Source: an uncultured Clostridia bacterium
GTDB taxonomy: Bacteria > Bacillota > Clostridia > Christensenellales > CAMQZB01
Reading direction: 5' to 3'
Assembly: GCA_964406735.1 (NCBI GenBank)
Contig: CAYOSU010000004.1
Coordinates: 1,782 to 65,781, forward strand
Length of the DNA stretch: 64,000 bases
The notes under the pieces: model-generated
Seen by the model: only the letters and a program-made list of their open reading frames with translations
What the model was told of the DNA's origin: nothing
Databases searched by the model: none
Part shown: one piece after another, positions 1 to 64,000 of the stretch
Position numbering within the stretch: position 1 is the stretch's first letter
How the letters are laid out: each line of letters begins with the position of its first letter
Translations under genes and position numbers: made by a program

Positions 1-107
1 TGATTAAAGCAATCTTTTTTTGTTTTGGCGTAAGTATATACTCGTTTGCCTTTGTAGAGAAAAGAACCCTCGTACTGATTGCCTTTCAGGCGGATATTGC
101 AAAACAT
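1..107 (-). CDS. N-terminal fragment of a probable tyrosine integrase (arm-type DNA-binding N-terminus); gene runs off the left edge
   Basis: Minus-strand ATG at 105-107, 3 nt after the stop of the upstream ORF. Translation MFCNIRLKGNQYEGSFLYKGKRVYTYAKTKKDCFN resembles the G.Y.G.F...GKR...Y.KTKKE arm-binding N-terminus of phage/ICE integrases. Only 35 codons are visible. Confidence 0.4.
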   Translation of the reverse strand, partial: MFCNIRLKGNQYEGSFLYKGKRVYTYAKTKKDCFN

Positions 108-110
108 AGG

Positions 111-566
111 CTATAAGTCCAAGTCCTCGATAGACGTATACACGGTATTCCACTCTTCGGCGGAGTAGTTGTGAGTAAGCATTTGCGGACTTTCTTTTTT
201 ATAATTTTTTCTTTTATTTATTATATTTATATTATTCTCTGCGACATTTTTGTCACGGGGTGGTGACATTTTTGTCACGAGGGGGTATGACACGATACGA
301 CGAGATAAAATCTCTTTTGAGTTCTCTTTATAGATGACCTCGATAGTTATATATTTTTTATCCGAAAGCGAAGCGAGCCAACGTTGAATAGTCCTGTTAT
401 CTACGTTAAAAAGTTCTGCGAAATATTTGTTGCTTGCAAAGCAATAGCCTTTGGCGTTGGATAAAGCGGTAATCTCCGCAAAAAGAAGTTTAGCGTTAGC
501 GTGCAGCTCTTTATCGTAACGAACGTTTGCAGGAATAACGGCATAGAAATTACATTGCATATCCAT
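111..566 (-). CDS. Helix-turn-helix protein of the DnaD / replication-initiator-like type found on phages and plasmids
   Basis: 151-aa ORF. N-terminal YAVIPANVRYD...AKLLFAEITALSN.KGYCFASN.YFAELFNV..RTIQRWLASL is the typical winged-HTH module of mobile-element replication/primosome proteins. Its start overlaps the upstream stop (TAATG coupling). Confidence 0.6.
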   Translation of the reverse strand: MDMQCNFYAVIPANVRYDKELHANAKLLFAEITALSNAKGYCFASNKYFAELFNVDNRTIQRWLASLSDKKYITIEVIYKENSKEILSRRIVSYPLVTKMSPPRDKNVAENNINIINKRKNYKKESPQMLTHNYSAEEWNTVYTSIEDLDL

Positions 567-805
567 TACAGCACCTCGTCAAGCCAATAGGCGAAGAAAT
601 CACAGCTGCAAGGTATAACGCTCTCTAAAACGTCTATCTCGTCAAAAGTAAGTCTACCGTCTTGCTGTAAAAGAGCTATAAGCTCATTAAAGCGACATAA
701 AGCACCGCCGTTGAGTTTATCATAAGCAATGCTATCTTCGAAAGTGGTATCACTTTCAAAAGCAAGGCGTAGTACGCTACCGACCTTTAACCGAAAATTT
801 TTCAT
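566..805 (-). CDS. Hypothetical small protein (mobile-element context)
   Basis: ORF in the track is 566-841. I prefer the internal ATG at 803-805 (MKNFRLKV...), which has GGAG about 10 nt upstream. Its stop overlaps the start of the downstream gene. Confidence 0.45.
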   Translation of the reverse strand: MKNFRLKVGSVLRLAFESDTTFEDSIAYDKLNGGALCRFNELIALLQQDGRLTFDEIDVLESVIPCSCDFFAYWLDEVL

Positions 806-952
806 TTTTTTACTCTCCTGTGGGTATTTGGCATACACCATTATGGCGTATATATTGAGAATATCACGCCAAAGTGGAGTATGTCAAGGAAATAACACCA
901 CAAAGGAGTAAAATACGATATATGAGGCGATTTTGACGTCTGAGGAGGGTTT

Positions 953-1156
953 ATGAATAAGTTTGCAGAAAGATTGACCGAAGAACTCAAAGTAAAAGAG
1001 ATTAGTCAGAATAAATTTGCGAAAGTGATACAAGTAAATCAGCAAACCGTCAATAGATGGTGCAATGGTGATAGAGAGCCTAATTTTGATATGCTCGTAA
1101 CGATATGCAAGGAGTTGGATATATCTGCGGATTATCTACTCGGGATAGAAGACTAA
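953..1156 (+). CDS. XRE-family (Cro/CI-type) HTH transcriptional regulator
   Basis: 67 aa. ISQNKFAKVIQVNQQTVNRWCNGDREPNFDMLVTICKELDISADYLLG is a canonical HTH_3 domain. RGGAGG RBS; divergent from the replication-type genes. Confidence 0.85.
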   Translation: MNKFAERLTEELKVKEISQNKFAKVIQVNQQTVNRWCNGDREPNFDMLVTICKELDISADYLLGIED

Positions 1157-1190
1157 AACGGTAACAGGGGAAATAAAGCTGTTAACCGAA

Positions 1191-1223
1191 GGGTCGTCTG
1201 TTCAAACCAGACAGGGGGAGCCA
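1191..1223 (+). other. Orphan 3' fragment of a tRNA (T-arm, acceptor 3' strand, GCCA); putative att scar
   Basis: GTCTG-TTCAAAC-CAGAC (T stem/loop), then AGGGGGA, discriminator G and CCA. No matching 5' acceptor strand, D-arm or anticodon arm upstream, so this is not a complete tRNA. Confidence 0.6.
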
Positions 1224-1224
1224 A

Positions 1225-1250
1225 AAGCCTAGGTATTTCCTAGGCTTTTT
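1225..1250 (+). terminator. Rho-independent terminator
   Basis: AAGCCTAGG / CCTAGGCTT stem followed by a T-run, directly after the tRNA-like 3' end. Confidence 0.7.
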
Positions 1251-1497
1251 CTTTACGCAAAAACGGGTAAAAAGGCATAAAAAATACTCAATTGTGGAAA
1301 ACGACCGACGAGAAAACGTAGATAAAACCTAACAAAAACGGCACAACAAAAAATCTAATTGTGGAAAAAATACAAAAAGGTGCCATAAAAAGCGTATGAA
1401 ATAGCGTAAGAAAATACTCCTTTCTGCTGTTTATCGGATTTGTCGGGGCATTTAAAGCTATTGCAGTTGCAAATATGGTTTTGAGACTGTACATTTT

Positions 1498-1544
1498 TGT
1501 CGAATAATGTCGAAAATTGTCAAATTTCAGAAGATTTTGTCAAA
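1498..1544 (+). promoter_or_regulatory. Array of Spo0A-box heptamers (2x TGTCGAA, 2x TGTCAAA) with 10-bp phasing
   Basis: TGTCGAA at 1498-1504 and 1508-1514; TGTCAAA at 1518-1524 and 1538-1544. The array abuts the -35 of the downstream promoter. Confidence 0.55.
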
Positions 1545-1545
1545 A

Positions 1546-1576
1546 TTGACAAAAACCGAAAGAAATATGCTATAAT
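1546..1576 (+). promoter_or_regulatory. Sigma-A type promoter of the Spo0A_C gene
   Basis: TTGACA 1546-1551 and TATAAT 1571-1576. The spacer is 19 nt, which is long. TG lies 1 nt upstream of the -10. Confidence 0.45.
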
Positions 1577-1616
1577 ACATTCGTTTATAAATTATTTTAC
1601 AAAGGAGTGTATTTGT

Positions 1617-1979
1617 ATGGAAACATATATTTCAAATTTTTTACTGCAATGTGGTTTTTCTAAAAAGCATTGCGGATACCAATATTTGCATAATGCGATA
1701 ATGATCTATATCATAAACGGACTTGACGTGCGTATATTGGGAAGTCCTCTGTACGAGATATTGAGTGTGATTGCAAATGACAAATCGCCCAAGACCATTG
1801 AAAAGAACATCACGACTGCAATAGAGTGGGCGTATCTCAAAGGAGATATGGACTTTTTGGAGAAGAACGACATGTACGGGTTTAACGAGCGTGGCAGACC
1901 GACGAACGGTGAATTTATTGCGCTTGCCGCAACGAAGATCGCATATAAGATGTTACATAAGAGAATAGATAACAGATAG
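1617..1979 (+). CDS. Stand-alone Spo0A C-terminal (DNA-binding) domain protein, no receiver domain
   Basis: ATG 1617 with AAGGAG RBS. GYQYLHNAI, IEKNITTAIEWAY and RPTNGEFIA align with the GYLYLREAI / VERAIRHAIEVAW / KPTNSEFIA blocks of B. subtilis Spo0A residues ~150-260. Confidence 0.8.
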   Translation: METYISNFLLQCGFSKKHCGYQYLHNAIMIYIINGLDVRILGSPLYEILSVIANDKSPKTIEKNITTAIEWAYLKGDMDFLEKNDMYGFNERGRPTNGEFIALAATKIAYKMLHKRIDNR

Positions 1980-2033
1980 CGTTGTGGCTTATGAAAAACC
2001 CGCTTGATTTCAAATTGAAAATACCATTTTCGT

Positions 2034-2492
2034 ATGATACAATATTTATACGATAAGAAATCAGGAGGAATCAGAAAGTACAACTTAAAAGACTTATCAA
2101 TGATCTGCGGATTGACCGACAGAACGTTGAGAAACTATCTTAAAATGTGAATATTGGTCGGCGAAAAGGAAGATATTACGTGGAATTTCACAGACGAGCA
2201 AGTGTTGGCATTTTTAGAAAACGAATATGTAAGACCTGCGATAAAGGCCAAGCACAATGCGGCGTTATTCGATTATCTAAAATTTGAACCGTCAAAGGAA
2301 AACACGGTGTGTATCGTTCTTCGCTTGCAAAAAGAAGAGCCGAAGGCTGTAGCGGAGTTCTTCTGTAACGCCGTAACTAAGCGCAACGGACTGACGATGA
2401 CTTTTGACGAAAACAAAGTCATTCTCGTAGGCGATTTAGAGACCGTTTATAGCGTAATGGATGAATACCGTGCACTTAAAACCGTTGATTAA
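2034..2492 (+). pseudogene. MerR/excisionase-type HTH protein gene interrupted by an in-frame TGA (2148-2150)
   Basis: ATG 2034 gives MIQYLYDKKSGGIRKYNLKDLSMICGLTDRTLRNYLKM, then TGA, then in the same frame ILVGEKEDITWNFTDEQ... (track ORF 2154-2492). The HTH is split exactly at the usual YLK.G.L junction. Confidence 0.55.
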
Positions 2493-2521
2493 AAATAATT
2501 GGCATCAATAAAAATAGTCTG

Positions 2522-2555
2522 ATGGCAATTTTGCCAGCAGACTATTCTATTTATG
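2522..2555 (+). terminator. Hairpin / weak terminator
   Basis: AATAGTCTGaTGGCA...TGCCAgCAGACTATT long stem, but a poor T-tract. Confidence 0.45.
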
Positions 2556-2736
2556 AAAAGAATTCAGCGAATGAAAGATTTTCACAAGTATATAGCATCC
2601 TTTGTCCTTAAATTAAGTCAATATATATGATAAATTTTATCAATAAATGTTGCCTTTTTGTTTTGTATAATATCAATAAAGAAGTAATGTGCGGATTTTT
2701 TTACAACAAACCGTTACTATAAAGGAGCGACTCACT

Positions 2737-5277
2737 ATGAAAGCGATAAACTTAAAAACAGCTCATTTAGACAAGCCTCTTGGAATTGATGTGATTCATC
2801 CGTTATTAACGTGGAATGTAATAAACGGGGAAAGTCAAACTGCATATCAAATTATTGCGACTTGCGACGGTAAAGTGGTTTGGGATACAGATAAGGTAGC
2901 AAGCAATTCTATGCAAGCCGAGTATAAGGGACTTGCAGAAAGTCGCAAGTGCATTGAATGGCGCATTAGGGTATGGGATGAAAACGACGTGGTAAGCGAG
3001 TGGAGCGATACGACGCATTTTGAGTATGCTTTTTTAGACAAGAATGAGTGGAAAGCAAAATGGATAACCCCCGAAACGTTTGCGTTTAACTCCGATGAAA
3101 ATCAACCTGCGTCTGTTATTAAGAAGAGTTTTAGCCTTGAAAAACTTGGTAAAGCACGAGCATATGTTACTTCGCACGGAATATATGCATTGTATATAAA
3201 CGGTATGCGAATCAAGGACAATTTATTAACGCCCGGGACAAGCGAATATTGGTATAGATTGCCATATCAGACGTATGACGTTTCAAAATATTTGGCACTT
3301 GAAGAAAACGAGATAAAGGTCGTCTTAGGCGATGGATGGTACCGAGGCTGTAACGGCAATATGGGTACTCGTAACGTATTTGGAACGGACGTTGCGTTAT
3401 TGTTGCAGCTTGAGATTGACGAAAAACCCGTTTTGGTGACCGACGAGAGCTGGATCGCGGCACAGGACGGAGAGATATACTTCAACGATATTCAGCTTGG
3501 CGAAAAGATCGACGCAAGAAAAACGCCGACAGCTTTTCACGGTGTGAAGGTACAAGATTTTGGTTGCGATAATTTGATATGCACTAATACTTTGCCTATT
3601 TGCGAAAGAGAGACGTTTAAGGCAAAGCTAATAAATACTCCCGACGGGAGTATCGTCCTTGATTTCGGGCAGAATATATCGGGGTACGTTTCGTTTAAGT
3701 TAAATGCAAAAGACGGTCAGCGTATAAAAATGACCCACGGTGAGTATTTGGATTCAAACGGAAATTTTTCAGACTCGAATTTTGAAACTATCGGTAGAAA
3801 GCAACAGCTTCACCAGGTTGTAGATTATATATGTAAGGACGGCGTTAACGAGTATTGTCCAACGCTTTGCATATTCGGTTTCCAAATGGTTAAGATAGAG
3901 ACCGACGTCGCAATTACAGGCGAAGAGTTTATTGCTCACGCAGTTTATTCCGATATGGCTGAGACTGCCGAATTTGAATGTGATAAGCCACTAGTGAATA
4001 AACTGTTTAAAAACACCGTATGGAGTCAGAAGTCAAACTTCGTAGACGTGCCAACGGACTGCCCTCAGAGAGAACGGAGCGGATGGACGGGCGATGCAGG
4101 AGTATTCGTTTCGACGGGATTAATGCTTATGGACTCGTATCCTGTTTTTGAAAGATGGCTTGGCGAATGCCGTGTGGATCAATATGAGGACGGCAGGGTA
4201 TATAATATGTCTCCTAGACGACAGTCTAAGCCAAGTAAGCTCGATGAGATGTACGACGGATCTTGCGGTTGGGGAGATGCAACGGTAATAGTACCGTATG
4301 CGATGTACAAGCTGTACGGCGATAAGAAGATACTGGAAGAAAACTACGATATGATGTGTCGTTGGCTTGGCTATTGCGAAAAGAAAGCCGGGAAGCACAG
4401 ATTGAAAAATCTTTTCAAAAAGAATCCGTATAAAAAATATATTATTGATACAGGTATACACTGGGGTGAGTGGCTTGAAGCAGGTGTTTCGACAAACGAA
4501 GCGATGAAAAATGTAATACTCAATGGCGTTCCTGAAATAGCAACGGCGTATTTTTCCTATAGCAGTCGTATAATGAGCGAGGTTGCAAAGATTTTAGGAA
4601 AACCCGAAGACGCAAAGAAGTTCTCCGAGCTTGCGGAAATAACAAAGCAAGCGTATAATTATCTAGAAGTCAAAAACGGCAGGATCTCGTCGGATAGACA
4701 GTGTCGTTTCGTTAGACCTTTATATATGGGGTTGCTTAATGAAGAAGGCAAAGCGAACGCCGCAAAAGATCTGAACGAACTCGTTGTTTCTAATGGCTAT
4801 CATTTGAATACGGGATTTTTAACGACACCGTATATTTGCAAAGTCTTAGCGGATAACGGTTATGTCGAAACGGCGTATAAGTTACTCCTGCAAGAGGACG
4901 CCCCCGGTTGGCTTTTTGCCGTCAAGAACGGAGCGACGACCATTTGGGAATCTTGGGAGGGAAATCTCGGAGCAACGGGCTTTGCGTCTCTTAATCATTA
5001 CTCAAAAGGTGCCGTCGTATCGTGGCTTATAGAAGGCATTTGCGGCATTTGCGTAAAGCAACAAGAGATAACAATCAAACCGCAGGTCTGTCCGCTTATG
5101 AAATTTGCAAGAGCAAGCTTTGATTCTCCTGTTGGCAGAATTGAGAGCAAGTGGGAGTATGAAGGCGAAGAAGTTCGATATGAAATAACCATTCCATCTA
5201 ATACTACTGCCCGTTTTGTCAGCCCTGACGGCGAGGTGGTAAAGCTACATCACGGAGTGAATGTTTTCACTTATTAA
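2737..5277 (+). CDS. Alpha-L-rhamnosidase, GH78
   Basis: ATG 2737 (MKAINLK) after AAGGAG. Typical GH78 blocks: PLLTWNV, ARAYVTSHGIYALYINGMRI, VPTDCPQRERSGWTGDAGVF, GATTIWESWEG. Confidence 0.9.
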   Translation: MKAINLKTAHLDKPLGIDVIHPLLTWNVINGESQTAYQIIATCDGKVVWDTDKVASNSMQAEYKGLAESRKCIEWRIRVWDENDVVSEWSDTTHFEYAFLDKNEWKAKWITPETFAFNSDENQPASVIKKSFSLEKLGKARAYVTSHGIYALYINGMRIKDNLLTPGTSEYWYRLPYQTYDVSKYLALEENEIKVVLGDGWYRGCNGNMGTRNVFGTDVALLLQLEIDEKPVLVTDESWIAAQDGEIYFNDIQLGEKIDARKTPTAFHGVKVQDFGCDNLICTNTLPICERETFKAKLINTPDGSIVLDFGQNISGYVSFKLNAKDGQRIKMTHGEYLDSNGNFSDSNFETIGRKQQLHQVVDYICKDGVNEYCPTLCIFGFQMVKIETDVAITGEEFIAHAVYSDMAETAEFECDKPLVNKLFKNTVWSQKSNFVDVPTDCPQRERSGWTGDAGVFVSTGLMLMDSYPVFERWLGECRVDQYEDGRVYNMSPRRQSKPSKLDEMYDGSCGWGDATVIVPYAMYKLYGDKKILEENYDMMCRWLGYCEKKAGKHRLKNLFKKNPYKKYIIDTGIHWGEWLEAGVSTNEAMKNVILNGVPEIATAYFSYSSRIMSEVAKILGKPEDAKKFSELAEITKQAYNYLEVKNGRISSDRQCRFVRPLYMGLLNEEGKANAAKDLNELVVSNGYHLNTGFLTTPYICKVLADNGYVETAYKLLLQEDAPGWLFAVKNGATTIWESWEGNLGATGFASLNHYSKGAVVSWLIEGICGICVKQQEITIKPQVCPLMKFARASFDSPVGRIESKWEYEGEEVRYEITIPSNTTARFVSPDGEVVKLHHGVNVFTY

Positions 5278-5288
5278 GGAGAAAAATT

Positions 5289-6170
5289 ATGAAGAAAATA
5301 GCGGTAATAGGCTCATTAAATATGGATTTAACGGCGAAAGCACAGCGTATTCCATGCAAAGGAGAGACTGTTTCGGGCTGGGATCTAAAATACCTTCCCG
5401 GCGGTAAGGGCGCAAATCAAGCGGTGGCGGCAGCTCGTTTGGGTGGAAAAGTTGCGATGTACGGTTGCGTTGGCGATGACGCTTTTGCGGATAAGCTTAT
5501 AGAAAATTTAGTTCAAAACGGGGTTGACGCTTCTCATGTTAAAAGGGTTGCCGATACGTCAAGTGGAATCGCAATGATAACCGTAGCTGAAAACGATAAT
5601 TCAATAGTGGTCATTCCCGGCGCAAATAACTATGTAACGAAAGAATATCTGCATTCTGTAAAAGATTGCCTACTTGAGGCGGATATAGTAATTATGCAAA
5701 ACGAGATACCTCTTGAAAGTGTAATAGAGGCTATCGAAATGTTGGATGGCAAGGGCAAGGCGATAATATATAATCCTGCTCCCGTAGCTCCTCTTTTTGA
5801 CGGAGCGATGGTAAGGATAAGTTACCTTACACCAAACGAACACGAAGCGGCATTGCTTTTTCCGAAAAATGATGATTTAAGCAAGCTTTTGGAAAGCCAA
5901 AACGGAAAACTCATAGTAACGCTTGGTAAAGACGGCGTTGCGGCATGTGAGAACGGCAAAGTTATACATATTCCCGCAAGACCGGCAAAGGTGGTAGATA
6001 CTACTGGCGCAGGAGATACTTTCAACGGAGCATTTGCATATGCGTTGGCAAATGACTATAACTTGGAAAAAGCATTGTGCTTTGCTAACGTTGCGGCAAG
6101 CATTTCGACCGAAAGAGCAGGCGCTCAAGGCGGTATGCCAACGCTTGATGAAGTGATTGCAGAATTGTAA
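5289..6170 (+). CDS. rbsK: Ribokinase (PfkB family)
   Basis: GSLNMDL, GGKGANQAVAAARLG, and DTTGAGDTFNGAFAYAL (PfkB signature 2). Confidence 0.85.
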   Translation: MKKIAVIGSLNMDLTAKAQRIPCKGETVSGWDLKYLPGGKGANQAVAAARLGGKVAMYGCVGDDAFADKLIENLVQNGVDASHVKRVADTSSGIAMITVAENDNSIVVIPGANNYVTKEYLHSVKDCLLEADIVIMQNEIPLESVIEAIEMLDGKGKAIIYNPAPVAPLFDGAMVRISYLTPNEHEAALLFPKNDDLSKLLESQNGKLIVTLGKDGVAACENGKVIHIPARPAKVVDTTGAGDTFNGAFAYALANDYNLEKALCFANVAASISTERAGAQGGMPTLDEVIAEL

Positions 6171-6254
6171 AAAGGGAAGCCATTTAATAAAATCGCTTGA
6201 TATTCTTTTCCCGTAGGGGTATTATATAGATAATAAAACGACGGAGCGAGTGAT

Positions 6255-6767
6255 ATGAAATATTTGGTAGTTGTCGATATGCAAAACGACTTTATAAGCG
6301 GAAGCTTGGGAAGCGAACAGGCAAAAGGGATAGTTCAGAACGTAAAGCAAAAGCTTCAGTCGTTCGACGGACGGGTCATCTTTACGAGAGATACTCACAG
6401 CGAAAAGTATTTAAGGACTCAGGAAGGGAAGAAACTTCCCGTCGAGCATTGCATAAAGGGAACGGACGGCTGGGAGATATGCGACGAGCTAAAGCCGCTC
6501 GTTGAGACCGTTGTCGATAAAGGCACGTTCGGCAGCTTAGAGCTTCCCGGCGAGATAAAAAAAGAGCGCTCGAGGGTCGAGGAGATCGAGCTTTGCGGTC
6601 TTTGTACGGATATTTGCGTCATTTCAAACGCAATGATATTAAAAGCCGCTTTCCCCGAAACGAGGATAGTCGTCGATGCTAAGTGCTGTGCAGGCGTAAC
6701 GCAAGAAAGCCATGAGACAGCGCTTAACGCTATGCGTGCCGTCCAAATAGACGTAATTGAAGAGTAA
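6255..6767 (+). CDS. pncA: Isochorismatase-family cysteine hydrolase, probably nicotinamidase
   Basis: VVVDMQNDF, DTH...LPVEHCIKGTDGWEI, and CGLCTDICV (catalytic Cys), as in Gram-positive PncA. Confidence 0.65.
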   Translation: MKYLVVVDMQNDFISGSLGSEQAKGIVQNVKQKLQSFDGRVIFTRDTHSEKYLRTQEGKKLPVEHCIKGTDGWEICDELKPLVETVVDKGTFGSLELPGEIKKERSRVEEIELCGLCTDICVISNAMILKAAFPETRIVVDAKCCAGVTQESHETALNAMRAVQIDVIEE

Positions 6768-6785
6768 AAAGCAATAAAAACACCA

Positions 6786-6819
6786 AAGGGACAAGCCAAA
6801 ACGGCTTAGTCCCTTTTTA
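6786..6819 (+). terminator. Rho-independent terminator
   Basis: AAGGGACAAGCC / GGCTTAGTCCCTT followed by TTTT. Confidence 0.7.
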
Positions 6820-6930
6820 TATCAAAAAATCGCCGAGTATAGGGGAACTTAGTGATTTTAATGCAGTAGAGAGTATATATATTGCGAGCTATGATTGACA
6901 ATCGAGGAAAGTAAAGATATAATTGATATA

Positions 6931-6944
6931 TGTAATCGAATACA
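6931..6944 (+). promoter_or_regulatory. Candidate catabolite-responsive element (cre)
   Basis: TGTAATCGAATACA versus consensus TGWAANCGNTNWCA (one mismatch), about 135 nt upstream of the GH3 gene. Confidence 0.35.
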
Positions 6945-7078
6945 CTTTTTGAAAGGCTCGTTAAAAGTGAAGAGGGAGAGAGAAAAAGGTGTTGACCTTT
7001 TTAAGTGTAAGTAACGCTTTTTGCAAGCTATATTAGTGCAAATCGAATACAAACGGCTTAATTTAAGGAGAAAAGACA

Positions 7079-9487
7079 ATGTACGACTACGAAAAGCACA
7101 ACCTTGAACGTATCAGGAGCGGACTTTCGGAATGTACCGTTCTTTTGAAAAGGGACGGCAGGTTTCCGCTCGACAAGCCTTGCAAAATAGCCGCATACGG
7201 CGGCGGTGTCCGCCGCACGATAAAGGGCGGCACGGGATCTGGCGAAGTTAACTCCCGCTTCTTCGTCTCGGTAGAGCAAGGGCTCAAAGATGCAGGCTTC
7301 ACACTCACAACGACAAAATGGCTCGACGATTACGATGTCATTATGGAAAAGGCGCACGACGAGTTTATCAAAGGAATCAAACGCCGCGCAAAGGAGCTCC
7401 ATATACCTGCGGCGCTTATAGGTATGGGCGCAGTTATGCCCGAACCAAACTACGACTTGCCGCTCGATGCTGACGGCGATGCTGCCGTATACGTATTGAG
7501 CCGTACTTCGGGTGAGGGTAACGACAGAACGGCGACTGACGGCGATTTTTGCCTTTCCAAGACCGAGATCCGCGATATTTTAGCGTTAAATAAGAAGTTT
7601 GATAAGTTCATGCTCGTCTTAAACGTCGGCGGACCTGTGGACTTAACGCCCGTAGAAGAGGTCGGCAATATTTTGTTGCTTTCACAGCTTGGCGTAGAGA
7701 CGGGAAAAACGCTTGCGGACATATTGCTTGACAACGCATATCCGTCAGGTAAGCTTGCGACGACTTGGTCTCGCCCCGAGGACTATCCCGATGTAGGTAC
7801 GTTCGCTCAGCCCGACGACACTCGCTACAACGAGGGAATTTACATCGGCTACCGCTGGTTCGACGCAAACGGCAAGAGGGCTATGTATCCGTTCGGCTTT
7901 GGACTTGGATATACCGATTTTGTTATAGAGAACGGCAGTGCTTCGGTAGATAAGACAACGGTAACGGTCTCGGCAAATGTAAAAAACATCGGCAACTACA
8001 GCGGCAAACAGACAGTTCAGTTATATGTTTCTTGCCCGCAAGGAAGACTTGATAAACCCTGCAAACAGCTTGCGGCTTTCGTAAAGACAAATGAGCTTAA
8101 AGCCGGTGAGAGCGAAAGGGTATCTTGCTCGTTCAATATGGAAGAAGTTGCGTCTTACGACACGGCTAATGCACGCTATGTTTTGGAAGCAGGCGATTAC
8201 GTCGTATATTGCGGCGATTCGAGCGTAAACGTTACGCCGACGGTCGTACTTCGCCTTGACAGAGATGTTACGACGAAACAGCTTAAAAACAAGCTCGGGG
8301 CTCCCGATTTTGAAGACTGGAAGCCCGAAATAAAGCGTGAAGCTATCGACTGCGCCGTAATAGAGATTAACGCAGACGATTTCGGAACGGAGACGGTATC
8401 TTACGACAATGAATACGAAATAGCCAACGAAGTTAAAGGCTTGACTAACGAAGAGCTTTGCTTTATGAATATCGGAAGCTTCGATCCAAAGGGCGGAGCG
8501 GCGAGCGTTATCGGTTCGGCAAGCAAGAACGTTGCAGGTGCAGCAGGAGAGTCATGCGGTCTTTTCAAGGATAAAGGTATCCCTGCAATGGTAATGGCGG
8601 ACGGCCCTGCAGGCGTTCGTATCACCCCTAAATATTATGAAGACAAAAACGGCGTACACGGTATCGGTGCGGCAATGCCTGCAACCATCCTCGACTTTAT
8701 GCCGGGCATCGTCCGCTGGATGATGAGCAGACAGCCTCGTATCCCTAAGGGTGCGACGGTAAAAGAGCAGTACGCGACGGCTATTCCTATCGGCACTGCG
8801 ATAGCACAGAGCTGGAACGTGGACTTCGCAAAGACTTGCGGAGACGTAGTTGGCGACGAACTCGATCGCTTCGGTGTTAATCTGTGGCTTGCTCCTGCAC
8901 TCAATATCCACCGTACTCCCTTCTGCGGAAGAAACTTTGAGTACTATTCCGAAGACCCGCTTATTTCAGGCGAGATGTCTGCGGCAATAACGAACGGCGT
9001 ACAGGCGCATAAAGGCTGCGGTGTTACGATCAAGCACTATGCGGCAAACAATCAGGAGACCAATAGGTATTTCTCCAACAGCATCGTATCCGAAAGAGCA
9101 ATGAGGGAGATATATCTCAAAGGCTTCGAGATATGCGTAAAGAAATCCGATCCTAAGGCGATAATGACATCATATAACCTCATAAACGGCACGCACGCAT
9201 CAGAAAGCCGCGACCTTTGTGAGGACGTATTGAGGAGCGAATTCGGCTTTACGGGCGTATGTATGACCGACTGGGTGGCAGAAGGCTTGTCATCGGGTGC
9301 GAAGTCAAAATACGCAGGTCCCGATCCGGCACTCGTTGCGGCGGCAGGCGGCGACCTCTATATGCCGGGCGGCAAGAACGACTACAAAAAAATGACCGAA
9401 GGCTTGACAGCGGGCAGAGTCTCGCAAGAACAACTCCGCATCAATGCCACAAGAGTATTCAATATGGCAAAACAATTAACTGAATAA
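7079..9487 (+). CDS. GH3 beta-glucosidase/xylosidase-type enzyme with permuted domain order
   Basis: The N-terminal part carries GH3 C-domain blocks (GGTGSGEV, SGEGNDR, YPSGKL, YPFGFGLGYT) and an Fn3-like segment. The C-terminal part carries GH3 N-domain blocks (DGPAGVR, KHYAANNQE, GFTGVCMTDW with the nucleophile Asp). Confidence 0.9.
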   Translation: MYDYEKHNLERIRSGLSECTVLLKRDGRFPLDKPCKIAAYGGGVRRTIKGGTGSGEVNSRFFVSVEQGLKDAGFTLTTTKWLDDYDVIMEKAHDEFIKGIKRRAKELHIPAALIGMGAVMPEPNYDLPLDADGDAAVYVLSRTSGEGNDRTATDGDFCLSKTEIRDILALNKKFDKFMLVLNVGGPVDLTPVEEVGNILLLSQLGVETGKTLADILLDNAYPSGKLATTWSRPEDYPDVGTFAQPDDTRYNEGIYIGYRWFDANGKRAMYPFGFGLGYTDFVIENGSASVDKTTVTVSANVKNIGNYSGKQTVQLYVSCPQGRLDKPCKQLAAFVKTNELKAGESERVSCSFNMEEVASYDTANARYVLEAGDYVVYCGDSSVNVTPTVVLRLDRDVTTKQLKNKLGAPDFEDWKPEIKREAIDCAVIEINADDFGTETVSYDNEYEIANEVKGLTNEELCFMNIGSFDPKGGAASVIGSASKNVAGAAGESCGLFKDKGIPAMVMADGPAGVRITPKYYEDKNGVHGIGAAMPATILDFMPGIVRWMMSRQPRIPKGATVKEQYATAIPIGTAIAQSWNVDFAKTCGDVVGDELDRFGVNLWLAPALNIHRTPFCGRNFEYYSEDPLISGEMSAAITNGVQAHKGCGVTIKHYAANNQETNRYFSNSIVSERAMREIYLKGFEICVKKSDPKAIMTSYNLINGTHASESRDLCEDVLRSEFGFTGVCMTDWVAEGLSSGAKSKYAGPDPALVAAAGGDLYMPGGKNDYKKMTEGLTAGRVSQEQLRINATRVFNMAKQLTE

Positions 9488-9500
9488 GAACAAAAAAACG

Positions 9501-9529
9501 TCGGGTGCTCATCAAAAAGGAGCACCCGA
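9501..9529. terminator. Bidirectional rho-independent terminator between convergent genes
   Basis: TCGGGTGCTC / GAGCACCCGA stem, with an A-run upstream and a T-rich tail downstream. Confidence 0.7.
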
Positions 9530-9541
9530 TCTTAATTTCAG

Positions 9542-10471
9542 CTAATAAGTGTGTTTATCGCTTAATGTCTTTTGCGGGCGTTGATTTTTATTCAAAAAAC
9601 GGTCTGCGTTTTTGAAAAGCAGCTTGTCGATAAAGCTCGGAGCAAAGCCAGAGCGCAAAAGCTCGCTTTCAAAGGCAATAATATCGCTTCTGTCTTTCAA
9701 AAGGTCGCAGTCGGAGTTATCGCCCAAAAGATTGCCGCAAACGTCAAGTCCTAACGCAACGACGCTTTCACCGCCAAGCTCGACGAGGCTTTTAACGTGC
9801 GAAATAAGCCTGAAAACGCTCGCTCTTTTGCCGATAAAGCCCTTGTAACCGTTGATTCCTATAACGCCGCCCTTATCTGCGATAGCGCGTATCTCGCAAG
9901 GCGTCAGGTTGCGCTTTGAATAAAACACTTCTCGTGAGTTTGAGTGTGAGGCAAATATAGGACACTTCATGTCGATAAGCTCTCGTATCCCTTTGTCGTT
10001 GAGGTGGCTGACGTCGATATAATTGCCTGTAGATCTGATAATTTCCGCAACGTAACGGCCCTCGCTTTTCAAACCTCCTTTACCGCTTTCTCCCTTTTCA
10101 CCGACGCCGTAAGCAAAAGCGTTTTCTCTTGCCCAAGTGAGCGATAAAAAGTCTGCTTTATTAAGACACTGTTCCACTTCGCTAGCGCTTTCAAACGAAT
10201 CCAGCCCTTCGAGAGATAAAAGCACACGCCGTTTATTGCGTACCGGTTTGAACCGCTCGTCCCTTAAAAGATTTGCGCTCACGAAATTCAGTGCTCTTTG
10301 CTGAAATCGCGGTATAGCCTTGAATTTCGTCGGGAGATATATCGCTCCGACCACTCTGTCGAAGGTCTCGTTCACCCAATCGAGCCGTTTTTCGCCGTTG
10401 CCCAAGCCGAAAAACCTGTCGCAAAAAAGCTCGACGGGGAAATCGTCGTGCATATTCACAATTTTGGTCAT
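9542..10471 (-). CDS. Membrane-dipeptidase (peptidase M19) family protein
   Basis: MHDDFP (HxD), LLSLEG, IDVSHLNDKG and IFASHSNSREV match the M19 metal-ligand blocks. Confidence 0.75.
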   Translation of the reverse strand: MTKIVNMHDDFPVELFCDRFFGLGNGEKRLDWVNETFDRVVGAIYLPTKFKAIPRFQQRALNFVSANLLRDERFKPVRNKRRVLLSLEGLDSFESASEVEQCLNKADFLSLTWARENAFAYGVGEKGESGKGGLKSEGRYVAEIIRSTGNYIDVSHLNDKGIRELIDMKCPIFASHSNSREVFYSKRNLTPCEIRAIADKGGVIGINGYKGFIGKRASVFRLISHVKSLVELGGESVVALGLDVCGNLLGDNSDCDLLKDRSDIIAFESELLRSGFAPSFIDKLLFKNADRFLNKNQRPQKTLSDKHTY

Positions 10472-10566
10472 AACGATTGCTTTACGCTCCTCATTTTGAT
10501 ATATTAGAAATAAGAAAATCAGCTTTTATAATAAAAGCGCCATTACGATAAAGGACACTACATAAT

Positions 10567-11676
10567 ATGTCTGCAAAAAACATAACGATACTGATAAAGC
10601 CTGCGTCTTCTGCGTGCAACTTAAAGTGCAGATACTGCTTTTATAATGATGTTTCCTCTCTTCGCGAGGTAAAGTCGTTCGGTCTTATGACGAAGAAGAC
10701 TTCGCATAATCTCATTGATAAGGCACTTGATTTTGCCGACGGCGGAAGCGTAAATTTCGCTTTTCAGGGCGGAGAACCGACGGTATGCCCTCTCGAGTTT
10801 TTCGAGGATTTCGTCGAGTATTGCGATAAAAACAACTCAAAGAAAGCCAAGATAACGTATTCTTTGCAAACCAACGGCACGATGATAACGGATGAAATGG
10901 CTGCGTTTTACGCAAAATACGACTTCCTTATAGGCGTATCGATAGACGGAAAGTCAGACCTACACAACGCAAACCGCTTAACGGGTACGGGCAAAGGCTC
11001 GTTCAATAAGGTAATGCAGGGCATAGATCTACTCAAAAAGCACGGTGTAAAATTCAACGCTCTCATCGTTGCAAATAAGCTGTCGGCAAAGCGTGGCAGA
11101 GAGACCTACCGCTTTTTCAAGTCGCAGGGCATAAATTACATGCAGTTTATCGACTGCTTGGAGCCGTTCGACGTAGAACCTTTTACGTCGGGCTTTGCGA
11201 TGGATAACGACGACTATTTCAATTACTATAAGAGTATCTTCGACGAGTACTTAAACGACGTTTTATCGGGCGAAAACGTCTACGTAAGGTCGTTTGAGAA
11301 CGTTTTAACTCTTATGTCGGGCGGAGCTCCGGAGATATGCGGTATGAAAGGCTACTGCACGGTAAACCTCGTAGTAGAGGGCAACGGTAACTGCTACCCG
11401 TGTGACTTTTACTGCGAGGACGAGTACTTGATGGGCAATATCAACGAGAATAGCTTAGAAGAGCTTGCGATGAGTGAAAACGCCGATAAGTTCGTCAAAC
11501 AGTCCTTCAAGGTAGAAGAAAAATGCAAGTCGTGCGAGGTGGCAAGCCTTTGCATGGGTGGTTGCAGACGTGAAAGAGACGTCCACGGCGAAATAACACT
11601 CAATAGGTACTGCGACGGCAAAAAGAGACTTTTTACCTATATGGTCGACTGCATTCGCGCCGCCAGAGGAAGATGA
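10567..11676 (+). CDS. Radical SAM / SPASM-domain maturase of the anaerobic sulfatase-maturating enzyme type
   Basis: CNLKCRYCFY (CxxxCxxC), GGEPT, and a C-terminal Cys-rich SPASM region (CPCDFYC...CKSCEVASLCMGGC). Confidence 0.8.
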   Translation: MSAKNITILIKPASSACNLKCRYCFYNDVSSLREVKSFGLMTKKTSHNLIDKALDFADGGSVNFAFQGGEPTVCPLEFFEDFVEYCDKNNSKKAKITYSLQTNGTMITDEMAAFYAKYDFLIGVSIDGKSDLHNANRLTGTGKGSFNKVMQGIDLLKKHGVKFNALIVANKLSAKRGRETYRFFKSQGINYMQFIDCLEPFDVEPFTSGFAMDNDDYFNYYKSIFDEYLNDVLSGENVYVRSFENVLTLMSGGAPEICGMKGYCTVNLVVEGNGNCYPCDFYCEDEYLMGNINENSLEELAMSENADKFVKQSFKVEEKCKSCEVASLCMGGCRRERDVHGEITLNRYCDGKKRLFTYMVDCIRAARGR

Positions 11677-11709
11677 ACGCATAAAAAATTAAAATATAAT
11701 TAGATCGAT

Positions 11710-11743
11710 CTCCCGATACGGAATCTCTGTATCGGGAGTTTTT
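11710..11743 (+). terminator. Rho-independent terminator
   Basis: CTCCCGATAC / GTATCGGGAG followed by TTTTT. Confidence 0.75.
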
Positions 11744-11781
11744 AGTATTAAAAATCGTGTGATAGATGTAATAATTTCCCG

Positions 11782-11835
11782 TATCGGCAAAAATCAGAAT
11801 ATATCAAGCACAATAAGTTGATGTTTTTGCCGATA
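11782..11835. promoter_or_regulatory. 12-bp perfect inverted repeat flanking the putative fic promoter -35
   Basis: TATCGGCAAAAA (11782-11793) and TTTTTGCCGATA (11824-11835), with a 30-nt spacer that contains TTGATG. A TATACT -10 follows. Confidence 0.3.
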
Positions 11836-11893
11836 ATATGCTATACTATAAAAAAGTCGACGTAGTTATTTAATTTATGACGGAGGATGATAG

Positions 11894-12784
11894 ATGCGAT
11901 ACCTTTCGGTTGCCGAAATAGCAAAAAAATGGGATATTTCTGAACGAAGCGTAAGAAATTACTGTGCAAATGGGCGCGTGAACGGTGCGTTCCTTACGGG
12001 GAAAACTTGGAATATTCCCGAAAACGCAGAAAAACCCGAGCGAACTAACAAGAGGCACGAGAGCTTAGATAGGCTGTCAGACGTTCTGAGAATTCAGAAA
12101 GAAAGCAAATATTTCGGCGGCATTTACCACAAAACGCAGATAGAGCTTACGTATAACTCAAATCATATCGAAGGCAGCCGTTTAACGCACGATCAGACCA
12201 GATATATTTTTGAGACCAATACGGTCGGTGTTGAAAACGAAGTTCTCAACGTAGACGACGTAATTGAGACGGCAAATCATTTTCGTTGTATCGATATAAC
12301 AATCGAGAACGCTAAAACGGCACTGACTGAGAAATTCGTAAAGGAGCTTCATCTGACCTTAAAGAACGGTACGAGCGATTCACGAAAAAATTGGTTTGCC
12401 GTTGGTGCTTATAAAAAACTTCCGAACGAGGTCGGTGGAGTAAAGACTACTCTTCCTAAAGAAGTAGATTCACAAATGAAAGCGTTGATATCTCAATACA
12501 ACGAAAAAAAAGAAAAAACGCTTGAAGATATTTTAGACTTCCACGTGAAATTTGAACGTATACACCCCTTTCAGGACGGCAACGGCAGAGTTGGCAGGCT
12601 AATAATGTTCAAGGAATGTCTGAAACACGATATCGTACCGTTCATTATATACGATGACTTAAAGCTATTCTACTATCGCGGCTTGAAAGAGTGGGATAAT
12701 GAAAAAGGCTATTTGCTCGATACCTGCTTGACTGCGCAGGATAAATATAAAGCGTATCTTGACTATTTCAGGATAATTTATTAA
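11894..12784 (+). CDS. Fic-family protein (AMPylase type) with N-terminal HTH
   Basis: HPFQDGNGRVGR Fic motif; SNHIEG matches the inhibitory-helix motif (S/T)xxxE(G/N). N-terminus LSVAEIAKKWDISERSVRNYC is a MerR-like HTH. Confidence 0.9.
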   Translation: MRYLSVAEIAKKWDISERSVRNYCANGRVNGAFLTGKTWNIPENAEKPERTNKRHESLDRLSDVLRIQKESKYFGGIYHKTQIELTYNSNHIEGSRLTHDQTRYIFETNTVGVENEVLNVDDVIETANHFRCIDITIENAKTALTEKFVKELHLTLKNGTSDSRKNWFAVGAYKKLPNEVGGVKTTLPKEVDSQMKALISQYNEKKEKTLEDILDFHVKFERIHPFQDGNGRVGRLIMFKECLKHDIVPFIIYDDLKLFYYRGLKEWDNEKGYLLDTCLTAQDKYKAYLDYFRIIY

Positions 12785-12816
12785 GACACTTCATACTTCA
12801 AAGGAAGATAAAGCCA

Positions 12817-13272
12817 ATGAAAAAAGTACTTTTTGTGTGCCACGGGAATATATGCAGATCCCCGATGGCGGAATTTATGTTTAAAGCGCTCGTAAAAGAA
12901 AAAGGCGTTGAGGACGAGTTTGAGATAGCATCTGCCGCAACGAGCCGTGAGGAGATAGGAAACCCCGTTTATCCTCCTGCAAGGAGAGAGCTTGCAAGGC
13001 ACGGTATAGATCCGACGGGCAAGACTGCAAGACAGATGACGAGGGAAGATCTTGCGTATTTCGACGAAATAGTCTGCATGGACGGCAACAATCTCAGGAA
13101 TATTGAGCGTATGTTCGGCGAAGACGGAAAACGCAAGGTAAAAAAGCTGATGAGCTTTGCAGGAATTGACGCAGACGTCGCAGATCCTTGGTATACGGGC
13201 GATTTCGAGAGGACGTATCGGGACGTTTTGCTTGGCATAGAGGGACTATATAGCTACTTTTCAAAGCTGTGA
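12817..13272 (+). CDS. Low-molecular-weight protein tyrosine phosphatase
   Basis: VCHGNICRSPMAE P-loop (CX5R) and a DPWY... Asp loop. Confidence 0.9.
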   Translation: MKKVLFVCHGNICRSPMAEFMFKALVKEKGVEDEFEIASAATSREEIGNPVYPPARRELARHGIDPTGKTARQMTREDLAYFDEIVCMDGNNLRNIERMFGEDGKRKVKKLMSFAGIDADVADPWYTGDFERTYRDVLLGIEGLYSYFSKL

Positions 13273-13370
13273 GTAACTAATAGCGCAACTATCCTTGCAA
13301 AATAATTAAAATTGTGATAGACTTATTACGAAATAGATGCTAAAAAGATCTATCGATCTTGGAGGGTATT

Positions 13371-13718
13371 ATGGAAAAAAGAGATTCCAAAGGCAGAACG
13401 ACATATAACAACAATATTCTCACGAATATCGTAACGTTTGCCGTATCGGAAGTCGACGGTGTTGCGCCGAGCGTCAGAGAAGAGAACGCTCAGGTCCGCC
13501 CGGAGGACTATTTGCAGAAGATAAAGCTCGATTTCGACGGAGATAAGGTCTACGTCGACCTTTCGATCTATATTTACGAAGGCCACAACGTTCCCGACGT
13601 TGCGTTCAAGGTACAGGAGGCTGCGAAAGACGGCATAGAAAATATGACGTCATTTACGGCGAGCTCCGTTGACGTAAGAGTTTTGGGCGTAGTATTGAAG
13701 ACGGACAAAGCAAGATGA
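13371..13718 (+). CDS. Asp23/Gls24-family (alkaline shock) protein
   Basis: ATG 13371 after GGAGGG. ILTNIVTFAVSEVDGV and the later beta-rich pattern are typical of Asp23. Confidence 0.8.
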   Translation: MEKRDSKGRTTYNNNILTNIVTFAVSEVDGVAPSVREENAQVRPEDYLQKIKLDFDGDKVYVDLSIYIYEGHNVPDVAFKVQEAAKDGIENMTSFTASSVDVRVLGVVLKTDKAR

Positions 13719-14119
13719 GGAAAGACGCAAGAGAAACAGCTTTCAGGCTGATATACGGCTATCTTTTCGACGAGTCGAAGACCGATAGCTTAGAGGAGAG
13801 ATTGACGTCCTTTGACGACGTAACGCTCGACGAAGAGGACAAAGTTTACGTCAAGGACGTATTCGAGGGCGTAGAAGAAAATCAGGCAACGCTCAAGGAG
13901 CTGGTCGAGAAGAATGCGATCGGCTATAAGCTCGACAGAGTCTACATGGTAGATCTGGCGATCCTTTTGGTTGCCCTTTATGAGATAAAATACCGTGATG
14001 ATATTCCCGAAAAGGTCTCGTGCAACGAAGCGGTCGAGCTTGCGAAAAAGTACAGCACCGAGAAGAGCCCGAGCTTTATCAACGGAATTTTGGCAAGCGT
14101 ATTAAAGGAAAGCAAATGA
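13715..14119 (+). CDS. nusB: Transcription antitermination factor NusB
   Basis: ARE.AF..IY start, AILLVALYEI, VSCNEAVELAKKYS and FINGIL. ATGA overlap with the asp23-like gene. Confidence 0.85.
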   Translation: MRKDARETAFRLIYGYLFDESKTDSLEERLTSFDDVTLDEEDKVYVKDVFEGVEENQATLKELVEKNAIGYKLDRVYMVDLAILLVALYEIKYRDDIPEKVSCNEAVELAKKYSTEKSPSFINGILASVLKESK

Positions 14120-14952
14120 TAATAGACGGAAAGCAGATCGCAGATAATATCAAAGATAACGTAAGGAAGGAAGTCGCCGCGCTGAACGAGCAGGGCGTGT
14201 TTCCTTCCCTTTCTGTAATTGTAGTAGGCAACGACCCCGCGAGCGAGGTATATGTCAGGAACAAGGCCCGTGCGTGCGAAAAGGCAGGGATAGTATCCAA
14301 CACCTACAAGCTTCCCGAGGATTCTACGACGGACGACGTTGTGGAGCTTGTGGAGGCGTTGAACGATGATGACAAGGTGCACGGAATTTTAGTGCAGCTT
14401 CCCCTTCCGAAAGGTATCGACGAAGAAAGAGTCATCGCCGCAGTATCTCCCGAAAAGGATGTAGACGGATTTTCCGTGGCTTCGTCTGGTAGCCTGTATT
14501 TAGGCAAAAAAGCGGGATTTACGCCTTGCACGGCGGCAGGCGTGATAGACCTTATCAAGTCGACCGGCGTTGATATATCGGGCAAGAATGCCGTTGTAAT
14601 AGGCCGCTCCGACATAGTCGGCAAGCCCGTTGCCATGCTTTTGATGAGAGAGAATGCGACCGTAACCGTATGCCATTCGAGGACGAAGGATATAGCCGAG
14701 CACACAAGACGTGCAGATATTATAGTCGCTGCCGTCGGAAGAAAGCATTTCGTGACCGACGATATGGTAAAAGACGGCGCAATAGTCATCGACGTAGGCA
14801 TAAACCGCGTTGACGGCAAGCTTTACGGCGACGTAGACTACGAGAACGTCTCGAAGAAAGCGTCCTATATAACCCCCGTTCCGGGAGGCGTAGGACCGAT
14901 GACGATAGCAAAGCTTCTTGAAAACACGGTAAAGGCGGCCAAGGAGAGATAA
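14116..14952 (+). CDS. folD: Bifunctional methylenetetrahydrofolate dehydrogenase/cyclohydrolase
   Basis: MIIDGKQIA start (ATGA overlap with nusB), VVGNDPASEVYVRNK, GILVQLPLP, PCTAAGV, VIGRSDIVGKP, PVPGGVGPMT. Confidence 0.9.
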   Translation: MIIDGKQIADNIKDNVRKEVAALNEQGVFPSLSVIVVGNDPASEVYVRNKARACEKAGIVSNTYKLPEDSTTDDVVELVEALNDDDKVHGILVQLPLPKGIDEERVIAAVSPEKDVDGFSVASSGSLYLGKKAGFTPCTAAGVIDLIKSTGVDISGKNAVVIGRSDIVGKPVAMLLMRENATVTVCHSRTKDIAEHTRRADIIVAAVGRKHFVTDDMVKDGAIVIDVGINRVDGKLYGDVDYENVSKKASYITPVPGGVGPMTIAKLLENTVKAAKER

Positions 14953-16154
14953 TGGAGGAAAAGGTATTTTCCGTTGTAGAACTCAACACGATAATCAAGC
15001 GCATCTTTGATGCCGAGGAATTTCTTCACGGCATATTGATGACGGGCGAGGTCAGCAACTTCAAGATCTCCGGGAATCATGCGTATTTCAACCTGAAAGA
15101 CAGTGACGCACAGATCTTCTGCACGTTTTTCAACATAAAATATGCAGATAATACCGTCGTACCCAAAAACGGCGACAAGGTTATAGTCAGAGGCACTCCC
15201 GATTTTTACGTCAAAGGCGGCTCGCTGTCGTTCAAGGTAACGAAGATACAACCTGAGGGCAAGGGTGCGCTGTACCTGAAGTTTCTAGAGCTCAAAGAGA
15301 AGCTCGAAAAAGAGGGACTTTTTGACGAAAAGAAGAAAAAACCGATACCAAAAAGCCCGAAGAGAGTCGGCGTCGTAACGAGCAGAACGGGTGCGGTAAT
15401 AAGGGATATAATAAACGTTACAAGACGTCGTAATCCCTTCACCGACATAGTTTTATACCCCGTCAAGGTTCAGGGCGAGGGGGCGGAATACGACGTAGCC
15501 AAGGGCGTAAAAGCGCTCGACGAGTCTGGGCTTGTAGAGTGTATAATAGTCGGACGAGGCGGCGGCTCGATGGAAGACCTCATGGCGTTCAATACCGAGG
15601 TCGTCGCAAGAGCGGTCTACGAGTGTAAAACGCCGATAATCTCGGCGGTAGGGCACGAAACAGACTTTTCGCTTTGCGACTTTGCATCGGACTTGCGTGC
15701 GCCGACGCCGTCTGCGGCGGCTGAGCTTTCGACGGTGGATCTCATGAAAGAGGCGAGGGATTTTGCCGAGCTTTCAAGGGATTTGGAACGTAAATTCATG
15801 CGTCAACAAACCTTGCGCAAAACAACGCTCGATCATAGCGTAGACAAGCTCAAAATACTCGGACAAAGTGCGATAACAAAGGGCGAGAATAAGGTAAAGA
15901 GCGATCTTAACAAGACGCTCAACCTACTTAGAATAAGGTTTATGGAAAAGCAAAACGCCTTGAAGATGAGTATTGGAACGATAGATAATCTTAATCCCTT
16001 AAAGATGCTCGACAAAGGCTTTGCAAAGGTATCCGTCGGCGGAAAAGCCGTCAAGACGGTCAAAGACATAAAAACGGACGACGTAATGACGACTTACCTT
16101 CTCGGCGGAGAGGTGAAGTCGAGAGTAACGGAGATTTTGGAGGATAAAAAATGA
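14952..16154 (+). CDS. xseA: Exodeoxyribonuclease VII large subunit
   Basis: SVVELN..IK, GEVSNF..SGHAYF.LKD, VGVVTS..GA, IIVGRGGGS.EDL.AFN. Confidence 0.9.
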   Translation: MEEKVFSVVELNTIIKRIFDAEEFLHGILMTGEVSNFKISGNHAYFNLKDSDAQIFCTFFNIKYADNTVVPKNGDKVIVRGTPDFYVKGGSLSFKVTKIQPEGKGALYLKFLELKEKLEKEGLFDEKKKKPIPKSPKRVGVVTSRTGAVIRDIINVTRRRNPFTDIVLYPVKVQGEGAEYDVAKGVKALDESGLVECIIVGRGGGSMEDLMAFNTEVVARAVYECKTPIISAVGHETDFSLCDFASDLRAPTPSAAAELSTVDLMKEARDFAELSRDLERKFMRQQTLRKTTLDHSVDKLKILGQSAITKGENKVKSDLNKTLNLLRIRFMEKQNALKMSIGTIDNLNPLKMLDKGFAKVSVGGKAVKTVKDIKTDDVMTTYLLGGEVKSRVTEILEDKK

Positions 16155-16366
16155 CGTTTGAAGAGGGTACGAAAAGGCTCGAAGAGATAATCAAGGAGCT
16201 TGACGACGAAAAAGTAAGCCTTGAAAGGTCGATAGCGCTGTTTGAAGAGGGCGTAAAGGTCTCAAAAGAGTGCATGGAGATATTAAACGGCGCAAAGGGC
16301 AAGATAACGGTAATAAAAGAGGAGTTCGACAAGCTAATCGAGACTCCGCTCGACGAAAATGTTTAA
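16151..16366 (+). CDS. xseB: Exodeoxyribonuclease VII small subunit
   Basis: 71 aa; FEEG.KRLEEII..L......LE.S..LFEEG; overlaps xseA. Confidence 0.85.
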   Translation: MTFEEGTKRLEEIIKELDDEKVSLERSIALFEEGVKVSKECMEILNGAKGKITVIKEEFDKLIETPLDENV

Positions 16367-17219
16367 GCAAAGATACGACGAACTTAAAATAAAAGCCGAG
16401 GCGTGCATAAAAGAGCACTTCGTGGGCGGCGGCTTTGAACGCCTTGAAAAGGGTATGGAATACTCGCTTTTCGCAGGCGGGAAGAGACTTCGCCCGATAA
16501 TAATGCTCTATATGTCAGAGTACTTCGGCGTAGACGAGAAAAAAGCGTCTGCGTTTTGTGCGGCGGTGGAGATGATACACACTTATTCGTTGATACACGA
16601 CGATCTGCCGGCGCTTGATAACGACGATTTCAGAAGAGGTAAGCCTACCAATCATAAGGTGTTCGGAGAGGATTTTGCCGTCGTAAACGGCGATGCGCTT
16701 CTCAATTTGGCGTACGAAACGGTGCTTAACGTCGTTGAAAATAAAGACGATATTGAAGCGGCAAAGCTGCTTGCTTTGAGCGCAGGACATAAGGGTATGT
16801 GCTCGGGACAGGCGGCGGACTTATATTATTCAGATAAAGAGTGCGACGCAAAGACCGTAGATTATATCAACGCTAACAAGACGGGTGCGCTTTTAGAAGC
16901 GTGCTTCGTGTGCCCGGCGGCTCTTGCAGGAAGAGCGGATGTGATCCCCCAGCTTTCAAAGATAGGCACGCTTTTCGGCGAGGTGTTTCAGATAAAGGAC
17001 GACCTTCTCGACAGATACGGCGAGAGCGAAAAGCTCGGCAAGAGCGTAGGAAAAGACGACAAAGACAATAAGTCGACTACCTTGAATATACTCGGCGAGG
17101 AGAAGACGTACGAGCTTATCGAGGAAAAGAAGAACCAGATACTTTATATGACGGACTCCATCGGCGGACTTACATTCCTTCACGAGCTTACCGAATATAT
17201 CGTCGAAAGAGATCGCTGA
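16359..17219 (+). CDS. ispA: Polyprenyl (farnesyl/geranylgeranyl) diphosphate synthase
   Basis: GGKRLRP, IHTYSLIHDDLPALDNDDFRRGKPT (first DDxxD) and FQIKDDLLD (second). Confidence 0.85.
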   Translation: MFKQRYDELKIKAEACIKEHFVGGGFERLEKGMEYSLFAGGKRLRPIIMLYMSEYFGVDEKKASAFCAAVEMIHTYSLIHDDLPALDNDDFRRGKPTNHKVFGEDFAVVNGDALLNLAYETVLNVVENKDDIEAAKLLALSAGHKGMCSGQAADLYYSDKECDAKTVDYINANKTGALLEACFVCPAALAGRADVIPQLSKIGTLFGEVFQIKDDLLDRYGESEKLGKSVGKDDKDNKSTTLNILGEEKTYELIEEKKNQILYMTDSIGGLTFLHELTEYIVERDR

Positions 17220-17237
17220 ACAAAAAAGAAATTATGA

Positions 17238-17264
17238 GCGCACCTTGCAATAAGGTGCGTTTTA
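17238..17264 (+). terminator. Rho-independent terminator after ispA
   Basis: GCGCACCTT / AAGGTGCG followed by a T-run. Confidence 0.7.
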
Positions 17265-17315
17265 TTTATAAAAATGTGATTTTTGTGTGCAAAAAGGCAA
17301 TATTATAAAAATTGC

Positions 17316-17344
17316 TTGATATTTGAAAATAAATATGCTATTAT
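17316..17344 (+). promoter_or_regulatory. Sigma-A type promoter of the large ncRNA
   Basis: TTGATA (17316-17321), 17-nt spacer, TGcTATTAT (-10 at 17339-17344). Confidence 0.55.
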
Positions 17345-17349
17345 TACAT

Positions 17350-17992
17350 TCCATAGGTGGTGCAGTATTCTAGTCGGATTTCCGCATTCTGAAAACGGGG
17401 TTAAAAGACCGTAGCGGGCATATCGATGAAGTTTCTGGTGCATGCTTCCGTTGCCCAAACGGGGGTGTGTGCTGGAAGATAAGGTCTATGGGCGTTCCGT
17501 AACGGCATACGGAGAGCGACCCATTTACCGCGGAGGCTCAAATACGTGGAGAAGATTAAGTTCACGCTCTACGGTTTGAGATTAAACCTGCAATGTGGCA
17601 ACAAAACGCTATGTGCAGTGTAGCCTGCCTTGAGTGGACGGTGTGGATCAGGGAACAACGAATAAGTTAAGGCCATTAACGAAAGCGATCGCTCTGTGAA
17701 ACACACATCTGCAAAAGAGGCTGGGAATGTGGGGATCTGTCAATGAAAGATTCTAGGCTGTGCGGAGAACCGCTTATGCGTATCTGGGATTAAAGTGTGG
17801 TCTTAGTGGCGATTCAGTTGTGCGTTTGGCGACAGCGCACCGCCCTGTTTGAACGGAAACGGCTCCTGCGGTGACGGGGAGTACAGCGTGCGGAGAAACT
17901 CTACTGAACCTTATGCCGCAAAGTTTACTGGATGCGCAACCACCTCAATCGAAATTATCAAGGCGATGGGTCAGCCCACCGCCTTGTTTTTT
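17350..17992 (+). ncRNA. Large structured non-coding RNA, OLE (ornate large extremophilic) RNA candidate
   Basis: No credible ORF. Own promoter and terminator (17962-17992). Closing helix 17356-17363 / 17936-17944 and many internal hairpins. Diagnostic synteny: ispA upstream; a 4-TM protein, tlyA, nadK, argR and recN downstream. Confidence 0.7.
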
Positions 17993-18030
17993 AAGAAAAT
18001 ATCAAGAAAGAGTAAAGGAGTAAAAGAAAA

Positions 18031-18738
18031 ATGGAAGAAATTCCCCGAAGTAGCGAGCAATACGATTACGAGTTCCCCGACGATTATACGCTCGGGCAAG
18101 AAGAGATCGTGATGATCACCCCTAAGGAGAAAAAGCAAGAGGAAGAAAAGTCCGAAAAGCCTCGCAAAACGCAAAAAAAGCCTGAAAAAAAGAACGCAGA
18201 GGAGAAAAAAGCGCTCGAAAAGCGCAAAAACGTCCGTTGGGTAATAAGGACGTTCCTTTTAACTCTTGTCCTGTCGTCGATATTTTTGATCATAACCGAG
18301 CAGGTGTCCGAGAAAGGCAACTTAGTACTGTCTCTCGTTTTGCTGGTGCTTCTCATTATGATAGGTATACTTTTCGATATGGTCGGAACTGCAACGGCGT
18401 CGGCAGACATTGAACCCTTCGTATCTAAGGCGGCGAGAAAGGACAAGTCTGCTATGATGGCGATAAAGATACTCCAGAACGCAGAAAAGGTATCGAGCTT
18501 TTGCAACGACATCGTCGGCGACATCTGCGGCGTAGTGTCGGGCGGATGCGCCTCGTCGATAGTAATAATCCTCTTAAACAACTTCACGTTGAACAATTTC
18601 GTAGTGTCCGTTGCGCTTTCTGCGTGCGTTTCCGCAATGACCGTAGGCGGCAAGGCGATAGGCAAGACGTTCAGCATGAAGAACAGCCACGAGATAATAG
18701 CGTTGGTCGGAAAAGTAGCTTCCGTTTTCAAGAAATAA
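18031..18738 (+). CDS. oapA: Four-TM membrane protein in the OapA (OLE-associated protein A) position, with a K/E-rich N-terminal tail
   Basis: AAAGGAG RBS. About 70 aa of low-complexity charged N-terminus, then hydrophobic segments WVIRTFLLTLVLSSIFLII, LVLSLVLLVLLIMIGILFDMVG, ICGVVSGGCASSIVIILL and FVVSVALSACVSAMTVGG. The assignment rests mainly on position next to the RNA. Confidence 0.55.
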   Translation: MEEIPRSSEQYDYEFPDDYTLGQEEIVMITPKEKKQEEEKSEKPRKTQKKPEKKNAEEKKALEKRKNVRWVIRTFLLTLVLSSIFLIITEQVSEKGNLVLSLVLLVLLIMIGILFDMVGTATASADIEPFVSKAARKDKSAMMAIKILQNAEKVSSFCNDIVGDICGVVSGGCASSIVIILLNNFTLNNFVVSVALSACVSAMTVGGKAIGKTFSMKNSHEIIALVGKVASVFKK

Positions 18739-18741
18739 GCC

Positions 18742-19500
18742 ATGCGCCTTGATGTATATTTAGCAAACGACCCTTCCGTCAGATCGAGGACGAAGGCCAA
18801 AGAGATGATAGAAAAAGGTCTCGTAACGGTCAACGGCAAAACGGCAACCAAGCCGTCAGAGGATGTGACCGAACGGGATGAAGTCGTCATAACGGAAAAA
18901 CTCAAGTACGTTTCAAAGGGCGGCGATAAGCTCGAAAGGGCGATCACCGCTTTTTCTTACGACCCGACGGGCAAGGTGTTTATCGACGTAGGCGCAAGCA
19001 ACGGCGGCTTTACCGATTGCCTTCTTCAATACGGCGCAAGCAAGGTGTATTGCGTAGACGTCGGCGAGGGACAGCTCGACGAGAGAATAAAAAGCGATAG
19101 CCGCATAGTCGTTATGGATAACACCAACGGCAGGGACTTGAAAAAAGAGATGTTTGCGGAAAGCCCGATATACGCCGTTTCCGACGTTTCGTTCATTTCC
19201 GTAGAATTGATAATACCGCCGCTTTCCGAGATAGTAGAGGAGATGCTGCTCCTTATCAAGCCGCAATTTATCTGCGGCAGAAAGGCGCTTAACAAAAGCG
19301 GCATAGTAACGAGCGAAAAGGATAGATTAACTGCAGTTTTGAAAGTCAACGCCGCTCTTTCCCAAAACGGATTTCACACAAACGGCTTGACGGTCGGAGC
19401 GAGCGGAAAGAATAAGAACACCGAATACGTCTGCCTTGCGACCAAAAAAGAGGGCTACAGCGAGGAAGAAATTACTGCGATATTTGAGAAATTGCAATAA
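18742..19500 (+). CDS. tlyA: TlyA-family rRNA 2'-O-methyltransferase (S4 domain + FtsJ-like)
   Basis: MRLDVYL....S.RSR.KA..MI..G.V.VNG (S4 domain) and DVGASNGGFTDCLLQ.GA..VY.VDVG (SAM site). Confidence 0.85.
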   Translation: MRLDVYLANDPSVRSRTKAKEMIEKGLVTVNGKTATKPSEDVTERDEVVITEKLKYVSKGGDKLERAITAFSYDPTGKVFIDVGASNGGFTDCLLQYGASKVYCVDVGEGQLDERIKSDSRIVVMDNTNGRDLKKEMFAESPIYAVSDVSFISVELIIPPLSEIVEEMLLLIKPQFICGRKALNKSGIVTSEKDRLTAVLKVNAALSQNGFHTNGLTVGASGKNKNTEYVCLATKKEGYSEEEITAIFEKLQ

Positions 19501-19559
19501 TTTTATGCAAGACGCTTGAATATTTATGCATTTTGATGTAAACTAATACCGAGGACAAT

Positions 19560-20390
19560 ATGAAAGCGATCATACATTACAATATGACCCGTGACGTAAG
19601 CGGAATAAAGAGCACGCTTTTTGCCGAAAAGATGGCAAGCGCAGGCGTCGAGGTATATTTTGACAGCGACGTATACGGCTTCGAGAGAGCAACTGAAGCG
19701 GACTTTGAAAACGCCGATGTTCTAGTTACCCTTGGCGGCGACGGAACGGTTCTCGGCGTATCGTCAATAGCTACGAAGTATAACCTTCCCGTTTTAGGCA
19801 TAAACATCGGCAATTTAGGCTATTTGACTGCGTTTGAGTATTCCGAAACCGACGAAGCGATAGCCCTGCTTACGGGCAGAAAACTGGTGCAAGAGGAACG
19901 ATCCATGCTCGAAACGGTGGTTGACGGCAAAACGCATACTGCGCTCAACGAGATAGGCGTTCTTGCAAGCAGCGACGGCGAACTTCCCGCAAAGGTAGCC
20001 ACCCTTTCTGCGTATTCTGACGGCGTAAAGGTAGATACCTTCCGTGCGGACGGACTTATAGTCGCAACGCCTACGGGCTCGACTGCGTATTCGCTTGCGG
20101 CAGGAGGTCCTATCATGGAGCCTTGCGTTTCGGCGATACTTCTGACTGCGATATGCTCCCATTCGCTCCACAATAGGCCGATACTCGTCAAAGAGTCGGC
20201 AAAGGTGGTCGTAGAGGTAGAAAAGTGCGCCTCGAGCTGCCACTTGGTAGCTGACGGCAAGCTTCTTTGCAAGCTGTCTGTCGGCGATAAAATAACGGTA
20301 AACGCCTCTTCAAAAAAGCTTACGCTTTTGAAAAGAGCAGACGAGAGCTTCTACGAGAAGCTGTATAAAAAAATGATAAGAGGAAACTAA
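19560..20390 (+). CDS. nadK: NAD kinase
   Basis: GGDGTVLG, GINIGNLGYLT, ADGLIVATPTGSTAYSLAAGGPI. Confidence 0.9.
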   Translation: MKAIIHYNMTRDVSGIKSTLFAEKMASAGVEVYFDSDVYGFERATEADFENADVLVTLGGDGTVLGVSSIATKYNLPVLGINIGNLGYLTAFEYSETDEAIALLTGRKLVQEERSMLETVVDGKTHTALNEIGVLASSDGELPAKVATLSAYSDGVKVDTFRADGLIVATPTGSTAYSLAAGGPIMEPCVSAILLTAICSHSLHNRPILVKESAKVVVEVEKCASSCHLVADGKLLCKLSVGDKITVNASSKKLTLLKRADESFYEKLYKKMIRGN

Positions 20391-20392
20391 CA

Positions 20393-20845
20393 ATGGAAAG
20401 AACTTCAAGACAAAGCAAGATACTCGAGATAATAGCGGCTTACGAGATAGAGACTCAGGAAGAGCTCGTAGCAAAGCTCCGTGAAGACGGCTGTCACGTA
20501 ACGCAAGCCACCGTTTCGAGAGACATAAAGGAGCTTGGACTCATCAAGGCTCAGACGAAGTCTGGCAAGTATGCGTATTCCCACGTAGACAATCAGACGC
20601 ATAAAATATCGGGCAAGATAGTCAATATGTTCCGTGAATCCGTAATATCCGTTGCGTCTTCGGGAAATCTCATCGTAATAAAGACTCTCAACGGCTCGGC
20701 GAACGCCGCCGCACTTTTAGTGGACAAGCTCGGCATGGACGAGATACTCGGATCGGTCGCAGGCGACGATACGTTGCTTGTAGTAGCGGCAAGCGAAAAA
20801 GCGGTAACGCTCATCAAAAAGAGGATAGAAGAAGAGATCGGATAA
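20393..20845 (+). CDS. argR: Arginine repressor
   Basis: RQ..I.EII....I.TQEELV..L...G..VTQATVSRDIKEL, and C-terminal GSVAGDDT. Confidence 0.9.
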   Translation: MERTSRQSKILEIIAAYEIETQEELVAKLREDGCHVTQATVSRDIKELGLIKAQTKSGKYAYSHVDNQTHKISGKIVNMFRESVISVASSGNLIVIKTLNGSANAAALLVDKLGMDEILGSVAGDDTLLVVAASEKAVTLIKKRIEEEIG

Positions 20846-22537
20846 ATGCTGAAAAGTCTTTTCATAAAAAACGTCGCACTGATAAAAGAGCTGTCGGTCT
20901 GTTTTGACGAAAGGATAAACGTCTTTTCGGGCGAAACGGGCGCAGGCAAGTCGATAATCATCGACGCACTCGAATTTATGCTCGGTGCGAAAGCGGATAA
21001 GAGCCTCATCAGACACGGCGAGGAGACTGCGCTTGTCGAGGGCGTGTTCGACATATCGGGAAGCGCACTTGCAAAATCGACGCTTCAAGGCTTTGGCTTT
21101 GACGATGACGACGAAGTGATGATAACTCGCTCGATGACGGTATCAGGTCGCAATGAGATAAGGATAAACGGCAGAGCTTCGACCCTTGCGATGCTGCGAG
21201 AGCTTACGTCAAAGCTCGTGGACGTGCACGGTCAAAGCGAGCATTTTGCCCTTTCAAAGGTAAGCACTCACTTGGAGCTTTTGGATAAGTTCGGCAAGGA
21301 CGAGCTAAGCGGCAAAAAAGAGGAATTTGCGGCTGAATACGGCAAATTTACGGCGTTAAAGAGGGAGCTTGGCACTTTTGGCGGAAGCGAGGGCGAGCGA
21401 GCAAGACTTATCGACCTATACGGCTTCCAGATAGAAGAGATAGAGGAAGCGAACCTGAAAGAGGGCGAGGAAGAGGAACTCAACGCACGCTTTTCCGTAG
21501 TTACCCACGCCGAGAAGATAGCGACTGCGCTTTCAGCGGCGCACGAGGCTATGACGGGCGAGATGGGCGGCATGACGGCGTTTTCCGCCGCAAGAGAGGA
21601 GCTTTCGTCGATAGAGTCGTTAAGCGACAAGATATCGCCCTTGAAAGAGCGTTTAACGAGCTGTTTAATAGAGCTTGAAGATATAACCGAAACGGTCAGC
21701 GACCTTGCGGAAGAACTCAATTTCGACGAGAGAGAGGCTGATATAATAGCCGATAGGCTTGAACGCATAAAGTCGTTGAAGCGTAAATACGGCAACGGCT
21801 ACGAGGAGATACAGGAGTACTTAAAAAAGACCCGTGCAGAGTACGACAAGCTCACGAACGCCGCTGACGAGATAGCGAGGATCTCTGCCGAAATATCGAG
21901 GCAAGAAGGAGTGCTTAGGCGTTTGGGCAAGGAGCTTTCAAACGCAAGACGAGACGTTGCGAAAAAGTTCTCTTCACGGATCGTAACGGAGCTTAAAGAG
22001 CTCGGCATGGAGAACGCAAGCTTTGAGGTAGAGTTCAAGGACGGAACATTCGAGGAGCTTTTGACAAAGGCCGGAATAGACAGCGTCGAGTTTATGTTCA
22101 GTGCCAATATGGGCGAACCCTTGATGCCCCTTGTAAAGGTAATTTCGGGCGGCGAGATGTCTAGATTCATGCTGGGCTTAAAGTCAATTACCGCAGGAAT
22201 AGACAACATCGGAACGCTTGTATTCGACGAGATAGATACGGGAATTTCCGGTAAAATAGCGCACGTCGTTGCTGAAAAGTTCATCAAGCTTTCAAAAAGC
22301 TGCCAGCTTCTCGTAATAACCCACCTGCCGCAGATAGCTGCGTGCGGCGATGAGAACCTGCTCATCGCAAAGGGAGTTAAGGACGGCCATACCGAAACGA
22401 GCGTAAGGCTTCTTTCAAATAGCGAGAGAGTTTCCGAGATAATAAGGCTTTCGGGCGCAAAGGAAGAGTCGGATGCGGCTTGCGAGAATGCGAGAGAACT
22501 CATTTCTCATTACCAAAACCTAAAAGAGAAAAGATAA
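20846..22537 (+). CDS. recN: DNA repair protein RecN
   Basis: Walker A GETGAGKSIIIDAL, long coiled coil, signature SGGEMSRFML, Walker B LVFDEIDTGISG. Confidence 0.95.
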   Translation: MLKSLFIKNVALIKELSVCFDERINVFSGETGAGKSIIIDALEFMLGAKADKSLIRHGEETALVEGVFDISGSALAKSTLQGFGFDDDDEVMITRSMTVSGRNEIRINGRASTLAMLRELTSKLVDVHGQSEHFALSKVSTHLELLDKFGKDELSGKKEEFAAEYGKFTALKRELGTFGGSEGERARLIDLYGFQIEEIEEANLKEGEEEELNARFSVVTHAEKIATALSAAHEAMTGEMGGMTAFSAAREELSSIESLSDKISPLKERLTSCLIELEDITETVSDLAEELNFDEREADIIADRLERIKSLKRKYGNGYEEIQEYLKKTRAEYDKLTNAADEIARISAEISRQEGVLRRLGKELSNARRDVAKKFSSRIVTELKELGMENASFEVEFKDGTFEELLTKAGIDSVEFMFSANMGEPLMPLVKVISGGEMSRFMLGLKSITAGIDNIGTLVFDEIDTGISGKIAHVVAEKFIKLSKSCQLLVITHLPQIAACGDENLLIAKGVKDGHTETSVRLLSNSERVSEIIRLSGAKEESDAACENARELISHYQNLKEKR

Positions 22538-22543
22538 AAAAAA

Positions 22544-22578
22544 GAGCCGTTTTCCGAAAAGGAAGCGGCTTTCATTTT
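22544..22578 (+). terminator. Rho-independent terminator after recN
   Basis: GAGCCGTTTTCC / GGAAGCGGCTT stem followed by a T-rich tail. Confidence 0.6.
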
Positions 22579-22653
22579 GCCCGTCCTTTGCTTTACAACT
22601 AAGGCGGCGGTATTGTATAATAATAAAGACGAAATAAAAACAAGGAGATAAGT

Positions 22654-23436
22654 ATGGAAAAACTCAGAAACAAAAGGGGCTTTATCTGCGATATGGACGG
22701 TGTCATCTACCATGGCAATAATCTTCTCCCTGGCGTAAAAGAATTTGTGGACTGGCTATATAAAAACGATAAGCAGTTTTTATTCTTGACCAACAGCAGC
22801 CAGAAAACGCCAAAAGAACTGTCGCAAAAGCTCAAAAGAATGGGGCTTGACGTAGACGAGTCGCATTTTTACACCTCCGCATTGGCAACGGCATCGTTCT
22901 TGGCCTCTCAAAAGGAGAACTGCTCGGCGTTCGTATTGGGCGATGCAGGGCTCACAAACGCATTGTACGAAAAGAACATCTCGTTCAACGACGTCGATCC
23001 CGACTACGTAGTCATCGGCGAGACGAATAATTACAGCTTTGAGAACATCTGCAAGGCGACGAACTTAGTGCTCAAAGGCGCAAGACTCATTGCGACGAAC
23101 AGCGACGTAACAGGACCTGTCGAAAACGGCATAGTGCCTGCGTGCAAGGCGTTAGTTGCTCCGATAGAGCTTGCGACCGAACGCAAGGCGTACTTTGTCG
23201 GCAAGCCCAACCCCTTGATGATGCGTGCGGCACTCGAACGCTTCCACGACGTAGAGATACACAGCAAGGACGTAGCAATGATAGGGGACAGAATGGATAC
23301 CGACATAGTCATCGGCATCGAGTCCGGTATAGATCCCATATTGGTGCTTTCGGGCGTAACGGACGAGGAAGAAGTCAAGAAATATCCGTATAGACCGAGA
23401 CTTATCTTAAACGGTGTCGGCGATATAGCGAAATAA
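22654..23436 (+). CDS. HAD-IIA family sugar-phosphate phosphatase (NagD-like)
   Basis: FICDMDGVIYHG (DxDG), FLTNSS, GKPNP, MIGDRMDTDI. Confidence 0.8.
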   Translation: MEKLRNKRGFICDMDGVIYHGNNLLPGVKEFVDWLYKNDKQFLFLTNSSQKTPKELSQKLKRMGLDVDESHFYTSALATASFLASQKENCSAFVLGDAGLTNALYEKNISFNDVDPDYVVIGETNNYSFENICKATNLVLKGARLIATNSDVTGPVENGIVPACKALVAPIELATERKAYFVGKPNPLMMRAALERFHDVEIHSKDVAMIGDRMDTDIVIGIESGIDPILVLSGVTDEEEVKKYPYRPRLILNGVGDIAK

Positions 23437-23476
23437 CGGCAATATCAAGGTAAATTCATGCGTTCAGGAGTTAGAT

Positions 23477-23929
23477 ATGACGAAAGCAGAAAGAGCAAGA
23501 GAACTGTTTTTAGAGGGCTATAACTGCTCGCAGAGTATCGCAGGTGCGTTTTGCGACGAGTTGGGACTTGACTTTGAAAGTGCCGTAACGTTGTCGGCTG
23601 GCTTTGGCGGCGGTATGGGCAGACTAAGAGAGGTATGTGGTGCTTTTTCGGGAATAACTCTCGTTTTATCGTCTGTTTGCGGCTACAAAGAGCCCGACGA
23701 TACAAAAAAGAAGGCGCTATACGAAAAAGTTCAGACGCTTGGGAAAGAGTTTAGAAAGCGCAACGGAGCGCTCCTTTGCAGGGATATACTCTCCCTTCAG
23801 GCAAACGAAAAGACCGACCCGACGCCCGAAAAAAGAACAGAAAAATACTACGCGTCACGCCCGTGTGCGACCGTAGTATATAATGCGGCGGCTGTGCTTG
23901 AAGAATTTTTATCATCGCAGGCTGAATAA
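23477..23929 (+). CDS. C_GCAxxG_C_C family protein
   Basis: GYNCSQSIAGAF, GGGMG....VCGAFSG and C-terminal cysteines typical of the family. Confidence 0.8.
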   Translation: MTKAERARELFLEGYNCSQSIAGAFCDELGLDFESAVTLSAGFGGGMGRLREVCGAFSGITLVLSSVCGYKEPDDTKKKALYEKVQTLGKEFRKRNGALLCRDILSLQANEKTDPTPEKRTEKYYASRPCATVVYNAAAVLEEFLSSQAE

Positions 23930-24082
23930 AAAACAACGCAAAAAATACCGAAAGCTTGGCAAAACGCCGAGCTTTTTTAATTTTCAGGAAATTTTTTTTC
24001 TAAAACCACCGTTTTATATCAAAAAACGCTTGACAATAACAATACTTCGTGATACGATGTATTACGCAAAGGGAGGTATGCG

Positions 24083-24403
24083 ATGGACGTACAGTTAAAA
24101 AGAGGACTGCTTGACGTTTGCGTATTGGCGGCGATAAAAAACGAGGACTCCTACGGCTACAAGATGATCAAGGACATGAAGCCGTACTTAGAGCTTTCCG
24201 AATCAACGCTGTATACGATATTAAAGCGGCTCGAGCTATCAAAGATGCTGACGGTGCGAACTGCCGAGCACGAGGGAAGACTGAGGAAGTATTACCACAT
24301 AACGCCGCTCGGCTTACAGCGTATCGAGGAATTTAAGGACGATTGGCAGGAGATAATGTCGATATACAGGTTCGTAACGAAGGAGGATAACGCCGATGAC
24401 TAA
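24083..24403 (+). CDS. PadR-family transcriptional regulator
   Basis: LKRGLLDVCVLAAIKNEDSYGYKMIKDM....LSESTLYTILKRLE. Confidence 0.9.
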   Translation: MDVQLKRGLLDVCVLAAIKNEDSYGYKMIKDMKPYLELSESTLYTILKRLELSKMLTVRTAEHEGRLRKYYHITPLGLQRIEEFKDDWQEIMSIYRFVTKEDNADD

Positions 24404-24992
24404 AAAGGAATTTTTACAAAGGCTTGAAAAGGGCTTAAAGGGCGTGCCGAAAGAGGATATAGAGGAAAGAGTTGCCTTTTACGGCGAGATGATAGACGAC
24501 CGCATAGAGGACGGACTCAGCGAGGAAGAGGCGGTAGCAAACGTCGGAGACGTCGATGGAATTATATCGCAGATAATTGCAGACGTGCCGCTGACAAAGC
24601 TCGTCAAAGAGAAGATACGCCCCAAGCGTACGCTCAGCGTCTGGGAGATAGTTCTGATAGTGCTCGGCTTTCCCATCTGGTTCCCGCTCGGAATTGCGAT
24701 ATGTGCGATAGTGTTATCTGCGTACATAGTCCTTTGGGCTTTGGTGCTTTCGCTTTGGGTGATAGATCTTGCATTTGCCGTTACTGCGATAGGCTTAGTA
24801 GCGGCAGGCGTTGTATCGCTTGTAGGCGGCGGAGTACGAGGCACGGTAGTCATCGGCACGGGAATCATCTTTGCGGGGCTTTCGATACTTCTGTTCTTCG
24901 GCTGTAAATACGCAACCAAGGGAGCGGCATTGCTCACAAAGAGAATAACGCTTTGGATAAAGAGTTTGTTCATCAAAAAGGAGGAAATATAA
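24396..24992 (+). CDS. DUF1700-type membrane protein (PadR-associated)
   Basis: MTKKEFLQRLEKGLKGVPKEDIEERVAFYGEMIDD N-terminus typical of DUF1700, followed by 3-4 TM segments. Overlaps the padR stop. Confidence 0.7.
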   Translation: MTKKEFLQRLEKGLKGVPKEDIEERVAFYGEMIDDRIEDGLSEEEAVANVGDVDGIISQIIADVPLTKLVKEKIRPKRTLSVWEIVLIVLGFPIWFPLGIAICAIVLSAYIVLWALVLSLWVIDLAFAVTAIGLVAAGVVSLVGGGVRGTVVIGTGIIFAGLSILLFFGCKYATKGAALLTKRITLWIKSLFIKKEEI

Positions 24993-25951
24993 TGAAAAAG
25001 GCATTAAAGTGGTGCATAGCGGCGGTCGTACTGATAGTAATTGGCATTGCGGTATGCGTTATCGCAATAGCTGTAGACGGCGGATATGAAGGAGGTATGG
25101 GAACTGTGAGATACGAAGAAAACACGCATGAAGTAAATGAAAGCTTCAGGAACATAAGCATAGATACGGAAACAGCAGATGTTGAGCTCGTATTGAGCTT
25201 AGGCGGAACGACGAGAGTCGAATGCGTAGAAGACAGCAAGGCAAAGCATATCGTAACGGTCGATGGTGATACGCTGACGATAAAAGTAGACGACAAGAGG
25301 TCGTGGTTCGACCACTTCGGCATAAATATCGGCACGGCAAAGATAACGGTATATTTACCTGCGAGCAAGTACGAGGAGCTTACGATAACCGACGTCTCGG
25401 GCTCAGTAGATATTCCAAAGGAGTTTTGTTTTGATAACTTAAGCGTTGAAGTGATCACGGGAGATATAAATTGCTACGCTTCGGCAAAAGGCTCGGAAAG
25501 CTTCACCGTAACGACGGGCGACGTAACGATTGCTGGGATTACGGCTGAAAATATCGACGTAAAGGTAACTACGGGCGGTGTTGATATAGAAAACGTTGCG
25601 GCATCAAAAGACATTTACGTCAAGACGACGACGGGACGAGTAGATCTTAAAAATATCACTTGCGAGAATATTACGTCGAAAGGCACGACTGGAAGATTAG
25701 TCCTTAAAAACGTAATAGCAAATGGCAAAATGAACGTCGAGAGAACGACTGCAACGATAACGTTTGATGCTTGCGATGCAAAAGATATACATGTCAGCAA
25801 CACGACGGGCGACGTCGAAGGAACGCTCCTTACGGGCAAAAACTTCTCCGTAAAGACGACGACTGGCGATATAAGCGTACCGCAAAACAGCGACGGCGGC
25901 AAATGCGAGATAACGACGACCACGGGAGATATTTCTATAACGGTAAAATAA
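24992..25951 (+). CDS. DUF4097-type beta-repeat protein with N-terminal TM anchor
   Basis: ATG 24992 (TAATG overlap). Repeated TTGDV/TTGRV/TTGDI beta-strand units (V.TTTG.VDL.N...). Confidence 0.7.
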   Translation: MKKALKWCIAAVVLIVIGIAVCVIAIAVDGGYEGGMGTVRYEENTHEVNESFRNISIDTETADVELVLSLGGTTRVECVEDSKAKHIVTVDGDTLTIKVDDKRSWFDHFGINIGTAKITVYLPASKYEELTITDVSGSVDIPKEFCFDNLSVEVITGDINCYASAKGSESFTVTTGDVTIAGITAENIDVKVTTGGVDIENVAASKDIYVKTTTGRVDLKNITCENITSKGTTGRLVLKNVIANGKMNVERTTATITFDACDAKDIHVSNTTGDVEGTLLTGKNFSVKTTTGDISVPQNSDGGKCEITTTTGDISITVK

Positions 25952-25974
25952 CGACTATCGCAAGAACTGCGGCA

Positions 25975-26000
25975 AAAGAGCCTGAATTTCAGGCTCTTTT
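25975..26000 (+). terminator. Rho-independent terminator
   Basis: AAAGAGCCTGA / TCAGGCTCTTT followed by T. Confidence 0.75.
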
Positions 26001-26134
26001 GATATTTTAACGGGCTTTTTGCTCGAAAAGTAGCCAAATTACGCATTTAGCGACAAAAATCGGCTTCGATATTGACAAAGCGATATAAAAGGTATAAAAT
26101 CTAAATGAACGAATTCAAAAAAAGAGGTATTGAT

Positions 26135-26791
26135 ATGTTATCTCAAGAAATAGTAAAGCTCGTCGAGACGAGATTCAAAGTAACCGACGTTACCGAAAAG
26201 TCCTATGAAAGCCTGAAATACCCCAAGCTTTTGCCTATGATGAGGTTTTCGTTGAAAAAATACATTGTTGAGGGCTTTGGTAGCTTGTTTACCATGGATA
26301 CGACTGCGATGGGCGGTATGATGACCCTTTCCACCGTCGTATTGACGCCCAATTCAGGAAAGAACGTACCCTTCCTTCTCATCGATACGATGGATATGAA
26401 AAAGAAGAGCCTTTCCTACGTAGAGTTTTACGACAAGACGGAAAAGGGTGCGTTGTGTAATACGCTTGATCCTCTTGCCGAAGAATACAAGGACATCCCC
26501 GATTACGCCGAAAAAGAGGGCTGGTATATCGCAGAGAGGACTCCGTATTCGCTGATAAAAGGCGGAGAGGGCGTAGATAAAGAGACTCTTTCCAAGATGA
26601 CGCTTGACGCCGCAAAAAGATATATAGACGAGGCGGCTGCCGCTGAAACAAAGGAAGAAAATCTCAACACCCTCCGCACATTCCAAAACGATATGTGCGA
26701 AAAGGGCAATCCTTCTACCACAACGCTCGAAAAGCTGTTTGGCAAAGAGGGCGCAAAGGAGTTTTTCAAAACTGTAATAATGCCCGTATAA
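26135..26791 (+). CDS. Hypothetical cytoplasmic protein
   Basis: ATG 26135 (MLSQEIV) after AGAGG. Good codon periodicity, own promoter (TTGACA-17-TAAAAT). No family recognised with confidence. Confidence 0.6.
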   Translation: MLSQEIVKLVETRFKVTDVTEKSYESLKYPKLLPMMRFSLKKYIVEGFGSLFTMDTTAMGGMMTLSTVVLTPNSGKNVPFLLIDTMDMKKKSLSYVEFYDKTEKGALCNTLDPLAEEYKDIPDYAEKEGWYIAERTPYSLIKGGEGVDKETLSKMTLDAAKRYIDEAAAAETKEENLNTLRTFQNDMCEKGNPSTTTLEKLFGKEGAKEFFKTVIMPV

Positions 26792-26796
26792 GAGAT

Positions 26797-27459
26797 TTAC
26801 GGATCAACTAACCGACGGAATAATTGCAAAAAGCGTTCGTCGGTATCAAGCAATAGCTCGGGGTGGAACTGAACGAAGATAAAAAATCGTTTGGTTTTAT
26901 CTTCTATGCCTTCAACGACTCCGTCGCTTGAAATAAGAGTAGCCGAAAGACCCTTTGCAAGCGTTTTTACCGCTTGGTGATGTATGGAATTGACTGATAC
27001 GCTTTCGCCGAAAATATCGGGCAATATACCGCCTGAAACGCTGCTTACAAAGTGCGTCTGCACGAGCTTTTTCTCGGGCAAAAAGTGGTTTTGAAAGCCG
27101 TTTTTTTCAAGGTCCTGCCAAAGCGTACCGCCAAACGCCACGTTGGCAAGCTGTATCCCTCGGCAAATGCCGAGAGTTGGCAGATCTGATTTTTTTGCGG
27201 CACGAAGAAGAGCTATCTCCGTATCGTCCCGAACGGGGTCAACGTCGCTCGAAAAGGCGTTTTCTTCGCCGTAAAGCCTCGGGTCGACGTCTCCGCCGCC
27301 CGTCAGAACGAGAGCGTCATAGCCTGAAAGTGCGTTTAGCGCATCGCTGTCACTTATTTTGCGAGGAAGCTCGCTTGCAAGAGCTCCTACTCTCTCTATC
27401 GCACTGATATAATTTGAAAGCCTGCTGCGAGAGCCGTTAGCAATAGCTACCTTTCGCAT
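26797..27459 (-). CDS. Class-I glutamine amidotransferase / peptidase C26 (gamma-glutamyl-GABA hydrolase-like)
   Basis: Start trimmed to MRKVAIANG (27459). LVLTGGGDVDP, GICRGIQLANVAFGGTL (nucleophile Cys), IHHQAV, QFHPE. Confidence 0.8.
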   Translation of the reverse strand: MRKVAIANGSRSRLSNYISAIERVGALASELPRKISDSDALNALSGYDALVLTGGGDVDPRLYGEENAFSSDVDPVRDDTEIALLRAAKKSDLPTLGICRGIQLANVAFGGTLWQDLEKNGFQNHFLPEKKLVQTHFVSSVSGGILPDIFGESVSVNSIHHQAVKTLAKGLSATLISSDGVVEGIEDKTKRFFIFVQFHPELLLDTDERFLQLFRRLVDP

Positions 27460-27571
27460 AAGATCACCCCGATAACAAATATATTGCGACGGGTTAAAAA
27501 ATGTTAACAATAGCTTGCGAAAAAAGCCTTGAAACGCCGTGCGTTTTATGATAAGATAAAATGGAGGAGTA

Positions 27572-27928
27572 ATGGAAGACAAAAGGTTAACGCCGTTTGG
27601 CATTGCATTGCGCTATATTCGTGGAAAATATAATATCTCTGCGTGTGAGATGTCAAATGCGCTTGGAATATCGAGAGCGTATCTGTCTGCGATAGAGCTC
27701 GGCAAACGCCCCATTCCGCCGAAATTCGAGTCGGCGATAATGCAAAATCTCGTGCTAAAAAAGGAAGACGAGCGCATGCTCCGTAAAGCTATCGTCGATA
27801 CCTACGAGCAGATAAGCATAGATGCGTCTCGGCTCAACGACAAGCAGAAACGGATATTATGCCACATCGCAGAGAATCGCTTGACGAAGGAGCAAACGAA
27901 CAGAATTCTTAAGATAATAGAGGAGTAA
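27572..27928 (+). CDS. XRE-family HTH regulator
   Basis: FGIALRYIRGKYNISACEMSNALGISRAYLSAIELGKR. Confidence 0.8.
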   Translation: MEDKRLTPFGIALRYIRGKYNISACEMSNALGISRAYLSAIELGKRPIPPKFESAIMQNLVLKKEDERMLRKAIVDTYEQISIDASRLNDKQKRILCHIAENRLTKEQTNRILKIIEE

Positions 27929-27931
27929 AAC

Positions 27932-28252
27932 ATGCTGCTTACAATAAATACTTTAACGCCCTTTGCAAAGATATTGATAGTGATATTCGCCGTAATGACG
28001 GTCGTTGGAATACTTGTAATGGGTATAGATAAAAGTCGGGCTAAAAAAGGCGATTGGCGCATAAAAGAGAGCACTCTTTTTCTCGTTGCCTTGCTTTTCG
28101 GCGGCGTAGGTACGACATTTGGCATGATAATATTCAGACACAAGACCAAGCACTGGTACTTCGTAGTTTTCATGCCACTTCTTGCCGTGCTTAACGTCCT
28201 TGCGATAATGTTTTTGTCGTCCTTAAATTACGGCATAACGCCGCTTGTATAA
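27932..28252 (+). CDS. DUF1294 membrane protein
   Basis: DKSRAKKGDWRIKESTLFLVALLFGGVGTTFGMIIFRHKTKH is the DUF1294 signature. Confidence 0.8.
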   Translation: MLLTINTLTPFAKILIVIFAVMTVVGILVMGIDKSRAKKGDWRIKESTLFLVALLFGGVGTTFGMIIFRHKTKHWYFVVFMPLLAVLNVLAIMFLSSLNYGITPLV

Positions 28253-28265
28253 AATGGAGGGAAAT

Positions 28266-29009
28266 ATGACCAATCAAGATTATTTTGACATGCTGAAAAT
28301 TCGCCGTTCTTATCATAAGTTTGATGAAATGAACGGCAGCTTGACTAAAGGCGAGCTTTCAGAGATAGAAGCTTTTCTCAAAACGACGAAGCCCCTCGAT
28401 CCGACGATAAAGGTCGAAACGAAGATAGTCAAGAAAGAGGAGACGACCTTGCAGGTCGGCGAATACGCTATTTTGTATTATAGCGAGCAAAAAGAGGGCT
28501 GGCTTGAAAACGTAGGCTATATCGGCGAGCAAGCAGATCTTTTTTTGGAAAGTAAAGGCATAGGCTCTTGCTGGTACGGCATTGCCAAAGTCGAGGAAAC
28601 GGAGAGGAACGGACTTTCGTTTGCGATAATGATAGCGATAGGCAAAGTCCCGAAAGAAACTCTCAGATGCTCGGACAGCGAGTTTAAGCGCAAACCCCTT
28701 GCGGATGTATGGCACGGCGAAAACTTCCGTGAAATAGGCGATATCGTCCGTTTTGCGCCCTCTGCCGTCAATTCGCAGGTATGGCTCGTCGAGGAAGAGG
28801 AGAGCGGTCTGAAGCTATACCGCAACCGTGTAAACGTCGGGCTCATACCCGTTGAGAAGATAGAGTACTTCAACAAGGTTGATATGGGCATATTTATGTT
28901 CTTCTTAGACACCGTCTTAGAAAAATTCGGCAAAAAGTTTGAAAGAACGCTCGAATATAAGCCTCTTTCCGAAACTAGAGTACTCACATCGACGTACGAA
29001 ATAAAATAA
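28266..29009 (+). CDS. Nitroreductase-family protein
   Basis: ATG 28266 after GGAGGG; IRRSYHKF N-terminal nitroreductase motif; SAVNSQ.W. Confidence 0.65.
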   Translation: MTNQDYFDMLKIRRSYHKFDEMNGSLTKGELSEIEAFLKTTKPLDPTIKVETKIVKKEETTLQVGEYAILYYSEQKEGWLENVGYIGEQADLFLESKGIGSCWYGIAKVEETERNGLSFAIMIAIGKVPKETLRCSDSEFKRKPLADVWHGENFREIGDIVRFAPSAVNSQVWLVEEEESGLKLYRNRVNVGLIPVEKIEYFNKVDMGIFMFFLDTVLEKFGKKFERTLEYKPLSETRVLTSTYEIK

Positions 29010-29021
29010 TAGAGTAAAAAC

Positions 29022-29052
29022 AAAGCGTCCGCTTGAAACAAGCGGACGCTTT
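29022..29052 (+). terminator. Terminator hairpin
   Basis: AAAGCGTCCGCTT / AAGCGGACGCTTT; short T-tract. Confidence 0.6.
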
Positions 29053-29303
29053 GCTAAAAGGAAATATATAGGTAGGAAAAAATATGATTAACAAAATGAA
29101 ATAAGTATTTGACCTATCGTTCATTTGTTTTATGGCTATATAATATCATTTGATTATAGTTAAAATACAAAAAAGTTGTGGTAAACCTGTGTGAAAAGGC
29201 AAAAATTGCGAATAAGTATTCCTTTTTCAAACATTGTGTGATAAAATATTATTACAAAAAGCATAGCGATATGCTTTTTGCTGAATAATGGAGAGTATTT
29301 AGT

Positions 29304-29957
29304 ATGTATAAGATTTTTCTCGTCGAAGACGATAGGAACATCAGCTCGCTTTTGAAGTCGTATCTTGAAAACGAGGGCTACGAGGTAACGCATTATTCCT
29401 CCGAAGCCGAGGCGATAAAGCATATAACCGATCCTGCCGACCTATATATCCTCGACATCATGCTCGAATCTGACATGAGCGGCTACAACATCCTTCGTGA
29501 AATAAGGAAGCACAACAACACCCCTGCGATATTTATCTCTGCAAGGGATAAAGACTACGACAAGATATTGGGCTTCGAGATGGGCGCAGACGATTACGTC
29601 GCCAAGCCCTTTTCACCTCGTGAAGTCGTTTTGAGGGTAAATAACATCATTCGCAGAACGTACATGAAGGCCGATATGAAGCCGCAATATAAAAACTACA
29701 CGGTAGACGTCGAATCCCGCTTGGTCAAGGACGGCGACAAGCCGATAGACTTAACGACCAAGGAGTTTGAGCTTTTCATCTACCTTTTGAAGAACAAAAA
29801 CGTTGCGCTTTCCCGTGATAAGATACTCAGCAACGTATGGGAAGAAAACTACTTCGGGAGCGACCGAGTAGTAGACGACCTCATGAGGAGACTCAGAGGC
29901 AAACTGCCCGATGCGGACATAGAAACGATATACGGATACGGATATAAGCTTCAATGA
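29304..29957 (+). CDS. OmpR/PhoB-family response regulator
   Basis: Receiver domain (LVEDD, ILDIML, ISARD, KPF) plus a winged-helix C-terminus (LT.KEFELF.YL, GYGYKL). Confidence 0.9.
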   Translation: MYKIFLVEDDRNISSLLKSYLENEGYEVTHYSSEAEAIKHITDPADLYILDIMLESDMSGYNILREIRKHNNTPAIFISARDKDYDKILGFEMGADDYVAKPFSPREVVLRVNNIIRRTYMKADMKPQYKNYTVDVESRLVKDGDKPIDLTTKEFELFIYLLKNKNVALSRDKILSNVWEENYFGSDRVVDDLMRRLRGKLPDADIETIYGYGYKLQ

Positions 29958-31225
29958 ACAGACTAAAACTTTCAACGCAAATATTGGTCATAGTCATGTG
30001 CTGCGTTGTAGCGATACCAGTCATAGTCTTTGCTTTCATAACGCCCATCATGCGACTTGCGGTATCGAATAATATTTACAGCACCTTGGACTACCAGCTC
30101 GACCTCACTTTTTCGGACTCCAACAAGCTCCTTAACTCGCTTATGATAATAACTCCGGGCGGAGAGATATCTCACATCAACTTAAAGGAGTCGGAGAATG
30201 TCATAACGCTTGACGACGTAGACTCGCTGATAGAGGAAGTGCAAAAAAAGCCCGCAGGGGACAGCAGAGGCAATATAAGGATGCGTGCAGGCGGATTTAT
30301 CTACTACGTTTGCAGAGTGTACGAAGATAAGAGTGCGAAGATAGCCTTCACGGCGTCGGGTAACATCTCGACGAGCGAAACGCTGATGAAATATGTTGCG
30401 CTTTCGATGCTGTTTATGTTGCTCCCCGTAATATTCCTGCTTGTCTGGTTCTCCTACTTTTCACGGTCGATACATTCGATTGAGCGTGCGGTAACGGACG
30501 ACACGGTGAAGAAAAAGTGTATGTCAAAGGAGCTTCAATCGCTTTCCGACACGATAGACGTATATAAAGAGGAGATAAAGGAAGCGACCGAGCAAAAGCA
30601 ACGTCTTTTGCAGAACATCTCGCACGAGCTGAAAACGCCGATAACGACGATAAAGATGTATGCAGAGGGCATAGAGGACGGAATATATAAGGACGGCGAC
30701 ATCAAAAAGTCCACCTCGATAATAAAAGAGGAGACCGACGTACTTCTTGACCGTGTTACCAAGATAATGAACATCAACAAGCTCTATCATATCGAGACGA
30801 GCGAAGTGCCGCAAAGGTACGAAAAGATAGTGCTTGCCGAGGTAATGTTCGAGATGCTTGAAAAGTATGAAAAGCGTGCTCCTTACGTTCATTTCGAGGC
30901 AGAGCTTGAACGCTCCGAGTGGAGGGGCAGCAACGACATCTGGCGCACGATAATAGAGAACGTGTTCGACAACAATATCAAGCACGGCGCAAAGAATATA
31001 AAGATAACGATGAATAAAGGCGTTCTCATAATAGAGAACGACGGCGACAAGATAGAGGAGGAGATATTCGACCGCATCTTCGAGCCGTTCATGAAAGGGC
31101 AAAACGGCAACTTCGGACTCGGACTTAACATAATCCAGCGTGCGTTGAAGCTATTAAATTACAAGGTAGAGATCAAAAACGCTGACGGCGACCACGGCGT
31201 CATATATAAGATCTCCGAAAAATAA
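29954..31225 (+). CDS. Sensor histidine kinase
   Basis: Two TM segments, H-box ISHELKTPIT, N-box DNNIKH, G-box FGLGLNI. Overlaps the regulator gene. Confidence 0.85.
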   Translation: MNRLKLSTQILVIVMCCVVAIPVIVFAFITPIMRLAVSNNIYSTLDYQLDLTFSDSNKLLNSLMIITPGGEISHINLKESENVITLDDVDSLIEEVQKKPAGDSRGNIRMRAGGFIYYVCRVYEDKSAKIAFTASGNISTSETLMKYVALSMLFMLLPVIFLLVWFSYFSRSIHSIERAVTDDTVKKKCMSKELQSLSDTIDVYKEEIKEATEQKQRLLQNISHELKTPITTIKMYAEGIEDGIYKDGDIKKSTSIIKEETDVLLDRVTKIMNINKLYHIETSEVPQRYEKIVLAEVMFEMLEKYEKRAPYVHFEAELERSEWRGSNDIWRTIIENVFDNNIKHGAKNIKITMNKGVLIIENDGDKIEEEIFDRIFEPFMKGQNGNFGLGLNIIQRALKLLNYKVEIKNADGDHGVIYKISEK

Positions 31226-31248
31226 AATTCTTTTCCTCTAAAAAAGAG

Positions 31249-31272
31249 AAGCTCCTAAAAAGGAGCTTTTCT
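31249..31272. terminator. Bidirectional terminator between the kinase gene and sigF
   Basis: AAGCTCCT / AGGAGCTT, flanked by an A-run and a T-run. Confidence 0.7.
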
Positions 31273-31351
31273 TGGTTTTACAAGCGACTTCGTTGTTTTT
31301 TTGGATCATTTTGTAGAAAGGAGAATAAATATTATAGCGTATGTCGCTTTG

Positions 31352-32062
31352 TTAAAACTCTTTTTTGAGCTTTTCGTAGATCTTGCTCTCGATACGAGAG
31401 ATCTGCACCTGCGATAAGCCGAAATATCCTGCGATCTGGCTTTGCGTCATATCTCTGAAATAGCGCAAAAGTATGATCTTTTTCTCTCTGTTGTCAAGCT
31501 TGGAAATACCCTCCTTCAATATGAGCATCTCGTCTATCTTGTCTGTCTTGTCTCCGCATTTAAGCCTGTCAAGAAGGGGCGTATCGTCATCTTCGGAGCG
31601 TTCAAAGACTGATATGGGCATTTTCGAGGAGTCGAGTGCATAAACTACGTCCTCTTCAGAAACTGCAAAATGAGCGGCTATCTCAGAGATCTTCGGGTCG
31701 TCGTCGTGCGATAGCTTATATTCTTCAGAAAATCTCGCTATCTTGAAGGACAAGACCTTGATGCTCCTTGACACCTTGATATATCCGTCGTCCCGAAGGT
31801 ATCGCTTTATCTCTCCCATCACCATCGGCACGACGTAGGTAGAGAACCTGACGTTAAAGCTCGTGTCGAAGTTGTTGATAGCCTTGACAAGGCCTAACGA
31901 CGCAAGGGAGAAAAGGTCGTCATATTCGATGCCTTTATTGAGAAACCTCTTGATTATGCTTTTGAGAAGAGGTGTGTTTTCCGTAATAAGTATCTCTTTT
32001 GCGTTTTCATCGCCCTTTTTCGCCTTAGTAAGAAGCTCCATCGTCTCCGAATGCTCCAGCAT
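31352..32062 (-). CDS. sigF: Sporulation sigma factor sigma-F
   Basis: Region 2 (LV..I..RF...G.EYDDLF...SLGL.KA...FD....V.FSTY.VP...GEI..YLRD) and region 4 (MTQSQIAGYFGLSQVQISR). Follows spoIIAA/AB. Confidence 0.9.
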   Translation of the reverse strand: MLEHSETMELLTKAKKGDENAKEILITENTPLLKSIIKRFLNKGIEYDDLFSLASLGLVKAINNFDTSFNVRFSTYVVPMVMGEIKRYLRDDGYIKVSRSIKVLSFKIARFSEEYKLSHDDDPKISEIAAHFAVSEEDVVYALDSSKMPISVFERSEDDDTPLLDRLKCGDKTDKIDEMLILKEGISKLDNREKKIILLRYFRDMTQSQIAGYFGLSQVQISRIESKIYEKLKKEF

Positions 32063-32112
32063 AAGTCCACCTCGCCCATATAGTATGTAAGAAAACGCAT
32101 TGCAAGGCTTTT

Positions 32113-32526
32113 TCAGCCGATAGTCTTAGTAAGCCTCACGATAAGCCCGCTCGGCTCGTTTTTGGCGACTTCTACCTTGTCGCAAAGAGCTTGCATAACG
32201 GCAAACCCGAGCCCTGCCCTTTCCTCGTCGGGCTTTGTGGTATAAAACGGCTTCATAGCGGCGTGTATGTCGCTTATGCCGACTCCCTTGTCGCTTATCT
32301 CGATAACGGCGGTCTTGCCGAAGACCTTGACGCTCACCTCGACCTCTCCGCCGTCTGTGTAAGCGTGTACGACCGAGTTTGTAACTGCTTCCGATACGGC
32401 GGTCTTGACGTCGTTTATCTCCTCGACGGTCGGGTCGAGCGACAGCACGAACGAGGCGACTGCGCTTCGTGCGAAAGCCTCGTTTTCAGATACGGCGTCG
32501 AATTTCATATATAATTTCTTGTCCAT
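32113..32526 (-). CDS. spoIIAB: Anti-sigma-F factor (serine kinase)
   Basis: VSEAVTNSVVHAY, I.DKGVGI.D, RAGLGF (GHKL ATPase motifs). Confidence 0.9.
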   Translation of the reverse strand: MDKKLYMKFDAVSENEAFARSAVASFVLSLDPTVEEINDVKTAVSEAVTNSVVHAYTDGGEVEVSVKVFGKTAVIEISDKGVGISDIHAAMKPFYTTKPDEERAGLGFAVMQALCDKVEVAKNEPSGLIVRLTKTIG

Positions 32527-32554
32527 GATAGCACTCCTTTTTTTTGTAATACGG

Positions 32555-32863
32555 TCAGCTTATTTTCGGCATGACCTGATAAAGCCCCGACGTAACGAGT
32601 ACCTTCTCGACATTGGGCTTTGGGTTTTTGATATAGACCGTTGCGCCTTTACCTTTAAGCCTTTTGTACCGTCCGAGCATAAGCCCAATGCCGGTAGAGT
32701 CGGTAAAATCAAGCGCAGACAGCTCGTAGATCGCACTCTCGATATACAGCGAGTCGATAAGCTCATCGAGCTTTTCCCGTGCAGGCTTTGCCGAATGCTC
32801 GTCAAGCTCTCCCGAAAAATATAAAACGAGCGTGCATTTTGAATAGGAATATTTGATCTCCAT
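32555..32863 (-). CDS. spoIIAA: Anti-anti-sigma factor (STAS)
   Basis: 102-aa STAS domain with the phosphorylatable Ser context DFTDSTGIG. Confidence 0.9.
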   Translation of the reverse strand: MEIKYSYSKCTLVLYFSGELDEHSAKPAREKLDELIDSLYIESAIYELSALDFTDSTGIGLMLGRYKRLKGKGATVYIKNPKPNVEKVLVTSGLYQVMPKIS

Positions 32864-32956
32864 ATATCACCTCAGATTGTTTTCCCTCATCAGAAATGAT
32901 GATACTACGTTATTTCCTTCGGTGCGTAGGAGAAAACTTGCGTATGAGTCTACTAT

Positions 32957-32963
32957 TGTCGAA
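32957..32963. promoter_or_regulatory. Consensus 0A box upstream of the spoIIA operon
   Basis: TGTCGAA about 95 nt upstream of the spoIIAA start. A single heptamer, so it could be chance. Confidence 0.3.
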
Positions 32964-33060
32964 AACACAGAAGAAGCCTTTTCCAACGCATAAAAATTGT
33001 ATAAACGGAGAATTTAAGTATAAAAATTCAAAAAAATTACCGAATCGGACTAAAAATCCG

Positions 33061-33089
33061 TTGACAAATGGCTTCGATGCGAGTATTAT
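33061..33089 (+). promoter_or_regulatory. Sigma-A type promoter of the ABC importer operon
   Basis: TTGACA (33061-33066), 17 nt, TATTAT (33084-33089). Confidence 0.55.
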
Positions 33090-33132
33090 AATAACAAGTT
33101 AGCGTACTAAAGTGCGCAAAAAGGACGACGCA

Positions 33133-33189
33133 ATGAGAAACGTATCGAGCATTTATTATTATTACTTTTACTTTACGGAGATCGAGTAA
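33133..33189 (+). CDS. Candidate leader peptide MRNVSSIYYYYFYFTEIE (Tyr/Phe-rich)
   Basis: 18-codon ORF in the 5' leader, with AAGGA 7-8 nt upstream of the ATG. Seven consecutive aromatic codons (33154-33174). An intrinsic terminator lies 42 nt downstream. Confidence 0.45.
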   Translation: MRNVSSIYYYYFYFTEIE

Positions 33190-33231
33190 ATATTTGCTGC
33201 GATAATTTTTGCGTTACAAAAAACGAAACAC

Positions 33232-33266
33232 AAGGACTTATCGTGAGGTAAGTCCTTATTTTTTTA
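33232..33266 (+). terminator. Leader (attenuator) terminator upstream of the ABC importer
   Basis: AAGGACTTA / TAAGTCCTT stem, 8-nt loop, T-run. Ends 27 nt before the ATG of the binding-protein gene. Confidence 0.75.
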
Positions 33267-33293
33267 GGATAAATTTTTTTAAGGAGTATATAT

Positions 33294-34280
33294 ATGAAAA
33301 AGCTTGGAAAGATCACGAAATTAGCAGCTATATGCTTATCACTCGTACTTTTAGTCTCGATGACCGCTTGCGGCAACGAAACGAAAAACAAAGACCACTT
33401 CGTCGTAGGCATCTGTCAGTTGGTAACGCACGATGCACTCGATGCGGCAACGCAGGGCTTCAAGGATGCTTTGACCGAGGAGCTTGCAAAAGAGGGCAAG
33501 ACGGTAGAGTTCAAAGAGGGCAACGCCGCAGGCGACTCCAACACTTGCGTAACTATAGCCAACGGCTTCGTATCGGCAAAAGTCGACCTTATCATGGCAA
33601 ACGCAACTCCGGCATTTCAGGCGGCAGCGAACGCTACGCTCGACATCCCTGTATTGGGAACTTCGATAACGGCGTACGGCGTTGCGCTTGAAATGGACGA
33701 TTTCGATGGCACGATAGGTGGCAACCTTTCGGGAACGAGCGACCTTGCTCCTATTGACGAACAGGTAAATATGATGCTTTCCTTAGTCCCCGACGCTCAG
33801 ACGGTAGGAATCTTGTACTGCTCTGCCGAGCCTAACTCCAAATACCAGTCGGACGTTGCCGAGGAGCTTTTGAAAAAAGCAGGCAAGACCGTAGTAGTCA
33901 AGACGTTCAGCGACTCGAACGACATCTCGGCGGCATTGAACGCAATTTGCGACAGCGTAGACCTCATCTTCGTTCCGACGGACAACACCGTAGCGTCTAA
34001 CACCGGTATCATCGACCAGATCTGCAGTCTCAAAGGCGTTCCCGTATTTGCAGGCGAAGAGGGCATCTGCAAGGGTTGCGGCTTCGCAACGCTTTCGATA
34101 AGCTACTACAACATCGGCGTCAAGACGGGCAAGATGGCGGCTGAGATACTTCTCGGCAAGGCAGATATTTCCAAAATGGCTGTTCAGTACGACGAAACCC
34201 CCGTCAAGAAGTTTGTCAAGGATCGTTGCGAGGCGTTGGGAATAACGGTACCGTCTGATTACGAAGAGATAGAAAGATAA
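33294..34280 (+). CDS. ABC transporter substrate-binding lipoprotein (COG2984 / TrpX-like family)
   Basis: Lipobox LLVSMTAC, then VGICQLVTHDALD, ANATPA, GTSDL and VPTDNTV blocks typical of ABC_sub_bind. Confidence 0.85.
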   Translation: MKKLGKITKLAAICLSLVLLVSMTACGNETKNKDHFVVGICQLVTHDALDAATQGFKDALTEELAKEGKTVEFKEGNAAGDSNTCVTIANGFVSAKVDLIMANATPAFQAAANATLDIPVLGTSITAYGVALEMDDFDGTIGGNLSGTSDLAPIDEQVNMMLSLVPDAQTVGILYCSAEPNSKYQSDVAEELLKKAGKTVVVKTFSDSNDISAALNAICDSVDLIFVPTDNTVASNTGIIDQICSLKGVPVFAGEEGICKGCGFATLSISYYNIGVKTGKMAAEILLGKADISKMAVQYDETPVKKFVKDRCEALGITVPSDYEEIER

Positions 34281-34290
34281 GGAGAAAAAC

Positions 34291-35181
34291 ATGGGTATAC
34301 TAAACGCAATACCGGGCGCAGTAGCGCAAGGACTAATATGGGGAATAGCGGCGATAGGGCTGTATATCAGCTACCGGGTGCTCGACTTTTCCGATCTTAC
34401 GGTTGACGGCTCGATATGCACAGGCGCATGCGTTGCGGCGATGCTGTTACTTGGCGGCGTAAACGTCTGGATAGCTATGCTTGCGGCGTTTGTTGCAGGA
34501 ATGCTGTGCGGACTTATCACGGGACTTTTCCACACCAAGATGGGCATACCCCCGATATTGGCAGGAATTCTAACTCAGCTCATTCTGTGGTCGGTAAACC
34601 TCAAAATATTGGGACAGGCTAACAGGGCGTTGAACCCGAGACAGTTAGACCTCATAATAACCCAGCTCAAAATAGGTCCGTCGTTGCTCGTTTTGGTAGC
34701 GTTCGTCGCAGTCATCATCGCAATACTATATTGGTTCTTCGGAACGGAGCTCGGCTCTGCGATAAGAGCAACGGGCTCTAACGAGAAAATGGCTCGTGCT
34801 CAGGGCATAAATACGAGCTTTTGCAAGGTATTTGCGCTTATGATATCCAACGGCTTAGTATCCCTTTCGGGTGCGCTTCTGGCGCAATATCAGGGCTTTG
34901 CCGACATAAATATGGGACGAGGTGCAATAGTCATCGCGCTTGCGGCGATAATAATCGGCACGACCCTCGTCAAGATGATAAGCCACAATTTCGCAGTCAA
35001 ACTGTTCGGTGCGGCGCTCGGCGGAGTAATTTATTACATCGTATATCAGGTAATAATCGCGCTTGGCTTCGATACCGACCTTCTCAAGATGCTGTCTGCG
35101 ATAGTCGTTGCGATATTCTTGGCAATACCGTACTGGAAGAAAAAAATGAGCGAGAGACCGAAAGGAGAGAAAAATGCTTGA
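34291..35181 (+). CDS. ABC transporter permease (COG4120)
   Basis: Multi-TM; AQGLIWGIAAIGLYISYRVL.F.DLTVDGS. Confidence 0.85.
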   Translation: MGILNAIPGAVAQGLIWGIAAIGLYISYRVLDFSDLTVDGSICTGACVAAMLLLGGVNVWIAMLAAFVAGMLCGLITGLFHTKMGIPPILAGILTQLILWSVNLKILGQANRALNPRQLDLIITQLKIGPSLLVLVAFVAVIIAILYWFFGTELGSAIRATGSNEKMARAQGINTSFCKVFALMISNGLVSLSGALLAQYQGFADINMGRGAIVIALAAIIIGTTLVKMISHNFAVKLFGAALGGVIYYIVYQVIIALGFDTDLLKMLSAIVVAIFLAIPYWKKKMSERPKGEKNA

Positions 35182-35968
35182 ACTTAAAGGAATAAAAAAG
35201 ACCTTCCACAAAGGCACGTTGAACGAAAAGGTAGCTCTCGACTTAGAGGATTTCAAGATAAACGACGGCGATTTCGTCAGCGTCATCGGTGGTAACGGCG
35301 CAGGCAAGTCGACGCTTATGAACATAATAAGCGGCACCCTTCTCCCCGACGAGGGAAAGATAACTCTCGACGGCGTAGACGTCACCATGCTTTCCGAGCA
35401 CAAGAGAGCAAAGTTCTTGGGAAGAGTTTTCCAGGACCCCATCATGGGCACTGCCGCTAACATGCAGATAGAGGAAAACCTTGCGCTCGCAAAAAGACGA
35501 GGCGAGAAAAGAGGCTTCGGCTGGGGCATAACCAAAGCCGAAAGAGAGGAATACAAGAAGCTTTTGAAGGACTTTGACTTAGGACTCGAGGACAGACTGA
35601 CGTCGAAAGTAGGGCTGTTATCGGGCGGACAGAGACAGGCGTTGACTCTTATCATGGCAACGCTCAAAAAGCCCAAGGTATTGCTCCTTGACGAGCACAC
35701 GGCGGCACTCGATCCCAAGACGTCTGCAAAGGTCATGGGTCTTACCGAAAAGCTTGTCAAAGAGAACGAGCTGACGACGCTCATGATAACGCACAACATG
35801 GCAAACGCCATCGAGTACGGCAACAGGCTGATCTTAATGCAGAGCGGCAAGATAATATACGACGTTTCGGGCGAGGAAAAGGCAAAGCTCACCGTCAAGG
35901 ACCTGCTCGACAAGTTCAGCGACACGGCAAAGGAGCTCGTCAATTCCGACAAAGTAATGCTTGGCTAA
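35174..35968 (+). CDS. ABC transporter ATP-binding protein (COG1101)
   Basis: Walker A GGNGAGKST, signature LSGGQRQ, Walker B LLLDEHTAALD. Confidence 0.9.
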   Translation: MLELKGIKKTFHKGTLNEKVALDLEDFKINDGDFVSVIGGNGAGKSTLMNIISGTLLPDEGKITLDGVDVTMLSEHKRAKFLGRVFQDPIMGTAANMQIEENLALAKRRGEKRGFGWGITKAEREEYKKLLKDFDLGLEDRLTSKVGLLSGGQRQALTLIMATLKKPKVLLLDEHTAALDPKTSAKVMGLTEKLVKENELTTLMITHNMANAIEYGNRLILMQSGKIIYDVSGEEKAKLTVKDLLDKFSDTAKELVNSDKVMLG

Positions 35969-36016
35969 AAAGAATACACCAACACTTTATATCATATACC
36001 TTCATAAAAAATAAAA

Positions 36017-36041
36017 ATGCACGAGAAATTCGTGCATTTTT
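36017..36041 (+). terminator. Rho-independent terminator
   Basis: ATGCACGA / TCGTGCAT followed by TTTT. Confidence 0.75.
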
Positions 36042-36106
36042 GCGTATACGCAAAAGTTTTTGCCATATAGAGAAATATTTGCCGCAAAATAAGGCACAAT
36101 AAGCGT

Positions 36107-36921
36107 ATGGAGAAAAAAGACAGAGTAGATCCGTGGCTGCTTATTCTCGGCGGCACGCTGACGGGGCTTGCGAACGGGCTTTTTGGCGGTGGCGGCGGTA
36201 TGATAGTCGTGCCCTTTTTGATATATTTTGCGGGTCTCGAACCCAAAAAAGCGCACGCAACGGCGATAGCGGTTATCCTCCCCGTAACGATCGTCTCGGG
36301 GCTAATATACCTCAATAGCTTCGATATATCCTTAAAAAAGCTGTTGCCGTCAACGATAGGAGTAATAGTCGGCGGAGTGTTAGGCGCATACGTTTTGCCG
36401 AAGCTTCAGAATAGCTTCGTCATGCTTCTTTTTGCCGCAATAATGATATTGGCAGGAGTGAGACTTATCATGGGGTAGATTTCATTGCGTTTATGGTGGC
36501 AGGCTTTTTCGGAGGAGTGTTAGGCGGTATGGGCATGGGCGGCGGTACTCTCCTGATACCCATTCTGACAGTTATCTTAACGGTATTTCAGCACGAGGCG
36601 CAGGGCATAAATCTGCTGTCCTTTATCCCGATGGCGATAATAACCGTCGTCATGCACGCCAAAAATAAAATGATAACGTGGCGTTACGCACTGTTAGTAA
36701 TGCTCCCTGCGATAGCCTCGTCCGTGATTTCCTCTCTTTTCTCGGCAAAGCTTTCGCAAAGCGTGCTTTCGACCTCGTTTGGCATATTTTTAATAGCGCT
36801 GGGAGTGTTTCAGATGATAAGCGAGCTAATAAAGCTTTTCAAAAACGGAAGCGGAACGGAAAAAGAAGAGGAAAAGGGAACGTCCGAAGCCCCTTGCGAA
36901 AAAGCCACGGATAACGAGTAG
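36107..36921 (+). pseudogene. TauE/SafE (TSUP, DUF81) anion-exporter gene split by a frameshift at a G-run (or two half-size genes)
   Basis: ORF 36107-36478 (4 TM, GGGGGMIVVP) and ORF 36493-36921 (4 TM, GMGGGTLLIP) are the two internal repeats of one TSUP protein. The second frame is open back to about 36430. The frames meet at GGGG 36472-36475, and there is no RBS before 36493. Confidence 0.55.
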
Positions 36922-37128
36922 AAGATAGTTGCCTTTAACGAGCTTTTTGACAAAAATCGAAGAGTCGACGGCTCAAAAAGCAATTTTTTTTGAAAAAAAA
37001 GTTGAAAATAGTGCAAAAATTTTCAATTTGGGTCTATACAAACCGAAAAATGTGTGATACAATAAGTTAGACTAAGGTAACAATATCTTTTTTTAACGAC
37101 ATAATTTTTTTAGAGAGGATAGATAATT

Positions 37129-38643
37129 TTGGAAAAGATTGCAGTAATCGATCTCGGATCAAATTCCGCAAGACTGGTCATCGCCAACGTATTGGAGGGT
37201 GGATACTTCTTCGTTGCCGATGAATGGAAAGAAGCGGTCAGATTAGGTCAAGACATGGAAAGAGACGGCTTTTTGAAGCCGCAGAGGATCCAGCACACGA
37301 TCAGAACGTTAAAGATGTTCAAGCAGCTATGCGATGCTGAGGGCGTAAGCAAAATAGTCGCCGTAGCGACAGCAGCCGTTCGTCGTGCAAAGAATCAGAA
37401 GAGCTTCCTCGACGAGGTATATTCCTCGACGGGGCTTATGTTCCGCGTGCTCACAGCTCAGGAAGAGGCTGCGTACGTATATCAGGGCGTAATAAATTCG
37501 ATGGAGATCCCGAAAGGAATAATCCTTGAGATAGGCGGCGGCTCCACGAAGATTGTATATTACAACCGCAGGAACATTCTTGCGTACGAGACCTTGCCGT
37601 TCGGCAGCGTATCGCTCACAGAGAAATTTGCGATAGACGGACTGTCCCCAAAGGAGCAGACGCAGAAGATAGAGGAGTTCTTCACCGAAGAGCTTTCGAG
37701 GATACCGTGGCTCAAAAACGTTGACCCCGACGCACAGCTTATCGGCGTAGGCGGCTCGTTCAGGAACCTTGCCAAGATGTCGCAAAAGGTCAGGAGATAC
37801 CCCCTCGATATGGTCCACAACTACCGCATTCAGAAGCACGATTTCATCACGATATACGAGCTTATCCGCGGACTCGACCTTGACAGAAAGATGAACATAA
37901 AGGGTATGAGCAGCGGCAGAGCGGACATTTTGCCCTCTGCGTTTGCGGCAATGAAAGCGTTCTCCGATTATATCAACAACGAGGAGTTCGTAATATCGTC
38001 GGCAGGACTCAGAGAGGGAATATTCTTCAACAATGTCTGCCCGCAGACGCTCGAAAAGCCCATTTCCGACGTATTGGGACATTCCCTTATGACGTATATT
38101 CAGGGCTACCAGCTCGATTATAACCACACCGAGCACGTGATCAATCTCTCGTTGCAGCTTTTCAAACAGCTCCGTGTATTGCACAAGTTCCCGAGAAGCT
38201 ACATAAAGATCTTGCGTGTTGCGGCGGCACTACACGATAGCGGCATGAGAGTGAAGTTCTACGACCACCAGAAGCATTCGACCTACGTAATATTGAACTC
38301 CAACCTTTACGGAATCAACCACCGTGACTTAGTCATGGCGGCGTTCGTCGCAGGTTGCCACCACAAAGAGAACGTTCAGATGCAGAACTGGGTACGCTAC
38401 AAGGAGCTCGTTTCGGACGAAGATCTCGATGCAGTCAAGAAGCTCGGCGTAATAATCCGCCTTGCAGAAAGCTTGGACAAGTCCTCGAGAGGGCTCGTTA
38501 AGTCGATAAACTGCGACGTGTTGGGTGATTCCGTCATCATGAAGACGGAAGTCGAGGGCGACGCTACAATGGAGCTTAAGGACGCTATGAACGCCCTGCC
38601 CGAATTTAAGCGTGCGTTCAAGAAGAACCTCAACATTTTATAA
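37129..38643 (+). CDS. ppx: Exopolyphosphatase / guanosine pentaphosphate phosphohydrolase (Ppx/GppA) with HD domain
   Basis: TTG start after GAGAGGA. AVIDLGSNSARLVI, ATAAVR, EIGGGS, and C-terminal LHDSG (HD). Confidence 0.85.
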   Translation: MEKIAVIDLGSNSARLVIANVLEGGYFFVADEWKEAVRLGQDMERDGFLKPQRIQHTIRTLKMFKQLCDAEGVSKIVAVATAAVRRAKNQKSFLDEVYSSTGLMFRVLTAQEEAAYVYQGVINSMEIPKGIILEIGGGSTKIVYYNRRNILAYETLPFGSVSLTEKFAIDGLSPKEQTQKIEEFFTEELSRIPWLKNVDPDAQLIGVGGSFRNLAKMSQKVRRYPLDMVHNYRIQKHDFITIYELIRGLDLDRKMNIKGMSSGRADILPSAFAAMKAFSDYINNEEFVISSAGLREGIFFNNVCPQTLEKPISDVLGHSLMTYIQGYQLDYNHTEHVINLSLQLFKQLRVLHKFPRSYIKILRVAAALHDSGMRVKFYDHQKHSTYVILNSNLYGINHRDLVMAAFVAGCHHKENVQMQNWVRYKELVSDEDLDAVKKLGVIIRLAESLDKSSRGLVKSINCDVLGDSVIMKTEVEGDATMELKDAMNALPEFKRAFKKNLNIL

Positions 38644-38654
38644 GAAAAAAATAT

Positions 38655-38690
38655 AAAGCCTCTTTGACTTGAAGTCAAGGAGGCTTTTTT
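38655..38690. terminator. Bidirectional terminator between ppx and lacI-type gene
   Basis: AAAGCCTCtTTGACTT / AAGTCAAGGAGGCTTT followed by TTT. Confidence 0.75.
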
Positions 38691-38704
38691 AATGCTTAAA
38701 GAAT

Positions 38705-39682
38705 TTAGTTGCTCGACGAATTGCGAAGCACGAGTGTGGTCATGACCTCCGTCTTCGTAGAGAATTTTTCTCCGCTTGCCAGGCAAAACAGCTTTTCGAC
38801 GGCAGTCTCTCCCATAAATCGCTTCGGCACGTCCACGGTAGAAAGGGTAGGTGATAGGTACTCGCAGATAGGCATATTGTCAAATCCGACGATAGCGACG
38901 TCATTCGGGACGTTATAGCAAAACTCCGCAAAAGCCCTCATTGCGCCCTGTGCGATAAGGTCGTTGTCGGCAAAGTAACAGCGAGAGAGCTTCTCACCGC
39001 TTGCAAGAAGTGCTTTCATGTCGGCGTATGCCCCGTCTGCAGAGGGGGTAAGCTCGTGTACGGTACAGCTCGACGAGGAAAGCCCGTTTTTACGCACCGC
39101 CTTATAAAACCCGTCCGCCCTCGACTCAAAGTTAGGGATGCTGAACGAGGAGTGCAGGTATCCTGGTGTCGTTCTGAATTTTTTGATGAGATGATCGGTT
39201 GCGGCGAACGCTCCCTGCACGTTGTTGATAACGACCGAGCTTACGGGCAAGCACTCGAAATAGCCGTCGAGAAATACGATGGGGAGATCCGTTTTAGAAA
39301 CGCTTTTCGCAGTCTGCTCGTCCATTTCGGTCGCAAGTAGGATGATGCCTTTTGAGTTAAAGGAGTGCGACAGACTTTCTCCCTCATAAAGATACGAGAT
39401 GTTGAGTTTAAATCCACGCTTTCTGCACCCTGCCGCAACGCCTTGCGATAGCTCGGAGAAGAATGGCGTGTCAGAAACGACCGCACCGCTTTTGACGTAT
39501 AAAATAAAGTCAATAACGCCCGATGACAGGTCTTTTTTAAGCTCCAACCCCTGCTTTTCCGCTTCTTCGAGCACTGCCGCACGTGTCTTGTCGGACACTC
39601 CGTACTTGTTGTTGAGTGCCATTGATACCGCAGCTTCCGATAAGCCTAAGCTCTTTGCTATAGATTTTGCCGTCGGCTTCAT
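38705..39682 (-). CDS. LacI-family transcriptional repressor
   Basis: N-terminal HTH KSIAKSLGLSEAAVSMALNN plus a periplasmic-binding-protein-like sugar domain. Confidence 0.9.
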   Translation of the reverse strand: MKPTAKSIAKSLGLSEAAVSMALNNKYGVSDKTRAAVLEEAEKQGLELKKDLSSGVIDFILYVKSGAVVSDTPFFSELSQGVAAGCRKRGFKLNISYLYEGESLSHSFNSKGIILLATEMDEQTAKSVSKTDLPIVFLDGYFECLPVSSVVINNVQGAFAATDHLIKKFRTTPGYLHSSFSIPNFESRADGFYKAVRKNGLSSSSCTVHELTPSADGAYADMKALLASGEKLSRCYFADNDLIAQGAMRAFAEFCYNVPNDVAIVGFDNMPICEYLSPTLSTVDVPKRFMGETAVEKLFCLASGEKFSTKTEVMTTLVLRNSSSN

Positions 39683-39781
39683 AACGTTCTCCTTTCATGT
39701 TTTTTTTCTTTAAGTATATTGGAATTAAGTAATTTAGTCAATGATTTACTTAAGATTTTGCAAATATTAAGTATTTTGGTC

Positions 39782-39810
39782 TTGAAATAGGGAAAAAGCC
39801 GATATATAAT
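39782..39810 (+). promoter_or_regulatory. Sigma-A type promoter of the glycosidase/transketolase operon
   Basis: TTGAAA (39782-39787), 17 nt, TATAAT (39805-39810). Confidence 0.5.
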
Positions 39811-39825
39811 TTAAGTATAAGATAG

Positions 39826-39843
39826 TGAAAGCGTATGCTTTCA
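39826..39843. promoter_or_regulatory. Perfect palindrome TGAAAGC-gtat-GCTTTCA, candidate LacI-family operator
   Basis: 7+7 bp inverted repeat, 16 nt downstream of the -10 and adjacent to a divergent LacI gene. The half-site resembles LacI/CcpA-type TGAAAGC. Confidence 0.55.
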
Positions 39844-39866
39844 AAAATGGCTATCAGGAGAACGGT

Positions 39867-41618
39867 ATGGAAGTCAAGAGATTTGAACGCTTTGAAACAA
39901 GTTTGACGGCAAAGGTATCGGGGAATCCCTTTGATACGGACTTTTACGCAATGGTAACGATGCCCGACGGGGCAAAACAGAAAATAAACGGCTTTTACGA
40001 CGGAGACGATGCGTTCAAGCTCCGTGTAATGCCCGAAAAGATAGGCAGATACACCTACGAAACGGTATCGAGCGTTTCGGAGCTGAACGGCAAGACGGGC
40101 GAATTTACCTGCGTAGAGGCAAGGGATGGCGTTCACGGCAAGGTCAAGGTAAAGGACAAGTATTGGTTTGAATACGAGGACGGCACGCCCTACTTAGAGG
40201 TAGGAACGACGTGCTACGCTTGGATATACCAGTCGGACGAGCTTATACAAAAGACTCTTGACACGCTGTCAAAGGGCTACTTCAACAAGATAAGGATGTG
40301 CGTCTTCCCGAAGTGGTACGAGCATAACAGGCATGAGCCGTCTATGTACCCGTTCGAGGGAACGCTCAAAAATTTTGATTACACCCGCCCCAACGTAAAG
40401 CTTTTCAGACACTTAGAGGGCTTAGTAGACAAATTGGCGGATATGGGTATAGAGGCAGATATAATAATCTTCCACCCTTACGATAAGGCTGAATGGGGCT
40501 TTTCGGAGATGACTAAGGCGCAGGACAGAGCGTATATGAAGTACCTGACCGCAAGACTTTCATCTTTCCGCAACGTCTGGTGGAGCTTAGCCAACGAGTA
40601 CGACCTCATGCGCAAGGGCTACAAGAAAAAATACAACGAGTGGAAGGGTATAGCAAAGTGTATACACGACAACGACCCATACGGGCATTTGATAGGCATT
40701 CACCAGTGCTTCAATATGTTCGACCACAGGTATAAATACATAACCCACTGCTCGGTACAGAAAGAGGACTTATATAAGACTGTCGAATACACCGACGAAT
40801 ACAGAGAGAAATACGGCAAGCCCGTCGTATGGGACGAGTGCTCGTACGAGGGCAATATAAACCTCACTTGGGGCAACGTAACGGCGCAGGAGTTCGTCCG
40901 CAGATTTTGGGAAGCTACCGCTCGTGGCGGCTATATGGGGCACGGAGAGACCTACGTCGACAACGAGAACGACATACTTTGGTGGTCTCACGGCGGAGAA
41001 TTACACGGCGAGAGTCAGGAGAGGATAAAGTTCTATAAAGACGTAATGAGCGAATGCAAGAACTTAGAGCTTACTTACGGCTCGAGTGGCAGCGATATAG
41101 CAGAGGGCTACGCAGGTCTTGACACCTTCTTGACGTATACGGGGCTTTATCAGCCGACGACCGTTTCGATGGCGCTCCCCAAAATTACGACCTACAAGGT
41201 ATATGCGATAGACACTTGGAACATGGAAAAGACCCTTGTTTCGGACAGCGCAAGCGGCACGATAACGGTAGAGCTTCCCGGGAGACCCTATATGGCAGTT
41301 CTTGCGATAGCGAATGCCGACGGCGTAATAGACCCGACAAAGACGCAATTCGACGCCGACACGGCGTTCAGGAGTGCAATATACTACAAGGGCGGCAAGA
41401 AGTTCTTGAAAGCGCTCAAATTACTTATGACGGTAGCAGGCTTGAAAAAGATGTACCCTATGGCGATAAGAATGAGCATCAATCAAGGCGCTGTGCTTGG
41501 CGGAATGTCTCCCGATAAGACTAAGGCAATGGAGAAGGGTGCGTCGATAATAATCAACGACGGCAAGCTTTTCAAGGGTATCAAGTATATCATCAAAGGC
41601 ATGAAAGGTGCGTACTGA
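39867..41618 (+). CDS. Putative glycoside hydrolase with DUF5060 / DUF4038 (GH140-like) / DUF5605 architecture and an extra basic C-terminal tail
   Basis: ATG 39867 after AGGAG. GNPFDTDFYAMVT.PDG....INGFYDGDDAFKLRVMPEKIGRYTYET (DUF5060-like), then FEYEDGTPYLEVGTTCYAW and WWSLANEYD (TIM-barrel GH-like), then IDTWNMEKT (DUF5605-like). Recognised from memory only. Confidence 0.6.
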   Translation: MEVKRFERFETSLTAKVSGNPFDTDFYAMVTMPDGAKQKINGFYDGDDAFKLRVMPEKIGRYTYETVSSVSELNGKTGEFTCVEARDGVHGKVKVKDKYWFEYEDGTPYLEVGTTCYAWIYQSDELIQKTLDTLSKGYFNKIRMCVFPKWYEHNRHEPSMYPFEGTLKNFDYTRPNVKLFRHLEGLVDKLADMGIEADIIIFHPYDKAEWGFSEMTKAQDRAYMKYLTARLSSFRNVWWSLANEYDLMRKGYKKKYNEWKGIAKCIHDNDPYGHLIGIHQCFNMFDHRYKYITHCSVQKEDLYKTVEYTDEYREKYGKPVVWDECSYEGNINLTWGNVTAQEFVRRFWEATARGGYMGHGETYVDNENDILWWSHGGELHGESQERIKFYKDVMSECKNLELTYGSSGSDIAEGYAGLDTFLTYTGLYQPTTVSMALPKITTYKVYAIDTWNMEKTLVSDSASGTITVELPGRPYMAVLAIANADGVIDPTKTQFDADTAFRSAIYYKGGKKFLKALKLLMTVAGLKKMYPMAIRMSINQGAVLGGMSPDKTKAMEKGASIIINDGKLFKGIKYIIKGMKGAY

Positions 41619-41619
41619 T

Positions 41620-42456
41620 ATGGACGGTAAATATAAAAGCCTCGAGCGGCTTGCGATGGAAAACCGCATCGACACTGTGGAGCTTATATATCACGCAAAG
41701 ACGGGGCATATTGGCGGAAGCATGTCGGCGATGGACATCTTGACCACGCTGTACTTCGAGGTTCTTGACGTAGAAAAAATAAAGCGAGGCGCTCCCGACA
41801 GGGATCGCTTCGTTCTTTCAAAGGGTCATAACGCAGAGGGCTTATACGTAGTCCTCGCAAAGTGCGGCTTTTTTTCGAAAAGCGAGCTGAAAAAATACGC
41901 CGCTTTGGGCACTGCGTACGCCGCACATCCGACAAAGCACGTTGAGGGCGTAGAGTTTGCAACGGGATCGCTTGGACACGGCTTGTCGGTAGGTGCAGGC
42001 ATGGCGTTAGGCTTAAAAAGCTCGGGCTGCGACTCGCACGTTTACGTATTAATGGGGGACGGCGAGCAAGCGGAAGGCTCTCTTTGGGAAGCTGCAATGG
42101 CGTGCGCCAAATATAAGCTTGATAACCTGACCGCAATAGTAGACAGAAACAGGCTTCAGATCTCGGGAAATACCGAATACGTCATGCCTCTTGACGACTT
42201 AAAGAAAAAATACGAGGCTTTCGGCTTCAATGCGATCGAGGTGGACGGACATAACGCCGAGGAGCTTGCAAAGGCTTTGAGAACGAGGGAAAAAGATAAG
42301 CCCACCGTAGTCATCGCAAACACTGTTAAGGGCTACGGAAGCGTTATAACGGAGAATAAAGCCGTATGGCACCACAAAGTGCCGACGGGCGATGAGTATT
42401 ACGAGATAGTGAGAGAGCTGAAAGAGCGCATAGCGAAGACGGAGGAAAGAGTATGA
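41620..42456 (+). CDS. Transketolase, N-terminal (TPP-binding) subunit
   Basis: TGHIGGSMSAMDIL, SKGH, GSLGHGLSVGAGMA, LMGDGEQAEGSLWEAA, DRN.LQISG. Confidence 0.9.
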   Translation: MDGKYKSLERLAMENRIDTVELIYHAKTGHIGGSMSAMDILTTLYFEVLDVEKIKRGAPDRDRFVLSKGHNAEGLYVVLAKCGFFSKSELKKYAALGTAYAAHPTKHVEGVEFATGSLGHGLSVGAGMALGLKSSGCDSHVYVLMGDGEQAEGSLWEAAMACAKYKLDNLTAIVDRNRLQISGNTEYVMPLDDLKKKYEAFGFNAIEVDGHNAEELAKALRTREKDKPTVVIANTVKGYGSVITENKAVWHHKVPTGDEYYEIVRELKERIAKTEERV

Positions 42457-43388
42457 AGGTCTCGGCAAGAAGAGCGATAACGGACGCAATAGCCGACGTT
42501 GCGGCGACGGATAAAGACGTTTTCCTCGTATGCACCGATTCGAGGGGCAGCGTAACTGCGGAACGCTTTTTCGACAGCTTCCCCGAAAGAGGTATAGAGT
42601 GCGGCATAGCAGAGCAAAACGCAATATCGCTCGGAGCAGGGCTTGCGACGACGGGCAAGACCGTTTTCGTTGCAGGACCGGCGTGCTTCATGTCAACTCG
42701 TGCGTATGAGCAGATAAAGGTAGACGTTGCGTATAATTTCACTGACGTCAAGGTGCTCGGAGTGTCGGGCGGAGTAAGCTACGGACCGTTGGGCGCTACC
42801 CACCTTGCGATCAACGATATAGCGGCGATGCGCTCGCTGTTTAATATGGAGATATTTTTGCCTGCCGACGATATAGAGGCAAGGTTTGTAGCAAATTACG
42901 CCGCAAGCTCAAAAAAGCCGACCTATATAAGGGTTGGCAGAGGAGACGTCGAACGGGTATATGGCGAGAACGAGACGTTCGAGATAGGCAAGGCAAAGGT
43001 AGTGAGAGATGGCTCTGACATAACGCTCGTTGCGGCAGGAGAAACGGTCGCAATAGCCAAAAAGGCGGCGGAAGAGCTGGAAAAGAGCGGCGTTTCTGCG
43101 GCAGTGCTCGATTATTTCACAATAAAGCCGTTTGACGAAATAACGCTCCAAAAATACGCTCATAATTGCGGTTGCGTGCTGAGCGTAGAGGAGCATAGCA
43201 TCATCGGCGGCTTGGGTGAAGCGTGTGCGCATGCGTTGGCAGAGAGTGGCGTTCCCTTAAAGATATTAGGCTTCCCTGACGAGGAACTCATTGTCGGAAA
43301 GCCCGACGAGCTGTTTGAACATTACGGCTTAACGACAAGCGGAGTCGCAAAGGCGGCAACAGAGCTTATCGGGAGGGTAAAAAAATGA
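42453..43388 (+). CDS. Transketolase, C-terminal (pyrimidine-binding) subunit
   Basis: ERGIECGIAEQNAISLGAGLA, GPLGATHLAINDIAAMR, VEEHSIIGGLG. Overlaps the N-subunit gene. Confidence 0.9.
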   Translation: MKVSARRAITDAIADVAATDKDVFLVCTDSRGSVTAERFFDSFPERGIECGIAEQNAISLGAGLATTGKTVFVAGPACFMSTRAYEQIKVDVAYNFTDVKVLGVSGGVSYGPLGATHLAINDIAAMRSLFNMEIFLPADDIEARFVANYAASSKKPTYIRVGRGDVERVYGENETFEIGKAKVVRDGSDITLVAAGETVAIAKKAAEELEKSGVSAAVLDYFTIKPFDEITLQKYAHNCGCVLSVEEHSIIGGLGEACAHALAESGVPLKILGFPDEELIVGKPDELFEHYGLTTSGVAKAATELIGRVKK

Positions 43389-44845
43389 ACGCAGACGGCG
43401 AGAAAAAATATATCCTTGCGATAGACCAAAGCACGTCCAACACAAAGGCAGTGCTGTTTTCGCAAAGCGGCAAGCTCGTCGATAGAGTGGACGTTCCGCA
43501 TAGACAGATAGTCGTCGGGAGCTTAGTCGAGCACGACGCCGAGGAGATATATCAAAACACCCTTTTGGCTGTAAAGAGGCTTATCGACAAGGATGGAGAG
43601 AGAAGAACGCAGATAAAAGCGTGCGGCATCACTAACCAGCGTGAGACTGCGATCTGCTTTGATATAAAAAGCGGCAAGCCCGTATATAACGCAATAGTAT
43701 GGCAAGACGGCAGGGCAACGGAGCAGACCGATAGAGTGGAAACGGAGCGTTCTTACGTCAAAAAAGTGACAGGGCTCAACCTCTCGCCCTACTTTTCCGC
43801 CCCGAAATACGCTTGGATAATAGAGAATATCAAGGAAGCGCAAGAGTGCGCAAAAAAGGGCGATATAAGGTGCTGTAACGTCGATGCCTGGCTTGTTTTT
43901 AAGCTGACGGGGAATTTTAAGACCGATGTTACCAATGCGTCGAGAACGCTTATTCTTGACCTTGAAACGCTGTCCTACGATGAAAAAATGCTGTCGCTTT
44001 TCGGCTTAAAGCGAGAGTTTTTGCCAAAAATAGCCTGCTCCGACGAGCTTTTCGGCTACACAGACTTCGAGGGCTTACTCCCCGAAAAAGTGCCGATAAA
44101 GGGCGTTATGGGGGATTCCCACGCCGCACTTTTCGCAAATACCGAGAAAGTCGGCGGCATAAAGGCAACGTTCGGCACTGGCACGTCCTTGATGCTCAAC
44201 GTAGGCGATAAGCGAATATCGAACTGCCCGACATCAGTCGTCGAGAGCGTAGCCTACTCAAAGAACGGTAAGGCGTATTATGCGATAGAGGGCAATATCA
44301 ACTACTCGGGAGCGGTCATGAACAAGGTGATAGACTTAGGTCTTGCGCAGAGCGTCAGGGAGATAGCGACTGCGGCAACGAGCGTAGAAGATAGCGGCGG
44401 CGTATACTTAGTCCCTGCCTTTTCGGGTCTTTCGGCGCCGTACTGGGACGAAAACGCCCGAGCCGTCATCTGCGGAATGTCTGCGTCCACAAAAAAAGAG
44501 CATATATTGCGTGCGGCTGAAGAAGCTGTCGCATATCAGATAAAGGACGTTTTCGAGGAGATAAAGCGTTGCGATATAGCGATAAACGGCATATACGCCG
44601 ACGGCGGCGCAACGAGGGACGACTTTTTGATGGGCTTTGTATCGGATATTTTAGACGTTACGGTGTCCGTATCGAGCGTAGAAGAGCTGTCTGCGTTCGG
44701 CGTTGCGGCGATAGCTGCGGCAAGCGAGGAGTTTTACGGTAGCAAGACGTATAAAACGGTACAGCCGAAAATGAGCGAAGAAAAAAGGCAAACGCTTTAC
44801 GGCGGCTGGAAAGATGCGGTCGCAAAGGCGATAACCAACAAATAA
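43385..44845 (+). CDS. FGGY-family carbohydrate kinase (glycerol-kinase-like branch)
   Basis: LAIDQSTSNTKAVLF, ITNQRETA, WQD.R, GDSHAALF, DGGATRDDFLMGF. Confidence 0.85.
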   Translation: MNADGEKKYILAIDQSTSNTKAVLFSQSGKLVDRVDVPHRQIVVGSLVEHDAEEIYQNTLLAVKRLIDKDGERRTQIKACGITNQRETAICFDIKSGKPVYNAIVWQDGRATEQTDRVETERSYVKKVTGLNLSPYFSAPKYAWIIENIKEAQECAKKGDIRCCNVDAWLVFKLTGNFKTDVTNASRTLILDLETLSYDEKMLSLFGLKREFLPKIACSDELFGYTDFEGLLPEKVPIKGVMGDSHAALFANTEKVGGIKATFGTGTSLMLNVGDKRISNCPTSVVESVAYSKNGKAYYAIEGNINYSGAVMNKVIDLGLAQSVREIATAATSVEDSGGVYLVPAFSGLSAPYWDENARAVICGMSASTKKEHILRAAEEAVAYQIKDVFEEIKRCDIAINGIYADGGATRDDFLMGFVSDILDVTVSVSSVEELSAFGVAAIAAASEEFYGSKTYKTVQPKMSEEKRQTLYGGWKDAVAKAITNK

Positions 44846-44856
44846 AGGAGAGAACC

Positions 44857-46269
44857 ATGAAGGACAATAAACAGACTTTCGGACTTATAATATCGACGAG
44901 GAGCTTTTTCCCCTCGCATTTAGTAAAGACCGCAAGGGAACAGATAACGCAAAAATTAGACGAGCTTGGCTACGGTTATATCACCGTCGACGAGAATATG
45001 ACGAAATACGGCGCAGTAATGACCTTTGACGAGGCGCTTACTTGCGCAAAGCTCTTCGAGGAGAACCGCAAGGAGATATCCGGTATCATCGTCGTACTTC
45101 CAAACTTCGGCGAGGAGCTTGGCATCGCAGAGGCGATAGATAGAGCAGACCTCAACGTACCCGTATTGGTGTCTGCGATAGACGACGACTTTGACAAGCT
45201 CGATATGGCAAACAGAAGAGACGCCTTTTGCGGTAAAATATCCCTCTGCAACAACCTCTATTACAGGGATATAAAATACACTCTCACCACCCTTCACACC
45301 TGCAAGATAGAAAGCCCTGATTTTACCAAGGACTTAAAGGACTTTGCGGCGGTATGCAACGTCGTAAACGGCACTCGCGGGAGCCGCATAGCGATGCTCG
45401 GCGCAAGACCAGTTGCGTTCAACACCGTACGCTTTTCGGAGAAAATTTTGCAAGCTCACGGCATTTCCGTTCAGACCGTCGATATGTCGGAGATAATTTT
45501 CGAGGCGGAAAAGCTTGACGATAAGGCAAGAATAAGCGAAAAGGTAGAGGAGATCCGTAATTACGGTAAAATCCCCTCCTTTATCGGCGAAGAGCTTCTC
45601 GAAAAACAGGCTCGCCTTTGCCTTACGATAGAGGACTTTGTCAAAAGATATAAAGCAAACGCCTCGACTGTGCAGTGCTGGGACAGCGTAGAGAACAACT
45701 ACGGCTGTGCTACCTGCCTTGCGATGAGTATGCTCGGCGAAAAGGGCTTGCCCTCTGCGTGCGAGAGCGACGTAACGGGCGCAGTCTCGATGCTGATGGC
45801 GCACTTGGCAAGCGGTAAGGCGGCGGCTTTAATGGACTGGAACAACAATATAAGGGATGACAGAGACAACTGCATATGCATCCATTGCAGTAACTTCCCC
45901 AAGAGCTTTTTCGATACCGATGTTGAGATAGAGTGCCTTGACGTGCTCGGTTCGACGCTTGGCAAAGAAAACTGCTTCGGAGCGGTCAAGGGACAGGTGA
46001 AAGAGGGCGGTATGACCTTCTTCAGGGTAACGACTGACGACCGCAAGGGCGTTATGAAAGCGTATGTCGGCGAGGGTACGTTTGAGAGCGAGGAGATACC
46101 CACAAAGGGCGGTATCGCAAATTGCCGTGTAAACGATTTGCAAGGGCTGATGAAATACGTTTGCGAGAACGGCTTCGAGCACCACGTATGCTTCGTAAGA
46201 GGAAGATACGCAGGCGTTTTAGAGGAAGCGTGCAAATATCTCGGGATAGAGGTCTATAGGCATAATTAA
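44857..46269 (+). CDS. L-fucose-isomerase-family sugar isomerase (COG2407-like)
   Basis: 470 aa. N-terminal FGLIISTRSFFPSHL, central ACESDV.GA and C-terminal EHH motifs resemble the FucI/AraA-like superfamily. Confidence 0.65.
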   Translation: MKDNKQTFGLIISTRSFFPSHLVKTAREQITQKLDELGYGYITVDENMTKYGAVMTFDEALTCAKLFEENRKEISGIIVVLPNFGEELGIAEAIDRADLNVPVLVSAIDDDFDKLDMANRRDAFCGKISLCNNLYYRDIKYTLTTLHTCKIESPDFTKDLKDFAAVCNVVNGTRGSRIAMLGARPVAFNTVRFSEKILQAHGISVQTVDMSEIIFEAEKLDDKARISEKVEEIRNYGKIPSFIGEELLEKQARLCLTIEDFVKRYKANASTVQCWDSVENNYGCATCLAMSMLGEKGLPSACESDVTGAVSMLMAHLASGKAAALMDWNNNIRDDRDNCICIHCSNFPKSFFDTDVEIECLDVLGSTLGKENCFGAVKGQVKEGGMTFFRVTTDDRKGVMKAYVGEGTFESEEIPTKGGIANCRVNDLQGLMKYVCENGFEHHVCFVRGRYAGVLEEACKYLGIEVYRHN

Positions 46270-46302
46270 GGAATTTTGCCACTCGGAATAGCATAAAAAT
46301 AA

Positions 46303-46345
46303 GGCGTTGTTTACCAAAATTAAAGGTAAACGACGCCGTTTTTTT
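46303..46345. terminator. Bidirectional terminator
   Basis: GGCGTTGTTTACC / GGTAAACGACGCC followed by GTTTTTTT. Confidence 0.75.
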
Positions 46346-46354
46346 GTTATAAAG

Positions 46355-47209
46355 TTATTTTTTACCGCTTGTAATAAAGGAATTTGCGTATTTTCTCGGC
46401 GAAAGCCCGAAAGCGTTTCTAAAGTTTGCGATAAAATAATTGTAGTCAAAAAATCCACAGCTTTCGGCGACCGTGCTTATCTTCGTCTCGGGGTCGTTTT
46501 CAAGCAAAAGCCTTGCCTTGTGTAGCCGTAGCTTTTTGACGTATTCCGCAAGTCCGCAGCCTGCGTTGTCCTTGATAACGTGATAAAGCTTAGTCCTGCC
46601 GACGTTGAATTTACTGCAAAGGATCTCTGGCGAGATGTCTTTTGAGATGTTTTGCTTGATATACTCGTCGACACGCTCCCAAAGCTCGCTTTTTTCCGAT
46701 ACGGCGATATTTTTAAGGCAAAGATACGTCGCAATGGCGTTAAGAAGATTTGCGGCGGAGTTGAGGTATTCGTTGGATTTCAATGGCATTTTTTCGCAAA
46801 GGCTTCTTATATCGTCAACGTCGAAGCCGTATTTAGCGATATGCGAATAAATTGCGTTGACACCCTCCTCGAAGTCCTTGAACGAGAATATGTGCGCAAA
46901 GAATAAATAGCCTCTCACCTCGTCGTTGACTATAAGCGGGAATATTATCTCCGTAAGCCCCAGATGGCACTTATAAATATACGGAGTTTTCGCCTTAGAT
47001 GCCACCTTGCAGGCGTTTTTGTCGCACTCACGGCATTTGGTGTCGATGTCGGGATTTAGCCTTGCCCGTTCGCAAAGCGCCGCCCTCTTTTTGGGGTACG
47101 CCGTCAGCTCGTTAAAATTTTCGTCGAAGACGGTTATGCGGATCTCCGTAACGGTGTAATAGTCTTTTAACAGCTCATCGAGCTTTTGTAGGTCGAAAAT
47201 GGGTTTCAT
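46355..47209 (-). CDS. AraC-family regulator with N-terminal PocR-type sensory domain
   Basis: PocR-like Cys cluster (CERAR....KCRECDK.AC, YKCHLGL) and a C-terminal AraC HTH (GCGLAEYVKKLRL.KA..LL, GFFDYNYF...F). Confidence 0.85.
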   Translation of the reverse strand: MKPIFDLQKLDELLKDYYTVTEIRITVFDENFNELTAYPKKRAALCERARLNPDIDTKCRECDKNACKVASKAKTPYIYKCHLGLTEIIFPLIVNDEVRGYLFFAHIFSFKDFEEGVNAIYSHIAKYGFDVDDIRSLCEKMPLKSNEYLNSAANLLNAIATYLCLKNIAVSEKSELWERVDEYIKQNISKDISPEILCSKFNVGRTKLYHVIKDNAGCGLAEYVKKLRLHKARLLLENDPETKISTVAESCGFFDYNYFIANFRNAFGLSPRKYANSFITSGKK

Positions 47210-47334
47210 ATATCGATTATAACCGCAAAAGCGTACAAAATCAATACTTTTTGAATAGATTTCTATATACTTGCCGCAAAAAATGATATATAATGTTCTT
47301 GGAAAAGAAATATAGAGAAAAACGGGAGAAAAAT

Positions 47335-49293
47335 ATGACGACGGTAAGACTCGGAAAAGGAAGTAAAAAAATATCAGATAGGCTATACGGAATATTCCTC
47401 GAAGACATAAACTTTGCCGTTGACGGCGGCTTGAACGCCAATATGGTCAATAACTACTCCTTTGACGGCGTATATATGAACGCTGATCTTACGCCCTGTC
47501 ACGACCCATTCCGCTATTGGAAAGAGACGGGATTAACGTTTGAATTTTCAAAGGTAGGCGGAATATCTGACAAAACGGGCTACGCAAAAATTTTTGTTGA
47601 CGGCGAGGGTAAAATAGAAAATCTCGGCTACAACGGCAACAAAGAGAACGCAACAAGGTGCGCTATGAGCATCGTAGAGAGAGAAGAATACGAGTTTTCC
47701 GCATACGTCAAAGGCGGCGACGGTGTCAAGGCGACGGTAACGGTTCTTTCAGACGACGGAAAGCCTTTAACGGACGAAAAAGAGATAGAGATAACGGAAT
47801 CGTGGCAAAAGGTAGAGCTGACCTTGACGGGTAAAGCCACCTCTTACGGCAAGCTCTCGCTGAAATTTACAGGTAACGGCACGGTATGCCTTGACTTAGT
47901 AACTCTTCTTGGCGAGCATATAGGCAAAAACGACGCAAAATGGAGCGGCGGCAAGTTCAGAAAAGACTTGGTCGAGTCATTAAGAGCGTTAAAGCCGTCC
48001 TTTATGCGCTTCCCGGGCGGTTGCATCGTCGAGGGAACTATCCCCGGCAACGAATACGACTGGAAGAAAACAGTCGGCAGGTTGGAAAACAGGATTCCAA
48101 CCTACAATCTCTGGAGCGAAAAGCTGTCCGACGGCGGATATAGCCAGAGCTTCCAGATAGGCTTTTACGAATACTTCTGCCTGTGCGAGGAGATAGGAGC
48201 AAAGCCGTTGCCCATACTTTCTGCGGGCTTGAACTGCCAGATAAGGGCATTACAGCGAAAAGAAAAGGAATGCCCCAACGTTCCGCTCGGAACGAGGGAG
48301 TTCGACGAATATATCGTAGCAAACTACCTTGACCTTATCGACTTTGCCAACGGCGAAAAGGGAACGTCTTATTGGGCTGATCTCAGATGCGAGATGGGAC
48401 ACGAAAAGCCGTTCAACTTAACGATGATAGGCATCGGCAACGAAAACTACGGAAAGGACTACCTCGAACGCTTTCGTGTCATCAAAGAGGCGATAGCCAA
48501 AAAAGACGATAAAATCGAATGCGTTCATTGCTCTGGACTTGGATTTTTCGAGCCGTCGGTAACGAAAGTCAGAAAGCATGTAGCGAAAAACTACCACGGC
48601 GTGCTAATAGACGAGCATAGGTATCAACGCCCCGAATGGTTCTTGAAGTCATATAACTACTTCGATAAGGCGAAAAAGCAGCTTGGCGACAACAAGATAT
48701 ATTACGGCGAATACGCCGCAAATATAGTGATCAAAAATGGCGCAATGATAAAGGACTATAACAAGTGGAAAACTGCGCTTTCGGAGAGCGTGTTCTTGCT
48801 CGGCATGGAGAAGAACGGCGACGTTGTAGATATGAGCTCGTACGCACCGCTGTTCAACCTCGTAACGTGCTTGCAGTGGACTCACAACCTCATCGATTTC
48901 AACCCAAAGACTTACATAGAAAACGCTAACTACAAGATCCAGAAGCTGTTTTCCAATAATACGGGCAACGAATATATCGGGTGCGAGGGAAAGCTCCCAA
49001 GGAACGTATACGTTTCTGCGACGAAAAGGGACGGCGAGTATTATATCAAAATAGTCAACGTCGGCAAAAAGGACGAAGCGATATGCGTCGAGACCGGGAT
49101 CAACGCAAAAGAGTGCGAGATGATATCGGTCGGCGGCAACGGCGAGCTCAGGAACGACCTTGAATTTGACGGAATGCCCGATATGGAGATAGAGGAAAGA
49201 GTAGAGAAAAAAGCCTTCAACGGAAGCGTAACGCTTTTAGCTGAAAGCGGCAAGGTATATATAATAAAGCTAAAGGAGGATATTCATGGCTGA
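47335..49293 (+). CDS. Alpha-L-arabinofuranosidase, GH51
   Basis: ATG 47335 (MTTVRL). ISDRLYGIFLEDINFA, LKPSFMRFPGGC, IGIGNENYG (acid/base Glu), YGEYA (nucleophile region). Confidence 0.8.
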   Translation: MTTVRLGKGSKKISDRLYGIFLEDINFAVDGGLNANMVNNYSFDGVYMNADLTPCHDPFRYWKETGLTFEFSKVGGISDKTGYAKIFVDGEGKIENLGYNGNKENATRCAMSIVEREEYEFSAYVKGGDGVKATVTVLSDDGKPLTDEKEIEITESWQKVELTLTGKATSYGKLSLKFTGNGTVCLDLVTLLGEHIGKNDAKWSGGKFRKDLVESLRALKPSFMRFPGGCIVEGTIPGNEYDWKKTVGRLENRIPTYNLWSEKLSDGGYSQSFQIGFYEYFCLCEEIGAKPLPILSAGLNCQIRALQRKEKECPNVPLGTREFDEYIVANYLDLIDFANGEKGTSYWADLRCEMGHEKPFNLTMIGIGNENYGKDYLERFRVIKEAIAKKDDKIECVHCSGLGFFEPSVTKVRKHVAKNYHGVLIDEHRYQRPEWFLKSYNYFDKAKKQLGDNKIYYGEYAANIVIKNGAMIKDYNKWKTALSESVFLLGMEKNGDVVDMSSYAPLFNLVTCLQWTHNLIDFNPKTYIENANYKIQKLFSNNTGNEYIGCEGKLPRNVYVSATKRDGEYYIKIVNVGKKDEAICVETGINAKECEMISVGGNGELRNDLEFDGMPDMEIEERVEKKAFNGSVTLLAESGKVYIIKLKEDIHG

Positions 49294-50869
49294 AATCAAA
49301 AGACTTATAGAAAGCGGCAAGGTCTATCTCGGCATAGAGTTCGGCTCGACGAGGATCAAGGGAGTATTGATCGACGGCGAGCATACGCCGATAGCGCAAG
49401 GCTCGTTCACCTGGGAGAACTCTCTCGTAGACGGCGTTTGGACGTACTCGCAAGAGGAGATACTTTGCGGCTTAAAGGCGTGCTACAAGGCGCTCAAAGA
49501 AGACGTAAAAGCGAAATACGGCGTAACGTTGAAAAAAATAGGCGGCATGGGAATATCCGCAATGATGCACGGCTATATGCCCTTTGACGAAGAAGAAAAC
49601 CTTCTCGTTCCGTTCAGGACTTGGAGAAATACGATAACGGCAGAGGCGGCGGAGAAGCTTTCGGAGAGCTTTAATTTCAATATTCCCGAGAGATGGTCGG
49701 TAGCCCACCTTTATCAGGCTGTGCTCAAAAAAGAGGCTCATATCAAAGATATTGCCACGATAAACACTCTTGCAGGCTATATTCACAACCTTTTGACGGG
49801 CGAGCGCATCGTAGGAGTAGGCGAGGGAAGCGGAATGTTCCCCGTCGACGAGAGCTTTTCCTACGACAAAAAAATGATGGAAAAATTCGGCGAGCTGTTG
49901 CGTAAAGAGGGCTTCGACAAAGAGCCTGAAAGGCTGTTCCCCGAAATAAGGCTTGCAGGCGAAAACGCAGGTTATCTAACGGAAAGCGGCGCAAGACTTC
50001 TCGACGAAGAGGGCGACTTAGAGGCAGGCGTTCCGTTCTGTCCTCCCGAGGGCGACGCAGGAACGGGCATGGTCGCAACAAACAGCATAAAGCGTACTAC
50101 GGGTAATGTGTCGGCAGGTACGAGTATATTTGCGATGATAGTGCTTGAAAAGGCGCTTAAAAACAGGTACAAAGAGATAGATGTAGTAACCACTCCCGAC
50201 GGATTCCCCGTCGCAATGGTGCACTGCAACAACTGCACGAACGAGATAAACGCATACGCAAGCCTTTTCCAGGAAGTGTCAACGGCGTTGGGCGGTAAGA
50301 CGGATATGAACGACGTATACGATATGATATTCTCTCTGTCCGAAAAAGCCGACGCCGATTGCGGCGGACTTACGGTATATAACTACCTCTCGGGCGAGAG
50401 CGTAACGGGCTTTTCGAGCGGCAGACCCTTGATGGTAAGGAGCGAAAACGCAAACTTCACGCTTGCAAATCTGCTTAGGGCAAACCTGTATTCCTCCGTT
50501 GCAACGCTTGCAGTCGGAATGAAGATATTAGACGGCGAGAACGTTGAGATAAGCTCCGTCTGCGGCCATGGCGGACTGTTCAAGACTGGCGACGAGGGTG
50601 CAAGAGTTCTCGCTTCGGCGATAAAAACGCCAATAACGGTCATGGAGACCGCAGGCGAGGGCGGACCTTGGGGTATGGCGATACTTGCGGCGTTCGCAGT
50701 AAACGCAAACGGCAAAAAGCTTCCCGAGTACCTTGACGATGTAGTTTTTTCATCGTCGAAGAAAAAGACTGTACAGCCCGACGGCGAATATTCAAAGGGC
50801 TTCGAGACCTACCTCGATCGCTTTGAAAGAGGTCTTGAAATAGAGAGAAAGGCGGTAGAGAGAGTATGA
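49286..50869 (+). CDS. FGGY-family kinase, probable L-ribulokinase of the clostridial (AraK) type
   Basis: [17 protein letters not shown] and [13 protein letters not shown]. Assigned by context directly upstream of araD-araA. Confidence 0.7.
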
Positions 50870-51567
50870 GCATGCAAGAATTAAAAGAAAGGGTGTTCAA
50901 GGCAAACCTTGACTTAGTAAAGCACGGGCTCGTAGTATTGACCTGGGGTAACGTCAGCGGCATAGACAGAGAAAAAGGACTCGTTGCGATAAAGCCAAGC
51001 GGAGTTTCCTACGATACGATGACGGTAGACGACATCGTCGTAGTAGACCTTGACGGCAACGTCGTAGAGGGCAATTTAAGACCGTCCTCCGATACGCCGA
51101 CGCACTTGGAGTTATATAAAGCCTTCCCCGATATCGGCGGAGTCGTCCATACCCACTCGATAAACGCCACCTCGTTTGCGCAGAGCGGCAAGCCGATAAT
51201 AGCATACGGCACGACGCACGCAGACTGCTTCTACGGCGACATCCCTTGCGCAAGGGCGCTCACGAAAGAGGAGATAGAGAGCGAATACGAGAAAAATACG
51301 GGCAAGGTGATAATAGAGACCTTCAAAGAGCTCGACGAAAATGCCATACCTGCGGTGCTGATAAAAAAACACGGCCCGTTTACTTGGGGCAAGACCCCCG
51401 AAAAAGCGGTCGAGGCGGCGGTAACGCTCGAAGCGGTCGCTGAGATGTGCCTTAAAACGAGGCAGATAAACCCTGACGTCGAAAGGGTTGACGGATACCT
51501 TCTCGACAAGCATTATTTAAGGAAACACGGCAGCAATGCCTATTACGGACAAGGAGATAAAAAATGA
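50866..51567 (+). CDS. araD: L-ribulose-5-phosphate 4-epimerase
   Basis: [39 protein letters not shown], class II aldolase fold. ATGA overlap with the kinase gene. Confidence 0.9.
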
Positions 51568-52958
51568 AAAAGATTTGTTTTTTGACAGGAAGCCAGTTTT
51601 TGTACGGTGAAGAGACCCTCAAACAGGTAGAAAAAGACTCGCTCGAGATGATAAGCTTCTTGAACGAGAAGGTCGGCGGCGTAGAGATCACGTTCGGCGG
51701 CGTAATGACCACCTCCGAGAAGATTGAAAGAGCCATCAAGGAGATAAATTACGACGACGAGACGATCGGCGTAATGGTATGGTGTCATACGTTCAGCCCT
51801 GCCAAGATGTGGATAAAGGGCTTGAAGATATTGACGAAGCCCATGCTCCACCTTCACACGCAGTTCAACGAGAAGCTCCCTTACGCAACCATTGACATGG
51901 ACTTCATGAACCTCAATCAGGCGGCTCACGGCGACAGAGAGTTTGCGTACATCTTGACCCGCATGGGAATAGTCAGAAAGAGCGTAGTAGGCTACTACAA
52001 GCATGAAAGCGTACTCAAAGAGATAAGATCGTGGGTAGCTGTCGTCAAGGGCGTAGATTTCTCGAGAAACCTCAAGATCTGCCGCTTCGGCGACAATATG
52101 AGAGAGGTTGCGGTAACGGACGGCGACAGAGTTCAGGCTCACATAGATTTTGGTTGGCAGACCGATTATTACGGCATCGGCGACATCGTAGAGGAGATAA
52201 ACAAGGTAACGGACGAAGAGGTAGACGCACTTTATGCGGAAATACTTGAAAAGTACGACTTAAATACCGATAATATCGCTGCGGTAAAGGAACAGGTCAA
52301 GTACGAGATCGCATTAAAGAGATTCTTTGCAGCGGGAAATTACAAAGCGTTCTCCACCAATTTCCAGGATCTTCACGGCTTAAAGCAGCTTTTCGGAATG
52401 TCCGCTCAAAGACTTATGGAACAGGGCTACGGCTTCGGTGCTGAGGGCGACTGGAAGATAGCGGCGTTCTGCGCTATCATGAAAAAGATGGCTGAGGGAA
52501 GAGAGGGCTCTACCGCATTCATGGAGGATTATACTTACGACCTTACCGAGGGCAATGAGCTCGTTTTGGAGTCCCACATGCTCGAGGTATGCCCCACCCT
52601 TGCAGGCAATAAGCCCAAGATAGAGGTACATCCTCTCGGCATCGGCGGCAAGGAAGACCCTGCAAGATTGGTATTCGACGGCACGACTGGCGACGGCATC
52701 GCAGTCTGCATGGTAGATATGGGCGAGTGGTACAGAATAATCTGCGCTCACGTCGAGCTCGTAAAACAGCCCGAACCCATGCCTAACCTCCCCGTTGCGA
52801 GAGTTATGTGGAAGTTGAAACCCGACTTCAAGAACGGCGCAAGAGAGTGGCTCGAAGCAGGCGGCGCACACCATACCGTAGTTTCGACTTCGATAACGGC
52901 AGACGAAATGAGACTGTTTGCCGAGATAAACGGCGCAGAGTTCGTCGAGATCGGCTGA
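51564..52958 (+). CDS. araA: L-arabinose isomerase
   Basis: [53 protein letters not shown]. Confidence 0.9.
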
Positions 52959-53087
52959 ACTTAATAGAAAAAATACGGCGCATACGCTTAAATCAACGCA
53001 AAAACGGTTAAAAATAACGCTTGATTTTGACTAAAGCCGTAATAACTAAAAAATTTGCAACGACTTGATGAAGATATTTGCAAACGA

Positions 53088-53116
53088 AAGACCCGAGGAA
53101 ATCCTCGGGCCTTTTG
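53088..53116. terminator. Bidirectional terminator
   Basis: GACCCGAGGA / TCCTCGGGCC, flanked by A- and T-rich runs. Confidence 0.7.
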
Positions 53117-53133
53117 CATTAAAAATTATTCTA

Positions 53134-53511
53134 TCACAAAGTTTCAAGGCCAAGCTCGAATAGCATCTCGTTGACCTTCATAATGTCGTAGATCTCGTTT
53201 TCGATAGCATATCTTATCACGAGATCGAACTTATTTGCGCTCGACAGGATATATCCTGCTTTTTTGACGAGTTTTTTGCACGTAGCGTTATCAAGCTCGA
53301 GTGCAAGCGCAATAGAGCAGACGACCTTCTTTTTTGGCTTATAGTGCGGATCGCTTCTCAGCTTAGAAAAATATTTGCGATCAAGCCCGGCTCTTTTATA
53401 GACCTCCGTATCAGTAAAGCCTTTTTGGTCTATCAAAGAGAACATCATTTCACAAAAGGTTTCGTTTCCGCTGTTTCTGTCGTCGATATATTCAATAAGC
53501 TTGTTATCCAT
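53134..53511 (-). CDS. XRE-like HTH domain protein
   Basis: ETFCEMMFSLIDQKGFTDTEVYKRAGLDRKYFSKLRSD....PKKKVVCSIALALELD: the HTH pattern common in clostridial small regulators. Confidence 0.6.
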   Translation of the reverse strand: MDNKLIEYIDDRNSGNETFCEMMFSLIDQKGFTDTEVYKRAGLDRKYFSKLRSDPHYKPKKKVVCSIALALELDNATCKKLVKKAGYILSSANKFDLVIRYAIENEIYDIMKVNEMLFELGLETL

Positions 53512-53640
53512 ATGAATATAATATCACACGGTCGAGCCTATCGCAAGACAAAAAGCGGACACCTCAAAAAATGTCGCATTTTTTGCGACCAAATAAGAGA
53601 GCGTATTTAGTATAATACAGTCGTGTTCTGGAGGTGTGAT

Positions 53641-54300
53641 ATGAGTTTCAGAGAAAAAGTACACGAACTGTTGAAAGAAGTTCTCGATTTAACGGAAGAA
53701 GAGGTCGTAACGTATGATTTTACTTCCGTAGGCGTTGCGCAGGAGATAGCCTTTTACGCTCATTACGGACAAAGACGGCTAAACAGCGATATGTATATCG
53801 TTCATCCCGACAACGTTTTGAAGTTGTATCGGAAGTTCGTCGGAATAATCGAGGACGATTATTTTTGCCTTGATAGCGACCTGCTTTGCAGAGAATGTAA
53901 CGTACCGTACGAGGGCGTACAAGAGGTCTGCCTTCTTCACGACGTCTTAGAGGACAGCTCTGTTACGATAGAGGAGATATCCGAGCTTTTTGAGGAAGTA
54001 GGCTTAAAAACTCACTTTGATCTATATATAAAAACGCCGCTTCTTTTAATAACACACGACAAGAGCGATGATTACGATAAATATATCGAAAAGCTGATAG
54101 AACATCCTACTTCTGCGCTTGTGAAAATGCTCGACATGACGGATAATATGAACCCGACGACGTTGCATTACTTTGGTGAAAAAGAGCTTGATAGAATAAT
54201 GATGTACTCAAAATATTGCAAAGCGATAAACGATAGGTATCATTTTACCGAAAATACCTATAAATACTTTGCGATAAGAAGAGAAAGAAACAGAAGATAA
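53641..54300 (+). CDS. Stand-alone RelA/SpoT-type HD hydrolase domain protein (small alarmone hydrolase-like)
   Basis: ATG 53641 after GGAGG. FYAHYGQRR, YIVHPDNV and LLHDVLEDS match the (p)ppGpp-hydrolase HD_4 blocks. No synthetase domain. Confidence 0.65.
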   Translation: MSFREKVHELLKEVLDLTEEEVVTYDFTSVGVAQEIAFYAHYGQRRLNSDMYIVHPDNVLKLYRKFVGIIEDDYFCLDSDLLCRECNVPYEGVQEVCLLHDVLEDSSVTIEEISELFEEVGLKTHFDLYIKTPLLLITHDKSDDYDKYIEKLIEHPTSALVKMLDMTDNMNPTTLHYFGEKELDRIMMYSKYCKAINDRYHFTENTYKYFAIRRERNRR

Positions 54301-54327
54301 GGCAAATAGAAATTTATTTCCAACAAT

Positions 54328-54363
54328 AAAAACTGCGGCTTTATTTCAAGCCGCAGTTTTTTT
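54328..54363. terminator. Bidirectional terminator
   Basis: AAAAACTGCGGCTT / AAGCCGCAGTTTTT. Confidence 0.8.
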
Positions 54364-54371
54364 ATCAGGTT

Positions 54372-54731
54372 TTATGCCAAAAGCTCGTCCTTTTTGGAGA
54401 GGATGTTTTCGCACGCTTTGCAAGCAGGACAGTCGCAATATTTTGCGCCCGACGCTTTAAGCTCCTTTGCGTGCTCCAAGAACTTCACTGCGCCCTCTTT
54501 TCCGAATACCTTTTCTGCAACGGGCGAGGAAGCGAACGCCAAAAGACCGTCGATAGGCTCGATGTCCTCTTCGACTTCGTTTAAGAAGCGAACGGTTTCT
54601 TCCTTTTCACGCTCCGTGCCGAGCGAAGAGAGCCAGCTTTGTGTGGCATCTTTTACTTCCTTGCACGCAGACGGTGCGGCAATAAGAGCGTTTGCCTCGT
54701 TTATGACGTAATCCAAAACTTCTTTGTTCAT
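54372..54731 (-). CDS. Hypothetical protein with C-terminal CDCPACKAC motif
   Basis: Start trimmed to MNKEVLDY (54731), with GGAGG RBS. Confidence 0.55.
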   Translation of the reverse strand: MNKEVLDYVINEANALIAAPSACKEVKDATQSWLSSLGTEREKEETVRFLNEVEEDIEPIDGLLAFASSPVAEKVFGKEGAVKFLEHAKELKASGAKYCDCPACKACENILSKKDELLA

Positions 54732-54877
54732 AACAATACCTCCGAGTGGGTTTTTCAAGAATAATTATACTCTTTCACTGTTATCCTTGTCAATATTTTT
54801 ATTTTTTCGTCCCTTTTGCCTTGTCATATTCGGACTCTTTTGCTACACTGTAGTTGAAAACAAAAGAGGTCGAAAAT

Positions 54878-55600
54878 ATGAAAAAGTCAACCAAACGCAT
54901 AGTTGCAATGATAATAGTAGTCTTAGTCGTGCTTTTCGTAGCGCAATATCTGTTCTCGTACTACAAGGCTGTGGACGTAGATGAATATTTGAAGTCAAGC
55001 GATGCCGTAACGGTCGAAAACAGAGATTACGGCTTGTTTTTCGACGGAGAGGGAACGGAAACGCTTTTGATATTTTACCCCGGCGCAAAGGTGGAATACA
55101 CCTCTTATGCGCCTGTTCTCCGCATCCTTTGCGAAAACGGCGTAGACGTCGCACTCGTCAAAATGCCATTTAATATGGCAATTTTCGGCATAAGCTCTGC
55201 CGACAGCGTAACGGAAGCCGATAATTACTCTTCGGTATTCGTCGGTGGACACTCGATGGGCGGTGCGATGGCGGCAAAATACGCAGAGATAACGGAAAAA
55301 GAGATCGACGGACTGATATTTTTTGCGGCGTACACGGCAAACGACCTCAAAGAAAAGGCTATCCCCGTGCTTTCGCTTTACGGCGAATTTGACGGCGTGC
55401 TTACGATGTCAAAGGTCGTCGAGGGTAGAGAACTCGTCGATAGCGCGAAATACGAAGAGGTGTGCATAGAGGGCGGTAATCACGCATATTTCGGCTCGTA
55501 CGGCGAGCAAAAGGACGACGGAACGGCGACGATAACGCCTCAGACGCAGTGGGACGTAACGGTTGCAAAGGTGCTTAGCTTCATTAAAAGTATAGCGTGA
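54878..55600 (+). CDS. Membrane-anchored alpha/beta hydrolase
   Basis: N-terminal TM (IVAMIIVVLVVLF) and GHSMGG nucleophile elbow. Confidence 0.75.
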   Translation: MKKSTKRIVAMIIVVLVVLFVAQYLFSYYKAVDVDEYLKSSDAVTVENRDYGLFFDGEGTETLLIFYPGAKVEYTSYAPVLRILCENGVDVALVKMPFNMAIFGISSADSVTEADNYSSVFVGGHSMGGAMAAKYAEITEKEIDGLIFFAAYTANDLKEKAIPVLSLYGEFDGVLTMSKVVEGRELVDSAKYEEVCIEGGNHAYFGSYGEQKDDGTATITPQTQWDVTVAKVLSFIKSIA

Positions 55601-55671
55601 GGCTTGCTATTTGGGTGAATTAGTGCTAAAATATTGTCGTAGATAGCAAAAAAGTCTTCAAAGGAGAAATT

Positions 55672-56625
55672 ATGCCAACAATTGATAGGGTAGCATTTAC
55701 GGTATTCGGCGTTGAAATATACTGGTACGCAATAATAATCGTCATCGGAATGATAGTGGGCGTATCGTCCATTTTGCTTCTTGCAAAGCACAAAAAGCTC
55801 AACCCCGACGACCTTCTCGACATAATCCTTTTCGCCCTTCCGCTTGGAATAGTAGGCGCAAGGCTATACTACGTCATAACGGACTGGGACGACAGTTGGA
55901 CTTTTGCGCAGATATTTGCGATCCGTGACGGCGGACTTGCGATATACGGCGGAATAATCGGCGGACTCATAACGGGTCTTGTCGTTGCGAAAATAAAAAA
56001 GATGACCTGGCAGGACATACTTGCCATGCTCGATATATTCGCAGTCGGCGTAATCATCGGTCAGTCTATCGGCCGCTGGGGCAACTTCGTAAATCAAGAG
56101 GCGTACGGCCAGTTGATAACCAACCCTGCGTTGCAGTTCTTTCCTCTTGCGGTATATGTTCACGGCAGCTGGTATCACGCAACCTTCTTCTACGAGTCGA
56201 TGTGGAATTTAGTGGGCTATATAGGCTTACTCATCCTCAACATCAAAAAGCCCGATTGGCGTGGAATAAGCTGCTTCTCGTATTTTGTATACTACGGCTT
56301 GGGCAGAGCTTGGATAGAGGGCTTGCGCTCTGATAGCCTTTACTTTTTGAAGAACATATTGGGTGAAACGATACGAATATCGCAGGCGCTCTCGATAATA
56401 TTGGTGATCGCAGGCATTGCCTGCATAATAGCAATAGTCAAGGTAGACAAGGCTCACCCCGAATTTAACCTGATGGGACACGCGCCAAAGGCTCAGCCCG
56501 TTTTGGCTGAGGCGTCGGAGACGACTTCCGCAGATGCTGAAGCTCCCGTTTTGGAAGAGATAAAAGAGGAAGAAGCTGTCGCTTTGACTGAAGAGCCTCA
56601 GGGAGAGGAAAAAGCGGAGGAATAA
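55672..56625 (+). CDS. lgt: Prolipoprotein diacylglyceryl transferase
   Basis: YWYAIIIVIGM, GARLYYV, GGLAIYGG and GRWGNF.NQEAYG signature. Acidic C-terminal tail. Confidence 0.9.
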   Translation: MPTIDRVAFTVFGVEIYWYAIIIVIGMIVGVSSILLLAKHKKLNPDDLLDIILFALPLGIVGARLYYVITDWDDSWTFAQIFAIRDGGLAIYGGIIGGLITGLVVAKIKKMTWQDILAMLDIFAVGVIIGQSIGRWGNFVNQEAYGQLITNPALQFFPLAVYVHGSWYHATFFYESMWNLVGYIGLLILNIKKPDWRGISCFSYFVYYGLGRAWIEGLRSDSLYFLKNILGETIRISQALSIILVIAGIACIIAIVKVDKAHPEFNLMGHAPKAQPVLAEASETTSADAEAPVLEEIKEEEAVALTEEPQGEEKAEE

Positions 56626-56626
56626 C

Positions 56627-56983
56627 ATGAAAAAGCGTTTATATGAGCTGTGCATTTCGGTCGTTACGTTGATAACGGCAATATTGTGGCTTGTCAGCAC
56701 CTTCGTCGAGGGCTTTGACTTCGGTGTTATGGGCTTTTTTGCGACGACGCTTTGCGCCGTAGGATTAATAAGCATAGTTTTCGGCATCATCGAGAAAAAG
56801 TATTGGCGCATAATACTCGGCGGCGTAGCGGTATTTTTCGGTGCGGTAGCGTTGCTTGCAAAGCTTGACCTTCTGAAAGGTGTAATGATAATATGCATAA
56901 TAATCATCGTCGGTGCGATAACGTCTATACTTTCGATAATAACAAGCAAAGGAAATAAATGGGATGCAGGAAAGAACGACTAA
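56627..56983 (+). CDS. Small multi-TM membrane protein, unknown function
   Basis: 118 aa, 4 hydrophobic segments, 2 nt after lgt. Confidence 0.55.
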   Translation: MKKRLYELCISVVTLITAILWLVSTFVEGFDFGVMGFFATTLCAVGLISIVFGIIEKKYWRIILGGVAVFFGAVALLAKLDLLKGVMIICIIIIVGAITSILSIITSKGNKWDAGKND

Positions 56984-58424
56984 GATAAAAAGAAACCTCT
57001 CGATGCTGACGGACTACTATCAGCTTACGATGGCAAACGGCTATTACCTCGAGGGGAGATCTGACAGAGAGGCGGTATTCGATATTTTTTACCGCCAGAA
57101 CGACTTTGACTATGCGATAGTCGCAGGACTCGAACAGGCGATAGATTACCTCAAAAATCTGCGCTTTGAGGATGACGATATAGAATATCTCCGCTCCTGC
57201 GGCGATTTCGACGAGGGCTTCCTCGAGCATTTGAGGAGCTTCCGCTTCACGGGCGACGTATACGCACTCCCCGAGGGCACGGTGGTCTTCCCGATGGAGC
57301 CTATTCTTACCGTCAAAGCACCCCTTGAGCAGGCGCAGATAATAGAGACCGCCCTTCTTACGATAATAAATCACCAAACGCTGATTGCGACAAAGGGCGC
57401 AAGAGTAAAGCAGGCGGCAGGAGATACCACCGTTTTGGAGTTCGGACTCAGACGTGCTCAAGGCCCTGACGCGGGCATTTACGGCGCAAGAGCGGCTGTT
57501 TTGGGCGGCTGTGACGCAACGAGCAACGTGCTTGCGGCAAAGGAATTCGGCATTCCGTGCAAGGGAACGCACTCCCATTCGTGGGTAATGTCCTTTCCCG
57601 ACGAGCTTACTGCGTTCAGAGAGTACGCAAGACTTTACCCGAATAACTGCTTGCTTTTGGTAGACACCTACGACACCTTAAAGAGCGGTGTTCCGAACGC
57701 AATAACGGTTTTCAAGGAGATGAGGGAAAAGGGCTTAGAACCGTCAGGCATAAGGCTTGACTCGGGCGACCTTTCCTACCTTTCCAAGAAAGCGAGGAAG
57801 ATGCTCGACGAGGCAGGCTTTGAGAACGCCAAGATATGCGTATCCTCGGACTTAGACGAAAACCTCATCCAGTCCCTCATACATCAGGGCGCAAAGATAG
57901 ACATCTGGGGCGTAGGAACCAAGCTCATCACCTCTTACGATATGCCATCTCTCGGCGGCGTATACAAGATGAGTGCGATATACGAAAACGGCGTCGAGAT
58001 CCCCAAGATCAAGCTTTCTGACAATGCGATAAAGATAACCAACCCCGGCTACAAGTCGGTGTACAGGATATATAACAAGGAAACAGGCAAGGCTATAGCC
58101 GACCTTATAGGTCTCAAAGGCGAAAAGTTCCCCGAGGACGAGCTTACGATATTCCACCCCGTCGAGACTTGGAAGCAGATGACGCTCACAAATTACTATA
58201 TAAAAGAGCTTCACGTCGAGATAATGAGACGAGGCGAGGTAGTATACGACTTCCCCACTCTTTCAAAGGCACGTGAATATTGCAAGGCGGACAAAGAGAC
58301 CTTCTGGGAGGAGTATAGGAGACTTACCAACCCCGAGACGTATAAGGTAGACCTTTCAAAGAACTTATACGACTTGAAGACAAAGATGATATCCGAACTT
58401 AGAGGAGTCAAAAAGAACGGCTGA
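56964..58424 (+). CDS. pncB: Nicotinate phosphoribosyltransferase
   Basis: LTDYYQLTM, GLRRAQG, KGTHSHSW and IRLDSGDL motifs. Confidence 0.9.
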   Translation: MQERTTKIKRNLSMLTDYYQLTMANGYYLEGRSDREAVFDIFYRQNDFDYAIVAGLEQAIDYLKNLRFEDDDIEYLRSCGDFDEGFLEHLRSFRFTGDVYALPEGTVVFPMEPILTVKAPLEQAQIIETALLTIINHQTLIATKGARVKQAAGDTTVLEFGLRRAQGPDAGIYGARAAVLGGCDATSNVLAAKEFGIPCKGTHSHSWVMSFPDELTAFREYARLYPNNCLLLVDTYDTLKSGVPNAITVFKEMREKGLEPSGIRLDSGDLSYLSKKARKMLDEAGFENAKICVSSDLDENLIQSLIHQGAKIDIWGVGTKLITSYDMPSLGGVYKMSAIYENGVEIPKIKLSDNAIKITNPGYKSVYRIYNKETGKAIADLIGLKGEKFPEDELTIFHPVETWKQMTLTNYYIKELHVEIMRRGEVVYDFPTLSKAREYCKADKETFWEEYRRLTNPETYKVDLSKNLYDLKTKMISELRGVKKNG

Positions 58425-58442
58425 GACGCCAAACGAGGGAAA

Positions 58443-59009
58443 ATGAAAGAATTGCAGGACAGAAAATACTCCGTGCAGGAAGTCAAAGAGCTTTTGCGCG
58501 AGGAGTCGTTTGAATACGAAAACACCCTATCCGACCAAAAGGAGAGGATATTTTCGCTTGTCAACGAGAACGAGACCTTGAAAGAGGAGATAAAAAAGTA
58601 CAAAGACAAGGAGTCTGCAATTTCCGAAGCGCTCGTGTCGGCGATATCCAAGTCAAAAGAGATAGAGCTTGCCTCCAAGAAAAAGTTCGAGGGCAACCTA
58701 ATCCGCTTAAAGGTCTTTGAGGGAAAGCTCGTTTCGTACTACAAACGACTGCTTGCGAAATACCCCCTCGACGACAACTTGCTCAGCACCGAAGAGTTCC
58801 TTCACAAAATGGACGAGATACTCGGAACGGACTACATGAAAGCGGACGTTTTCAACAGGATGTTCAAGGAGCAAAACCCCACGATGCAAAAGGGCGGAGC
58901 GGTCGATTACGGTATGTACGAGCCGTCGGAATCGGGCTTTGATATCAACGAAGCGCTCAATCCCTCCGAGGACTTAGAAGCCATCTGTAAGGAGCTTGGC
59001 TTGATATAA
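58443..59009 (+). CDS. DivIVA-domain-like coiled-coil protein
   Basis: Heptad-rich N-terminal part (LKEEIKKYKDKESAISEALVSA). Weak family call. Confidence 0.5.
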   Translation: MKELQDRKYSVQEVKELLREESFEYENTLSDQKERIFSLVNENETLKEEIKKYKDKESAISEALVSAISKSKEIELASKKKFEGNLIRLKVFEGKLVSYYKRLLAKYPLDDNLLSTEEFLHKMDEILGTDYMKADVFNRMFKEQNPTMQKGGAVDYGMYEPSESGFDINEALNPSEDLEAICKELGLI

Positions 59010-59058
59010 AAATATAGACCAAGCAATTAGCAATAAAAACAAGTATGATTATCTAAGA

Positions 59059-59089
59059 AGACCCAAGCATAACGCTCGGGTCTTTTTTA
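59059..59089 (+). terminator. Rho-independent terminator
   Basis: AGACCCaAGC / GCTcGGGTCT followed by TTTTT. Confidence 0.75.
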
Positions 59090-59247
59090 TACCCCGTAAA
59101 TACTTGCTTTATCTTAACTATTTTTATCGACAGGCGGCGGAGTGACCTTGCTTCCCGTATCGCAGTGTTCGTCCTTCGATATACTTCCGTTATACCGCTT
59201 TAACTTGAAGCTTATGCTTGACATAACGGAAAATTTCGCATTTGTTA

Positions 59248-59276
59248 TTGACAACAATCGTTTTAAGATGTATTAT
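59248..59276 (+). promoter_or_regulatory. Sigma-A type promoter upstream of the GNAT gene
   Basis: TTGACA (59248-59253), 17 nt, TATTAT (59271-59276). Confidence 0.5.
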
Positions 59277-59437
59277 ATATGTGGCGGAAGCCAAAATATT
59301 TTTTTAGGAGCGTGCTTTTTGAGAAAGTACTCACAAACGGAGTCGGTAGCGTAAGTCGAGAAGGCTTACCTCAACCGAAAGCCTCCTCGACGAAGAGTGT
59401 CGGTTGTAAGTCAACAACGATTCAGGAGGAATAAAAA

Positions 59438-60064
59438 ATGAACAAAAATGACGGCATAATTATCCGAAAGGAAAGAGAAGAAGACTACCGCAAGACGGAA
59501 AACTTAGTACGAGAGGCGTTTTGGGATGTTTACAGAGAGGGCGCAGTGGAGCACTACGTTCTGCATTGTATGCGCAAAGATCCCGATTTTGTCAACGAGC
59601 TTGACTTCGTAATGGAAAAAGACGGCGAAATAATAGGCCAGACCGTTGCGATGAAAGCGAAAGTCGAGACGAAAGAGGGTGCAATAGACGTTCTCACGAT
59701 AGGACCTATCTGCATAAGCAAACGCTTTCAAAAGAAAGGGTTAGGAAAGAAGCTTTTGGACTATACGCTACAAAAGGCTTCAGAGCAAGGCTTTGGCGCT
59801 GTGCTTTTCACGGGCGATATAGGCTTTTACGGCAAAAGCGGTTTCGTAGTCGCAAAAACGCTCGGAATAACCTATTTTGACGATCCTGCGGCTGATTACT
59901 TCCTTGCCAAGGAGCTTCAAAAGGGCTTTTTCGACGGCAAGAAAGGAACGTACAAAGATCCAAAGGTATACTTTGCGGCAAGCGAGAACGAAGAGGATTT
60001 TTCAGCGTTCGACAGCTCTTTTCCCAAAAAGGATAAGAATAAGAAAGATTGTCAGATATTCTGA
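59438..60064 (+). CDS. GNAT-family N-acetyltransferase
   Basis: IRKEREEDY and the acetyl-CoA site ISKRFQKKGLGKKLL (Q/RxxGxG/A). Confidence 0.85.
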   Translation: MNKNDGIIIRKEREEDYRKTENLVREAFWDVYREGAVEHYVLHCMRKDPDFVNELDFVMEKDGEIIGQTVAMKAKVETKEGAIDVLTIGPICISKRFQKKGLGKKLLDYTLQKASEQGFGAVLFTGDIGFYGKSGFVVAKTLGITYFDDPAADYFLAKELQKGFFDGKKGTYKDPKVYFAASENEEDFSAFDSSFPKKDKNKKDCQIF

Positions 60065-60134
60065 CAAAAAAGCGTAAATTTTGGCGTTTGTCGGGCTGAA
60101 AAGCCCGACTGAACGCAAAATTTCAGGAGATGTT

Positions 60135-60296
60135 ATGGCAACATCGCAAGAATATATCGAGTTCGTCTGCGGAATGATAGATACGAACTTTCCGAATATA
60201 TTGGACGTAGAGGACAGAGAGCTTACCGCAACGGTCGTTGAGATATTAGAAGCCGTTACGCCACTTCCCAAAAAGAAAGCGAGGATAAAAAAATGA
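60135..60296 (+). CDS. Truncated TfoX_N-like protein (internally deleted remnant?)
   Basis: ATG 60135 after CAGGAGA. MATSQEYIEFVCGMI resembles the TfoX_N start and ...LEAVTPLPKKKARIKK resembles its end, but the middle ~55 residues are missing. Confidence 0.4.
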   Translation: MATSQEYIEFVCGMIDTNFPNILDVEDRELTATVVEILEAVTPLPKKKARIKK

Positions 60297-60655
60297 AAAA
60301 GACTGCGATAATATTAGCCTTTCTGACTTTTTGCGTGTTTACGCTGAGCTCTTGCGGCGGAAGTATAGAGTTTTCGTCCGGCGATGGCGTAATGAGCTAT
60401 ACGCTCAAAAATTACAGCGGCGAGGATCAACGAGCGTTCGAGTGCGAAAAAGGCACGGAAATAAAAATAGAGATAGAAAGAACGAGCGGAAGACTTGACA
60501 TCTCTATAGAAACAGAAAGCGGTGAGCGTGAATACGTCTCAAATGATGCGTATACGGGAAGCTTCATAATAACGATGAGCGAAAGCGGCGTATACAAGAT
60601 AACGCTTTTGGCAAAGTTAGTTGACGGAACGATAACTCTTACTAAGGTAAACTGA
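60293..60655 (+). CDS. Small lipoprotein
   Basis: Signal peptide plus lipobox (FTLSSCGG). Confidence 0.65.
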   Translation: MKKTAIILAFLTFCVFTLSSCGGSIEFSSGDGVMSYTLKNYSGEDQRAFECEKGTEIKIEIERTSGRLDISIETESGEREYVSNDAYTGSFIITMSESGVYKITLLAKLVDGTITLTKVN

Positions 60656-60810
60656 CGCAAAAATAATACGAAAAGTGCGCTTAAATACGGCGCATTTTTT
60701 ATTTTCGTCAAAATAAGGTCAAAAAATCTGCAATAATCTCAAATTTTTTGCAATAATTGTTTCAAACATTGATATATAATTACCTTAATTAATGTGAAGG
60801 AGAATATAGC

Positions 60811-63381
60811 ATGAGAGCACTAAGGCTTAGGACGGAATATTTGAAAGACCCTATCGGTATTGGTGAGAGGTCTCCGAGATTATTGTGGAATGACGAGGGA
60901 GCAAAAGAACAGACGAGCTTTGAGCTTAAATACTCCGTCAACGGCAACGAAAAGATTGTAACGAGAAAGACAGCGGAGATGTTCTGCGACCTTCCCGAAA
61001 AGCTCAATAGCCGTGACGAGGTCGAATGGCAGTTGAGAATAACGGACGAAAATGGCGAGACCTCCGTTTGGAGCGAAAAAGCACGCTTTGAGATAGGACT
61101 TCTCGACAAAACTGACTTTGAAGGCAAGTGGATAAGCGGCGACTACAAGCCCCAAAAGAACGTAAGATACCCCGTAGATCACTTCAAAAAGGGATTTAAG
61201 CTAAGCGGCAAAGTCAAAAAAGCAAGGCTATATATGTCCGCTCAGGGAATATACGAAGCTTTTCTCAACGGCAAAAAGATAGGCGAGGACGTTTTAGCAC
61301 CAGGCTCTACCGATTACAGAAAGAGGGTACAGTATCAGACCTACGATATAACCTCGCTTCTTGGCGATAGCAACGAGTTCACCGTAGAGCTTGCCGACGG
61401 CTGGTATAGAGGAAGTGTCGGCGCATACGGAAAGACTGCGGTATACGGCAGAGTAACTGCGTTCATCTCGCAGATAGAGATATATTACGAGGACGGCAGG
61501 TGCGAAAAGGTACTCAGCGATAAAAGCTTTAGCTGGTCAAACGACGGAGCTATACGCTTTGCGGACCTCAAAGACGGCGAAGTCGTGGACGCAAACGCCG
61601 CTCCAAGCTATGCAGGAAAGGCAAAAGAGGTCAAAAAGAGCATCAATCTGTGCGCTTCCGACAACGTTTCTGTCAAGAAAAAAGAAAGCTTCACGCCAAC
61701 ACTCATAGTAACCCCGTCAGGCAAAAAGGTGCTCGATTTTTCGCAGAATATCGCAGGCTTCATAGGATTCAAGCTCAACGCCAAAAAGGGACAGAGGATA
61801 ACTCTTCTTGCGGGCGAGATAATGAAAGACGGCGAATTTACCCAAAGTAATTTCCAGATAGACAAGCTCGATTACGAGTGGAGCATGCTTGAAGAGTTCA
61901 CCAAAGTCGTCATGAGCAAGTACAGCGAAAAGGACAAAGCCCACGTCGTCAAAACGCCCCTTCAAAAGGTTGAGTATACCTGCAAGGACGGCGAGAATGC
62001 TTATGAGACGAGATTTGCGATCTTCGGTTTCAGATACGTATTGGTCGATGCCGACGTTGATTTCAAGCCCGAGGACTTTTACTCCGTAGCGGTATATTCC
62101 GACGTTGAGGAGACCTTGAGATTCGCAACCTCGAACGACAACGTAAATAAAATAGTAGAGAACACTCGCTGGAGCGTCAAGGGCAACTTTGCCGACGTTC
62201 CGACCGACTGCCCCACTCGTGAGAGAATGGGCTGGACGGGCGATGCGCAGATATTCTACAACGCAGCAAATTATTTCATCGACGGTGCGGCGTTCTACAA
62301 AAAGTTCATCCGTGATATGGTGGACGGCAGAACAAAGAACGGCATGGTCTCTGCGGTAGTTCCGATGAACGGCGTCGAGATGATGTACGTATCGACAGGC
62401 ACGTCCGCAGGCTGGCAGGACGCTCTCGTATTAGTCCCTTACCGTCAATACCTTCTCTATCGCGATGAAAGGGTGTTGAGAGACAACTACGAAGCGTTAA
62501 AGAAATTCGGCTTGTGGATGATAAAATGCGCAGGCGACAAGGATAAAGACAACCCGTACGCAGAATTCGTATACTCTCACGGCGTACAGCTCGGCGAGTG
62601 GTTAGAGCCCAAAGAGTACGAGGACTTCAACAGGAACGGTCCCGAGAAACGCAAAGAAGAGCCTACTGCGTACTTTGCGTATACCCTTGCTGCGCTTTCC
62701 GACATAGCGAAGATACTCGGAAAGGACGAGGACAGCAAGCTCTTCAAAAAGTATAGCGACGGCGCAAAGAACGCATACCGCCATATGTACCTCAAAGAAG
62801 TGCCCGACACGGACAGACAGGCAAAGCTCGTACGTCCGCTTGCGTTGGAACTTTACGGCGACGAGGTTACGAAAGCGGGCTTGGCGGCAAGACTTGCTAA
62901 GTCTGCAAAGAACAGAGATTACCACGTCGCAACGGGCTTCCTCTCGACGGTATTCCTGCTCGGATGCCTTTCAAAGAACGGCTATGTTGACGAGGCGTAT
63001 AAGATACTTCTCAACGAAGACTACCCCGGCTGGATAAACGAGATCAAAAACGGCGCAACGACTATATGGGAAGACTGGGAGGGCGGATCGTCCAACAATC
63101 ACTACTCCCCGGGCGCGGTCTGCGAGTGGATATTTACGGAGGTCGGCGGCATCAAGGTAGTCGGCGAAAGAGCGTTTGAAATATCTCCTAAGGTAGGCGG
63201 AGGCTTAACGTATTCCGATATGAGCTACGACAGCCCCTACGGAACGGTCGAGTGCCGTTGGAACGTAGTCGGCGATAAGACGGCTTACAAGATAAAAGTC
63301 CCCGGCAACTGCAAAGCGGAGTTTATCGTCGGAAGCGAGAGTAAAACGCTTTCCACGGGCGAATACGAAATAACGCTATAA
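60811..63381 (+). CDS. Alpha-L-rhamnosidase, GH78 (second, divergent copy)
   Basis: RLLWN, ARLYMSAQGIYEAFLNGKKIG, VPTDCPTRERMGWTGDAQIF, GATTIWEDWEG. Confidence 0.9.
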   Translation: MRALRLRTEYLKDPIGIGERSPRLLWNDEGAKEQTSFELKYSVNGNEKIVTRKTAEMFCDLPEKLNSRDEVEWQLRITDENGETSVWSEKARFEIGLLDKTDFEGKWISGDYKPQKNVRYPVDHFKKGFKLSGKVKKARLYMSAQGIYEAFLNGKKIGEDVLAPGSTDYRKRVQYQTYDITSLLGDSNEFTVELADGWYRGSVGAYGKTAVYGRVTAFISQIEIYYEDGRCEKVLSDKSFSWSNDGAIRFADLKDGEVVDANAAPSYAGKAKEVKKSINLCASDNVSVKKKESFTPTLIVTPSGKKVLDFSQNIAGFIGFKLNAKKGQRITLLAGEIMKDGEFTQSNFQIDKLDYEWSMLEEFTKVVMSKYSEKDKAHVVKTPLQKVEYTCKDGENAYETRFAIFGFRYVLVDADVDFKPEDFYSVAVYSDVEETLRFATSNDNVNKIVENTRWSVKGNFADVPTDCPTRERMGWTGDAQIFYNAANYFIDGAAFYKKFIRDMVDGRTKNGMVSAVVPMNGVEMMYVSTGTSAGWQDALVLVPYRQYLLYRDERVLRDNYEALKKFGLWMIKCAGDKDKDNPYAEFVYSHGVQLGEWLEPKEYEDFNRNGPEKRKEEPTAYFAYTLAALSDIAKILGKDEDSKLFKKYSDGAKNAYRHMYLKEVPDTDRQAKLVRPLALELYGDEVTKAGLAARLAKSAKNRDYHVATGFLSTVFLLGCLSKNGYVDEAYKILLNEDYPGWINEIKNGATTIWEDWEGGSSNNHYSPGAVCEWIFTEVGGIKVVGERAFEISPKVGGGLTYSDMSYDSPYGTVECRWNVVGDKTAYKIKVPGNCKAEFIVGSESKTLSTGEYEITL

Positions 63382-63397
63382 TTTTGAGAACCAAAGT

Positions 63398-63427
63398 AAA
63401 GCCTGCGCTATTAAACGCAGGCTTTTA
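63398..63427 (+). terminator. Rho-independent terminator
   Basis: AAAGCCTGCG / CGCAGGCTTT followed by T. Confidence 0.75.
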
Positions 63428-63587
63428 TATTGAAAAAGCGAAATTGAAAAAACAGCGTTTTTTCTTTTTCCAAGCTTTCAAGCTATCGCTGAAAATGCGT
63501 TTTCGCTCAAAAAATGATACTGAACGCAAGATATTGTGTCGGAAAAACTCTTAATTCAAAATCTTGCTTAAAACGACGTCTTTTTGG

Positions 63588-63616
63588 TTGACTTTTTCGG
63601 GGAAGTAGTATAGTAT
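63588..63616 (+). promoter_or_regulatory. Sigma-A type promoter of the xpt leader
   Basis: TTGACT (63588-63593), 17 nt, TAGTAT (63611-63616). Confidence 0.55.
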
Positions 63617-63638
63617 AAAGGTATCAATTGAATATTTG

Positions 63639-63704
63639 CCAATATATCTATAGATGATACGGTCTGTAAGTTTCTACCGCAACGCCATAAGTTGCGACTA
63701 TTGG
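63639..63704 (+). promoter_or_regulatory. Purine riboswitch aptamer, guanine/hypoxanthine-specific type (C at the specificity position)
   Basis: P1 CCAATA/TATTGG. P2 TATAGA-TGATACGG-TCTGTA. J2/3 AGTTTCTACC. P3 GCAAC-GCCATAA-GTTGC. J3/1 GACT. Near-identical core to B. subtilis xpt (GGAUAUGG...AAGUUUCUACC...CCGUAAAU...GACUAUGG). Confidence 0.85.
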
Positions 63705-63813
63705 GAAAATATCGTTTGTCCGACGAGGGCATTCATATTTATTTTCTTCGGAAGAGTGCTTTCCGCTTTTGGGAAATTGGGAAAGAGAGCTCTCCGTCAA
63801 GGTGTTTTGGCAG

Positions 63814-63840
63814 CAAGTTTAGTTATTAAACTTGTTTTTT
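63814..63840 (+). terminator. Expression-platform terminator of the purine riboswitch
   Basis: CAAGTTTA / TAAACTTG followed by TTTTTT, 42 nt before the xpt ATG. Confidence 0.7.
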
Positions 63841-63881
63841 TAATTGTTTTAAGAAAGAAATTTGTCAAGGAAGATATACCG

Positions 63882-64000
63882 ATGAAGATGCTCGAAGAGA
63901 AGATTTTAACAGAAGGAAAGGTGCTTGAGGGCGGCAAGATTCTGAAAGTAGACGGCTTTTTGAATCACCAGCTCGACGTAAAGCTCTTGTCCTGCCTTGG
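63882..64000 (+). CDS. xpt: Xanthine phosphoribosyltransferase (5' part; runs off the right edge)
   Basis: [36 protein letters not shown] compares with B. subtilis Xpt [31 protein letters not shown]. Confidence 0.85.

Follow-up and report, generated by a model that had tools for sequence, protein, structure and literature searches.

The window studied here is a stretch of 64,000 nucleotides (G000:C4:1782-65781), and at its left end it covers the right part of an integrated mini-element (positions 1-1177, defined by Pfam and PHROG hits), which is a neighbour of the gene described below and no part of it. Within the element a replication-initiator-like protein of the HTH_36 replication type (111-566, minus strand), an open reading frame of 91 aa (566-841, minus strand) and an XRE repressor (953-1156, plus strand) could be identified, and a tyrosine integrase (C4:914-1888) is located just left of the window. 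A repeat search revealed a perfect direct repeat of 238 nt (100% identity) with copies at G000:C4:88-325 and 2959-3196, the latter corresponding to window 1178-1415 (plus strand) and representing the attR side. This repeat consists of the 3' 46 nt of tRNA-Asn (window 1178-1223) and 192 nt of downstream sequence, which showed that the tRNA scar proposed in a first-pass annotation is real. An intact tRNA-Asn is found at C4:59-133, at the start of the contig. The element comprises 2.87 kb between the 238-nt repeats and ends at window 1415, with the chromosome to its right.

To the right of the repeat lies a CDS of 120 aa on the plus strand (1617-1979; ATG at 1617, stop at 1977-1979) encoding a stand-alone Spo0A_C effector/DNA-binding domain. 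In the Pfam search the product matched the complete PF08769 (Spo0A_C) profile (positions 1-104 of 104, E 2.2e-16) with 60.2 bits, passing the gathering threshold of 25 bits with full profile coverage, and the domain was found to begin 4 residues after the N-terminus. The same search identified no Response_reg or receiver domain in the 120-aa product. TIGR02875, the Spo0A equivalog model, was matched only by its C-terminal part (positions 149-257) with 45.3 bits; as this is below the curated equivalog cut-off of 200 bits, the window protein is not Spo0A proper. Both the assignment of the entire CDS to the Spo0A effector domain and the absence of a phospho-receiver, which had been proposed from the sequence, are thereby confirmed. 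By sequence, the 120-aa protein also matched the PDB entries 1LQ1 and 1FC3 (E 3e-7). An AlphaFold (AF2) model reached a pLDDT of 91.7 and contained six helices including a helix-turn-helix, and when the model was compared to the PDB using Foldseek, only the Spo0A-C structures 1FC3/1LQ1 were retrieved (TM 0.73-0.85, E ≤ 0.002). It is concluded that 1617-1979 encodes a receiver-less Spo0A effector-domain protein.

The start codon at 1617 is preceded at a distance of 9 nt by a ribosome-binding site AAAGGAG (1601-1607, plus strand), and in orthologues of the window gene the reading frame opens just 5-11 codons 5' of the ATG. The N-terminus ME..IS.FLLQCGF of the window protein is kept in relatives. 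Two other gene models were considered and rejected. In an open reading frame of 160 aa from TTG 1497, the putative regulatory boxes described below would be coding; this model was discarded because both ATG 1617 and the ribosome-binding site before it are conserved, because the sequence 5' of the gene aligns like a promoter and not like codons, and because the frames of the orthologues open only shortly before the ATG. The public gene call P0003 of 92 aa, which starts at Met29, was discarded because of the conservation of helix 1 (residues 2-11), which has a pLDDT of ∼95 in the model.

The gene had initially been regarded as mobile-element cargo, and this claim could not be upheld. The Spo0A_C promoter begins 83 nt past the repeat, and promoter and gene are both located outside the element. 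In L057 and L058, which encode a 95% identical protein, the element is absent and an intact tRNA-Asn is joined straight to the same spacer, boxes and gene, followed 3' of the gene by a small gene and then by rhamnosidase, PfkB and isochorismatase genes. Metagenome run X4 likewise contained an empty site: on a contig of 11 kb with a depth of 45, an intact tRNA-Asn is directly joined to window 1178-2600. This contig is identical to the window over 1416-2233, covering promoter and CDS, and the depth of the element is approximately zero. Over 1178-1415 the read depth is approximately twice as high, and both junctions are visible as loose ends. The more distant orthologue of L060 (77% identity) retains the isochorismatase flank. 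The empty sites together with the shared right flank indicate that the gene belongs to the chromosome right of the att site; it is not element cargo, and the element is a neighbour inserted at tRNA-Asn. The dN/dS of the window gene versus its orthologues is 0.09-0.12, and the gene is chromosomal and under purifying selection.

These observations bear directly on the proposal that the protein is an element-borne, constitutively active Spo0A mimic that reads or manipulates the sporulation decision of the host. The proposal draws on the distance of ∼200 nt between the gene and the end repeat of the element, on the match of the window protein to phrog_24603 in PHROG, and on published reports: truncated, receiver-less spo0A homologues were described on human-gut phage/virome contigs and argued to be independent of the phosphorelay (Schwartz et al., 2023, mBio; PMC10294663), and PF08769 was found enriched in mobile elements of gut Firmicutes (Jiang et al., 2019; PMC6907783). 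It is contradicted by the position of the gene outside the 238-nt repeats, by its occurrence, behind an identical promoter, at the empty site, by a right flank common to orthologues in other species and by the nesting of the gene in a chromosomal syntenic clade. In addition, a phage collection was searched, giving ten hits to the window protein (30.5-35% identical). Four of these records were examined, of which three encode full-length Spo0A and one a short gene in an argR-recN-spoIVB cluster; all four are bacterial chromosomal recN-spoIVB-spo0A fragments in unverified virome scaffolds and contain no recognisable phage. With four of its ten hits examined, the phage collection gives no support for phage carriage of the short family, and caution is advised since at least some public "phage-borne spo0A" virome records are chromosomal spoIVB-spo0A fragments. 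A mimic carried by the element is therefore regarded as highly improbable.

The genome contains three Spo0A_C genes: a full-length gene on contig C1, the window copy and a second short gene. This second gene, copy 2 (118 aa, G000:C4:72904-73261), is located 69.5 kb from the window gene, and the two proteins are 74% identical. Copy 2 lies between SpoIVB (Peptidase_S55 and PDZ) and SpoIIM, and next in the cluster is a DacB-type carboxypeptidase. The window copy is not at this spoIVB-spoIIM/dacB position and is found between tRNA-Asn and a MerR-like pseudogene followed by the rhamnosidase, PfkB and isochorismatase genes. In this genome the cluster position is held by copy 2 alone, and the window copy represents a duplicate that was relocated.

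Short genes of this kind are widespread. A Spo0A_C match was obtained in 39 of 41 genomes of the order, and 25 of these 41 had a match in an open frame of fewer than 200 codons, usually accompanied by a Spo0A of 250-300 aa in the same genome. When the loci of a set of short genes were searched by tblastn, SpoIVB, SpoIIM and/or DacB were found to adjoin them in at least eight families, and on the virome scaffold MT835614 the gene order is NAD kinase, argR, recN, spoIVB, short gene, spoIIM and dacB. In three other families (represented by G006, G010 and G011) it is the full-length Spo0A that still follows spoIVB. The arrangement argR-recN-spoIVB-short spo0A-spoIIM-dacB represents the ancestral or classical spo0A position. 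With a profile of the short family, 11,434 cluster representatives were retrieved (E ≤ 1e-3), among them many single-domain proteins with a length of 111-151 aa.

In a tree of the C-domains, 24 short proteins including the window copy formed a clade apart from the full-length proteins with 98% SH-aLRT support; the tree was obtained by a quick search on 124 columns, and its deep forks are poorly supported. The window protein and copy 2 fall into a sub-clade supported at 97%, within which the genes linked to tRNA-Asn or isochorismatase (window, L057, P0002, L060 and G001) group at 94%. P0004, which is 90% identical to copy 2, is located in a spoIVB-spoIIM-dacB cluster and was recovered from a different sample of the study from which L057 and L060 also come, indicating that both paralog types persist in related strains. 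Synonymous sites are saturated between the window copy and copy 2; together with the low dN/dS of the window gene, this indicates that the duplication is old and that both genes are maintained. The window gene belongs to a vertically inherited chromosomal family.

The DNA-binding surface of the protein was compared with that of Spo0A. GY.YL, E213, G227 and (R/K)PTN.EFIA (B. subtilis numbering) are conserved in the window protein. The equivalent of the recognition helix alphaD was assigned from the 1LQ1 alignment, the model helices and the family alignment to window 1788-1841 (plus strand; model helix 58-75), where the protein reads PKTIEKNITTAIEWAYLK and Spo0A ASRVERAIRHAIEVAWSR. In this region the window protein has KTIEKNITTAIE compared with SRVERAIRHAIE in Spo0A, so that the recognition helix is shifted: it reads K-T-I-E-K-N-I-T-T-A-I-E and departs from the canonical S-R/K-V-E-R-A-I-R-H-A-I-E. 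The substitutions are R214K, A215N, R217T and H218T, with E213 retained, in agreement with the differences from Spo0A that had been noted in the first-pass annotation. The helix following the recognition helix has also diverged from Spo0A. In the family alignment a motif T-I/V-E/D-K-x-I-T/Q is kept throughout the short clade, and this conservation argues for a DNA specificity that is retained but altered. The exchanges R214K, R217T and H218T might weaken or abolish binding of 0A boxes by the short protein.

The region upstream of the gene contains four 0A-box heptamers, all on the plus strand, whose starts are separated by 10, 10 and 20 bp, at positions of ∼-85, ∼-75, ∼-65 and ∼-45 from the inferred transcription start. 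The promoter was aligned with those of L057, L060, the G001 orthologue and copy 2. Box 1 (TGTCGAA, 1498-1504) is conserved in L060 and degenerate in L057. Box 2 (TGTCGAA, 1508-1514) is the best-conserved box, being exact in L057, the G001 orthologue and copy 2 and carrying one mismatch in L060. Box 3 (TGTCAAA, 1518-1524) is common to L057 and reads CGTCGCA in copy 2. Box 4 (TGTCAAA, 1538-1544) abuts the -35 hexamer; L060 and G001 have TGTCGAA in its place, copy 2 has TGTCTTG, and in L057 the box is lost. Together with 1546-1554, box 4 forms a 9-bp inverted repeat TTTTGTCAA/TTGACAAAA. Downstream, an extended -10 element TGcTATAAT (1568-1576, plus strand) was identified, of which TATAAT is invariant in 5/5 aligned promoters. 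The -35-like TTGACA (1546-1551, plus strand) lies 19 nt 5' of the -10 and is not conserved in orthologues, which have GGAGGT, TGGGAT and ACTGCT at this column; among the five promoters a good -35 hexamer is found only in the window and L057, and it is usually poor in the genus. The heptamers, their spacing and the TTGACA are thus located where the first-pass annotation had placed them, with the caveat of the 19-nt spacer to TATAAT, on account of which the TTGACA/TATAAT pair was not listed by a promoter scan limited to spacers of 16-18 nt. The perfect TTGACA and the extended -10 of the window strain could give substantial activator-independent transcription.

In the window TGTCRAA occurs 30 times compared with 18.6 ± 4.7 in shuffled sequences, and 4 of the 30 fall within 47 bp. 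The genome of 1.59 Mb contains 593 boxes on both strands, and the four-box array is its only cluster of three or more; per base and strand, the exact heptamer has a background rate of ∼9e-5. The two-box clusters elsewhere in the genome were inspected as a candidate regulon; they are mostly located inside coding sequence or beside unrelated genes and gave little information. The array is also conserved. In family f1, the family of the window, nine short genes were examined, and each has an exact forward TGTCGAA at -143 to -70 relative to its start codon. Among the aligned promoters the box at ∼-75 is exact in 4/5 with one mismatch in the fifth, the box at ∼-45 is TGTCGAA or TGTCAAA in 3/5, and further boxes occur at intermediate 10-bp steps between them; boxes and TATAAT keep their relative position across both paralogs. 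In a related genus (G005), TGTCGAA, TGTCTTG and TGTCAGT follow each other in 10-bp steps. It is concluded that the upstream heptamers form a non-random, conserved 0A-box array, which makes control by Spo0A and/or by the short protein itself plausible. No box could be identified upstream of the seven short genes examined outside f1.

This restriction to f1 coincides with the f1-specific helix variant KTIEKNIT, a coincidence that would fit autoregulation equally well as control by Spo0A. In the autoregulatory alternative the short protein would bind the phased boxes itself, with or without Spo0A, resulting in feedback on its own promoter that is either positive (a commitment switch) or negative (homeostasis). 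The short proteins of f1, to which the boxes are confined, share KTIEKNIT(T/S/C)AIE, whereas those of other families have a helix xTI(E/D)KxIQNA(I/V)S and lack boxes; full-length Spo0A, in contrast, is conserved to the same degree throughout. E213 is kept and the exchange of R214 for K is conservative. The spo0A gene of B. subtilis is autoregulated via 0A boxes, which by analogy may serve as a precedent. However, R217T and H218T replace two basic residues of the recognition helix, and the rest of the genome yielded no separate group of comparable box arrays as a candidate regulon of the short protein. Autoregulation is regarded as a serious but less likely alternative.

Binding of the short protein to 0A boxes could also have an inhibitory outcome. 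As a competitive antagonist it would occupy the boxes without activating RNA polymerase, weakening or delaying transcription that depends on Spo0A and putting a brake on sporulation. The window protein has the segment MDFLEKNDMYGF where B. subtilis Spo0A has IDSISSLFGY, known as its sigma-A-activating region, and the divergence of this segment would agree with such a function. Without a receiver the protein would be active whenever made, and the two copies in the genus would raise its dosage. On the other hand, G227 and the C-terminal FIAxxAxK helix are conserved, and the conservation of the short gene in many families as part of the sporulation cluster points to a positive role in development. 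An antagonist is considered quite improbable.

The full-length Spo0A of the genome (257 aa, contig C1, ∼132.9-133.7 kb) keeps the recognition helix SKVER..RHAI, and the other full-length Spo0A proteins of the order have a canonical recognition helix as well. In this genus the receiver of the full-length protein is without the acidic pair and the conserved Lys, and Pfam Response_reg gave no match to it. No clear 0A box was observed upstream of the full-length spo0A. The spoIIGA promoter, located 3' of ftsZ, has a canonical TTCGACA at the -35 region, and TTCGACC is found at spoIIE; judged from the spoIIGA promoter, the organism uses the canonical box elsewhere.

Taken together, the best explanation overall, and one that we hold to be fairly probable, is that the window gene is a chromosomal short paralog switched on by full-length Spo0A and encoding a phosphorylation-independent second-tier regulator. 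The window promoter would be an activator-dependent promoter of the sigma-A type. At the entry into sporulation, the phased boxes would be occupied by full-length Spo0A in tandem, head-to-tail units, and the short gene would be turned on. The product, needing no phosphorylation, would then act as a downstream DNA-binding regulator with a modified specificity, possibly in feed-forward or feedback on Spo0A-box promoters, its own perhaps included. By analogy, the combination of a good -10, a poor or mis-spaced -35 and phased boxes from ∼-85 to ∼-45, with the 10-bp spacing of 1LQ1, favours activation by Spo0A, and the canonical helix of the full-length protein and TTCGACA at spoIIGA count toward Spo0A control. 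Counted against it are the lack of boxes at short genes outside f1 and of a clear box at the full-length spo0A, the degenerate receiver of Spo0A in the genus, the exchanges R214K/R217T/H218T and the possibility of activator-independent transcription. The sequencing runs that contain the window sequence are DNA gut metagenomes only. Of the interpretation offered in the first-pass annotation, the stand-alone domain, the shifted helix and the box array have thus been retained, while carriage by an element has been dropped.

A wider reading can be formulated in which all these features are joined. Having lost its receiver, the ancestral spo0A at recN-spoIVB would have turned into a second-tier regulator independent of phosphorylation, and the function of master switch would have passed to a full-length paralog at a new location. 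In this genus the receiver of the full-length protein has degenerated and the short gene was duplicated, both copies being located behind phased 0A boxes, so that entry into sporulation might be gated by a transcriptional cascade or feedback among Spo0A-family domains and not by a phosphorelay. As a whole, this scenario is tentative and rated as unlikely.

Spo0A is generally regarded as a universal master switch that is gated by phosphorylation and controls endospore formation, and the receiver-less copies that we know of have so far been discussed as cargo of phages or mobile elements. A conserved chromosomal receiver-less paralog in the sporulation cluster of many families of uncultured gut Clostridia points to an unstudied second layer of sporulation initiation. 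The account of an element that manipulates the sporulation of its host is replaced by that of an order-wide, uncharacterised second regulator of the Spo0A family. In the literature searched, no account was encountered of a receiver-less paralog conserved in the chromosome at spoIVB, or of a 0A-box promoter in front of it; one survey of sporulation genes goes no further than noting genomes that carry two or three spo0A paralogs. Both the domain and its occurrence without a receiver were known before, and it is the conserved chromosomal lineage, the locus and the promoter architecture that are new.

Compared with known systems, the window protein has the same six-helix fold and the same conserved motifs as Spo0A-C of Bacillus and Clostridia (PF08769; 1FC3, 1LQ1). 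It differs from Spo0A in that receiver and linker are absent and in that it belongs to a clade separate from the full-length Spo0A of the same genomes. With the truncated genes of Schwartz et al. (PMC10294663) it shares the restriction to the effector domain and a proposed activity without a phosphorelay signal; unlike those genes and the element-associated ones of Jiang et al. (PMC6907783), the window gene is chromosomal and vertically inherited.

The 10-bp spacing of its boxes is that of the head-to-tail Spo0A-C dimer in 1LQ1. In B. subtilis, abrB, spoIIG, spoIIE and the spo0A promoter Ps are Spo0A-controlled promoters with tandem 0A boxes. The window promoter resembles these in having TGTCGAA in tandem with 10-bp spacing, boxes that reach the -35, a poor or mis-spaced -35 and a good -10, and by this analogy it may be a promoter of the same type. 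In contrast to the classical 0A promoters, up to four or five phased boxes are present and the controlled gene is itself a Spo0A paralog. GerE, which functions in sporulation of B. subtilis, consists of a LuxR/FixJ-type helix-turn-helix only and is likewise a stand-alone effector domain. GerE belongs to an unrelated fold family. Like GerE, however, the window protein is an output domain without a receiver, and its activity may, by analogy, be set by the timing of its transcription in a developmental cascade.

The receiver domain of the full-length Spo0A encoded in the window's own genome (contig C1, approximately 132,983-133,756, minus strand; locus L001 1483-2256) is degenerate, with S-N in place of the acidic pair, and no match to Pfam Response_reg was obtained for this protein. 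In the G001 orthologue (L077 800-1561) the acidic pair position is occupied by N-N, and the conserved receiver Lys is replaced by Y in the window's genome and by F in G001. Full-length Spo0A proteins in other genera of the family have retained this Lys and lack one Asp of the acidic pair, and in the genome G002 the phospho-acceptor position is a Ser. Spo0A in the window's genus may therefore go unphosphorylated. Two further genomes of the order, G010 and G011, each contain two full-length Spo0A genes (loci L008 and L010 plus the second copies), of which one follows spoIVB and the other is located elsewhere. Because some families have two full-length genes, it is suggested that the spo0A duplication predates the loss of the receiver in the spoIVB-linked copy.

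Full-length spo0A was also found amid metabolic and transport genes in L073, one of four human faecal virome scaffolds (MT835614, MT835504, MT835715 and MT836727; loci L073-L076) that are titled 'UNVERIFIED: Bacteriophage sp.'. In L074-L076 spo0A has spoIVB upstream, and L074 and L076 additionally contain recN and argR. All four scaffolds are fragments of bacterial chromosomes, and their spo0A genes are therefore no evidence for phage carriage. Some metagenomic proteins in the representative library (P0013, P0015, P0019, P0055 and P0027) contain two to six tandem Spo0A_C domains per chain, for example four in 454 aa and six in 959 aa, and one protein of 1003 aa combines three Spo0A_C domains with one Sigma70_r4 and three RNA polymerase alpha-CTD domains.

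Downstream of the receiver-less Spo0A_C gene, a small gene with a MerR/excisionase-like N-terminus (window 2100-2492) is interrupted by an in-frame TGA at 2148-2150. In the element-free relative L057, 95% identical, this site is GGA (Gly) and the 134-aa ORF is intact. No variants at the TGA were seen in contigs from four metagenome runs, so it looks like a genuine nonsense mutation of the window's lineage.

Inside the neighboring 2.87-kb integrase element, two 22-nt repeat units, GACATTTTTGTCACGGGGTGGT and then GACATTTTTGTCACGAGGGGGT, lie in tandem (window 243-286; L004 2024-2067) upstream of the HTH_36 replication-type gene, and the array resembles an iteron or operator. A 12-nt direct repeat, AATTGTGGAAAA (window 1290-1301 and 1357-1368), could be considered an element-specific relic; this was ruled out by its presence 3' of the intact tRNA-Asn in element-free L057 and L058, which places it in the chromosomal/att segment. 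It lies within the direct repeat of 238 nt flanking the element with 100% identity (G000:C4:88-325 and 2959-3196, the latter being window 1178-1415), across which read depth was roughly doubled in metagenome runs X1 and X3. Such a long repeat, comprising 46 nt of tRNA-Asn and 192 nt downstream, is unusual as an att core.

Follow-up and report, generated by a model that had tools for sequence, protein, structure and literature searches.

A moderately divergent, full-length OLE RNA between ispA and oapA in an uncultured Clostridia bacterium

Identification of the OLE RNA

The segment 17355-17945 on the forward strand of the window (by which we mean the whole 64-kb stretch of DNA that was analysed) is almost certainly a functional, full-length OLE (ornate, large, extremophilic) RNA gene, with its partner oapA lying directly downstream. 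Foremost, the OLE covariance model of Rfam (RF01071), whose gathering cut-off is 50 bits, returned a match at 17341-17959 (+) with 428.1 bits and an E-value of 2.4e-122, and this ran without truncation from model position 1 to 616 of 616. The first-pass annotation of this DNA had put forward an OLE-class candidate, and the match across the whole model upholds that call, which none of our observations contradicts. At the gathering threshold, OLE and the purine riboswitch were the only Rfam families to match the window, and the models of GOLLD, ROOL, and raiA gave no match anywhere in the 64 kb. These three are likewise large, highly structured, and conserved non-coding RNAs, some of which are multimeric.

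The OLE core here measures 598 nt, for which the family median is 594 nt, and the spans of P7, P8, and P9 (49, 29, and 75 nt, respectively) compare with family medians of 47, 29, and 79 nt. Because its size is typical, we assign the RNA to the full-length OLE type and not to either of the reduced variants reported by Fernando and Breaker (2024), i.e., variant 1 of the TANB77 clade and variant 2 of the RF39 clade. Both share the core nucleotides and the oapA partner with the RNA in the window. However, P7 to P9 are shortened and the OapB site is often missing in variant 1, and P7 and P8 are absent from variant 2, whereas here P7, P8, and P9 are of about median length and the P13 site is intact.

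The score of 428 bits is some 90-125 bits below the 516-554 bits of the four other OLEs that we tested, and the earlier description of a divergent copy needs correcting in that the divergence is only moderate and the type is the standard full-length one. Rather than a new kind of RNA, this copy is a moderately divergent member of the described OLE family. Descriptions already exist of the class, of its genomic context and partner protein, and of thousands of members, and a standard Rfam scan detects this copy at once. Its presentation as rare comparative material was overstated, given the 2,822 OLE matches in the Bacillota of GTDB (Fernando and Breaker, 2024) and the at least 120 OLE loci that our own genome scan with one sequence pattern recovered. 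OLE is among the largest conserved bacterial RNAs of still unknown biochemical function, which gives any divergent full-length copy some value for comparison. The present one supplies natural compensatory mutations at two almost invariant pairs, 17894/17900 (P15-like) and 17744/17750 (P10), and it exemplifies a dedicated promoter and terminator as well as an OapA that begins with an unusual, charged stretch. It opens no new question, nor does it make the open question more testable.

Secondary structure

The window can form the whole published OLE secondary structure from P1 to P15 (Table 1). In the RF01071 model, 139 of the 157 consensus pairs are formed, and the 18 that are not are mainly those of outer P6, P7, and distal P9. 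P1, P2, and P3 are part of the published model but absent from the Rfam model, and all three are present here. The minimum free energy of -220.8 kcal/mol (z -4.9) agrees with the first-pass view of a highly structured RNA, and folding the sequence by itself reproduces P1-P3 and P5. The closing helix that had been pointed out is real and corresponds to P1, where AGGUGGU pairs with ACCACCU, but the 'GC' and 'GCA' by which it had been extended belong to P2 and P12. Among the local hairpins that had been listed, the one at 17489-17523 is inner P6 together with P6.1 and the one at 17808-17844 is roughly P13, while that at 17545-17566 is just the tip of P7 and that at 17573-17588 falls outside the consensus structure.

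Table 1. Features of the OLE locus and its flanks, in window coordinates.
Feature	Position	Strand	Remarks
ispA intrinsic terminator (hairpin and T-rich tail)	17236-17272	+	terminator scan; -15.9 kcal/mol, z -4.65
Sigma-A-type extended -10 promoter: TTGATA, 17 nt, TGcTATTAT	17316-17344	+	10/12 matches and TG
OLE RNA gene according to RF01071	17341-17959	+	structured core P1 to P1' = 17355-17945
P1 5' strand AGGUGGU	17355-17361	+	pairs with ACCACCU 17939-17945
P2 5' strand GCAGU..CUAG	17362-17373	+	pairs with 17753-17761
P3/P3.1 5' strand	17375-17390	+	16 contiguous pairs with 17724-17739
P4 hairpin, A-rich loop GUUAAAAG	17394-17413	+	UAAA invariant; dimerisation centre 1 by homology
J4a/5, P5/P5.1 (20 bp), J5/6, start of P6	17423-17484	+	20/20 pairs form
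P6/P6.1	17483-17529	+	P6.1 loop AACGGCAU at 17502-17507; outer P6 has two mismatches
P7 and P8	17537-17618	+	P7 17537-17580, P8 17588-17618; both of typical size
P9 long arm	17627-17721	+	palindromic GGCC loop 17671-17674; dimerisation centre 4 by homology
P10, P2 3' strand, P11	17742-17773	+	P10 17742-17744/17750-17752; P2 3' strand 17753-17761; P11 17762-17765/17770-17773
Domain-2 3' half	17777-17938	+	helices 20-25 paired 88-99.8% in the 111-sequence alignment
P12/P12.1/P12.2	17777-17818 with 17903-17938	+	
P13	17820-17840	+	reads GUGCG-U-UUG-GCGA-CAGCGCAC; bulged U 17825, GCGA tetraloop 17829-17832
P14 and P14.1	within 17777-17938	+	GUGA loop 17871-17874
Short P15-like pairing	17893-17895 with 17899-17901	+	
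Post-OLE intrinsic terminator AAGGCGAUGGG-UCAG-CCCACCGCCUU and UGUUUUUU	17959-17992	+	-17.9 kcal/mol, z -5.26
oapA	RBS AAGGAG 18017-18022; CDS 18031-18738	+	235 aa

In this copy, P2 includes the palindrome CUAG, and one of the two OapA sites that have been mapped lies close to it; we take the location of the site from a review. In the published model, the P3 helix joins domain 1 to domain 2, and a membrane-spanning position has been proposed for it (PMC12265935). P3 and P3.1 here form 16 contiguous pairs, where 12 bp in total would be typical (PMC12265935). The loop of P5.1 contains GCCCA at 17453-17457, and its UGCC is complementary to the GGCA in the loop of P6.1.

Covariation and conservation

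For comparison across the family, we aligned the window RNA and 110 other OLE RNAs among the matches listed (111 sequences, MAFFT), with the loci delimited by an nhmmer profile. In this alignment of listed matches, 85.5% of the pairing cells hold a pair, compared with 41-44% when the partners are slid, and both sides change in 135 of the 157 pairs. Moreover, the covariation score is 0.489 versus 0.11-0.13, a value that none of 500 shuffles reached. Among the same listed matches, P1, P2, and P3 together are 88.6% paired (35-51% when slid), and both sides change at 15 of the 16 pairs of P3/P3.1. Covariation in P1 is found at its outer two pairs (GC/AU/UA/CG and GC/AU), and P2, with 99.5-100% pairing in these sequences, is an invariant helix and hence shows none. 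Where stems vary in length at their tips, namely in P7, distal P9, and P11 (helices 8, 11, 15-17, and 19), the value of 38-49% paired reflects misalignment by MAFFT and is uninformative on these stems. The OLE structure is thus maintained across the family by compensatory changes, and the covariation that had been suggested as a check is borne out by the 110 other OLEs among the matches listed.

About 25% of the nucleotides are conserved at more than 97% in the OLE family. Here, measured against the 110 others among the matches listed, the window has the family nucleotide in 205 of the 216 columns with a conservation of 90% or more and in 156 of the 160 with 97% or more, where 19 nt belong to the search pattern and are invariant by construction. 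All four departures at the latter columns are the two sides of two swaps: the P10 pair 17744/17750 is U-A here and G-C in 107 of the 111 sequences, and the P15-like pair 17894/17900 is A-U here and G-C in the 110 other sequences, in each case among the matches listed. Double changes at the P15-like pairs 17893/17901 and 17894/17900 are few in this sample of listed matches (three and one, respectively).

Among close relatives, whose gene order is identical to that of the window, conservation is much stronger in the RNA than in the protein genes beside it: the OLE sequences are 92.9-97.8% identical, while ispA, oapA, and tlyA are 68-81% and the upstream spacer 53-67% identical. OLE is expected in hosts from the Bacillota that are anaerobes and/or extremophiles. 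The contigs identical or near-identical to the window come from metagenome assemblies only. The nearest OLEs among the matches listed (66-67% identity) belong to Caldicoprobacter, Clostridiales, and Christensenellales records, and an OapA homologue with 59% identity is labelled 'Clostridia bacterium'.

Transcription unit and coding potential

The genes around the RNA are arranged as nusB-folD-xseA-xseB-ispA-[RNA]-membrane protein-tlyA-nadK-argR-recN, exactly the neighbourhood that had been claimed. Upstream, the ispA terminator (the hairpin itself occupies 17236-17262) sets ispA apart from the transcription unit of OLE. The promoter proposed in the first-pass annotation is well formed (Table 1); its extended -10 is kept in three of the relatives, and the spacer upstream of it diverges. 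From this, we infer a transcription start at about 17350-17353. At the other end, the strong intrinsic terminator that had been recognised after the RNA consists of a hairpin at 17959-17986 followed by a U-run. It is kept in four relatives, with an A.C mismatch that is likewise conserved, and our simple scanner missed it because of this one internal mismatch. The RNA was also rightly said to be richer in GC than the spacers beside it (0.509 versus 0.252 and 0.365).

As had been stated, the gap between ispA and the membrane protein gene is non-coding. Within 17341-17959, the longest open stretch in any frame is at most 56 codons, and each frame holds 7-11 stops. The ORF at 17849-18112 (87 aa) has no RBS, crosses the terminator, and enters oapA out of frame, and in two of the relatives it is interrupted by a stop.

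The OapA protein

The product of the gene after the RNA has four hydrophobic segments (residues ~70-90, 97-120, 161-183, and 187-205), in keeping with the 4-TM protein first noted there, and is a homologue of OapA. Of 110 OLE loci among the matches listed, 100 have a homologue of this 235-aa protein downstream on the same strand, offset by a median of 79 nt. It is on this synteny across 100 listed loci, those of Bacillaceae and Clostridium species included, that the OapA membership rests. In four sampled loci with complete downstream sequence among the matches listed, OLE is followed by dxs instead of oapA. A 287-aa antisense ORF in the greedy ORF map, over oapA and tlyA, is an artefact in view of the 1777 homologues of the 235-aa protein, many of them carrying PF01595, and of the TlyA family match.

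In the AF2 model, the long helices comprise residues 53-94, 98-124, 151-183, and 187-217, with a pLDDT of 80-91. The TM2-TM3 loop reads SKAARKDKSAMMAIK, in which K137 is invariant and R136 nearly so among 43 homologues, and OapA proteins characteristically bear a conserved group of positive charges in this loop (PMC12265935). The protein also has a K/E-rich N-terminal extension of ~65 aa. A search of NCBIfam and Pfam at default thresholds assigned the 235-aa protein to no family. With a relaxed E-value only, PF01595 (CNNM) matches it at E 0.0029 and 17.7 bits, which is below the Pfam threshold of 28.4. A sub-threshold match to BSMAP was dismissed as spurious. The PDB sequence search with OapA returned no match, and the only credible Foldseek matches of the model were to the archaeal CNNM protein MtCorB (7m1t and 7m1u; prob 1.00, E 0.013-0.34, TMq 0.40-0.46 over ~140 columns), which suggests a CNNM-like transmembrane fold. 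This agrees with the published view of OapA as a distant CNNM relative. For the OapA protein alone, then, the CNNM/DUF21 Mg2+ transporters (MpfA, CorB/CorC) are the relevant comparison, with the transmembrane fold in common. However, OapA has neither the CBS pair nor the CorC/HlyC domain of those transporters, and the likeness consists of the fold and a weak sequence match.

Comparison with characterised OLE particles

The experimentally studied reference is the OLE of Halalkalibacterium (Bacillus) halodurans, with its OapA-OapB-OapC(-bS21) RNP. For the RNP, its binding sites, the dimer contacts, and the phenotypes, we drew on published work (PMC11332333, PMC12265935, PMC9723947, PMC7936274, PMC12054373). 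The window RNA shares with that of H. halodurans a length of ~600 nt, the P1-P15 architecture, an oapA immediately downstream, and the neighbours ispA, xseA/B, folD, nusB, tlyA, nadK, argR, and recN. Also shared are the P13 GNRA tetraloop with its single bulge and the k-turn nucleotides of J4a/5 and J5/6. OapB recognition depends on a P13 hairpin that is capped by a GNRA tetraloop and has one bulged nucleotide in its stem (PMC7936274), and P13 here carries these determinants, the bulged U17825 and the GCGA loop, as a putative OapB site. For OapC, the k-turn nucleotides have been defined in J4a/5 and J5/6 (PMC9723947); their counterparts, UCGAUGAAG at 17423-17431 and UAAGG at 17480-17484, equal the family consensus exactly, and C17424 can pair with G17483. 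Beside this putative k-turn, we noticed one departure, a U to A change at 17479. Hosts of full-length OLE are expected to have oapB and oapC but no mpfA. No gene for OapB (KOW) or OapC (L7Ae) was found among the 20 small ORFs of the 64-kb window.

Several differences from H. halodurans are apparent. There, the cluster is reportedly transcribed as one polycistronic RNA from which OLE is processed, whereas here the ispA terminator, a promoter of its own, and a terminator bracket the OLE gene. The loops of P13 and P14.1 (GCGA and GUGA, respectively) are swapped relative to H. halodurans, but both still conform to GNRA. OapA in the window carries the additional ~65-aa K/E-rich N-terminus. Moreover, in H. 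halodurans, P6 contains an anti-SD mimic that is tied to the binding of bS21, while the 3' shoulder of P6 here, CCCAUUUACC, is without such a CCUCC mimic, and for this reason the bS21 interaction may not be conserved.

Structures of the Clostridium acetobutylicum and C. botulinum OLEs were reported as dimers by cryo-EM (Kretsch et al., 2025; Wang et al., 2025; both through PMC12265935). In that review, the dimerisation elements are the A-rich loop of P4, the complementary loops of P5.1 and P6.1, and the palindromic loop of P9. By sequence, all four loops have their equivalents in the window (GUUAAAAG, UGCC/GGCA, and GGCC), and the P4 loop UAAAA, the UGCC/GGCA pair, the GGCC loop of P9, and a long P3/P3.1 are shared with the clostridial RNAs so described.

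Proposed role and alternative explanations

We propose that transcription would start from the OLE gene's own sigma-A extended -10 promoter, give a ~640-nt transcript, and end at the intrinsic terminator. Since oapA is preceded by an RBS but by too little space for its own promoter, it is probably expressed by read-through of the OLE terminator, which would leave much more RNA than mRNA. By analogy with the H. halodurans experiments and the clostridial cryo-EM structures, the RNA would dimerise and be bound by OapA, which would take it to the cell membrane. The resulting particle may, as in the studied systems, help the cell to cope with excess Mg2+, cold, short-chain alcohols, and poor carbon sources, and the most likely route would be modulation of the divalent-cation transport predicted for the CNNM-like OapA, a model that is still debated.

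It is very unlikely that the region acts mainly in cis as an oapA leader, in other words as a very long structured 5' UTR with the terminator as a regulated attenuator. OLE, terminator, RBS, and oapA are indeed contiguous, and the stretch from 17992 to 18031 is too short to hold a promoter for oapA; the A.C mismatch of the terminator is conserved, and a terminator-like hairpin occupies the same place in 34 of 106 OLE loci among the matches listed. Co-transcription with oapA, however, also agrees fully with the main explanation. Moreover, a 590-nt structure that covaries throughout and is conserved across the Bacillota goes far beyond what an attenuator would need, OLE in H. halodurans is abundant and stable and forms a particle with OapA, OapB, and OapC, and the sampled loci in which dxs takes the place of oapA argue that the RNA is not tied to a leader role. 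A decaying, non-functional OLE relic is a highly improbable reading as well. The Rfam score below that of other OLEs, the 18 unpaired consensus pairs, the 11 departures at columns at least 90% conserved, and the mention in the literature of rare defective ole genes in genomes without oapA would fit with decay, but oapA is intact and adjacent here, the RNA is 93-98% identical in relatives whose flanking genes are 68-81% identical, and four of the 11 departures make up two compensatory swaps, a signature of selection for structure.

Protein coding, whether by the ORF at 17849-18112 or another small ORF, is scarcely credible: mechanical ORFs of 43-87 aa do exist, but against them are the stops in every frame, the missing RBS and the interruptions of that ORF, and substitutions between relatives that keep base pairs and not codons. 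As for the idea that the slot between ispA and oapA is filled by some other, new large RNA, the position is all that speaks for it, and the E-value of the full-length OLE match, along with the agreement at 156 of 160 near-invariant positions among the matches listed, leaves this reading with a negligible chance of being correct.

Within the preferred reading of a functional, full-length OLE, we also considered whether the OLE particle of this Clostridia lineage is a sub-type of its own, with a changed interface between RNA and protein, which we regard as rather doubtful. The clade-specific, disordered extension of OapA, predicted to be cytoplasmic from a topology of four helices with the TM2-TM3 loop in the cytoplasm, would then replace a protein-RNA contact or add one. 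Also cited with the sub-type are the missing anti-SD mimic in P6, the unusually long 16-bp P3/P3.1, the compensatory swaps, and a score ~100 bits below the typical one.

Identification of a full-length OLE RNA

Scanning the whole window against every Rfam family, each at its curated cut-off, returned two matches, namely an OLE RNA (RF01071) and an unrelated purine riboswitch. The OLE match is unambiguous, with 428.1 bits (gathering threshold 50) and an E-value of 2.4e-122, and it covers positions 1-616 of the 616 in the model without truncation, which bears out the proposal in the first-pass annotation that an OLE-class RNA lies between ispA and a gene for a four-TM protein. Detected with the curated model as it stands, the window RNA belongs to an already described family, whose representatives have been catalogued in thousands (Fernando and Breaker). 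Its score is about 100 bits lower than those of four other OLEs (428 versus 516-554). This and other modest differences from the reference (in promoter and terminator, P6, P3, two base-pair swaps, and the OapA N-terminus) leave the kind of RNA unchanged.

The same annotation had described the gap as non-coding and GC-richer than its surroundings. Indeed, the longest open stretch in any frame of 17341-17959 is at most 56 codons, and the G+C content is 50.9%, as against 25% and 36.5% in the flanking spacers. An 87-residue ORF (17849-18112) was rejected as a gene, as it crosses the terminator, enters the next gene out of frame, and contains stop codons in two close relatives.

As an independent test of the structure, one genome per species was scanned for a 19-nt conserved OLE motif, which gave at least 120 loci, and the RNAs were bounded with an nhmmer profile and the window aligned with 110 full-length OLEs of Bacilli and Clostridia. 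Among the matches listed, the core of the window OLE (598 nt; family median 594) and its P7, P8, and P9 spans (49, 29, and 75 nt; medians 47, 29, and 79) are of typical size, and it is therefore of the full-length type, rather than one of the reduced variants 1 and 2 described by Fernando and Breaker. Moreover, among these matches, it shares the family nucleotide in 205 of the 216 columns with conservation of at least 90% and in 156 of the 160 with at least 97%. All four exceptions at the latter level belong to two compensatory swaps, each of which changes both partners. One is U-A at 17744/17750 in P10 (G-C in 107 of 111 sequences listed), and the other is A-U at 17894/17900 (G-C in the 110 other sequences listed), within a short P15-like pairing that carries no annotation in the Rfam model. 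Here, the adjoining pair 17893/17901 also covaries (GC in 107, UA in 3, among the matches listed).

Features of the OLE locus and its surroundings (window numbering)
Feature	Position	Strand	Remark
Fic-domain and phosphatase/ArsC-like proteins	11894-13272	+	
Asp23-family (YqhY-like) gene	13359-13718	+	PF03780, E 8e-15
folD ORF	14020-14952	+	GTG start
ispA terminator, own	17236-17262	+	Scan and folding
OLE promoter	17316-17344	+	TTGATA, 17 nt, TGcTATTAT
OLE RNA, Rfam match	17341-17959	+	
P1	17355-17361 with 17939-17945		AGGUGGU/ACCACCU
P3/P3.1	17375-17390 with 17724-17739	+	16 bp
P6	17483-17529		Two mismatches in outer part
P13	17820-17840	+	Bulged U and GCGA tetraloop
OLE terminator hairpin	17959-17986		Followed by UUGUUUUUU; -17.9 kcal/mol, z -5.3
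oapA RBS	18017-18022	+	AAGGAG, good
oapA	18031-18738	+	235 residues
OapA N-terminal extension	18031-18234		Residues 1-68; 14 K, 15 E
Purine riboswitch aptamer (RF00167)	63620-63720	+	51 bits (GA 37)

Secondary structure and covariation

Folded alone, the window RNA is 4.9 sd better than its shuffles, and several family helices are recovered in that fold. When the Rfam consensus is projected onto the window, 139 of the 157 pairs are Watson-Crick or G-U, and, judged against this structure, the local hairpins of the first-pass annotation are partly correct. Among the OLEs listed in the alignment, 85.5% of cells form pairs, versus 41-44% after a shift of the 3' partners by one to three columns, and the covariation score is 0.489 versus 0.11-0.13, with no shuffle attaining the observed values. 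Among these OLEs, both sides change at 135 of the 157 pairs. Low pairing in a few helix tips reflects MAFFT misalignment of length-variable loops.

P1, P2, and P3/P3.1, which belong to the published model and lie outside that of Rfam, are all present in the window RNA. The closing helix proposed earlier is real as P1, though not at the longer extent it had been given. P2 includes a CUAG palindrome and is invariant across the alignment, its 5' side being fixed by the search pattern, and P3, which is long in comparison with the reference OLE, shows covariation at 15 of its 16 pairs, and P1 at the outer two, among the OLEs listed. In the closest named relative (L123:1818-2435; GCA_964541255.1), the 5' strand of P1 reads GGAGGUG for GGUGGUG, which creates a mismatch and would cause the search pattern to miss this OLE.

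Conservation of functional elements

The bulged U and tetraloop of P13 are the OapB determinants mapped in other species (PMC7936274), and UCGAUGAAG and UAAGG, which flank P5, equal the nucleotides mapped elsewhere as the OapC k-turn (PMC9723947). The four dimer contacts (PMC12265935) are also kept, namely the P4 loop, which is rich in A, the UGCC loop of P5.1 and its complement GGCA in the P6.1 loop, and the palindromic GGCC loop of P9. In contrast to the OLE of H. halodurans, in which an anti-Shine-Dalgarno mimic (CCUCC) in P6 is tied to bS21 binding, P6 of the window OLE lacks this mimic, its 3' shoulder being CCCAUUUACC. This stretch of P6 (helix 3) is poorly conserved across the family among the matches listed.

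Close relatives found through the OapA protein share an identical gene order with the window. In three of them (L123, L127, and L128), the OLE is 97.8%, 94.4%, and 92.9% identical to that of the window, versus 68-81% for ispA, oapA, and tlyA and 53-67% for the spacer 5' of the promoter. An RNA far better conserved than its coding neighbours, and with substitutions that retain pairing, is a functional one under purifying selection, as opposed to a relic.

Transcription signals

The sigma-A type promoter is present as first described, and so is the intrinsic terminator; the extended -10 and the terminator hairpin are both kept in close relatives. With this dedicated pair, the window OLE differs from the polycistronic arrangement reported for the reference, and such a layout is common, since a terminator-like hairpin lies 3' of the OLE in 34 of 106 sampled loci (about one-third) among the matches listed. 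An internal A.C mismatch in the hairpin recurs in five of five related sequences (the window, L123, L124, L127, and L128) and could weaken termination, allowing read-through into oapA.

The OapA partner

OapA of the window has four hydrophobic segments, with conserved positive charges in the loop that joins the second to the third (K137 invariant, R136 nearly so). The 235-residue protein matches no family at default thresholds, and its CNNM/DUF21 match is sub-threshold only, while many of its 1777 homologues carry PF01595. Its AlphaFold model (pLDDT 75.7; membrane part above 80) has the archaeal CNNM protein MtCorB as its sole credible structural neighbour. These features match the published description of OapA. 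Unlike typical homologues (190-205 residues), the OapA of this clade begins with about 65 additional residues that are disordered (pLDDT below 50) and rich in K and E, a stretch covered only by the closest homologues (roughly at least 44% identity, 231-263 residues).

In 100 of the 110 loci listed, the gene that immediately follows OLE, on its own strand, encodes an OapA homologue. Of the remaining ten, six have too little downstream sequence and four (L085, L120, L008, and L016) have another ORF, with the N-terminus ..LAEEIR.F.IEKLS.TGGHL..NLGVVELTLALH, which we take to be Dxs-like.

Proposed working

With the family, structure, and partner gene of the RNA established, together with purifying selection on it, the following working can be proposed. 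Judging from its signals, the OLE RNA would be transcribed as a separate unit of about 640 nt, and oapA probably depends for its expression on read-through of the OLE terminator, because the interval from 17992 to 18031 is too short to hold a promoter. By homology, the RNA would dimerise, be bound by OapA, and reside at, or possibly across, the membrane. The particle may likewise help the cell adapt to stress from Mg2+, cold, alcohol, or the carbon source, a role that probably runs through the CNNM-like OapA.

Other OLE loci and neighbouring features

The OLE of a roe deer rectum Clostridia MAG (RGIG4708; L111:3875-4719) reaches 845 nt because 241 nt are inserted where P7 lies. The insertion has a very stable extended fold (-101 kcal/mol over 271 nt; z -8.1), and the RNA as a whole still scores 468 bits with the Rfam model. 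Another, at 532 bits (L068:3536-4160), occurs in a MAG labelled Deltaproteobacteria, consistent with the published remark that OLEs in non-Bacillota bins are probably binning errors or transfers.

Within the window, the Asp23-family gene, which has no NCBIfam match, lies immediately upstream of nusB; yqhY is among the genes commonest near ole in the OLE literature. Immediately upstream of the Asp23-nusB cluster are a Fic-domain protein (weak NCBIfam matches) and a low-molecular-weight phosphatase/ArsC-like protein. The folD ORF overlaps nusB by 100 nt; as its Pfam match begins at residue 35, translation probably starts some 100 nt downstream of the GTG. A 287-residue ORF (18084-18947, minus strand), antisense to oapA and tlyA, was treated as an artefact; it is longer than either and misleads a longest-ORF gene map. 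About 160 nt downstream of the purine riboswitch, an ORF that starts at 63883 and continues past the window end is presumably a xanthine phosphoribosyltransferase gene (xpt), a classic target of this riboswitch.

Follow-up and report, generated by a model that had tools for sequence, protein, structure and literature searches.

Our analysis of the window, the whole 64,000-nt stretch of clostridial DNA examined here, points to a ribosome-mediated transcription attenuator that would sense charging of tRNA-Tyr and, secondarily, of tRNA-Phe, and would control a three-gene tyrosine ABC importer. We assign this reading a probability of roughly 85%. The original prediction had proposed Tyr/Phe attenuation of an aromatic importer by this route, and that proposal is supported by a conserved leader ORF, by the terminators that accompany it, and by Phe/Tyr T-boxes that serve as alternatives to it in other Clostridia.

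Leader anatomy and importer genes

Re-reading of the sequence located the promoter, the Shine-Dalgarno element, the mini-ORF, the terminator, and the binding-protein start exactly where they had been predicted (Table 1). The promoter is the top-ranking promoter-like site within 32500–36500, and its −35 and −10 hexamers are unchanged, with a variable spacer, in relatives whose binding protein is 86–89% identical. The seven consecutive Tyr and Phe codons of the mini-ORF form the proposed ribosome stall site.

Table 1. Features of the leader and the importer operon (window coordinates).
Feature	Coordinates	Strand	Basis or remark
Sigma-70-type promoter	33061–33089	+	TTGACA 33061–33066, 17-nt spacer, TATTAT 33084–33089; 11/12 positions matched
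5′ hairpin at leader start, GCGUAC-UAAA-GUGCGC	33102–33117	+	Seen in minimum-energy fold
Shine-Dalgarno element of leader ORF, AAGGA	33121–33125	+	7 nt 5′ of ATG 33133
Region 1, proposed anti-antiterminator	33127–33152	+	ACGCAA(U) 33127–33133 plus UAUCGAGCA 33143–33151; pairs with region 2
Leader-peptide ORF, MRNVSSIYYYYFYFTEIE	33133–33189	+	18 codons, TAA stop; read directly from sequence
Control codons, TAT TAT TAT TAC TTT TAC TTT	33154–33174	+	5 Tyr and 2 Phe, seven in a row
Region 2, antiterminator 5′ strand, UGCGAUAAUUUUUGC	33198–33212	+	Starts 8 nt past stop codon
Region 3, antiterminator 3′ strand	33231–33245	+	Overlaps terminator 5′ arm 33232–33242; C33237 bulged
Intrinsic terminator (attenuator)	33232–33265	+	11-bp hairpin 33232–33257, then A and seven T 33258–33265; −14.3 kcal/mol
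Substrate-binding lipoprotein gene, CD0873-like tyrosine type	33294–34280	+	Pfam ABC_sub_bind, E = 3e-53; ribosome-binding site AAGGAG 33281–33286, ATG 33294
Permease gene	34291–35181	+	Pfam match, BPD_transp_2
ATP-binding subunit gene	35174–35968	+	Pfam match, ABC_tran; 8-nt overlap with permease gene
Palindromic hairpin 3′ of ATPase gene	36013–36041		A-run and T-run flanks; from sequence

The nearest solved structure to the binding protein is 6HNI (E = 2e-51), that of C. difficile CD0873, a tyrosine-specific binding protein (PMC6816091). In particular, E255 and Y271 of the window protein align with the CD0873 selectivity residues Glu263 and Tyr279, and the Glu and Tyr pair is common to the window protein and all 87 of the 87 aligned orthologs. 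Because CD0873 is the closest solved relative and both selectivity residues are conserved, we predict that the importer is of the tyrosine type and not of the tryptophan type, with phenylalanine perhaps an additional substrate. The CD0873 importer (6HNI/6HNJ/6HNK; PMC6816091) has the same ABC_sub_bind family and the same three-gene layout as the window operon; TrpX of TrpXYZ (PMC9382623; PDB 3LFT) likewise shares the Pfam family and the layout. The original assignment to a TrpXYZ-type importer accordingly stands for its gene layout (ABC_sub_bind, BPD_transp_2, and ABC ATPase) and fails for its substrate, as the pocket residues are tyrosine-type and the leader peptides lack Trp. Specifically, TrpX and SP1069 (3LFT) accommodate Trp by having Ala where CD0873 has Glu263 and Gln where it has Tyr279; this combination is absent from the window protein, which is accordingly predicted not to be tryptophan-specific.

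Conservation of the leader ORF and terminator

A search upstream of orthologous transporter genes in other Clostridia, as the original prediction had suggested, revealed at least 19 distinct mini-ORFs with Tyr/Phe runs, each with a terminator on its 3′ side. The leader-bearing relatives are Clostridia MAGs and metagenome contigs with binding proteins 52–89% identical to that of the window, the closer ones gathered through exact-protein contig look-ups, and their leader peptides include MKNVFYFYYYYYFTEIE, MKNVFGIYFYYYFTEIE, and MKKVFGIYFYYYFMEIE. In 18 of the 19 distinct leaders a Shine-Dalgarno element lies 7–12 nt 5′ of the ATG. Both the frame and the Tyr/Phe run, whose loss in relatives would have spoken against a leader peptide, are conserved: codon order, TAT/TAC choice, and run length differ between relatives, and the cluster is kept at the amino-acid level. 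Tyr makes up 23.6%, Phe 14.1%, and Trp 0% of the residues in the 19 leaders, with Tyr encoded 54 times by TAC and 38 times by TAT. Among close relatives, TAT/TAC and Tyr/Phe exchanges occur within the run while the flanking RNA is invariant, and an indel of 3 nt leaves the reading frame intact. From the in-frame indel, these exchanges, and the absence of Trp codons, we infer that the leader is translated.

The mini-ORF is not a chance feature, because the 27.6 kb preceding orthologous binding-protein genes contain 10 ORFs of its class (ATG start, 8–45 aa, a Shine-Dalgarno site, and at least six of seven consecutive residues Tyr or Phe) and a 991-kb control comprising all remaining locus sequence on both strands contains none. 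Within the 64-kb window, the ORF at 33133–33189 is the single one of this class.

The terminator is conserved together with the ORF. It lies 3′ of the leader ORF in 17 of the 17 leader units analysed and is present in just 7 of the 60 loci in which leader ORF and T-box are both missing, such loci accounting for about 60 of the 80 orthologous GTDB loci. In a 12-sequence alignment the terminator is 99.1% paired, with compensatory changes in 7 of its 11 pairs, and none of 500 shuffles was as good.

At some orthologous binding-protein genes (loci L010, L047, and L056), T-boxes replace the mini-ORF. Alignment register gives L010 and L047 a UUC (Phe) specifier and L056 a UAC (Tyr) specifier, which ties the operon to the same two amino acids; two further elements (L092 and L101) resemble T-boxes by eye and by alignment, score below the Rfam gathering score, and were counted as T-box-like only. 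The window itself contains no T-box (RF00230), whether judged by gathering threshold or by E-value. More generally, Rfam gave no match to 33061–33293, either at the gathering threshold across the whole window or at a permissive E-value threshold across 32860–33320; the best cis-regulatory score was that of Phe_leader (RF01859), at 15.3 bits (E = 7.6), short of its gathering score of 55, and no other family approached its threshold. Rfam 15 likewise gave no match in 20 leader-bearing loci.

Antiterminator pairing and a proposed mechanism

The original prediction had offered, as its best antiterminator candidate, a pairing of 33198–33205 with 33238–33245 that only clips the terminator. This pairing lies within the helix that we now define, but the helix is not a marginal 8-bp clip: it joins region 2 (33198–33212) to region 3 (33231–33245) through 14 pairs and one bulged base and occupies 10 of the 11 bases of the terminator 5′ arm. 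The duplex has an energy of −10.6 to −11.6 kcal/mol (z = −2.3), and region 2 is unchanged in close relatives. Over 11 distinct sequences of the window's subfamily, the helix is 93.4% paired, versus 40–47% when the 3′ partners are slid; it outscores dinucleotide shuffles (p < 0.05) in 10 of the 16 distinct leaders, and z averages −2.5 across all 17 units. Covariation in the antiterminator, over the 11 distinct sequences, is no higher than in the shuffle control, with only two double changes; because the U-run of the helix can pair with G as well as with A, compensatory changes are not needed.

In 16 of the 17 units the first base of region 2 lies −49 to +12 nt from the stop codon, and a ribosome finishing the ORF would therefore sit on or beside it. 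In the window's subgroup, where the stop codon precedes region 2 by 8 nt, a terminating ribosome would cover just its first 1–3 bases. The candidate competitor, region 1, forms with region 2 a duplex of −14.8 kcal/mol (z = −2.2 versus shuffles) that is present in the minimum-energy fold of the window leader; the mean z of this pairing over all leaders is only −0.8. Region 1 is the weakest part of the model, and enforcement of the Tyr-replete state is uncertain, because the 33143–33151 half is unconserved in the 86–89% relatives. In leaders free of a ribosome, region 2 bases have a 48–79% mean probability of pairing with upstream sequence.

Folding with the ribosome footprint masked, which the original prediction had proposed as a check, produced no switch, and the terminator was kept in every minimum-energy state. 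At equilibrium the terminator is favoured over the antiterminator (about −11.4 kcal/mol), and in truncated transcripts its 5′ arm was always paired with something. Since equilibrium folding was unable to separate the states, duplex energies were compared with those of shuffles instead. The greater stability of the terminator makes the model dependent on co-transcriptional order, as is likewise the case for the trpL model.

In the mechanism that we propose for translation of the ORF, stalling, the order of helix formation, and the regulatory output, the transcript would begin near 33096, the probable start site, and a ribosome would load at the AAGGA/AUG (33121/33133) and translate the 18-codon leader. 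With charged tRNA-Tyr and tRNA-Phe plentiful, the ribosome would reach the UAA at 33187 and depart; region 2 would be obstructed by the ribosome as it terminates, or taken back by region 1 (33127–33152), the hairpin at 33232–33257 would form with its U-run, and transcription would end 29 nt before the binding-protein gene. With charged tRNA-Tyr or tRNA-Phe scarce, the ribosome would stall within 33154–33174 and mask region 1 but not region 2; region 2 would then pair with 33231–33245 ahead of synthesis of the terminator 3′ arm, the terminator would be blocked, and RNA polymerase would continue into the importer genes.

Alternative explanations and relation to known systems

A TnaC-like nascent-peptide sensor, in which free tyrosine arrests the ribosome and the importer is induced when tyrosine is abundant (e.g., for fermentation), could use the identical stall-to-antitermination wiring; relatives such as C. 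difficile do ferment tyrosine (PMC6816091), and one leader subfamily (L004, L037, L062, L064, and L066) has a fixed ...RF.AGRYF... motif. We nonetheless consider such a sensor very improbable: Tyr and Phe codons vary freely in number and order, the remainder of the peptide is unconserved across subfamilies, and the T-boxes of orthologous operons are sensors of uncharged tRNA. Such variation, inside the run and outside it, fits codon-starvation sensing and not a specific arrest peptide. There is an equally slim chance that the UAY/UUU run is an RNA site for a triplet-binding protein of the TRAP or HutP kind, with the ORF incidental. The run does consist of repeated U-A-pyrimidine triplets and, in the minimum-energy fold, can pair with the stop-codon region, but in 18 of 19 leaders it is in frame with a Shine-Dalgarno-preceded ATG with no intervening stop, the indel that distinguishes close relatives measures exactly 3 nt, the position of the stop codon relative to region 2 is fixed, and the locus has no linked gene for a candidate RNA-binding protein.

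Fainter still is the prospect that the product of the mini-ORF is a small hydrophobic peptide with a function of its own, for example at the membrane or as a modification precursor, and that the terminator merely ends its transcript. Short length, aromatic composition, and conservation as a class speak for this idea, but modification or export genes are absent nearby, the length (16–33 aa) and the sequence outside the run are unconstrained, and none of the seven leader peptides tested matched NCBIfam or Pfam. The one conserved peptide tail, 'NGCLCC', is kept in one subfamily but lies 3′ of the stop codon in L021, and it is therefore RNA (region 2) and not protein. Last in our estimate comes chance adjacency of a low-complexity TAT repeat and an unrelated hairpin, an idea suggested by the AT-rich region and the TAT repeat within the run and effectively refuted by the control ORF count, by conservation in close relatives and across lineages with different codon orders, and by the covariation of the terminator.

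The preferred reading, ribosome-mediated attenuation, relies on a textbook mechanism. The pheL-pheA, trpL, and hisL leaders of enterobacteria resemble the window element in their small ORF, which has a ribosome-binding site of its own, in the clustering of codons for the amino acid that regulates, and in the intrinsic terminator; mutually exclusive 1:2, 2:3, and 3:4 pairings, chosen by ribosome position, are a further parallel in the proposed model, with 1:2 as a candidate pairing. The window element differs in that its control codons are mainly Tyr, its host is a spore-forming Clostridium, and it would regulate an importer and not a biosynthetic operon; it is without sequence or structure homology to Phe_leader (RF01859) and related families. 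Firmicutes mostly use T-boxes, and leader-peptide attenuators are rare there. Amino-acid-specific uORF attenuators reported in low-GC Gram-positive lineages include a His leader preceding hisS/hisZ paralogs of bacilli (PMC2965389), a Leu-rich ilv-leu attenuator in S. aureus (PMC5794164), and, ahead of aroF in Acholeplasma, the candidate Phe uORF uORFC-13-1 (PMC8632094). In these cases, as in the window, a uORF takes the place that a T-box has at related genes. The window leader differs from them in amino acid (Tyr, then Phe), in its ABC importer target, in sequence, and in clade, which here comprises Christensenella-like, Oscillospiraceae, and Lachnospiraceae MAGs. The Tyr/Phe T-boxes (RF00230) occupy the same position 5′ of orthologs, respond to the same amino acids, and give the same antitermination at low charging, but sensing in the window would use a translating ribosome and not direct tRNA-RNA binding. 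CD0873 is missing from the listed T-box-regulated genes of C. difficile.

A search of the literature found no described Tyr leader peptide and no attenuator of this importer family; the tyrosine leader thus appears to be undescribed, and many relatives share it. We lean, with some reserve, towards a broader reading, in which attenuators with Tyr control codons that sense Tyr/Phe form a widespread class among Clostridia of gut and environment, evolutionarily interchangeable with Tyr/Phe T-boxes at the same tyrosine importer, and the window element is the first member to be recognised. Such a class would amount to a natural sensor swap, with one importer placed under a Tyr/Phe leader peptide or a Phe/Tyr T-box depending on the Clostridia concerned, and would provide natural examples in which sensing through the ribosome has taken over from sensing by a tRNA-binding RNA. 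The leader also supports the view that this importer, poorly annotated yet very common in gut Clostridia, takes up tyrosine and perhaps phenylalanine. Tyrosine uptake in gut Clostridia feeds p-cresol and related metabolism. If the mechanism operates, ribosome–RNA polymerase timing in these Firmicutes would be tight enough for classical attenuation, in contrast to Bacillus subtilis, for which runaway transcription has been described. A transcriptome study suggested that runaway transcription is not dominant in C. difficile (PMC8237595). The element would thus offer a simple genetic read-out for transcription–translation coupling in Clostridia.

Structurally, the leaders fall into at least three distinct subfamilies, and at locus L003 two leader units stand in tandem. 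The 5′ hairpin at 33102–33117, which may stabilise the RNA, is kept in loci L081–L085, where a single A-to-G change preserves a G-U pair. At the other end of the operon, the hairpin at 36013–36041 likely marks the operon end and could act bidirectionally.

A leader unit conserved among relatives

Comparative evidence points, with a probability of roughly 0.85, to ribosome-mediated attenuation in the leader ahead of the importer operon, with Tyr and Phe as the amino acids sensed and a tyrosine ABC importer as the target. Re-reading of the window placed the promoter, Shine-Dalgarno sequence, mini-ORF, Tyr/Phe run, terminator, and next gene exactly where the original prediction had placed them. 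The promoter matches at 11 of 12 positions and is the top-scoring promoter-like site within 32500-36500, and the whole leader folds more stably than its own shuffles (z = -3.6).

Features of the leader and importer operon (window coordinates)
Feature	Position	Strand	Remarks
Promoter	TTGACA 33061-33066; TATTAT 33084-33089	+	17-nt spacer; sequence reading
Shine-Dalgarno AAGGA of mini-ORF	33121-33125	+	7 nt ahead of ATG 33133
Leader mini-ORF	ATG 33133 to TAA 33187-33189	+	product MRNVSSIYYYYFYFTEIE
Tyr/Phe run	33154-33174	+	seven consecutive codons, inside mini-ORF
Terminator hairpin	33232-33257	+	11 bp; -14.3 kcal/mol; then A and seven T
Binding-protein gene start	ribosome-binding site 33281-33286; ATG 33294	+	
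ABC_sub_bind lipoprotein	33294-34280	+	first gene downstream of leader
BPD_transp_2 permease	34291-35181	+	second gene
ABC ATPase	35174-35968	+	third gene
Palindromic terminator	36013-36041		3' of ATPase gene

A search with the window binding protein, covering a single genome for each GTDB species, yielded 80 loci at 52-62% identity; every one comes from a Clostridia-type MAG or isolate. The mini-ORF sought upstream of orthologous transporters was found in 14 of the 80, on the same strand as the binding-protein gene and 90-260 nt ahead of it, in every case with an ATG start and in nearly every case with a Shine-Dalgarno sequence; most have a clear Tyr/Phe run, and four (L004, L037, L062, and L066) have a weak run only. 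Exact-protein look-ups of contigs added closer relatives: syntenic contigs L081 and L082-L085, with binding proteins 86% and 89% identical, and loci L086-L091 and L093-L099, at 65-67% identity. In total, 19 distinct leader peptides have a clear run (examples from relatives: MKRITANAFYYYYYYFRNRVI, MKLNRFIANGFYYYFYFESNGCLCCS, MNQQAFAFAYFYYYYFTKK, and MKNLYFASEYYYYYFTVQNVM), 18 of them preceded by a Shine-Dalgarno site. Their residues comprise 23.6% Tyr, 14.1% Phe, and 0% Trp, with codon counts of TAC 54, TAT 38, TTT 48, and TTC 7. As a control, we counted ORFs of 8-45 aa that begin with ATG behind a Shine-Dalgarno sequence and have Tyr or Phe at 6 or more of 7 consecutive positions: 10 lie in the 27.6 kb upstream of binding-protein genes and 0 in the remaining 991 kb of locus sequence (both strands). 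A Christensenella-like MAG (L003) carries two complete units in tandem ahead of one binding-protein gene (2694-2805 and 2839-2964; peptides MKKTNLYFYYYFYFKS and MKRITANAFYYYYYYFRNRVI), and a separate terminator belongs to each unit.

In close relatives, the promoter hexamers, 5' hairpin, region 2 (the antiterminator 5' strand), and terminator stem are all invariant, and the ORF (product MKNVFYFYYYYYFTEIE in L081, MKNVFGIYFYYYFTEIE in L082, and MKKVFGIYFYYYFMEIE in L097) varies by an indel of 3 nt, by synonymous switches between TAT and TAC, and by exchange of Tyr for Phe or the reverse. Frame and aromatic run are thus retained although neighbouring codons drift, and we infer that the run is read as codons; loss of either feature, which the original prediction had named as counting against it, is not seen in these three loci. 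The 5' hairpin itself (6 bp, 33102-33117, + strand) stands at the extreme 5' end of the transcript, outside the attenuation model; L081 has a single A-to-G change there, with pairing retained as G-U.

The terminator is real and always accompanies the leader unit: a hairpin and T-run lie between mini-ORF and binding-protein gene in 17 of 17 units analysed, whereas a terminator occurs within 200 nt in only 7 of 60 loci that have neither leader ORF nor T-box. In a structural alignment of the window's subfamily (12 sequences), it is 99.1% paired, with compensatory changes at 7 of 11 pairs and covariation values attained by 0 of 500 shuffles.

A further leader subfamily (L004 2620-2778, L037 2602-2685, L062 2764-2865, L066 823-918, and L064 from 2775) has longer uORFs (27-52 aa) that are poorer in aromatic codons and share a ...(A/K)(A/V)RF.AGRYF... 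stretch, followed by a strong terminator; this conserved stretch may reflect either RNA pairing or a peptide motif. Most orthologous importers (some 60 of the 80 loci in the GTDB search; for example, L001, L002, L011, and L014) have no leader ORF, T-box, or terminator within 200 nt upstream, and their regulation, if any, must differ in mechanism.

Antiterminator and ribosome position

The original prediction had found no convincing antiterminator, its best candidate doing no more than clip the 5' arm of the terminator. When the run is masked by a ribosome footprint and the transcript is folded as far as the terminator loop, region 2 (UGCGAUAAUUUUUGC, 33198-33212) instead pairs with 33231-33245 through 14 pairs, with C33237 bulged, taking up 10 of 11 bases in the terminator 5' arm. 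The duplex has an energy of -10.6 to -11.6 kcal/mol (z = -2.3 versus dinucleotide shuffles). Over 17 units the mean z is -2.5, with p < 0.05 in 10 of 16 distinct leaders, and the subfamily alignment shows 93.4% pairing for this helix versus 40-47% with partner columns slid. That alignment gives no antiterminator covariation beyond shuffles, with double changes at only two pairs, likely because the region 2 U-run pairs with A or G, so that terminator-forced changes call for no compensating ones. In a second subfamily (L006, L009, L012, L021, L022, and L040), region 2 has another sequence, GGUUGUUUGUGCUGC (about -20 kcal/mol), is located within the ORF, and is read as ...NGCLCC; in L021 it directly follows the stop codon and is therefore an RNA element, not a peptide motif.

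Region 2 starts -49 to +12 nt from the stop-codon end in 16 of 17 units, so that a ribosome completing the ORF would sit on or beside it. The window run ends 23 nt upstream of region 2, and a ribosome stalled there would leave region 2 free. The weakest link of the model is region 1, the proposed anti-antiterminator. In the window, segments 33127-33133 and 33143-33151 pair with 33196-33214 (-14.8 kcal/mol, z = -2.2), and elsewhere in the class complementarity to region 2 falls in the opening codons of the ORF (such as AUG AAA AAA UCG UAC); but segment 33143-33151 is not conserved in the closest relatives, the mean z of this pairing over leaders is only -0.8, and 8 nt separate the window stop codon from region 2, of which a terminating ribosome would cover just the first 1-3 bases. 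In addition, equilibrium folds retain the terminator in every state, so the switch must be kinetic, as in trpL.

Probable amino acid sensed and substrate imported

At three orthologous loci, a T-box significant in Rfam replaces the mini-ORF. In the covariance-model register (GAA-NNN-A), L010 and L047 have the Phe specifier UUC and L056 has the Tyr specifier UAC; UGGU, present in each of them, fits a tRNA whose discriminator base is A. Two further loci, L101 and L092, are T-box-like by alignment, below the Rfam gathering score, and L101 reads GAAUUCA.

The closest solved relative of the window binding protein is C. difficile CD0873 (6HNI, E = 2e-51), tyrosine-specific by crystallography and thermal shift (PMC6816091). 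In CD0873, Glu263 hydrogen bonds to the tyrosine hydroxyl and Tyr279 keeps tryptophan out; Ala stands at the first position in VC_1101, which binds Phe, and in SP1069, which binds Trp, and the second position of SP1069 is Gln (PMC6816091). The corresponding residues of the window protein, E255 and Y271, are common to 87 of 87 aligned orthologs. Given this relationship and these conserved residues, the operon is best described as a CD0873-type tyrosine importer, which may also carry Phe. The "TrpXYZ-type" label of the original prediction therefore holds for the three-gene ABC_sub_bind/BPD_transp_2/ABC ATPase layout but not for a tryptophan system.

The attenuator interpretation thus gains support from the conserved mini-ORF frame and run, the ever-present terminator, the antiterminator pairing, and the T-box replacement, with the role of region 1 and the regulatory response being predicted.

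Known systems and genomic surroundings

The element would work in the same way as pheL, trpL, and hisL but is a member of no curated family (Rfam, NCBIfam, or Pfam). Reported counterparts include a His leader in bacilli (PMC2965389), a Leu-rich ilv-leu attenuator in S. aureus (PMC5794164), and a candidate Phe uORF upstream of aroF in Acholeplasma (PMC8632094); a full-text literature search, with subscription journals mostly outside it, found no Tyr-codon leader or attenuator of the CD0873-type importer family. The element bears on transcription-translation coupling in Firmicutes, and the coupling background, in which runaway transcription was suggested not to be dominant in C. difficile (PMC8237595), is consistent with functional leader-peptide attenuation in Clostridia.

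The genes upstream of the leader, on the opposite strand, are spoIIAA-, spoIIAB-, and sigF-like, and the host is therefore a spore-forming Firmicute. Searched against Rfam 15, the leader matches no family; the only Rfam hits elsewhere in the window are a full-length OLE (ornate large extremophilic) RNA (17341-17959, + strand, 428 bits) and a purine riboswitch aptamer (63620-63720, + strand, 51 bits versus a gathering score of 37).

Downstream of the operon are two adjoining short TauE/SafE ORFs (+ strand), matching the C-terminal half (36107-36478; profile 121-237) and the N-terminal half (36493-36921; profile 3-114) of the Pfam profile. The same pair follows the importer in L081 (6163-6498 and 6513-6905), whose binding protein is 86% identical, and therefore looks like a conserved two-gene arrangement rather than a broken gene. 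In three loci from Faecousia MAGs (L016 6701-6809, L039 6728-6834, and L043 5399-5507), a TPP riboswitch lies a few kb 3' of the importer genes. Several loci, mostly from Lachnospiraceae MAGs, have TwoAYGGAY and GA-cis RNAs at a distance of 0.7-2.8 kb on the 5' side of the binding-protein gene (L025 183-347, L027 260-424, L030 266-430, and L053 466-630; L025 and L036 2243-2328); these RNAs probably have no connection with the importer.
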